NCBI GenBank assembly: GCA_041942055.1
Contig: CP145874.1
Location: forward strand, 180,001 to 212,000
Direction: 5' to 3'
Origin: Candidatus Saccharimonadota bacterium
GTDB taxonomy: Bacteria > Pseudomonadota > Gammaproteobacteria > Enterobacterales > Enterobacteriaceae
DNA length: 32,000 nucleotides
The notes below the pieces were generated by a model that worked only from the letters and a program-made list of their open reading frames with translations, ran no database searches and was not told the origin of the DNA. Both the position numbers and the translations under genes were made by a program. Each line of letters begins with the position of its first letter. The first letter of the stretch is position 1. This document shows positions 1 to 32,000 of the stretch, piece by piece.

Positions 1-617
1 ATATTCTGCAAACCACTTCTTCCTAATCTCCAATCTTTAGTACAAATACCATCGACTATTTTTTGTGTCGCGGTTAGAGCATGTATAGTTGTCATCATCC
101 CTTCTATAATCACAAAATTATCATGAAGAATTTTAACTATAGGAGCTAAACAATTAGTAGTACAAGATGCATTAGAAACAATCTTTTGGCCTTTATAAGA
201 ATGATGATTTACTCCCATGACAAACATATCAGTATTATCTTTAGATGGTGCAGTCAGTACTACTTTTTTAGCTCCAGCAATAAGATGTTTTGAAGCAGAT
301 TCCTTGGTCAAAAACATACCAGTAGCTTCAGCCACAATGTCAACTTCCATATGATTCCATCTTAAATTTAAAGGATTTGGTTCTGCAGTTACTTGTATAA
401 TTTGTTTATTTACTATTAAATTCCCATGTTTTATGTCTATATCTATAGCACCTTTAAATATTCCATGAGTGGAATCATATTTTAGTAGGTAAGCTAAGTG
501 ATCTATTTTTAATAAATCATTTATAGCAACAATCTTAATATTTTTACGTTTTTGTGCTGCTCTAAAAATCATTCTCCCAATTCTACCCAAACCATTAATT
601 CCGATTTTAATACTCAT
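1..617 (-). CDS. gapA: Glyceraldehyde-3-phosphate dehydrogenase A, N-terminal ~205 codons only (3' end lies beyond the left edge of the window)
   Basis: Not in the ORF track because it runs off the window. Reverse-complement translation from ATG (617..615) reads [21 protein letters not shown]...THGIFKG...[16 protein letters not shown]. This gives the GxGRIGR NAD-binding motif and the SCTTNC catalytic-Cys motif of GAPDH. A GGAG Shine-Dalgarno lies at 625..628 on the minus strand. Confidence 0.9.
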
Positions 618-644
618 CTATTTTCTCCAATATTCATAAGAATA

Positions 645-2570
645 TTAATCCATTGTATAGGTGCATCTAATGCATTGTGCATAAATTTTAATAGAATTTA
701 GAGATTCTGTGAATATCTTTAGATATTCATCTAATAATACTAGAAGGTTATTAGAGTACATTTTTTGGTGGATTAGCGGTAATTTTTTTAAATTGTTGAT
801 TAACCTTTTCATCCAAGATATTTTTTTATGATGATGAATCCATTCTATTTGCCATTGTTTTAATTTGGCTAATTGGGCGACTTTTAAAACCGCGTCATCA
901 AAATCTCCTAGAGCATCAACTAATCCTATTCTTTTTGCGTCACTACCAGACCACACTTTACCTTGAGCCAGTTTTTCAACAGATTCTAGGGAAAGATGTC
1001 TTGAAGCTGCTACGTCATTAACAAAATCGTTGTAATAGTATTCTAGTATTGTCTGAATAAAATCTTTCTGTTCAGGTGTCAAAGATTTTACAGGAGAAAA
1101 ATCAAAATGAGTTGAAGTTGATAAGGATGAATTTGAGATTGTATCAGTATGTATACCTATTTTGTCTAAGAAATTTACCAAATTTGGCCATACACTAAAT
1201 ACGCCTATTGATCCAGTAATAGTATTAGGATTTGCAATTATGTAATTAGCTGGAGTACAAATTAAATAACCACCCGATGCCGCATAGTTTCCCATAAGAA
1301 CTACTATGGGTTTACCTGCTTTACGTATGTCTATAAGTGCATCTCGTATTAGGTTTGATGAATCTAAATCACCCCCGGGACTATCAACATATAATATAAA
1401 ACCTTTAAAATCTTGAGAATGGTTGGCTTTATAGATATCATCAAGAATATCAAAAGCATTGGTCTTTATACGATCATTATACTTCGTAAGTTCTCCATTC
1501 GTAAGTTCTCCATAAATTTTAAAAACACCAATCTTATTATGGCTCATTAAGTTTTTCATTTTAGATTGATGTTGTTTTTGTTCTAACATGTAATCATTAA
1601 TACTAATGCAATAATCATCCGATCTTTTACTTTTATTACCTCCAAATTTTTTAATCATTTCATTATTGAATTCATATGGAGTTTTTAATTCATCAACTAA
1701 TTTAGTTTGATAAGCATACTCTGCTGAATTAAGTTTAACTTGTTTTAGTTTTCTAAATATTTCATTAGGAGTTGGAAAAATTTGTTGTATTGTCATATGC
1801 CGATTATCTGCTATGGTTTGTAGAATATGATTCCATAAATGGTTTAATACCTGTTGCATTTCAGTACGAACATGCGGTGACATATCATTACGCATAAATA
1901 ATTCAACGGCAGATTTGTAATTACCTACTCTAAATACATAAGGATTTAATTGAAGTTTATCCAATAAATCTTTTAAATAAATACTGTCCATGGTAAAACC
2001 ATGTAAATCGACATATCCCTCAGGAGAGAGATAAATTTTATTTGCATAACTTGCAAGATAATATTGTTTCTGTGTATAATGAGAACTTATAGAGTAAACA
2101 CTCTTACCATAAGCACGAAATTCTTTTAAAGCTTTACCTATGTATTCTAATGAGCCTGTATCTAGATTTATCGGATACAAATCAGATAAATTTAAAACTA
2201 TACTAGATATAGTAGGATCAGATTTTGCTTGACGAATTGCTTCAACTAGATCAAATAACGAAATATTATTGGCTTTATGCGTCTTATCATTTATGATGGT
2301 TTTTATTATTTTATGAAAATATTTAGATATTGTACTTTGGGTAGTAGTTAGATCGGGTACATCTTTTATTATTTCATTCATATTTAATAATAAAACTCGT
2401 GAATGACTATTCTTATCCGAATACATTTTAATCTTAGTAGGATGATGATAGTGCTTAAATAGTATAAAAATGGTCAACAGAATAAACAAAAAAATTACCA
2501 TCAAGAGATTGGAAATACCTTCACGAACCAGATGAAAAGCGTTCATAAAATTATGCCATACTTTTTTCAT
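645..2570 (-). CDS. sppA: Signal peptide peptidase A (protease IV)
   Basis: The 641-aa ORF is colinear with E. coli SppA (618 aa). It has an N-terminal TM segment, [26 protein letters not shown], the SPGG motif and the AASGGY catalytic-Ser motif, LTGSIGVF, and [23 protein letters not shown]. Confidence 0.9.
1485..1514 (-). repeat. 15-bp in-frame tandem duplication inside sppA (copies 1485..1499 and 1500..1514, 14/15 identical)
   Basis: The plus strand reads cgtaagttctccatt followed by cgtaagttctccata. This encodes [10 protein letters not shown] in the protein segment [12 protein letters not shown]. Confidence 0.85.
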
Positions 2571-2687
2571 ACTATCTCCTATGATTAATTAATAGTTTAT
2601 TTATATGGTATTTTAAGATAAATAAGATATCAAAAATTCTATTTTAATGATAGATTTTTTATCTATCTGAACTAGTAAATAATAAAA

Positions 2688-3398
2688 GTGATTATGGTTA
2701 TTAAGATTGTGAAAAATTCTTTTTTCTATGAAATTATAGATAATGAAAAAACCTTATTAACACTTTCTCAATCTATTGCAGGTTACAATTTAGGTGATTT
2801 AGCAGCACATACGGGATTAAATCTTCCAAGAGATTTAAAATCTAATAAAGGTTGGATAGGAAACTTAATAGAAAAATGTCTTGGAGCAAATGCGAAAAGT
2901 AAACCCCAACCTGATTTTTTAAAATTAGGAGTTGAATTAAAAACTATACCGGTAAATAGTCATGGTCGTCCACTTCAAGCAACATTTATTTGCTCAGTAT
3001 CATTATCTCTAAAGAAAAATATAGGTATAACATGGAAAATATCTAACGTTAGGTATAAACTATCTAGAATTTTATGGGTACCTATAGAAGGTGAAAAAAC
3101 TATTCCTCTTGCTTTGAGAAGAGTAGGTACTCCCTTTTTATGGAGTCCTAGTGATTATGAAGAAAATACTATACGCTGTGATTGGGAAGAATTAATAGAA
3201 TTAGTTATATGTGGAGAAATAGAAAATGTAAGTACAAGAAATGGAGAAATATTGCAAATATGTCCTACAGCTACTAGAGATAATAAATTCCATGAAATCA
3301 TTGGAAAAAATCGCCAACCTATTCGAATTAGGCCTCTAGGTTTTTATTTAAGGAAAAATTTCACTGCTCTTATTTTAGCTCGTCAATTTTTACTCTAA
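2688..3398 (+). CDS. mutH: DNA mismatch repair endonuclease MutH (start GTG 2688, or ATG 2694)
   Basis: Colinear with E. coli MutH (229 aa): GYNLGDLAA, KGWIGNLIE, KPQPDFLKLGVELKTIPV (retains the D-x6-E-x-K catalytic motif, D70/E77/K79 in E. coli), RILWVPIEGE, LWSPS, CDWEEL, RPLGFYLRKNFT. Confidence 0.9.
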   Translation: MIMVIKIVKNSFFYEIIDNEKTLLTLSQSIAGYNLGDLAAHTGLNLPRDLKSNKGWIGNLIEKCLGANAKSKPQPDFLKLGVELKTIPVNSHGRPLQATFICSVSLSLKKNIGITWKISNVRYKLSRILWVPIEGEKTIPLALRRVGTPFLWSPSDYEENTIRCDWEELIELVICGEIENVSTRNGEILQICPTATRDNKFHEIIGKNRQPIRIRPLGFYLRKNFTALILARQFLL

Positions 3399-3414
3399 AT
3401 ATAGAATCGTAAAA

Positions 3415-4137
3415 ATGTTTATTATTTCAACCCATGTTTGGCTATCTTTAATTACTTTAATTATTCTAGAAATTATATTAGGTATTGACAATATTATTTT
3501 TATTTCATTAGTAGTTGCTAAATTACCAAAAGATCAACAAAAAAAAGTTAGTCATTTAGGATTAATAGCAGCAATGTTAATACGTCTAATATTATTATAT
3601 TTTATGACTCGACTGATAAAAATTAATCAAGTACTCTTTGCTGTATTCAATTATGTTTTTACTATGCATAACATAATTTTATTAGTAGGTGGATTATTTT
3701 TAATAATAAAATCCATTGTAGAAATTATTAATTTACTTAGAGAAAATAGTAATGGAAATGAAAAAATAACCGTTTCTTATTGCTTCTCAGCAACAGTTAT
3801 TCAAATAATATTTTTAGATATTCTTTTTAGTTTTGATTCCGTAATTACAGCTGTTGGTTTGTCAAATAATATTTTGATAATGTTTACTGCTATAATCATA
3901 GCAGTGATTATTATGATGTATAGTGCATTAAAAATTTCTAAATTTATTAATCATTACCTATCATTGAAAATATTAGCATTAGCATTCTTATTTTTAGTCG
4001 GATTAACTTTGCTTCTTGAAGGATTCACAATACATATTCCAATTGGATATGTTTATTTTTCATTATTTTTTTGTATATTTGTAGAAATATTAAATATATT
4101 AACTAATAATAGAAAATCAAAGATTAACACACGTTAA
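3415..4137 (+). CDS. ygdQ: TerC-family integral membrane protein, YgdQ-like
   Basis: The 240-aa polytopic protein has LEIILGIDNIIFISLVVAKLP, LLVGGLFLI.KS, IIFLDILFSFDSVITAVGLS and HIPIGYVYFSLFF, colinear with E. coli YgdQ. It follows mutH as in E. coli. Confidence 0.8.
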   Translation: MFIISTHVWLSLITLIILEIILGIDNIIFISLVVAKLPKDQQKKVSHLGLIAAMLIRLILLYFMTRLIKINQVLFAVFNYVFTMHNIILLVGGLFLIIKSIVEIINLLRENSNGNEKITVSYCFSATVIQIIFLDILFSFDSVITAVGLSNNILIMFTAIIIAVIIMMYSALKISKFINHYLSLKILALAFLFLVGLTLLLEGFTIHIPIGYVYFSLFFCIFVEILNILTNNRKSKINTR

Positions 4138-4141
4138 GAAT

Positions 4142-5110
4142 TTAATATTCTATAACTACAGAAACAGTATCGGAATAACTTCCAGATGGAAGATCTATTT
4201 GTGTAGGATTTATTATAGCATTATAATATATAATATTTGGAACTCCAGTTCCAATAAATCTTTTTTTACTGTTTTTATTCCAAATAAGATTACTATCTGG
4301 ATGATAGATATTATATTGAATATAATGATTATTATCATCACTTAATCGACGCCATTGGTCTTTAATATGGTTACCCTCAGTAAACCAAATATTATAATTT
4401 TCTTGTTTTGTACAACTTACAGTCATATTAAGTTTTAAAGGTTTAAATTGATTGACTAAGGCATGACTCCCAAAATCAATCTCAGGAAGATTATTAATCA
4501 CACAATCTTTATTTATTATAGCGTGAAGTGTTATGAAGGTTGAACCTTTACCATTCCAAGATGATAGACATACCAAACTCCCCAATCTACAAATAGAATA
4601 TTCCCAATTAATTTGAACTATATCTTGATATACTCCTGCTCGTACATTAGCATTTGGAAGAGTTTTGATATAAAGAGGAACTCTAGAATTAGTAGAGGAA
4701 AATATCATAGATATTAGGTTAAGACTTTTATAATCAATGGAATTTCCAATTTTATTTGCATATTGATAATTTTTATCAGGATAAATCATATAAGGAATAA
4801 AATCTCCAGATCCATTTATATTTTTTAGTTGCATGTTATAAGATGTTCCAATAATCTTACCTTTAATCTTATTATGTGTTAGTAATGTCATACTTAGTCC
4901 CGAACATGCCAGTCCGGAATTACCCTCTGCTTTTATGCTACCGTTTAAAACCGCAAAAGAGCTAGAGTTTCCTAACTCTACTTTTCCATCTGATAACCAA
5001 CAATTAGCTAAGACCCAATTAAAAAATAATAATTTTATTACCAATGCTAATGTAAAAAAATAACCGTGTTTTTTGATGATATGAGTACAAAAAAAATTAT
5101 TTACTGACAA
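4142..5110 (-). CDS. Pilus tip subunit/adhesin, CsuE-like: a two-domain protein with a C-terminal spore-coat-U (SCPU) pilin domain
   Basis: 322 aa. The N-terminus has a hydrophobic signal-like segment (FFTLALVIKLLFFNWVLA). The C-terminal ~130 aa show the SCPU pattern (C...FG...C...Y.IY...W...G.G) and end in SGSYSDTVSVVIEY. It is the last gene of the operon and overlaps the usher stop by 10 nt. The only usable start is TTG at 5110..5108. Confidence 0.7.
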   Translation of the reverse strand: MSVNNFFCTHIIKKHGYFFTLALVIKLLFFNWVLANCWLSDGKVELGNSSSFAVLNGSIKAEGNSGLACSGLSMTLLTHNKIKGKIIGTSYNMQLKNINGSGDFIPYMIYPDKNYQYANKIGNSIDYKSLNLISMIFSSTNSRVPLYIKTLPNANVRAGVYQDIVQINWEYSICRLGSLVCLSSWNGKGSTFITLHAIINKDCVINNLPEIDFGSHALVNQFKPLKLNMTVSCTKQENYNIWFTEGNHIKDQWRRLSDDNNHYIQYNIYHPDSNLIWNKNSKKRFIGTGVPNIIYYNAIINPTQIDLPSGSYSDTVSVVIEY

Positions 5111-7473
5111 ACTTGTTTTCCTAAATTAAATATCCCATTAGATCTTTTGGTTTTTAACTTTACATTACAAGTTTTTCCATTATCTAATCGAGTAACTATG
5201 AGTTCAGAAGATTTTTTGATTCCTTCACCTTCAAGCCAAACTTGTCCATCCCAACCTAACCAAGTGATTTTTGATGTTCCTTTTACTTGAACTAAACTAC
5301 CGGAGGGAAAAAAATTACCTTTTTTATCAACTACCTGGAATAGAAGTGCATGTAATTTATGAAGATTAAACTCTATTAAACAACCACTATGTTCTTTAAT
5401 TGGTAATTTTTTGGTGGTTTCGGCTGGAATTACATCAATGGGTAATTTAATAGGATCTATATCGAATCTTGATCGATACAATCCAGTAACTGTTGGAACT
5501 AGTAAATGTCCAAACTTATTAGTTTTACCTACAAACTGATTTTCATAATATACTGGAATATTACTATATCCTTTAGTAGATATTAATGCAAAAGCATCAT
5601 GAATAGGTTGAGTTAGATATATATGTCCTGCCATATTAACTACTGACCCCTCTAATTCAATCCACGTATTTGGATTAGTGTATAAATCCCCAAAAATTCC
5701 CAATCGATTTTCAAAATATGGATTTTTCCAAATAAAATTAGCTTCATGATATCTATTGTATTTTCCATTTTGAGAAATAATTATATTCCATGCTATTTCT
5801 CCATGATCATTACTTGTAATTTTATTACTCCATATTTGACGTAAATTAAGGTGATCATTTTTATCAATATTTGATGAAAACGATGTATTACCATTATTAC
5901 CCCAAGACTTTAGAGGTAGAGTTAACATGAATTGAGCATTCAAACTATGATGGTTTTTATTTTGACGTAGAAAAGTCCATAAAGTTATACTTTTCGGTAA
6001 TGTAACACTATAAGATAAATTAATTAATCGATTGGTATTACCATTATTATTCCATGTCTTTATTAATCCTAAGCTAAAATTTCCATAATTTCCAAAGTTT
6101 ATACTTCCAGTAAGATTATTTTCATGACTATTGGCTGTTAAAGATTTATAATTACTACTATGTAAAGCATTTAAACTAAAGTATGTATTATTATAATTAT
6201 AACCAATAGTTATTTTTTGATTCATGTTTTTTTGAATTAAAAACGATGATGATTTATGAAAATAACTGTTAATATTATAATTACTTCCCATCCACGATAT
6301 TTTAACAACTCCTAACCTCATGGGTTTGATATCGGCACCAAGGCCATAATTTAGAAAATGTCGACTACCTTGCATTTGACCTTCTAAAGTCAACCATGAT
6401 TTTATTCCATGACGAATTATGCCACTAGTTATTAGATGACTATAATCCATTGAATTTATACCGTAATTTTTACGTAATAGTCCTAATGATAGACTAAAAT
6501 TAGTTAATCCAGGCTTTAAAAGTTCACTAGTAACATAAAAGGGTATGATACTAACTTTTTTATTTTTTTGAGAAATGATAACTATTTTAGCTTTACTAGC
6601 ACCTTGTAAATTAGGAATAGTATCTATTATAGTAAAAGGTCCAGGATTAATTTTAGTAGACATCATTTTCGAATGATTAATATAAAGATCAATTTTGCTT
6701 GGTTCAAATGTCTGACCATAAAAATTAGGTAATGGATATGTAATGACATCTGGAGATAATGAAAAATTACGAAAGAATTTAATTCCACCTATTTTTAGCG
6801 GAATCGATCCAAATAACATATCGGTAGTAGTATCTCCTATTATATAACTGACTAGATGTTTTTCATCATTTATATCAAAATGAGTATCATATCGTATATA
6901 AGACGGTTTAGATAGTTTATTACTCCAGCTACTGGTATTGGACAAAACACCCCATTTACTAAATATCCGTAATTCTGACCAAAAATTTACAGATCCAATT
7001 TGATTATATGAAGAGAGTTGTTTATGATAATAGAAATTATAATTTAATAACCATCCAAAATTACTCTGACTTGGTATATTTTTTTCGGGTAGATTGTTTT
7101 GATTATTAAAGAATATTTTTTGATTTGGAAACCAAAAATATGGTACATTAATAAGTAATCGTTGTGATTGAATATCATATTGAACATGTACATGTTTTAG
7201 TTGATCTATAGCAAAAACCTTGAAAATTTTAATCTGATTTGGAATAAGAAGTCCAGCATCCTTCAGTTCTTTCAATCTAATATAATAATGACCATTTTTA
7301 AAATTAACACCAATAATTTTTCCTGTATCCATTCCATTAATAACTAAGTCTAGATAAAGTTGATTAGTCGATCTTATTATTAACGAATCGCCTAATACCA
7401 GGTGTATTGATAGTAAAAATATAATTGATACAAGAATAAATTTAATCGTTTTAATAAACTTATATCCATTCAA
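5101..7473 (-). CDS. Outer-membrane fimbrial usher, CsuD-like
   Basis: 790 aa with a signal peptide (ILVSIIFLLSIHLVLG). It has the N-terminal LYLDLVINGMDTG...YIRLKELKDAGL segment typical of ushers and a long beta-rich, Asn/Ser/Tyr/Gly-rich barrel region. It sits between chaperone and tip genes. The start is TTG at 7473..7471; there is no in-frame ATG or GTG before codon 48. Confidence 0.85.
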   Translation of the reverse strand: MNGYKFIKTIKFILVSIIFLLSIHLVLGDSLIIRSTNQLYLDLVINGMDTGKIIGVNFKNGHYYIRLKELKDAGLLIPNQIKIFKVFAIDQLKHVHVQYDIQSQRLLINVPYFWFPNQKIFFNNQNNLPEKNIPSQSNFGWLLNYNFYYHKQLSSYNQIGSVNFWSELRIFSKWGVLSNTSSWSNKLSKPSYIRYDTHFDINDEKHLVSYIIGDTTTDMLFGSIPLKIGGIKFFRNFSLSPDVITYPLPNFYGQTFEPSKIDLYINHSKMMSTKINPGPFTIIDTIPNLQGASKAKIVIISQKNKKVSIIPFYVTSELLKPGLTNFSLSLGLLRKNYGINSMDYSHLITSGIIRHGIKSWLTLEGQMQGSRHFLNYGLGADIKPMRLGVVKISWMGSNYNINSYFHKSSSFLIQKNMNQKITIGYNYNNTYFSLNALHSSNYKSLTANSHENNLTGSINFGNYGNFSLGLIKTWNNNGNTNRLINLSYSVTLPKSITLWTFLRQNKNHHSLNAQFMLTLPLKSWGNNGNTSFSSNIDKNDHLNLRQIWSNKITSNDHGEIAWNIIISQNGKYNRYHEANFIWKNPYFENRLGIFGDLYTNPNTWIELEGSVVNMAGHIYLTQPIHDAFALISTKGYSNIPVYYENQFVGKTNKFGHLLVPTVTGLYRSRFDIDPIKLPIDVIPAETTKKLPIKEHSGCLIEFNLHKLHALLFQVVDKKGNFFPSGSLVQVKGTSKITWLGWDGQVWLEGEGIKKSSELIVTRLDNGKTCNVKLKTKRSNGIFNLGKQVCQ

Positions 7474-7476
7474 ATT

Positions 7477-8232
7477 TTAAAAATCTGGTATTAATTGTTG
7501 AAACTGTAGATTATCATTAACTCGAGCCACTAACAATCCTTTAGGAATAAGTATAGAAAGAGGCATAAATATTTCCGATTCAGGTAAAATATATCCAAAA
7601 AATCCATTATTAATTAGATATTCGTTTTTTCCATTTAAAAACATAATATCATTAACTTTAGCATGAACTAACCCTTTATTATGAATAATTAATAATTTTT
7701 TACCATTTTTTGTTATTATGCGATAATATAATCTAGGTTGAGTTGCTGTTTGAATATGTTCTTGAGAATTCGGTTTAATCCAAATATTCTTACCATTTAT
7801 AAATAATGGAATGGAATAACGCATTTTAAAGTTTAAACCAATTTGATTTTTAGTTATAGATTGAGGAATCTCATCAAGAAGTATGCGATAGCTCCACTCC
7901 TTGTCTTGAGGAGGACTTATAATTTTTATTAATCGAATTAGTTGCTTGTTTTTAGGTAAAATTTCTACCATTGGAGGACTAACAATTATTTCATGTTGTT
8001 CTAAAAGTTGATTATCATAGTTCTTTTGTTTCCAATTAAAAACTCTAATTTGCATTAAAATAGAATTATCACTATGGTTTTCTAACCATAATGAAGCAGC
8101 ATTTTGATCAGCTTCAATAACTGGATCAAGCGGCCAAATTAATATTGATGAATTAGCAGCTAGAAGTGAATAATTGCTTAAATATGATAAAATCACTACT
8201 AACAAATAATATAGTTTTTTTTTTGTCTGCAT
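7477..8232 (-). CDS. Periplasmic pilus chaperone (PapD fold), CsuC-like
   Basis: 251 aa with a signal peptide ending LLA/ANS. Motifs: ILIWPLDPVIEADQNAASLWLENHSD.SILMQIRVFNW, IVSPPMVEILPKNKQLIRL, and SYRILLDEIPQ, the pattern of archaic/sigma-class chaperones. Confidence 0.85.
   Translation of the reverse strand: MQTKKKLYYLLVVILSYLSNYSLLAANSSILIWPLDPVIEADQNAASLWLENHSDNSILMQIRVFNWKQKNYDNQLLEQHEIIVSPPMVEILPKNKQLIRLIKIISPPQDKEWSYRILLDEIPQSITKNQIGLNFKMRYSIPLFINGKNIWIKPNSQEHIQTATQPRLYYRIITKNGKKLLIIHNKGLVHAKVNDIMFLNGKNEYLINNGFFGYILPESEIFMPLSILIPKGLLVARVNDNLQFQQLIPDF
8215..8224 (-). repeat. A10 homopolymer (T10 on the plus strand) in codons 3-6 of the pilus chaperone gene
   Basis: The minus strand reads ATG CAG ACA AAA AAA AAA CTA, encoding MQTKKKL. 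Confidence 0.95.
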
Positions 8233-8248
8233 AATTTGATGTATTTTA

Positions 8249-8815
8249 TTAATAAATAATAGTCATTGTTACTATATCTTCATATTGACCAGGTTCGGGT
8301 AAAATACTAGAATTAAATAAACGTGCATAAATATAATATATGTTGTTTACCATTCCTAATGTGATAAGAGATTTACTCTTACCACCATTAATATCATTTC
8401 CCCAAATTATACTATGTGCAGCATCTTGAAATAATTGATAGCGCAACATTTTATTTCCATAATTTTTTTTAAGTAATCGTCCATGACTTATATTTCCAAC
8501 CATATTTCTTCCACTATCTAATGCTAAATTCACAGTAATACCTGGCGTACACTTTAATACTAAATTATAACTATAAGTAGTATCTATAGGTTGTTGAATA
8601 GAAGTAATATTACCAAAATTAATAGCATTTAGATGTGTTGAATTTTTATTCAATTCACAACCTTTAACTATCTTAGCATAGATATTAAAATTTCTAGTTT
8701 TAGAATAAGTTTGGTCATCTGCTTGCAGAGTCATTACAAATAGGAAGTATATTAAAACAATACCTATTTTTAATAGAAAAGATAAATATCTTATTATATA
8801 ATTTGTAAATTCCAT
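8249..8815 (-). CDS. SCPU-domain minor pilin (CsuA/CsuB-like)
   Basis: 188 aa with an N-terminal hydrophobic leader ending TLQA/DD. It has the SCPU pattern: KGCEL...INFGNI...LKCTPG...LRYQLFQD...IWG...G and the C-terminal GQYEDIVTMTIIY. Confidence 0.75.
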   Translation of the reverse strand: MEFTNYIIRYLSFLLKIGIVLIYFLFVMTLQADDQTYSKTRNFNIYAKIVKGCELNKNSTHLNAINFGNITSIQQPIDTTYSYNLVLKCTPGITVNLALDSGRNMVGNISHGRLLKKNYGNKMLRYQLFQDAAHSIIWGNDINGGKSKSLITLGMVNNIYYIYARLFNSSILPEPGQYEDIVTMTIIY

Positions 8816-8845
8816 ATCTCGTTATGTAGATTTTAACGTAAGATG

Positions 8846-8875
8846 GAATGGATTCCAAATTATTGGAATCCATTC
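8846..8875 (-). promoter_or_regulatory. Perfect 13-bp stem / 4-nt loop hairpin in the 148-bp spacer between the major and minor pilin genes
   Basis: GAATGGATTCCAA (8846..8858), loop ATTA (8859..8862), then TTGGAATCCATTC (8863..8875). The arms are exact reverse complements. No U/T run follows on either strand, so this is not a canonical intrinsic terminator. Confidence 0.5.
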
Positions 8876-8963
8876 AATACATTCTATCCATCTAGTAGTG
8901 ATCATGAGATAATAATCATTATCAGCATATGAATAATGATATTATTTATTAATTAATTATTAT

Positions 8964-9464
8964 CTACCAACTAACTGTAACAGTTACTGTATCAGTATAA
9001 GTACCTGCTTTCACTGCTGCTTCTTGTCTTGGTATACGCCCATAAATAATTAAACTCGTTTCTTTTCCTATACCAGAAGCTTCAGATAATTCACTGTCCC
9101 AGAGATGTGTATGGTTTTCATCTTTATACAAATCATATTTGATATAATCACCTGATTCTGCTTTCATACGTCTTTGTTTTCCATCTGGTTGTGATCCATT
9201 ATTCAAACTTATATGATAAGGTAATCCTTTTGTACAAATCAATCCTATAGATCCTCCTGTTGCCGTTGATCTACCATCAATCACATTCTTAAGATTCGGA
9301 TGTTCTCCGAAGTCTATCTTACCAAAATTCAGGAGGGTTCCTCGTGTTACTTCACAACCCTTATCGATAATTATTTGTACATCTAAATTATTTTCTATTT
9401 GTCCACTTGCATAAACATAAGCAGAAAACAACATAATTGAGATTATTGACAATACTTTTATCAT
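8964..9464 (-). CDS. SCPU-domain major pilin (CsuA/B-like), first gene of the operon
   Basis: I trimmed the ORF-track TTG start at 9509 to ATG at 9464..9462. That ATG is preceded by AAGGA 9 nt upstream and gives a clean signal peptide MIKVLSIISIMLFSAYVYA/SGQ. The mature part is a textbook SCPU domain: DKGCEV...LNFGKIDFG...GGSIGLICTKG.PYHISL..G...RRM......IKYDLYKD......W....G.G....IYGRIP.Q......GTYTDTVTVTVSW. Confidence 0.8.
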   Translation of the reverse strand: MIKVLSIISIMLFSAYVYASGQIENNLDVQIIIDKGCEVTRGTLLNFGKIDFGEHPNLKNVIDGRSTATGGSIGLICTKGLPYHISLNNGSQPDGKQRRMKAESGDYIKYDLYKDENHTHLWDSELSEASGIGKETSLIIYGRIPRQEAAVKAGTYTDTVTVTVSW

Positions 9465-9536
9465 ATTGACTATCCTTTTAGTTATGTCATCATATATGGA
9501 TATGATCAATGAATGATATAAATGTTTATAGATTAA

Positions 9537-9564
9537 AGTGTAAAAGAACTAGATGATTTGTCAA
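9537..9564 (-). promoter_or_regulatory. Candidate sigma70 promoter for the pilus operon
   Basis: On the minus strand: TTGACA (9564..9559), a 16-nt spacer, then TACACT (9542..9537). It lies in the 110-bp gap between the hflC stop and the pilin ATG. In DNA this AT-rich such matches occur by chance, although a perfect TTGACA is less trivial. Confidence 0.25.
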
Positions 9565-9574
9565 ATTGAAGTAG

Positions 9575-10507
9575 TTATTCTTTTTTTATATTTTTATTAA
9601 AATATGGGATCATATAACGTAAAAAAGGATGATTAATATCTAAAATAATTAAATCTTTATTAGATTGAAAGATTTTTTTATAAGCGTGTAAAGTACGAAC
9701 AAAACTATAAAAATTAGTATCTTGATTTAAATAAATTGCAAATAGTTTAGCTACAAATGCATCAGCTTCTCCATGTATAATATGCGCTTGTCTTTCAGCT
9801 TCTGCTAAAATAGATATTACTTCATAATCTGCAGCTGCACGAATTTTTTCCGCTTCTTCTTTACCTTGAGAACGATGAAGACGAGCATCTGCATCCCGTT
9901 CGGCACGCATTCTATTATATATAGCATCTGAAACTTCAGGAGGTAAATTGATTTTTTTGATACGTACATCTATCACTTGAATACCTAAGATATTTTGTGG
10001 ACTTTTCATTCCTATTTGATGCGCATTAATAATACTCTCATTTAATTTTTCACGTAAGATTGAAGTTAATTTTCCTCGGCAATCAGTTACAATATCTTTG
10101 ACATTTAAACGTCCTATTTCGGAACGAAGTCTATCACTAAATATTTTTCTAATAAAATTTTCTACTTTAGCAATATCTCCTCCAGCAGTACTAACATAAA
10201 AACGATTAAAATCAGTAATACGCCATTTGATATATGAATCCACAATTACATCTTTCTTTTCCTTGGTTACAAATCTATCAGTTTGATTTTCCATAGTTTG
10301 AATACGGGCATCTAAAGATTTTACGGTTTCAATTAATGGATTTTTAAAATGCAATCCCGGTAATAATATTATTGTATGATGATCAATATCACGTAAAACT
10401 TTACCAAAACGTAATAAAATCCCTCGTTGACCTTCTTGGATAATAAAACAGCATGAGTAGAGTAATATTATTATAGGAAACAAAATTGCTAAAAAATATT
10501 TACGCAT
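9575..10507 (-). CDS. hflC: FtsH protease modulator HflC (SPFH/band-7 family)
   Basis: 310 aa, colinear with E. coli HflC (EGQRGILLRFGKV, PGLHFK.P, IDVRIKKINLP.EVS.AIY.RM.AER). The start ATG overlaps the hflK stop as TAATG. Confidence 0.9.
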   Translation of the reverse strand: MRKYFLAILFPIIILLYSCCFIIQEGQRGILLRFGKVLRDIDHHTIILLPGLHFKNPLIETVKSLDARIQTMENQTDRFVTKEKKDVIVDSYIKWRITDFNRFYVSTAGGDIAKVENFIRKIFSDRLRSEIGRLNVKDIVTDCRGKLTSILREKLNESIINAHQIGMKSPQNILGIQVIDVRIKKINLPPEVSDAIYNRMRAERDADARLHRSQGKEEAEKIRAAADYEVISILAEAERQAHIIHGEADAFVAKLFAIYLNQDTNFYSFVRTLHAYKKIFQSNKDLIILDINHPFLRYMIPYFNKNIKKE

Positions 10508-11667
10508 TATTTTCTTTCTTCCTTAGGAGTACGTACTGCATTAACCCTACGTTGATTCATCATATCACTAGTTTTATCATAATTATTGGTGCTACTAATA
10601 CTAGTAGTGTATTTATTATTATTTCTTAAGGAAGAACTCAGATGAGTTTTGAGAAGTTTATTACTAAATTTTTTTAAGGGTAGAAATAAAATATTCTTAC
10701 TATTAGAATGAAGAAGTATCTTTTGAGTATGAAGAAAGATATTTTCCATAGTTTCAATATATAATCGTTCTTTAGTAATTTCAGGAGCTTTTTTATATTC
10801 AGGTAAAATCTTTGCAAATTGTGTAATTTCTCCTTGAGCTTCTAATATAGTGCGTGTTTTATAAGCATAGGCATCTTCAATTATACGTTGTGCTCTACCA
10901 CTAGCTCGGGGTTGTACTTCATTAGCATAAGATTCTGCTTCTCGAATATATTGTTGTTCATTTTCTCGTGCAGCAATGACATCATCAAAAGCAGCTTTAA
11001 CTTCTTCAGGCGGACGAATTGCTTGCAAATTTACATCTAGCAATGTAATTCCCATGTTATATTGATTAATGATTTGTTGTAATTCATTTTTAGTATCTCT
11101 ACGAATAATAGTACGTCCTTCAGTCATAATAGTATCCATGCTAAATTTTCCAATTATTCCTCGTAAAGCACTATCAGTAGCTTGCCGTAAACTCTCATCG
11201 GGATTAGTAACGGAAAAAAGATAATTTACTGGATTGGTAACACGATATTGTACATTCATTTCTACATGAACTAGATTTTCATCAGAAGTTAACATTCTTC
11301 CTGCAGCTACTATTTCGCGTACAGCTTCTATATTTATAGGATATACTCTATCAATAAAATTTAATTTCCAATTTAAACCAGGAAAAACTATATTACTAAA
11401 TTTACCAAATCGAGTCACTACACCTCGGTCAGATTCTTGAATTGTATAAAAACCACTTATTAACCAAAGTATCATACTGATAAGGATTATGATCAAAAAT
11501 CCTCGGCCCGATTTATTATGATTACCGACTATTAGATAAAATAATTTTTTAATGTTACTAGAAGATCGCTTTTCATTGTAGTCAGTATCCTCCTCATAAG
11601 GATTGTTATCTCCCCAAGGATCACGATTGGTTTTTATTCTTTTTCCATAAGATTGATATATATTCAT
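10507..11667 (-). CDS. hflK: FtsH protease modulator HflK (SPFH/band-7 family); alternative GTG start at 11688
   Basis: Colinear with E. coli HflK: RDPWG, SGFYTI.ESDRGVVTRFGKFS, PGLNWK, MLTSDENLVHVEMNVQYRVTNP, SLRQATDSALRGIIGK, RPPEEVKAAFDDVIAARENEQQYIREAE, PEITKERLYIETME. Confidence 0.9.
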   Translation of the reverse strand: MNIYQSYGKRIKTNRDPWGDNNPYEEDTDYNEKRSSSNIKKLFYLIVGNHNKSGRGFLIIILISMILWLISGFYTIQESDRGVVTRFGKFSNIVFPGLNWKLNFIDRVYPINIEAVREIVAAGRMLTSDENLVHVEMNVQYRVTNPVNYLFSVTNPDESLRQATDSALRGIIGKFSMDTIMTEGRTIIRRDTKNELQQIINQYNMGITLLDVNLQAIRPPEEVKAAFDDVIAARENEQQYIREAESYANEVQPRASGRAQRIIEDAYAYKTRTILEAQGEITQFAKILPEYKKAPEITKERLYIETMENIFLHTQKILLHSNSKNILFLPLKKFSNKLLKTHLSSSLRNNNKYTTSISSTNNYDKTSDMMNQRRVNAVRTPKEERK

Positions 11668-11740
11668 TTTTATTACACCAAATATCACGGAACTTAATAA
11701 TTATTTATTAGTACCCTGAACATTAGAAGAGATAAATTAT

Positions 11741-12700
11741 CTAAAACCCTTTAAAAGTACACCCGAATATTTTTATTAGATTCTTACATGCTAAATCAAG
11801 ATCCTCATTATCAAGCCAGTAAGTATTTTTCCATTTACGTAACCAAGTAAACTGATGTTTAGCGAGACGACGTGTGGCATAAATTGATTGTTTGAACATT
11901 TCGTCCGAATGGATTTTTCCTTCAATATAAGACCACATTTGACGATAACCAACACAACGAAGAGAAGGCATATTTAGATTTAAATCTCCTCTTAAGAATA
12001 ATTTTTTTACTTCATCTTCGAAACCTTCATTTATCATTTTAAGAAAACGTTGTTCAATCAGGTAGTATAATTTGTATCGACATGAAGGAGAAATAACAAA
12101 TTGTATAATATCATATTCTAAATTATTATCAGTTTTTATTCTATTTAATGCAGTTAGTGTCTTACCAGAAATTAAATAAACTTCTATTGCTCGAGATATT
12201 CTGTGTCGATCATTACAATCAATTCGATTGGCTGCTATTGGATCTAATTGATAGAGTTGTTCGTGGAGTTGTTTCCATCCTTGTTGAATTGCTTGTTTGT
12301 AAATATATTGACGTATCATATAATTAGATGCAGGTAATGCTGAGAGTCCTTCAATTAATATTTTAAAATAAAGCATAGAACCACCTACTAACAAAGGTAA
12401 TCTACCTTGCTTAGTAATATGATCCATTTTTTTTATCGCATCTTTTCTAAACTCTGCAACCGAATAAGTTTCTGATGGATCCCGAATATTCAATAAATGA
12501 TGTGGAACTTGGCAAAGTTGTTGATTGGTAGGTTTTGCAGTACCAATATTCATTTCTCTATAAATCATAGCTGAATCAACACTTATTATTTCTATTGGAA
12601 TGAATTGACTTAATTTTATAGCTAACTCGGTTTTTCCTGATGCGGTGGGACCCATTAAAAAAATGGCTTTAGGTAATTGGATTACTTTATTCATTCTCAT
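11741..12700 (-). CDS. miaA: tRNA dimethylallyltransferase
   Basis: LPKAIFLMGPTASGKT P-loop, ISVDSAMIYREMNIGTAKP, LLNIRDPSE, PLLVGGSMLYFK, RCVGYRQMWSY. It overlaps the 3' end of mutL (ATG at 12700 or 12694). Confidence 0.9.
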   Translation of the reverse strand: MRMNKVIQLPKAIFLMGPTASGKTELAIKLSQFIPIEIISVDSAMIYREMNIGTAKPTNQQLCQVPHHLLNIRDPSETYSVAEFRKDAIKKMDHITKQGRLPLLVGGSMLYFKILIEGLSALPASNYMIRQYIYKQAIQQGWKQLHEQLYQLDPIAANRIDCNDRHRISRAIEVYLISGKTLTALNRIKTDNNLEYDIIQFVISPSCRYKLYYLIEQRFLKMINEGFEDEVKKLFLRGDLNLNMPSLRCVGYRQMWSYIEGKIHSDEMFKQSIYATRRLAKHQFTWLRKWKNTYWLDNEDLDLACKNLIKIFGCTFKGF

Positions 12701-14342
12701 AATTCTTTTTTAGTACACTTAATGCTGAATTAATATCAATGCGTTGTAAAAAGTGTCTAGGTGGTGATCGAATTAAATCTGGACAAAATTGTACTAAATC
12801 GTCAAATAAATCTATAACCTGTATAAAATTCCATTCTTTGGGTTTATCAAGATATTTTAAGAAAAAATTCCTCAGGTTTATTTCGGATATTTCGGATAAT
12901 GTTGAAAGATAAGTTAAAAGTGCAGAAAATACCTCTTGCAAGTTTTGAGAGCGTAATATTAAAGGCACTGAACGAACTATTAATAAATTATTATCTATTA
13001 CTAAATGAATTCCAATTTTTTTTAAAATATAACAATTATTATAAATAATATCCAAAATTTTTTTTTCTTTTATATTGAATCTTAATGGTATTAATAATGG
13101 ATAATGTTTTTTAACATTAGATGTTAATTGGATGATATTTAAATAGCTCTGAGCTACAGATAATGCAATGACTATTAGTCCTTTTTTGTCTTCTACTAAT
13201 GCAATATCTTCTTGAAGTATACTTAGTACCTTTCCGAAATTGGGAATTTCATTATTCTGATTTAATGAAAATTGTTTTGAATTTTTTTTTTTCACCAAAA
13301 ATTTTTTTTCAGAACTTTTCAGAGAAAAGAAATTTTGTCTATTATATTCTTGAAATGTCTTTACTAAACCTTGATACATAAATTCATATATTAATTTTGA
13401 TTGATAAAATCGTACATCATGTTTGGTAGGATGTACGTTAATATCTATTTCTTTTGGATTAATATTTAAATATAAAATAAACTTCACTGGATCTTCATTA
13501 CCTATGATATCATAATATGCTTGACGAATTACATAATGTAATAGTCTATTTTGTACTATTCTTCCATTAACATAAAAATATTTCCAAGATTTTGGAATAC
13601 TTGATTCATTTTTATAGGATATCCATCCATATAATTTAATATCTTTACATTGCCAATGAATTCTTAAAAGGTGAGATCTAAAACTATTGCCACAAACTGA
13701 AGCAATTCTAGTTTCAGGTTCAATCTGACCTAGATAGTGTCTAATTAATTTCCCATTATTTATAACAGTAATTCCCACATCAAATCGTGCTAATGCTATA
13801 CGACGTATAGTTTCATCTATATGTAAAAATTCAGTTTTTTCAGTTCGTAGAAATTTTCGACGCGCTGGAGTATTATAAAATAAATCACATACCTCTAAAG
13901 TAGTACCAATAGGATGTGCTCTCGGAATAAGATTGAGTGTTTTATTTGGTAATTGTGGTGTTGTAGTATATGTTGTTTGCCATGCTTCTTTTTGCATTTT
14001 AGTTCTTGAGATTAATTTCAATCGTGATACTGAACTAATACTGGCCAATGCTTCTCCACGAAAACCCAAACTAGTAATACTATTTAAATCATCAATAGTA
14101 TCAATTTTGCTCGTAGTATGATTATCTAAAGCTAAGAGAATTTCATTTTTATTAATTCCACAACCATTATCACGAATACGGATTAATTGTATACCTCCTT
14201 TATTGATTTCGATATTAATATTATTAGCTCCTGCATCTAAGCTGTTTTCTAATAATTCTTTTACTACTGATGCAGGACGTTCTACTACTTCTCCCGCTGC
14301 AATTTGATTAGTAATCTGTATTGGTAATTTTTTGATCGGCAT
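12687..14342 (-). CDS. mutL: DNA mismatch repair protein MutL
   Basis: N-terminal GHKL ATPase motifs: IKKLPIQITNQIAAGEVVERPASVVKELLENSLDAGA, IRDNGCGI, LGFRGEALASI, INVHPTKHDVRF. At 551 aa it is shorter than E. coli MutL (615 aa), mainly in the linker. Confidence 0.9.
   Translation of the reverse strand: MPIKKLPIQITNQIAAGEVVERPASVVKELLENSLDAGANNINIEINKGGIQLIRIRDNGCGINKNEILLALDNHTTSKIDTIDDLNSITSLGFRGEALASISSVSRLKLISRTKMQKEAWQTTYTTTPQLPNKTLNLIPRAHPIGTTLEVCDLFYNTPARRKFLRTEKTEFLHIDETIRRIALARFDVGITVINNGKLIRHYLGQIEPETRIASVCGNSFRSHLLRIHWQCKDIKLYGWISYKNESSIPKSWKYFYVNGRIVQNRLLHYVIRQAYYDIIGNEDPVKFILYLNINPKEIDINVHPTKHDVRFYQSKLIYEFMYQGLVKTFQEYNRQNFFSLKSSEKKFLVKKKNSKQFSLNQNNEIPNFGKVLSILQEDIALVEDKKGLIVIALSVAQSYLNIIQLTSNVKKHYPLLIPLRFNIKEKKILDIIYNNCYILKKIGIHLVIDNNLLIVRSVPLILRSQNLQEVFSALLTYLSTLSEISEINLRNFFLKYLDKPKEWNFIQVIDLFDDLVQFCPDLIRSPPRHFLQRIDINSALSVLKKNYENE
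13282..13292 (-). repeat. A11 homopolymer inside mutL (GTG AAA AAA AAA AAT). Other runs in the same gene: A8 at 13302..13309, A9 at 13058..13066, A8 at 13016..13023
   Basis: Counted directly from the sequence; the plus strand shows T11, T8, T9 and T8. All runs are in frame as Lys codons in the current sequence. Confidence 0.95.
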
Positions 14343-14709
14343 GGAAATCTTCTTTAGATTATATTAGGTTATAAACAAACATACTTTGGTTTCAATACTT
14401 TTCATTTTTAGAAATACTACAAATTTATGATAATAATTCAAGCCAACTTCAACCAGATTAGGTAATGATAAAAAGTGAGAAAGTTTTTTCATGTCATTTA
14501 ATTATTATAAAAAATACCTTTACATAAAAAAATATTATCGAATAAACATTCTAGTTTGCAAGGATTAATTTGATAACCATCCAAATAATGAATAATTATT
14601 TGTTTGTGAAAGCTACTAATAATTGAATTGAGGAAATTATGAGTACAATTGATTTAAGCACGATTGACGGTAATATAATTTTTGATACCTTTCATAACAT
14701 ATATCAATT

Positions 14710-14785
14710 TGGAGCGGGAAACGAGATTCGAACTCGCGACCCTAACCTTGGCAAGGTTATGCTCTACCAACTGAGCTATTCCCGC
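14710..14785 (-). tRNA. glyV: tRNA-Gly, anticodon GCC, with encoded CCA
   Basis: The reverse complement is GCGGGAATAGCTCAGTTGGTAGAGCATAACCTTGCCAAGGTTAGGGTCGCGAGTTCGAATCTCGTTTCCCGCTCCA. It forms a cloverleaf with anticodon loop CTTGCCAAG and is nearly identical to E. coli tRNA-Gly3. This is the only GC-rich non-coding patch in the window. Confidence 0.95.
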
Positions 14786-14794
14786 TTAAATGAA

Positions 14795-15337
14795 TTATAA
14801 CTGGATAAAATGTTCCCGATAATAAGCTAATTCGGCGACTGATTCACGAATATCTTCTAAAGCTTGATGAGTTCCACGTTTCTTAATTCCTTGGAGTATA
14901 TTTGGTTTCCATCGACGAGCTAGTTCTTGAAGCGTACTAACATCTAGATAACGATAGCTAAAATATGCTTCTAATTCGGGCATATAACGAATTAAAAAAC
15001 GCCGATCCTGACCAATACTATTTCCACAAATAGGTGATGTATTTTCTGGAACCCATTTTTTTAAAAATTCTAAAGTTGCTAATTCAGCATCCCGTTCGGT
15101 ATATGTACTTGCTGTAACTCGATTAATTAATCCACTAGCACTATGAGTTCGTAAATTCCATTGATCCATTTCCGCCAATTGTACCGATGATTGATGTACA
15201 GCTAATACAGGTCCTTCTGCTAAAATATTTAAACTTACATCAGTAACTAAAGTAGCAATTTCAATAATCCTATTATGAATTGGATCTAAACCAGTCATTT
15301 CAAGATCAATCCAAATAAGATTTTTCTTATTTATCAT
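14795..15337 (-). CDS. orn: Oligoribonuclease (DEDDh 3'-5' exonuclease)
   Basis: [98 protein letters not shown] trimmed the ORF-track TTG start at 15370 to ATG at 15337, which matches the E. coli N-terminus. Confidence 0.9.
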
Positions 15338-15423
15338 GAAATTTATTCTTTTCTCCTTATCATTGATCAATTATTACTACTTATTTCTATAATCTCAAAA
15401 TTGGATATCTGTTGATAAAGAGG

Positions 15424-15990
15424 CTAAGATTCTTTGATTCGTGAAATATACTCAGCTGATTGGGTATTAACTTTGACTATTTCTCCTCTTTTAACAAATA
15501 AAGGCACTTTTATTACGGCTCCAGTACTTAACGTTGCATATTTAGTTGAAGTTGTTACTGAATTACCTTTCAAACTAGGATCTGTATTAATAACTTGTAA
15601 TTCAACTAAATGAGGAGGAGTAACAATTATAGGATTACCATTCCATAGAGTTACAATACATTCAGCTTGTTCAGTAATCCATTTTGCATTATCTCCGATA
15701 ACTTGATGACTTACAGTAAATTGTTCAAAAGTATTATACTGTATAAAATACCAAATCATACCATGGTTATATAAATAAGTTAGATTCAATTCAACAACAT
15801 CCGCTTTTTCCACTCTATCAGTAGCTTTAAAGGTCTTTTCAATTTGTTTTCCAGTAAATAACCTTCGCATTTTAACTCGTACAAAAGATTGCCCTTTACC
15901 AGGGTTTACAAACTCACTCGTTTCAATAGCATAGGGTTCTTGATCAAATATAATTTTTAACCCTGAATAAAAATCTTTACAATTAGTCAT
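15424..15990 (-). CDS. efp: Elongation factor P
   Basis: 188 aa from ATG at 15990 (the ORF-track start at 16002 is TTG). Motifs: GLKI.FD.EPYA.E.SEFV.PGKGQSF.RVK.RRL.TG (Lys34 loop present), [44 protein letters not shown]. Confidence 0.9.
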
Positions 15991-16031
15991 CCTTTTTTCC
16001 AATGAGATTGAAACGAATTAGATTCATTTAA

Positions 16032-17864
16032 TCAAAGATGTTTATTTTTTAACCACTTAATTATTTGATCTTGTATTCCAACTGCATTTAAACCATACTC
16101 ATTTCTCATTTCTTCCTGCGAACCATGCGGAATAAATTCATCTGGTAAACCAATATTTAAAATTGGAATAACAATCTGATTTCTTAGAATCAGTTCATTT
16201 ACCGCACTTCCAGCTCCACCAAAAATAACACCTTCTTCTAAAGTTACTAGTGTATCATGATTTCCAACTAGATTTAATATATGTTCTTGGTCAAGTGGTT
16301 TAACAAAACGCATATCAACTAGTGTGGCATTAAGATTTTCAGCCACTATTTTCGCTTGAGATAATAAATTACCAAAATTAAGAAGGGCTATTTTTTCTCC
16401 TAGCCTTTTTGTAATACTTTTTCCAATAGGTAGAAGCGAGAAAGAAGTAGTTGTTGATAATTCAGTCACCATATGACTACTACCCCGAGGATATCTTACT
16501 ATCGTCGGACCCTTATTATAATTATATCCAGTATATAGCATATTTATTAATTCATTTTCATCACTAGGAGTCATTATAACTAAATTAGGTATACAACGTA
16601 AAAAACTAATATCAAAAATACCTTGATGAGTTTGACCATCAAAACCAACAATACCTGCACGATCTATAGCAAATAAAACTGGCAGTTTAGGAATAGCTAT
16701 ATCATGGATTATTTGATCATAGCATCTTTGTAAAAATGTCGAATAAATAGCAACAACCGGTCTATATTTTCCTATTGCTAAACCCGCTGCAAATGTGACT
16801 GCATGTTGTTCTGCAATTCCTACATCAAAAAATTGATCTCGATACTTTTTTGCAAAATCTGACATTCCAGAACCCTCACACATTGCTGGAGTAATCGCCA
16901 TCAATTTTTTATCATGTTTAGCTGTTTCAGTTAACCATATTCCAAAGGTTTTGGAGTAATCAATGGATTTTTTTTTCGCCTTAGTGGTTACTACTACCTC
17001 TTCACTCTTATTTAAATCAAATTTATTTACTGCATGCCACTTAGTTGGGTTGTTTTCCGCTGGAGTATAACCCTTCCCTTTTTTAGTAATAATATGTAAT
17101 AAACGAGGACCTGATAAAGTACGTACTCTTTGAAAAATGTTGATTAAATTCATTACATCATGCCCATCATAAGGTCCCATATAATTTAAATTTAATAAGT
17201 CAAACAGAGTCACTGGTTTTTTATGATTGAAAATATTTTTTGAATTCTTAATAGATAAAGAAGATAAATGGTTCTTTAAAGCACCTACATTTTCTGAAAT
17301 GGACATTTGATTATCGTTAAGAATAACTAAAAGATTTGCTTTAATAGATCCCGCATGATTTAGTCCTTCAAAAGCCATTCCACCTGTCATACCACCATCA
17401 CCAATTACACATACCGTATACCGATCTTCATTAGATTTAGCCGTAGCTATTGCTACTCCTAATGCAGAGCTAATAGAAGTAGATGAATGACCAGCTGTCA
17501 TCAGATCATATATGCTTTCTTCTCTACATAGAAAAGGATGTAGTCCACCCTTTTGACGCATGTTATTAATACTATCACGACGACCAGTAAGAATTTTATG
17601 TACATATGCTTGATGTCCAATATCCCATATCAAATGATCTAAAGGAGTATTATAAACATAATGTAAAGCAACTGTTAATTCAACAACACCTAGTCCGGAA
17701 GCTAAATGTCCACTATTAGTACTAACATTCTCCAGTAAATAATTACGTACTTCATTACATAATTGCGGTAATTTTTCCTTTGGTAAAGAACGTAGTTTTT
17801 CTACTGAATTTAGAGTTCCAATCATTGCAAGAATTGGATATTTTTTTATATCAAATGTTTTCAT
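16032..17864 (-). CDS. dxs: 1-deoxy-D-xylulose-5-phosphate synthase
   Basis: 610 aa with [36 protein letters not shown], the TPP motif [36 protein letters not shown] and DRAGIVG.DGQTHQG. Operon order is xseB-ispA-dxs as in E. coli. Confidence 0.95.
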
Positions 17865-17869
17865 AGTAA

Positions 17870-18775
17870 TTATTTATCACGTTTAATAATATAGTTTGCT
17901 AATACTTTTAAAGAGTTAGTATTAAACGAACAGTCAGATAGAGTATTTAAAGCCTCAATAGCTTTTTCATATAATTTCCACGCTTCTCTACGAGTCTCTT
18001 CAATACCTAGTATTGATGGAAAGGTATTTTTTCTTAAACCTTTATCAGATCCTTGCCTTTTACCCATTACTTTAGTTTCACCTATAACATCCAAAATATC
18101 ATCTTGTAATTGAAATGCTAATCCTATATATTTAGCATAATTTTCTAAGGCTGAATAGACTGTAGTATTAATAATAGTAGAAGAGCACGTTAATGCTCCT
18201 AATTTAACGGCAGCGTTAATTAATGCTCCAGTTTTATGATGATGAATAATTTTTAATTTTTCAGTACTGATATTTTCTCCACTCGCTATCAAATCAAATG
18301 CTTGTCCACTACACATACCTGCTACACCACTAGCATTCGCAAGTTCTTTTATCATTGCTAACCTATTTTTCATTTCTACATCAGGCATAGGTGTTTCACT
18401 AAGAATTGAAAAAGCAAGAGTTTGTAATGCGTCACCTGCTAAAATCGCTATAGACTCCCCAAACTTTATATGACAAGTTGGTTTTCCACGACGTAATAAA
18501 GCATTATCCATTATTGGTAAATCATCATGAATTAAAGAATAAGCATGAATACATTCTACTGCCACTGCAGGAGGATCTAAACTAGCATTATTTGAATTGA
18601 ACATTTCACCAATACTATAAACTAAAAAAGGACGTAATCTTTTGCCATTAGAAAAAACTCCATATTTCATAGCCTTAACTAATTTACTATCTTGAAACGG
18701 TAATTTTTTCATAAAAAAATTTAATGCAACATTAACACGTTTTTGATATCCTTCCAGTAATTTATAAAAATTCAT
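17870..18775 (-). CDS. ispA: Farnesyl diphosphate synthase
   Basis: KRLRPFLVY, first Asp-rich motif [11 protein letters not shown], second Asp-rich motif FQLQDDILD, and GKRQGSD. Confidence 0.9.
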
Positions 18776-18780
18776 TTTTT

Positions 18781-19044
18781 TTATTCACTATCCAAAGGAT
18801 TTTTATCCGATTTTACAAAAGAAGATAATTCATAATTATTTTCTGATTTTAGTAAAATTTGAATACGTTGCTCTGCTTGCTGTAATTTTTTCTTACTTAA
18901 TTGAGCCAAATATACTCCTTTTTCAAAAGCATTCAGAGCTTCTTCTAAAGATAATTCTCCATTTTCTAAATAGTTTACTATTTTTTCTAGTTCTTTTAAA
19001 GAAGATTCAAAATTAATTTTTGAATACTCATCATCTTTAAACAT
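18781..19044 (-). CDS. xseB: Exodeoxyribonuclease VII small subunit
   Basis: [30 protein letters not shown]....[12 protein letters not shown]. The ORF-track start at 19056 is TTG; ATG at 19044 is more likely. Confidence 0.85.
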
Positions 19045-19089
19045 AGTAATACTCAAAATAGTTATTTTATAATATATATTTATATCATA

Positions 19090-20499
19090 TTATTTTCCAA
19101 TACAAAATTTTGAAAATATTTTTTCTAATAAATCCTGTGAAGAAGAATCTCCAATTAAATTACTAAGAGCTTTTTGAGTTAAGCGTAATTCTTCGGCCAG
19201 TAACTCATAAGAATAACAATAATTTTTAAGAAATTCTTTTTTTCCTTGTTCTAAATGTAATATAGCTCGTGATAACGCTTGCAAATGACGTTGTCTTGCC
19301 ATAAAAGTACCTTCGTTAGTATTAAAAATTACGAGAGAGTTTTTTAAATGATCACATAATAATTCTATTCCTTGACCGGTTTTAGCAGAAATAGTAATAA
19401 TTACACGATCAGGTAATCGTATTAATTTAGATGAAGAGTATTTAGTCAAATCAATTACATTATTTATTATAGTTAATGGAACTGATTGAGGAATCTTATC
19501 AAAAAAATCTGGAAAGATAAGAGATAAATCTGCAGTAAGATCAAGTGATTCATTATTTGTTACTAACATTATATGATCAGCAATTTTTATTTCTTCTATA
19601 GCACGTTGTATACCAATTTTTTCTACGTAATTATTAGTTTTATGTAAACCGGCAGTGTCAATAATATGTAATGGTATACCTTCAATATTAATATACTCAT
19701 GTAACATATCTCTGGTAGTTCCAGCATAATCTGTAACTATCGCACTTGGTTTCCCCACTAGATTATTAAAAAGAGTTGACTTACCTACATTAGGAGCGCC
19801 AATAATTACTACTTTACGTCCTTCTCGTAATAATGTTCCTTGATAAGAAATCATATTTACATCATTAATTGATTTAATAATCTCATTAAGATTATTTTCA
19901 ATTTCATCTTTAGATAAATAATCTATATCATATTCATTAGGAAAATTAATAGCCGATTCTAAATAAATCTGCAAATTAGTTAGCTTATTTGCTAATAAGC
20001 TAATTTTATCCGAAAAGACACCTTGTAAAGAATTAAATGCTGAACGCGCTGCTTGTTCAGAAGTAGCATTTATTAAATCCGCAATGGCTTCAGCTTGCAC
20101 TAAATCAATTTTATTATTAAGAAATGCCCGTTCGGTAAATTCTCCAGGTTTAGCAATACGAACTTCAGGAATTTTCGAGATTATTTTTAATAGCATATCT
20201 ATGACTATAGGGCTTCCATGACTATGTAACTCTAATACATTTTCACCTGTAAAAGAATTAGGAGCAGGAAACCATAATGTAATTCCTTTATCAATAATAC
20301 GACCTTTTTCATCATAAAAAGATAAATAATGAGCATATCTGGGAGATGGTAATTGACCTAATACTTGTTGTGCGACTTTCATAGTATTATCACCAGAAAT
20401 ACGTATTACACTTATTCCTCCATAACCAGGAGGAGTAGCCTGAGCAACAATAGTATCTGAAGGATATTTTTTGATTTCACAATTCATGATAATTTTCAT
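19090..20499 (-). CDS. mnmE: tRNA modification GTPase MnmE (TrmE); alternative ATG at 20487
   Basis: DTIVAQATPPG.GGI.VIRISG, the G1 motif GAPNVGKST, DTAGL, and the C-terminal FCIGK motif. It sits downstream of yidC as in E. coli. Confidence 0.9.
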   Translation of the reverse strand: MKIIMNCEIKKYPSDTIVAQATPPGYGGISVIRISGDNTMKVAQQVLGQLPSPRYAHYLSFYDEKGRIIDKGITLWFPAPNSFTGENVLELHSHGSPIVIDMLLKIISKIPEVRIAKPGEFTERAFLNNKIDLVQAEAIADLINATSEQAARSAFNSLQGVFSDKISLLANKLTNLQIYLESAINFPNEYDIDYLSKDEIENNLNEIIKSINDVNMISYQGTLLREGRKVVIIGAPNVGKSTLFNNLVGKPSAIVTDYAGTTRDMLHEYINIEGIPLHIIDTAGLHKTNNYVEKIGIQRAIEEIKIADHIMLVTNNESLDLTADLSLIFPDFFDKIPQSVPLTIINNVIDLTKYSSSKLIRLPDRVIITISAKTGQGIELLCDHLKNSLVIFNTNEGTFMARQRHLQALSRAILHLEQGKKEFLKNYCYSYELLAEELRLTQKALSNLIGDSSSQDLLEKIFSKFCIGK

Positions 20500-20515
20500 T
20501 TAATGGATTTAACAA

Positions 20516-22153
20516 TTATTTATATAATCCTTGTTTTTTTAAATTATGATAAATTAATTGTTGTTGGATGATAGTCACTAAATTACTTACAATATAATAC
20601 AGAACTAAGCCAGATGGAAACCATAAGAAGAATAATGTAAATATTATTGGCATATATGCCATAATTTTATGTTGCATTGGATCCGTTATAGTAGCGGATG
20701 ATGGAGACATCTTTTGAATTATTAACATAGTAATTCCCATTATAATAGGTAGAACATAATATGGATCTTTAGCTGATAAATCATTAATCCATAATATAAA
20801 AGGAGCATGTCTTAACTCAACAGCATTAATTAACATATAGTAAAGAGCTAAAAAAATTGGCATTTGAATTATTAAGGAAAAACACCCTCCTAGAGGATTA
20901 ACCTTTTCTGATTTATATAAATTCATTATTTCCTGGCTCATTCTTTGTTTATTATTTCCTACACGATCACGAATTTCCTGTATTTTTGGTTGTAATGATC
21001 GCATTTTTACTACTGAAGTAAATTGTGCTTTTGTTAAAGGATACATAATTGTCCTAACTATAAGGGTAATTAATATTATAGAAAAACCCCAATTACCTAT
21101 TTTATTTTGTATCGCTTTTAGTAATTTAAACAAGGGTTGAGAAATAAACCACAACCATCCATAATCTACTGTAAGATCTAAATATGGTGCGGCTATAGCC
21201 ATCTTGTCCTGAATTTTAGGACCAATCCATAAGGTTGCGGACAGATTTTTAGTTTCTCCGGGATAGATCTTTATTGGAGTTGATTCATAACCAACTGAAA
21301 CTATTCCAGGTGTATCACTCTTAGTATAAAATCTATTGATACCGTTGCTATGAGGAATCCAAGCAGTTACAAAATAATGTTGTAACATTGCTATCCAACC
21401 ATTAAATGTACTAATTTTAAGATTATTATTATTATTAATTTTACTGAATTTATATTTTTTAAATTTATGGTACATAGTAGAATATGCTACACAACGGTGA
21501 TTTTCTGAATTTAAATAAGAATTTTTCTTATCATTAGTAGTAGGAGGAGGCATACTGCTGGTTGATTGTTTTAAACGTCCAAATATAGATACTTGCATGG
21601 GATATAAACTTGTATTAGTAATATAGTACTTTACATCAATAGAATATTGATTTCTTTTAAAAGAAAATATTTTGGTATAAATAAGACCATTATTATCCTT
21701 CCAATACAAAGGAATTTGTAAAGTATCTTGTGATTTTTTCATTATATATGTATCATTTTTTACATGATACAGAGGTGATTTTTCAATTTTTCTTGAAGAA
21801 TTATTTAAAACTAATAATCCACTTTGTGCTTGAGAAATAAAAGTAGGGGTGGTTTGAAGTAATTTAAAAGGGTGCTGAGTATTTAAGATTTCTGGATAAG
21901 ATAATAATTGAGCTTTAATAATATCTCCTCCATAAGTATTGATGCGTAAAGATAATACATCAGTTTTTACCGATATAAGTTTTCCTTTGGTTTTAAAAGG
22001 AAAATTTTGGTTTGGTACAAAAGTTTCGGTATTAATCTTATTTGATTTGGGTTGTAATTGTGTTGAATAATGATCATTCTGCCAAGTTTGCCATATTATA
22101 TAAGATACAAATATAAAACTAATTAATATTAGATTACGTTGTAAATCCATCAT
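20516..22153 (-). CDS. yidC: Membrane protein insertase YidC (ATG at 22153 or 22150)
   Basis: 545 aa with N-terminal MDLQRNLILISFIFVSYIIWQTW, a large periplasmic domain, and the conserved C-terminal core (DYGWLWFISQPLF, GFSIILIT..VR...YPLT..Q, PLGGC....IQMPIF.ALY). Confidence 0.9.
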   Translation of the reverse strand: MMDLQRNLILISFIFVSYIIWQTWQNDHYSTQLQPKSNKINTETFVPNQNFPFKTKGKLISVKTDVLSLRINTYGGDIIKAQLLSYPEILNTQHPFKLLQTTPTFISQAQSGLLVLNNSSRKIEKSPLYHVKNDTYIMKKSQDTLQIPLYWKDNNGLIYTKIFSFKRNQYSIDVKYYITNTSLYPMQVSIFGRLKQSTSSMPPPTTNDKKNSYLNSENHRCVAYSTMYHKFKKYKFSKINNNNNLKISTFNGWIAMLQHYFVTAWIPHSNGINRFYTKSDTPGIVSVGYESTPIKIYPGETKNLSATLWIGPKIQDKMAIAAPYLDLTVDYGWLWFISQPLFKLLKAIQNKIGNWGFSIILITLIVRTIMYPLTKAQFTSVVKMRSLQPKIQEIRDRVGNNKQRMSQEIMNLYKSEKVNPLGGCFSLIIQMPIFLALYYMLINAVELRHAPFILWINDLSAKDPYYVLPIIMGITMLIIQKMSPSSATITDPMQHKIMAYMPIIFTLFFLWFPSGLVLYYIVSNLVTIIQQQLIYHNLKKQGLYK

Positions 22154-22162
22154 TAATCTTCT

Positions 22163-22432
22163 CTAGTAGTTATTATTTTTTATTTGGTACTGGTGGATCA
22201 TATCAAAGCTGCTGAAATTTAAAGGATGACATTGATGAACTATGCATTTGATAGTTAAAACATTTCTTTGTATGAGACCAAATGTACTGATAGCTACTAG
22301 AATACTACTATACTGAGAGCAAGTAGGTCTAAAACGACATCGTGGACTTATAAACACACTAAGAAAAATTTTTGGATAACTGTAAATAATAGTGATTAAG
22401 GATTTTTTGACGCTAAAAGATAATAATTCCAT
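22163..22432 (-). CDS. yidD: Membrane protein insertion efficiency factor YidD
   Basis: 89 aa with ISPRCRFRPTCSQY and a CHPL motif, matching E. coli YidD (LGPHCRFTPTCSSY...CHPL). It lies between rnpA and yidC and overlaps the rnpA 3' end by 37 nt. The rest of the protein is quite diverged. Confidence 0.7.
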   Translation of the reverse strand: MELLSFSVKKSLITIIYSYPKIFLSVFISPRCRFRPTCSQYSSILVAISTFGLIQRNVLTIKCIVHQCHPLNFSSFDMIHQYQIKNNNY

Positions 22433-22773
22433 AATTGTTGAATTTTTTCCATTATGATTTTATTTTTCATTAAAGATATGGTTTTTTTGATTATTATAAT
22501 GAAATCCATTGATGGTAATTTATTTTGAGTTAAACGAAAACTTTCACGAATTAATCTTTTTATCCTATTGCGTTGATACGAATATTTAACATTATGTTTA
22601 CTAATAATAAATCCAAGACGAGCATATTTATAACAATTAGGATAATATAACATAATAATATGTGATTTATTTATCTTTATAGATTGTCGCAGAACTAAGT
22701 GAAATTCTTTTGACTTTAACAAACGTAATTTTCTTGGAAAATGATAAGAATTCACTATTCTAATTGAATCCAA
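22396..22773 (-). CDS. rnpA: RNase P protein component (start TTG at 22773, or GTG at 22755 as in E. coli)
   Basis: FPRKLRLLKSKEF, RLGFIISKHNVK.S..RNRIKRLIRESFRL (RNR motif), and LPSMDFIII.KK. Confidence 0.85.
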   Translation of the reverse strand: MDSIRIVNSYHFPRKLRLLKSKEFHLVLRQSIKINKSHIIMLYYPNCYKYARLGFIISKHNVKYSYQRNRIKRLIRESFRLTQNKLPSMDFIIIIKKTISLMKNKIIMEKIQQLWNYYLLASKNP

Positions 22774-22774
22774 A

Positions 22775-22915
22775 TCAATTGGATACAGTTAGACGAGTAC
22801 GTCCTTTAGCACGTCTTCGTGCCAAAATATGACGACCATTTTTAGTTTTCATTCTACTTCTAAATCCGTGAGAACGATTTCGTTTTAGTACAGATGGTTG
22901 AAAAGTACGTTTCAT
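22775..22915 (-). CDS. rpmH: 50S ribosomal protein L34
   Basis: Not in the ORF track (46 aa). The reverse complement translates to [46 protein letters not shown] followed by TGA, nearly identical to E. coli L34. Confidence 0.92.
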
Positions 22916-23085
22916 TATAGATATAATAACCATATTTGATAAAAAATTATAATGACTATTCTAACAATTATTAGAATTGTAGTCAATTTGGTTAATTAGG
23001 TTTTAAAAAGGTATTTATCTATTATAAAATAAGTATATTATTTATTTTCAATAGACATTATTATTTATAACTCATTACCATTCAC

Positions 23086-24186
23086 ATGCAATTCATTATT
23101 CAACGCGAAATTTTATTTAAAAAATTAAAAAAGATAAGTAGAATTATTAGCAAGAAGCCCCTGTTACCTATTGTCAATAATGTTCTTATGAAAATCACTT
23201 ACAATAAATTATTGTTAACTGTAACCAATTTGGAAATGGAAATTTCTACAGATATTATTTTAACCGAACAACATACAACTGGATGTAGCACGGTTTCAGC
23301 TAAAAAGCTATTAGATATTTGTCAATATTTACCAGAAAAAGCTAATATAAATATTTCCTTAATAAAGAGTAGAATTATTATATATTCAGGACACAGTAAA
23401 TTTTATCTTTCTACATTACCAGTAAGTAGTTTTCCAAATTTAGAGAACTGGAAAAACCCGAGAGAATTTTCTATCCCAGCTAATGTAATGAAACATCTTC
23501 TGGAAGCTACTCATTTTTCTATGTCATATCAAGATGTTAGGTATTATCTAAATGGTTTATTATTGGAGACTCAAGAAAATTTATTATCTTGTGTAGCTAC
23601 AGATGGACACCGAATAGCAATTTGTAGAATGGAAATAATTGAAATGATACCTACCTATTCAGTTATTTTACCACGTAAATATATTATAGAATTATTACGT
23701 TTCCTGAAAGAAGAGGATTCTTTACTTAAAATCCAAATTGGAAATAATAATATTCGAATACATTTAAAGGATTATATTTTTACTTCAAGGTTAATTGATG
23801 GAAAATTTCCAAATTATAGCCACGTATTACATAAAACTTATGATAAAATTATCATCATGAATCGTGAAATCTTAAAACAATCTTTTTCAAGGATGTCCAT
23901 TTTATGTAACCCTAAATTAAATGAAGTTCATCTTCATATTAAAAAACATGAGTTAAAAATCACTACTAGTAATTTATCCCATGAAGAAGCTGAAGAAATA
24001 TTGCCCATTTCTTATGAAGGTGCTGATATACAGATCAATTTGAATGTCAATTATATACTTGAAGTTTTATATGTTTTAAAATGTGATACAATCAAATTGT
24101 CACTGTTAAACTCAATATCTAGTATTCAAATTAATGACATTGCCAGTGATTCTGCTGTTTATGTAATAATGCCCATTAAGTTCTAA
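23086..24186 (+). CDS. dnaN: DNA polymerase III beta sliding clamp
   Basis: 366 aa, colinear with E. coli DnaN end to end (LEMEIS, STLP.SSFPNLE.W, FSMS.QDVRYYLNG.L.ET, VATDGHR.A.C, RLIDGKFPNY, EEAEEIL...Y.GA...I..NV.Y.LEVL..LKC, VYVIMP). Confidence 0.95.
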   Translation: MQFIIQREILFKKLKKISRIISKKPLLPIVNNVLMKITYNKLLLTVTNLEMEISTDIILTEQHTTGCSTVSAKKLLDICQYLPEKANINISLIKSRIIIYSGHSKFYLSTLPVSSFPNLENWKNPREFSIPANVMKHLLEATHFSMSYQDVRYYLNGLLLETQENLLSCVATDGHRIAICRMEIIEMIPTYSVILPRKYIIELLRFLKEEDSLLKIQIGNNNIRIHLKDYIFTSRLIDGKFPNYSHVLHKTYDKIIIMNREILKQSFSRMSILCNPKLNEVHLHIKKHELKITTSNLSHEEAEEILPISYEGADIQINLNVNYILEVLYVLKCDTIKLSLLNSISSIQINDIASDSAVYVIMPIKF

Positions 24187-24204
24187 TTAAGATTTAGATC
24201 TTAA

Positions 24205-26649
<2,445 letters not shown>

Positions 26650-26655
26650 ATAATA

Positions 26656-28164
26656 TTATTTTGGATTTCGTAAGATTGGAAAGAAAATTACATCACGAAT
26701 ATTAGTATTGTTAGTAAGTATCATTATTAAACGATCAATACCAATTCCTAATCCTGCTGTTGGTGGTAAACCATGTTCTAACGCAATTAAATAATCTGCA
26801 TCATATTCATGATGATAGATATTTTCATCTTGATAATCATGTTGTTGTAAAAATCGTTTACTTTGTTCCTCTGCATCATTTAATTCTGAAAAACCATTTC
26901 CTATTTCATAACCATTAATAAATAATTCAAATCTATCTGCAATAAAAGGATTAATTTCATTACGGCGTGCTAATGGTGATATTTCTATAGGATATTCTGT
27001 AATAAAAGTTGGATAGATCAAGTGATCTTCAACTTTTTTTTCAAATATTTCATTTAGAATACGTCCATGTCCCCAATGATTTTCAATTTTAACCCCTAAT
27101 GACTTGGCATAAGAAATAGTTTGATTAGGATCTTCTAAATCCTGAATATCAATACTAAATTCAGATATATATTTACAAATAGCTTCTTTCATAGTCATTT
27201 TTAAAAATGGTTTGTGAAAATCAAAAGTATATTCTCCATATTTAACAAATGGAGAGTTGAAAAGATCTATTATTAAACTATTTAATAGTTTTTCTGTAAA
27301 AACCATTAGATCTTTATAATCAGCATATGCTATATATAATTCCATCATAGTGAATTCAGGATTATGTTGTGGCGATAATCCTTCATTTCTAAAATTTCTA
27401 TTAATTTCGAATATTTTTTCAAAACCACCTACTACTAAACGTTTAAGATAAAGTTCAGGAGCTATACGTAAATATAAATTTAAATTTAATGCATTGTGAT
27501 GTGTAATAAAAGGTTTAGCATTTCCACCTCCTGGTATAGGTTGCATCATCGGAGTTTCTACTTCTAAAAAATTTTGTTCGATCATGAACTTACGAATTTT
27601 TGATATCACTTGAGAACGTAAGATAAAAGTATTACGTGATTGATTATTAACAATTAAATCTAAATATCGTTGACGATAACGTATTTCTTTATCTACAAGT
27701 TTATGAAATTTTTCTGGTAATGGACGGAGTGCTTTAGTTAATAAACGAAGTTCACTACAATATAAGGTAAGTTCATTGGTTTTAGTTTTAAATAATTTCC
27801 CATGCACACCAATAATATCTCCTAAGTCAAATTTTTTAAAATGACACTTTTTTATATTATTGGCATACAATTGAATTGTACCTCCTATGTCTTGTAAAGT
27901 TATGAAAACTGATTTACCCATAATACGACGGGCTAGTATACGACCTGCGACCCTAATAATCTTATTTAATTTTTCTAATTCATTATTATTTTTATCATCA
28001 AATTTTACATGTAATTGATTAGAAGTATAATTTCTTCTAAAATCATCTGGATATGCAATTCCATGTTGACGTAATTCAGTTAATTTGTTTTGTCTGATTT
28101 CACGTTCGTTTTTCATCTTTGTAAAGAGATTATTTTCTATATCGAAAGAATTTGATCTAGACAT
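26656..28164 (-). CDS. lysS: Lysyl-tRNA synthetase (class II)
   Basis: 502 aa, colinear with E. coli LysS ([115 protein letters not shown]). It sits downstream of prfB as in E. coli. Confidence 0.95.
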
Positions 28165-28178
28165 TCTTAATCCTTATT

Positions 28179-29273
28179 TTAAAATCCTGCATTTAAACTT
28201 GCCTTAATAAATATATCTAACTTACCATTTAAAATATCCTGTATATCATGGCTTTCTACTCCAGTACGTAAATCTTTAATGCGTGAATTATCAAGTATAT
28301 AAGAACGTATTTGTCTTCCCCATCCAATATCGGATTTATTTTCTTCAATCTCTTTTTTTTCAGTATTTTTCTTTTTTATTGCAAGTTCATATAATTTGGC
28401 TTTCATTTGTTTTAATGCTTGATCTTTATTTCGATGTTGTGAACGTCCATTTTGACATTGAGTAACAACTCCAGTAGGCAAATGAGTAATGCGTACTGCA
28501 GATTCGGTACGATTAACATGCTGTCCACCTGCTCCAGATGCCCGATAAACGTCAATTCTTAAATCACTCGTATTAATGTTAATTTGAATGTTATCCTGTA
28601 CTTCAGGATATACAAAAACTGAACTAAACGAAGTATGTCTTTTTCCGGTAGAATCAAATGGACTTTTACGTACTAGACGATGAATTCCAGTTTCAGTTCG
28701 TAACCAACCAAAAGCATACTTACCTAAAACTCGTACAGTACATGATTTAATTCCAGCTATATCTCCTAGAGATTCAGAAATTATTTCGGTTGTAAATCCT
28801 TTATTTTCAGCCCATCTTAAATACATACGCATTAATATGTTGGCCCAATCTTGAGCTTCTATTCCTCCTGAACCTGCTTGAATATCAATATAACAATTAG
28901 CATAATCGTTTGGTTTACAAAACATATTGTTAAATTCTAATTGTACTATTTTTTCTTCTATTATATTCATCTCACAGATAATGTCCTTTAAGATATCATC
29001 ATCTTTATCTTCTACAATATCTAGCAAATTAGACAGATTGATTATTTCAAGATTTAATTCATCTAAATTCAATATTAGATTTTCTATAACAGCACGTTCT
29101 TTAGTTAAAGATTGTGCATAGTTAATATTTTTCCAGATCGAGGTGGTTTCTAATGCTTTATTTATATTGATCAACTTTATTTTATAATAATTATAGTTTT
29201 TATTTTTCTTTAGGAGATTAACTCTGGTTATTAGATGGTTAATTCTATCTTTAAAAAAATGAAGATCTAACAT
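28179..29273 (-). CDS. prfB: Peptide chain release factor 2, encoded in one continuous frame
   Basis: 364 aa with [18 protein letters not shown], the SPF motif (RKSPFDS), the GGQ motif ([25 protein letters not shown]), and [17 protein letters not shown]. There is no in-frame TGA near codon 26. Confidence 0.95.
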
Positions 29274-29429
29274 AAGAGATAAATTGTATATATTTAATAT
29301 AAGATAAGTTACAAATAACTATAAAATTATTTCCTTAATAAAACAATCTTTCATGATCATAAAAATCTGAGAAATTATCAATCATTGAAGTTATAATCTA
29401 TACTTTAAAAAAAAAGGATCAATTTACTT

Positions 29430-30404
29430 ATGAATGAGTTAGTTTTTCCTTCTGTCGCTCCACTTGAATCAGACTTATTACCTTTAACACTAATTTCATT
29501 AGAAGAATGGTGTATGGTAAAAATGACAGGCGCTGATACTTTTAGTTATATTCAACAACAAATAACCTTTGATATAACTAAATTAAAATTAAACCAACAT
29601 TGTCAAACAGCTCATTGTAATGCTAAAGGTAAAATGTGGAGTAATTTAATTTTATTCCATTATCATGGAGGTTTAGCCTGGATAATACGACGATCTATAC
29701 AATTAATACAAATTGAGGCCTTAAAAAAATATGCAATTTTTTCCAAGATAATTATATCTACTAATAGTGAAATTTTAATAGGTATAGCTGGATATCAAGC
29801 ACGTGCAGTATTATCAAATTTTTTAAAAGTTCCTTCTAGAGAATGTCCTGTTATACATTCTAAAAATATGGTTGTATTATGGTTAAATCATCCCTCAGAA
29901 CGTTTTATTATTATAAGTAATATAAGGATTATAAAAGAATTACAAGCACAATTATCTAAATATTGCAAAATCAATAATAGTAGACAATGGATGTCATTAG
30001 ATATAGAAGCTGGAAATCCTATTATTGATGAAATGAATTGTTGTAAATTTCTTCCCCAAGCTGCTAATATGGATCTTATTGGAGCTATCAATTTTAATAA
30101 AGGATGTTATTTAGGACAAGAAATAATATCATGTGCTAAATTTCGTGGAATTAATAAATATGCTCTTTATTGGTTAATCGGAAAATTAAATAAAATTCCT
30201 AATACTACATGTATAAATATCATCCAATTAAATAGTAATAAAAATTATACATATTCCGCTCATATACTAGCTATTTGTCGTATGAGAAATAATGAGATTT
30301 GGATCCAAGCAATTATAAGCAAAGAGCTTTCATATCAGAGCAAATTTCGTATGGTTGGTGATGATGAAAGTGAATTGTATATTCGTCCAATATCTTATGA
30401 ATAA
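29430..30404 (+). CDS. ygfZ: Folate-binding tRNA-modification / Fe-S cluster repair protein YgfZ
   Basis: 324 aa with the signature FNKGCYLGQEIISCAKFRG..K near the C-terminal third, plus an N-terminal GcvT-like fold region. AAGGA lies 12 nt upstream of the ATG. Confidence 0.85.
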   Translation: MNELVFPSVAPLESDLLPLTLISLEEWCMVKMTGADTFSYIQQQITFDITKLKLNQHCQTAHCNAKGKMWSNLILFHYHGGLAWIIRRSIQLIQIEALKKYAIFSKIIISTNSEILIGIAGYQARAVLSNFLKVPSRECPVIHSKNMVVLWLNHPSERFIIISNIRIIKELQAQLSKYCKINNSRQWMSLDIEAGNPIIDEMNCCKFLPQAANMDLIGAINFNKGCYLGQEIISCAKFRGINKYALYWLIGKLNKIPNTTCINIIQLNSNKNYTYSAHILAICRMRNNEIWIQAIISKELSYQSKFRMVGDDESELYIRPISYE

Positions 30405-30428
30405 GAGGATTATTATTTTAATTTATAA

Positions 30429-31094
30429 TTATGGTTTTTTTAAGGTTGTAATACCGGAATTAGTTGCAATTAAAGCTATATCTGCACTACGAATAGTAAA
30501 TAATCCTACAGTTACTACCCCTACAATCATACTAAGTTTTTTTTCTATTTCGATGGGTTCAATTATAGATGTATGATATATATCAATAATCACATTACCA
30601 TTTTCTGTTATTACACCACTTCTATATTTTGGTAAAGCACCAAATTTTACTATTTGACGAGCAACGTATGCTCTTGCCATAGGTATGACTTCTAATGGTA
30701 TAGGAGAATTTTTACCTAATACTCTTACATATTTTGATTCATCAGCAATACAAATAAAATACTTTGACATTGCAGCAATCACTTTTTCTTGCGTTAGAGC
30801 ACCTCCTTTTCCTTTAATCATTTGTAATTGATCATTAATTTCATCTGCACTATCTATATATAAAGATAATGAGTCTATATGGTTAGAATTAATCACTGGA
30901 ATTCCACATCTTTTTAATTTTAACGAGGTCTCTTGTGAGCTAGATACTGCTCCGATTATTTTAGATTTAATGGTTTCTAAAACCTCAATAAAATTATTTA
31001 CAGTAGTTCCAGATCCTACGCCAATAATTGTATCATGCTCTATATATTGTAGAGCGGCTCTCGCAGCATGTTTTTTTAAGTCCTCATTATTCAT
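30429..31094 (-). CDS. rpiA: Ribose-5-phosphate isomerase A
   Basis: 221 aa with LKK.AA.AALQY., IIGVGSGTT, GAVSSS, YIDSADEI, MIKGKGGALTQEK, FICIADESK, PLEVIPMAR, and VITENGNVIID. Confidence 0.95.
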   Translation of the reverse strand: MNNEDLKKHAARAALQYIEHDTIIGVGSGTTVNNFIEVLETIKSKIIGAVSSSQETSLKLKRCGIPVINSNHIDSLSLYIDSADEINDQLQMIKGKGGALTQEKVIAAMSKYFICIADESKYVRVLGKNSPIPLEVIPMARAYVARQIVKFGALPKYRSGVITENGNVIIDIYHTSIIEPIEIEKKLSMIVGVVTVGLFTIRSADIALIATNSGITTLKKP

Positions 31095-31107
31095 AAAATA
31101 TCCAAGG

Positions 31108-31911
31108 TTATTTATAAAATTTATTAAGAGCTTCTTGAAAATGCTCTAGTAAATCCCAGTACACATTTTGTAAATCATTACCTTTACTCCACCATCGAAC
31201 TATCAAATTTAAAGAAGATACTCCTATTTCATGTAATTTTATAGTGATTTCTCGTTCTTTTATAACACGTTCATCTGCTAACATTATCTCATATAAAATT
31301 TTTTTCAAACTATTAAGATTTGTATTAGGAGCCACTTTGAGTATGATCTCGTTACGACGTATAGGTTCACGAGAATAATTAATAATATTGCCTGCAATCA
31401 CTTTACCATTAGGGATAACTATTGTTTTTCCATCAGCTGAAAGTAATGTAGTGGAAAAAATCTGTATTTGTTGTACTATACCTGTGATACCACCTAGATC
31501 AACGTATTCACCTACACGTAAGGGTCTAAATATTACAAGTAATACTCCTGCCGCCAAATTTGAAAGAGATCCTTGTAATGCTAAACCTACAGCCAAACCG
31601 GCTGCACCTAAAACGGTAATAATAGATGCGGTTTGTACCCCAACACGATTCAGTGCTGCAGTAACTGCAAAAGTTATAATGCTATATCGTAATAGCATAG
31701 ACAAAAAGTCTGCTACAGTAATATCTAAATGTCTAGCTAAAAAAATTTTATTAATATTTTTTGCAATATAATTGGCAAGACTCATTCCAATACATATAAT
31801 TGCTATAGCAGATATTATATTTTTTATATAACTTAATAATAATGAATGATTCTGTATCATCCAATTACATGCATTTTGTATAATATTTATTACATCATTA
31901 GTAATTTCCAT
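31108..31911 (-). CDS. mscS: Small-conductance mechanosensitive channel MscS, about 19 aa shorter at the C-terminus than E. coli MscS
   Basis: 267 aa with LLLSY..NI..A.AII..G, ATVADFLS.L.RY.II.F...AAL.RVGVQTAS.I.VLGAAGLAVGLALQGSLSNLAAGVLLV.FRP.R.GEYVDLGG..G.V..IQIFSTT, PNGK.IAGNIIN.SREP.RRNE, and LQNVYWD.LE. Confidence 0.9.
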   Translation of the reverse strand: MEITNDVINIIQNACNWMIQNHSLLLSYIKNIISAIAIICIGMSLANYIAKNINKIFLARHLDITVADFLSMLLRYSIITFAVTAALNRVGVQTASIITVLGAAGLAVGLALQGSLSNLAAGVLLVIFRPLRVGEYVDLGGITGIVQQIQIFSTTLLSADGKTIVIPNGKVIAGNIINYSREPIRRNEIILKVAPNTNLNSLKKILYEIMLADERVIKEREITIKLHEIGVSSLNLIVRWWSKGNDLQNVYWDLLEHFQEALNKFYK

Positions 31912-32000
31912 ATAATTTTATACATAAAAGTTTATGAATAATAAATAAGCTAAAGTATAATTAAAATAAATTCACAGCATTTAGTTGTAAAAAAGTTTGT

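Follow-up and report, generated by a model that had tools for sequence, protein, structure and literature searches.

The Csu pilus of Acinetobacter baumannii is encoded by csuA/B-A-B-C-D-E, in the order pilins, chaperone, usher and two-domain tip, and its three stalk pilins are all required in that organism. CupE of Pseudomonas aeruginosa (cupE1-6), likewise of the archaic class and with three stalk pilins, is under the control of the two-component system PprAB. Six-gene sigma-fimbrial clusters with three pilins occur in free-living Enterobacterales, including Edaphovirga cremea, Yersinia spp. and Limnobaculum. A costly envelope appendage is also retained for transmission in the very small genome of Wigglesworthia glossinidia, whose flagella are confined in their expression to the extracellular cells that are transmitted maternally, a role backed by expression data and immunohistochemistry.

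The locus described here lies in a stretch of 32,000 nucleotides (the window) from Candidatus Dasytiphilus stammeri, which lives in the bacteriomes of Dasytes virens/plumbeus and has a genome of 457 kb. By its sequence it is identified as an archaic (sigma) Csu-type chaperone-usher operon, and this identity, together with the selection acting on the operon, is regarded as almost certain. The Csu architecture proposed in a preliminary description of this DNA holds for the gene order and for SCPU pilins that carry a donor strand at the N terminus and a single Cys pair, but not for gene number, as five genes are present rather than six, with two stalk pilins in the window (one in Listrus-clade strains) instead of three. 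The tip is only ~25% identical to CsuE; the stretch aligned with CsuE finger 1 (LALA) reads LSMTLLTH, and the CsuE finger-2 loop (IVGIGV) sits in a 16-residue insertion that is missing here and replaced by a short Cys-flanked loop, a trait common to free-living Edaphovirga. The likeness to CupE is one of class and six-gene plan, and in the supplementary table of the genome paper the KEGG label of the symbiont pilins and tip is cupE; however, neither a PprAB-like regulator nor, in contrast to Csu, one of the BfmRS type was evident near the window operon. The nearest relatives of every component belong to the Enterobacterales clusters (usher 36-37% identical in full-length alignments with those of Edaphovirga and Yersinia, tip 48%, chaperone 42%), whose three pilin types map one to one onto those of the symbionts, although the free-living clusters have another genomic context and the symbiont copies are AT-shifted. 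All component families were already known, as had been stated, and no new class of system is involved, the locus being of the Csu type by sequence and tip fold. It is the setting that is unusual, since the host of this pilus is an obligate intracellular beetle bacteriome symbiont with a reduced genome (0.44-0.60 Mb). The chaperone-usher machinery is entirely unlike the Wigglesworthia flagellum, and a comparable role of the pilus is a proposal.

Operon layout and component families

The five co-oriented and tightly packed genes reported earlier are all intact on the minus strand between positions 4142 and 9509 of the window (Table 1); 3 nt separate chaperone and usher, and usher and tip overlap by 10 nt. 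The absence of internal stops over ~5.4 kb was likewise upheld. With a per-codon stop probability of 0.079 from base composition, an open run of 790 codons has a probability of ~7e-29, and the usher frame is therefore not a product of chance. The longest open runs in the three plus-strand (antisense) frames across the operon are 64-73 codons, in agreement with the lengths given previously.

Table 1. Features of the pilus locus and its borders (positions in the window)
Feature	Position	Strand	Remarks
TerC/YgdQ-family membrane protein	3415..4137	+	Convergent downstream boundary gene; NCBIfam and Pfam TerC matches
Two-domain tip adhesin, CsuE-like	4142..5110	-	322 aa
Outer-membrane usher, CsuD-like	5101..7473	-	790 aa from TTG start
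Periplasmic chaperone, CsuC-like	7477..8232	-	251 aa; signal peptide ending in NYSLLA, followed by ANSS
Second (minor) SCPU pilin	8249..8815	-	CsuB position; signal peptide, two conserved Cys
Probable relic of lost middle pilin	about 8800-8859	-	148-bp spacer downstream of major pilin gene
Perfect 13-bp hairpin, no T-tract	8846..8875	-	Same 148-bp spacer
Major pilin, CsuA/B-like	8964..9464	-	166 aa from M16; frame open back to 9509
Sigma70-like promoter, TTGACA-16 nt-TACACT	9537..9564	-	hflC-pilin spacer, ~70 nt upstream of pilin start
hflC	9575..10507	-	Upstream boundary gene of conserved slot; NCBIfam HflC 2e-131

HMM searches gave strong matches for the families named beforehand, namely SCPU pilins, a PapD-like chaperone, an usher and an SCPU tip. 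The major pilin matched SCPU (PF05229, 1e-31), PDB 8cio (5e-19) and CsuA/B (7zl4, 2e-11), and has the signal peptide MIKVLSIISIMLFSAYVYA followed by SGQ, two conserved Cys and an N-terminal donor-strand-like segment, NLDVQIII. Its start is most likely M16 rather than 9509, because the orthologues begin at M16, and the length first attributed to it was too great. It is orthologous to Edaphovirga pilin 1 and was found in all 10 intact operons. The minor pilin (SCPU PF05229, 3e-24) scored 152 bits against Edaphovirga pilin 3 and 48-53 bits against pilins 1 and 2, which makes it the pilin 3 orthologue; all five strains of the Dasytes clade have it intact, and neither the Dasytastes nor the Listrus clade has it. 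The losses differ by symbiont clade and concern pilin 2, pilin 3 or both, and in the spacer downstream of the major pilin gene 20 aa match D. niger pilin 2 (65% identity, E=1e-4), probably as a remnant of the middle pilin. The hairpin in this spacer, with a stem that only the closest strain (L001) shares, could be an mRNA-stability element, an attenuation element or mere debris.

The chaperone matched PapD_N (3e-19) and was much closer to CsuC (5d6h, 1e-31) than to PapD (6e-3). For the usher, the TTG start yields the signal peptide MNGYKFIKTIKFILVSIIFLLSIHLVLG followed by DS; the GenBank product (P0001, 743 aa) begins at M48, without the signal peptide. The usher matched PF00577 at 1e-27, with PapC_C sub-threshold at 1e-4, and is 100% identical to a protein of a Dasytiphilus MAG. 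The tip consists of an N-terminal binding domain (residues ~37-198) and a C-terminal SCPU pilin domain (199-322), has no donor strand, and carries six invariant Cys. It matched SCPU PF05229 in two stretches (6e-34) and CsuE (6fjy_B) over residues 45-322 (1.2e-15); CsuE was also the best Foldseek match (1e-16) of its AF2 model (pLDDT 73).

The promoter in Table 1 was the best-scoring minus-strand site in a promoter scan that yielded no overall excess of promoter-like sites over chance (55 against 49 expected). Five Dasytes-clade strains keep both hexamers and their spacing in the orthologous spacer, and in two Dasytastes-clade strains the promoter reads TTGACA-17-TACAAT within an otherwise diverged spacer. 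This conservation across two clades suggests an expression signal.

Common inheritance, selection and loss

In a synteny comparison of the window with 10 other symbiont strains, the slot between hflC and TerC-mutH was used in all 10, with hflC adjoining it in every strain, and the operon was intact in nine of them. The order in the 10 strains with intact operons, from three clades, is mutL-miaA-(hfq)-hflK-hflC-[pilins-chaperone-usher-tip]-(lysA)-TerC-mutH-sppA, with lysA between the tip gene and TerC in the Dasytastes clade; major pilin, chaperone, usher and tip are full-length in each. Even the smallest genome (440,755 bp) has a full-length tip of 320 aa, to which the table of the genome paper adds usher and chaperone. 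In the usher tree, the symbiont ushers are monophyletic and their three sub-clades mirror the host clades (200/200 bootstraps in each case), and in free-living Edaphovirga the operon lies in an unrelated context, pqiAB-rsmF. The operon goes back to the ancestor shared by the Dasytes, Dasytastes and Listrus symbiont clades. As the preliminary description had reported for its usher, chaperone and tip genes, the operon is as AT-rich as the host genes (GC 0.279 and GC3 0.155 vs 0.290 and 0.153 in 18 host genes; RSCU correlation r=0.94), and its flanks contain no integrase, IS element or direct repeats >37 nt at 70% identity, while the sole tRNA (Gly-GCC, 14710-14785) is ~5 kb away. The gene losses listed there were also found at the expected neighbourhoods: hfq and hflX are absent (miaA-hflK gap 52 bp), queG, nnr, tsaE and amiB are missing from the interval between tRNA-Gly and mutL, dnaA from the 313-bp rnpA-dnaN gap, and recF from between dnaN and gyrB, which are 22 bp apart.

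Purifying selection on the operon is as strong as on the adjoining core genes. For pilin, chaperone, usher and tip together, omega (dN/dS by NG86, which is biased at ~28% GC so that only the contrast with flanking genes is reliable) was 0.41, 0.36, 0.34, 0.32 and 0.36 in five strain pairs, compared with 0.45, 0.50, 0.44, 0.30 and 0.40 for seven flanking core genes in these pairs; none of 1000 bootstraps of the operon values reached 1. The sister loci were thus intact with dN/dS of 0.32-0.41, like core genes, and not broken with dN/dS near 1, the outcome that had been named as contrary to a functional pilus. Among single genes, omega was 0.12-0.63 for the major pilin, 0.30-0.51 for the chaperone, which was intact in all operon-bearing strains compared, 0.35-0.42 for the usher and 0.22-0.32 for the tip, the lowest in the operon. 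Selection is strongest on the binding domain of the tip, the N-terminal domain being more conserved than the C-terminal one in every comparison (identities 0.88/0.74, 0.61/0.52 and 0.55/0.51).

Pilus genes are retained in three of four symbiont lineages. According to the table of the genome paper, the usher is lacking in 4 of 20 sequenced strains (two of Danacea nigritarsis, 'Dasytes' lineellus and the draft Listrus sp. 07), among which decay was confirmed from sequence in 'D.' lineellus. All that is left in its slot is a relic of 921 bp, with remains of usher and tip but no open run >62 codons, which indicates that the operon decays once selection lapses. The common slot, the single usher clade, the omega values and this relic together show the operon to be ancestral and kept by selection in most lineages; with its host-like codons, they bear out the earlier argument for long residence rather than recent acquisition. 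Nevertheless, at least two lineages have lost it, and the losses in Danacea and lineellus imply that the pilus is dispensable for symbiosis or transmission, unless those hosts transmit differently.

Proposed function and alternative readings

The operon is best read as encoding a vertically inherited, functional archaic (sigma-class, Csu/CupE-type) pilus that probably attaches the symbiont during an extracellular phase, a statement to which a probability of roughly 0.6 is given as a whole. That the pilus is actually assembled appears likely, while its role in transmission or colonisation is proposed tentatively. Gut or egg-surface (extracellular) transmission has been put forward as a hypothesis for Dasytiphilus, which was never observed in ovaries and once in the gut; the same 2024 genome paper lists the pilus genes in a supplementary table, without discussion (PMC11191362). 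The extracellular transmission stage or progeny colonisation guessed at in the preliminary description coincides with that hypothesis, and retention of a pilus in a beetle symbiont with so small a genome fits the proposed passage between generations outside host cells.

Judging from the chaperone-usher family, the five precursors would leave the cytoplasm through Sec and be processed by signal peptidase, and their conserved Cys pairs would be oxidised, likely by DsbA. The CsuC-like chaperone would then cap each subunit through donor-strand complementation, and the usher, inserted by Bam and primed by the chaperone-tip complex, would add subunits below the tip by donor-strand exchange, building the minor pilin and numerous major pilin copies into the polymer. 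In this way a thin fibre would arise that ends in a CsuE-like binding domain and probably attaches the symbiont to host or egg surfaces in the extracellular part of the life cycle, on a route from bacteriome to gut, egg surface and the recolonised larval bacteriome. As to the machinery, secY, lepB and bamA occur in 20/20 strains, and the table rows for bamD and degP list the pilus-bearing strains shown. The two Danacea strains are the only ones without dsbA and have no pilus genes either, a co-loss that counts as a single evolutionary event; dsbB was not found in the orthologue table of the genome paper, a point against the proposed reading, as no route for re-oxidising DsbA is evident. Most symbiont strains carry only one or two stalk pilins, and this counts against a functional pilus, given that Csu pili of Acinetobacter need all four subunit types to function (PMC6003481).

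It is also conceivable, if unlikely, that the adhesive pilus works inside the bacteriome, linking the symbionts with one another or with host membranes in bacteriocytes, for instance in holding position, in partition at bacteriocyte division or in biofilm-like packing. Selection and intactness fit this role equally well, a plain sigma70 promoter without an adjacent regulator fits constitutive expression where most cells live, and Csu/CupE pili mediate attachment to cell surfaces and in biofilms. However, the pilus-less Danacea and lineellus strains still inhabit bacteriomes, and Dasytiphilus is unusual in its suspected extracellular phase. Numerous bacteriome symbionts of comparably small genome size are not known to have pili, and a literature search returned no case of pili among them.

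Less probable still is a mainly protective or mechanical surface coat that aids a fragile symbiont outside cells, with adhesion secondary. The SCPU domain takes its name from the Myxococcus spore coat protein U, which offers an analogy. A single pilin with the assembly genes is all that remains in some lineages, symbionts of D. virens, D. plumbeus, D. aeratus and Psilothrix have lost peptidoglycan synthesis and keep the operon under selection, and archaic pili have been described as superelastic springs (PMC9452303). Peptidoglycan-keeping strains keep the operon too, however, and the most conserved part is the tip binding domain, which a mere coat would not need, though the tip may also start assembly. 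Finally, although some strains no longer have the operon and minor pilins have disappeared piecemeal, a non-functional leftover yet to decay, or a recent horizontal acquisition, is effectively refuted, the former by omega values that lie far under 1 and match those of core genes in five independent pairs, by frames that stay open over ~5.4 kb in 10 strains although any codon has a 7.9% chance of being a stop, and by the lineellus relic, which is what genuine decay looks like, and the latter by synteny, monophyly and host-like codon usage.

Architecture and class of the pilus operon

The five minus-strand genes (table below) are spaced as in an operon: 16 nt separate the second pilin from the chaperone, 3 nt separate the chaperone from the usher, and usher and tip overlap by 10 nt. 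None of the five reading frames contains an internal stop. Since the per-codon stop probability calculated from base composition is 0.079, an open frame of 790 codons would arise by chance with a probability of about 7e-29, and the longest open runs in the three antisense frames over the operon reach 64-73 codons. Together with the Pfam matches, which include hits to the SCPU, chaperone and usher families proposed as a check in the preliminary description, these figures establish that the five intact, co-oriented and tightly packed pilus genes reported there are real.

Features in and around the pilus operon of the window
Feature	Coordinates	Strand	Evidence or remark
TerC/YgdQ gene	3415-4137		border of operon, convergent to it
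Tip, 322 aa	4142-5110	minus	SCPU matches, PF05229, 6e-34; last gene of operon
Usher, 790 codons	5101-7473	minus	Usher PF00577, 1e-27, residues 268-689
Chaperone	7477-8232	minus	PapD_N, Pfam 3e-19
Second pilin ORF	8249-8815	minus	SCPU, Pfam 3e-24
Probable type 2 pilin relic	about 8800-8859		20 residues, E=1e-4
Hairpin	8846-8875	minus	perfect 13-bp stem, no T-tract
Major pilin ORF	8964-9509	minus	SCPU, Pfam 1e-31
hflC	9575-10507		border of operon
miaA-hflK gap	11689-11740		52 bp; hfq, hflX absent
tRNA-Gly-mutL interval	14343-14709		queG, nnr, tsaE, amiB absent
rnpA	22396-22773		
rnpA-dnaN spacer	22774-23085		313 bp; dnaA absent
dnaN	23086-24186		
dnaN-gyrB spacer	24187-24207		22 bp; recF absent
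prfB	28179-29273	minus	364-aa ORF
267-aa gene	31108-31911		
Antisense ORF, 127 codons	31388-31771	plus	within the 267-aa gene

Two start codons differ from the longest or the deposited reading frame. M16 (position 9464) is the most likely start of the major pilin, in line with its orthologues. For the usher, a TTG start at 7473 gives a 790-aa product with a signal peptide and agrees with the N-termini of orthologues; the GenBank product (P0001, 743 aa) begins at an internal methionine and has no signal peptide, and its start codon is probably misannotated. The window usher is identical to a Candidatus Dasytiphilus stammeri protein. In the spacer between hflC and the major pilin, a predicted promoter (TTGACA-16/17-TACACT/TACAAT) is kept in two clades that have little other spacer sequence in common. 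The argument for this promoter is drawn solely from the cross-clade conservation of the one site and not from its scan score; the scan returned 55 promoter-like sites against 49 in shuffled sequence, which is not above expectation.

On comparison with solved structures, the system is assigned to the archaic (sigma) chaperone-usher class, for which the Acinetobacter Csu pilus serves as the reference. The chaperone matches CsuC at 1e-31 and PapD at only 6e-3 and the subunits are of the SCPU family, which rules out a classical Pap/Fim-type pilus. PDB matches of the major pilin include the SCPU pilin structure 8cio (5e-19) and CsuA/B (2e-11). The usher aligns end to end with ushers of free-living relatives, while a PDB sequence search with it gave no match; its PapC_C domain scores 22.4 bits, under the cut-off of 27, and is recorded in the orthologues P0006-P0009. 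No NCBIfam model was found for the pilins and the tip. A plausible signal peptide can be read at the start of all five products, and in the pilins a predicted N-terminal stretch of alternating hydrophobic residues, the putative donor strand, precedes the first of two cysteines, for instance with cleavage predicted after VYA and followed by SGQIENNLDVQIIIDKGC. The positions of the two cysteines are conserved in all strains and in Edaphovirga. The operon thus combines SCPU subunits, a CsuC-type chaperone, an usher, a two-domain tip and pilins with signal peptide, donor strand and cysteine pair, all characteristic of the archaic class, and every component falls in a known family. Csu and CupE pili have three types of stalk subunit (CsuA/B, CsuA and CsuB; CupE1-3), whereas the window operon has two (types 1 and 3), a departure that concerns the canonical operon layout and not class membership.

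Inheritance and selection of the locus

The locus was compared between the window and ten other Dasytiphilus strains, nine with the operon and one with a relic of it.

Other Dasytiphilus strains compared at the locus
Locus	Host	Pilin genes
L001	Dasytes aeratus	2
L002	D. alpigradus	2
L003	Psilothrix viridicoerulea	2
L004	D. niger	3
L005	Dasytastes bicolor	2
L008	Dasytastes sp. 01	2
L006	Listrus sp. 00	1
L007	Listrus sp. 06	1
L010	Listrus sp. 09	1
L011	'Dasytes' lineellus	relic only

All nine operon-bearing strains (9/9) share one slot, mutL-miaA-(hfq)-hflK-hflC-[operon]-(lysA)-TerC-mutH-sppA-gapA-valS, whereas the operon of Edaphovirga cremea, the closest free-living homologue, lies in an unrelated neighbourhood. 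In a neighbour-joining tree of ushers the symbionts form one clade with Dasytes, Dasytastes and Listrus sub-clades, each found in 200/200 bootstraps, and the nearest outgroups are Yersinia, Edaphovirga and Limnobaculum. Pilus genes resemble host genes in GC3 (0.155 vs 0.153) and in synonymous codon usage (r=0.94), and no repeats, integrase or adjacent tRNA were found at the operon flanks, as had been described from the sequence. Because of the conserved slot, the monophyly of the ushers, the host-like codons and the lack of flanking mobility features, the operon is traced back to the ancestor shared by at least the Dasytes, Dasytastes and Listrus clades, from which it was vertically inherited. 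The same four observations mark it as part of an ancestral symbiont gene set rather than a mobile island and rule out a recent horizontal acquisition, so that the earlier argument for long residence was correct.

All ten operon-bearing strains, the window included, encode a major pilin, chaperone, usher and tip of full length. For the smallest of the genomes (440,755 bp) a full-length tip was likewise seen, and usher and chaperone are entered for it in the supplementary table of the genome paper (PMC11191362). Ratios of non-synonymous to synonymous substitution were estimated for these four genes and for seven flanking core genes with our own additive implementation of NG86 and 1000 codon bootstraps.

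dN/dS of four pilus genes and seven flanking core genes; absolute NG86 values are unreliable at 28% GC, and the comparison with neighbouring genes is fair
Pair	Pilus genes	Core genes
Window vs L001	0.41	0.45
Window vs L002	0.36	0.50
L002 vs L004	0.34	0.44
L005 vs L008	0.32	0.30
L006 vs L007	0.36	0.40

None of the 1000 bootstrap replicates of the four-gene set reached 1, and the pilus genes are under selection as strong as that on core genes. The check on sister strains proposed in the preliminary description, for frameshifts, stops or dN/dS near 1, thus came out in favour of that description, with intact loci in nine of the ten strains.

The remaining strain, the symbiont of 'Dasytes' lineellus, for which the supplementary table enters no pilus genes (PMC11191362), provides a true relic for contrast. 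Between hflC and lysA, 921 non-coding bases (L011 9982-10902) replace the operon. Within them, an usher fragment spanning 151 residues (52% identity to D. bicolor, E=1e-36) and the tip's C-terminal third (E=2e-24) can still be recognised; stops and frameshifts interrupt both, and the longest open run is 62 codons. The usher fragment retains 78% nucleotide identity to the D. bicolor strain, compared with 94% for the adjoining end of hflC. The operon was therefore once present in this lineage, where it is dispensable, and it decays and is lost by deletion when selection ceases. Set against this remnant, the intactness and dN/dS of the other loci effectively exclude that the operon of the window is itself a relic or a pseudogene cluster. 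According to the same supplementary table, all pilus genes are absent from two Danacea nigritarsis strains, and usher and tip from the draft genome of the Listrus sp. 07 symbiont (PMC11191362).

Pilin series and tip adhesin

By reciprocal scores, three ancestral pilin types pair with the three pilins of Edaphovirga. All three are kept in the D. niger strain, types 1 and 3 in the window and in three further strains of the Dasytes clade, and types 1 and 2 in the Dasytastes clade, while type 1 is the sole pilin in the Listrus clade. The probable type 2 relic of the window lies in the 148-bp spacer after the major pilin. The same spacer holds the perfect hairpin, whose interpretation as a conserved attenuator is unsupported, as the stem is common only to the closest strain (D. 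aeratus), has no T-tract and falls in pilin-2 debris. This series departs from the canonical Csu layout, and in Acinetobacter functional pili require all four Csu subunits (PMC6003481). It suggests that adaptor pilins can be dispensed with, if pili are made, and the clade-specific losses form a naturally occurring deletion series of the archaic pathway.

The tip aligns with CsuE over residues 45-322 (1.2e-15, PDB sequence search). Its AlphaFold model, built from nine symbiont sequences, is of moderate quality (mean pLDDT 73.4), and a Foldseek search with it ranked CsuE best (E=1.1e-16), followed by CfaE, FimH, FocH and PapG, with TM-scores of 0.41-0.45. The predicted layout is an N-terminal binding domain and a C-terminal pilin domain that has no donor strand, with six invariant cysteines. 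The stretch aligned to finger 1 of CsuE, LSMTLLTH, is partly hydrophobic and nearly invariant and has a pLDDT below 50; the finger-2 insertion of CsuE is missing from the symbiont tip and likewise from that of Edaphovirga. A homologue search restricted to word-sharing candidates returned nothing outside Dasytiphilus proteins. Among the pilus genes the tip has the lowest dN/dS (0.22-0.32), and each comparison, including that with Edaphovirga, shows its N-terminal domain to be better conserved than the pilin domain.

Host biology, proposed role and gene losses

Surface-adhesion machinery has normally been lost from obligate bacteriome symbionts with genomes below 0.6 Mb. In the present case a complete adhesive pilus takes up about 1% of a genome of 457 kb, despite the losses of dnaA, recF, hfq and, as reported in the genome paper, peptidoglycan synthesis, and a literature search of incomplete coverage found no earlier case of a bacteriome symbiont with a reduced genome and chaperone-usher pili or fimbriae. 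The interest of the locus lies in the fact that selection has kept it in a genome of less than 0.5 Mb, in its link to the question of how this symbiont is transmitted and in the series of reduced operons. Dasytiphilus lives intracellularly in the bacteriome of dasytine beetles and provisions them with tyrosine; 20 of its genomes, 437-601 kb in size, appeared in 2024 (PMC11191362). Pili, fimbriae, ushers and adhesion do not come up in the main text of that paper, and the pilus genes appear only in its supplementary orthogroup table, as the KEGG rows cupE, fimD and fimC under 'Two-component system'; they are thus already annotated there and in GenBank but have no prior interpretation.

As inferred from the family, the subunits would be exported by Sec, with disulphides forming thereafter, and capped by the chaperone; the tip would prime the process and the usher would catalyse donor-strand exchange, yielding a thin fibre with a CsuE-like binding domain at its end. 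In the tables of the genome paper, secY, lepB and bamA occur in 20/20 strains, and the bamD and degP rows include the pilus-bearing strains shown. The dsbA gene is present in 18 strains and missing solely from the two Danacea nigritarsis strains, which also have no pilus genes and from which the surA orthogroup is likewise missing (PMC11191362, supplementary file 2); the orthologue table has no dsbB entry for any strain. The joint loss of dsbA and pilus is suggestive but represents a single event, and disulphide-bonded pilus subunits may be a main reason for the retention of dsbA.

The genome paper argues for possible transmission through the gut and egg surface, an untested proposal based on the symbiont never having been observed in ovaries and once in the gut, a female-specific connection between bacteriome and gut, and the use of the opened egg as a resting place by hatchlings; Dasytiphilus would potentially be alone among bacteriome symbionts in spending a phase outside the insect (PMC11191362). 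An adhesive organelle under selection fits such an extracellular scenario, to which Wigglesworthia offers a parallel, expressing its flagella solely in the population that is extracellular and transmitted. It is conceivable, with a probability of roughly 0.3, both that the Csu-type pilus is a colonisation factor letting a symbiont with a 0.44-0.6 Mb genome exit host cells, adhere to the surface of the egg or to the larval gut, and return to the bacteriome in every generation, and that the one-pilin operons of Listrus symbionts encode natural minimal archaic pili. If so, this would be the first known adhesin-dependent, partly external transmission cycle in so reduced an intracellular symbiont, and adaptor pilins required in Acinetobacter would be shown to be dispensable. 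Among rival explanations, the fibre might anchor symbionts within bacteriocytes, or it might form a protective coat for wall-less cells; peptidoglycan synthesis has been lost in the symbionts of D. virens, D. plumbeus, D. aeratus and Psilothrix (PMC11191362). An essential role is opposed by at least two lineages living without the operon. The operon gives a concrete molecular handle on the extracellular-transmission hypothesis, with the pilus-less lineages (Danacea and 'D.' lineellus) as natural comparators.

The gaps in the window also bear out the losses of dnaA, recF, hfq, hflX and the queG-amiB block that had been read from the sequence. The supplement gives recF as present in 'none' of the strains, and dnaA is missing from the orthologue table (PMC11191362). 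The absence of amiB from its usual place is consistent with the reported loss of peptidoglycan synthesis. The D. niger strain retains an 86-aa hfq (L004 2923-3183), and nnr and tsaE are retained in several strains, so erosion in the region of these genes is ongoing and lineage-specific.

Two further observations concern other genes of the window. Apart from the 127-codon frame antisense to the 267-aa gene, the window has no long antisense ORF. Bacterial prfB genes typically contain a programmed +1 frameshift; here prfB is a single uninterrupted ORF with an end-to-end match to the RF2 model, and the frameshift therefore appears to be absent.
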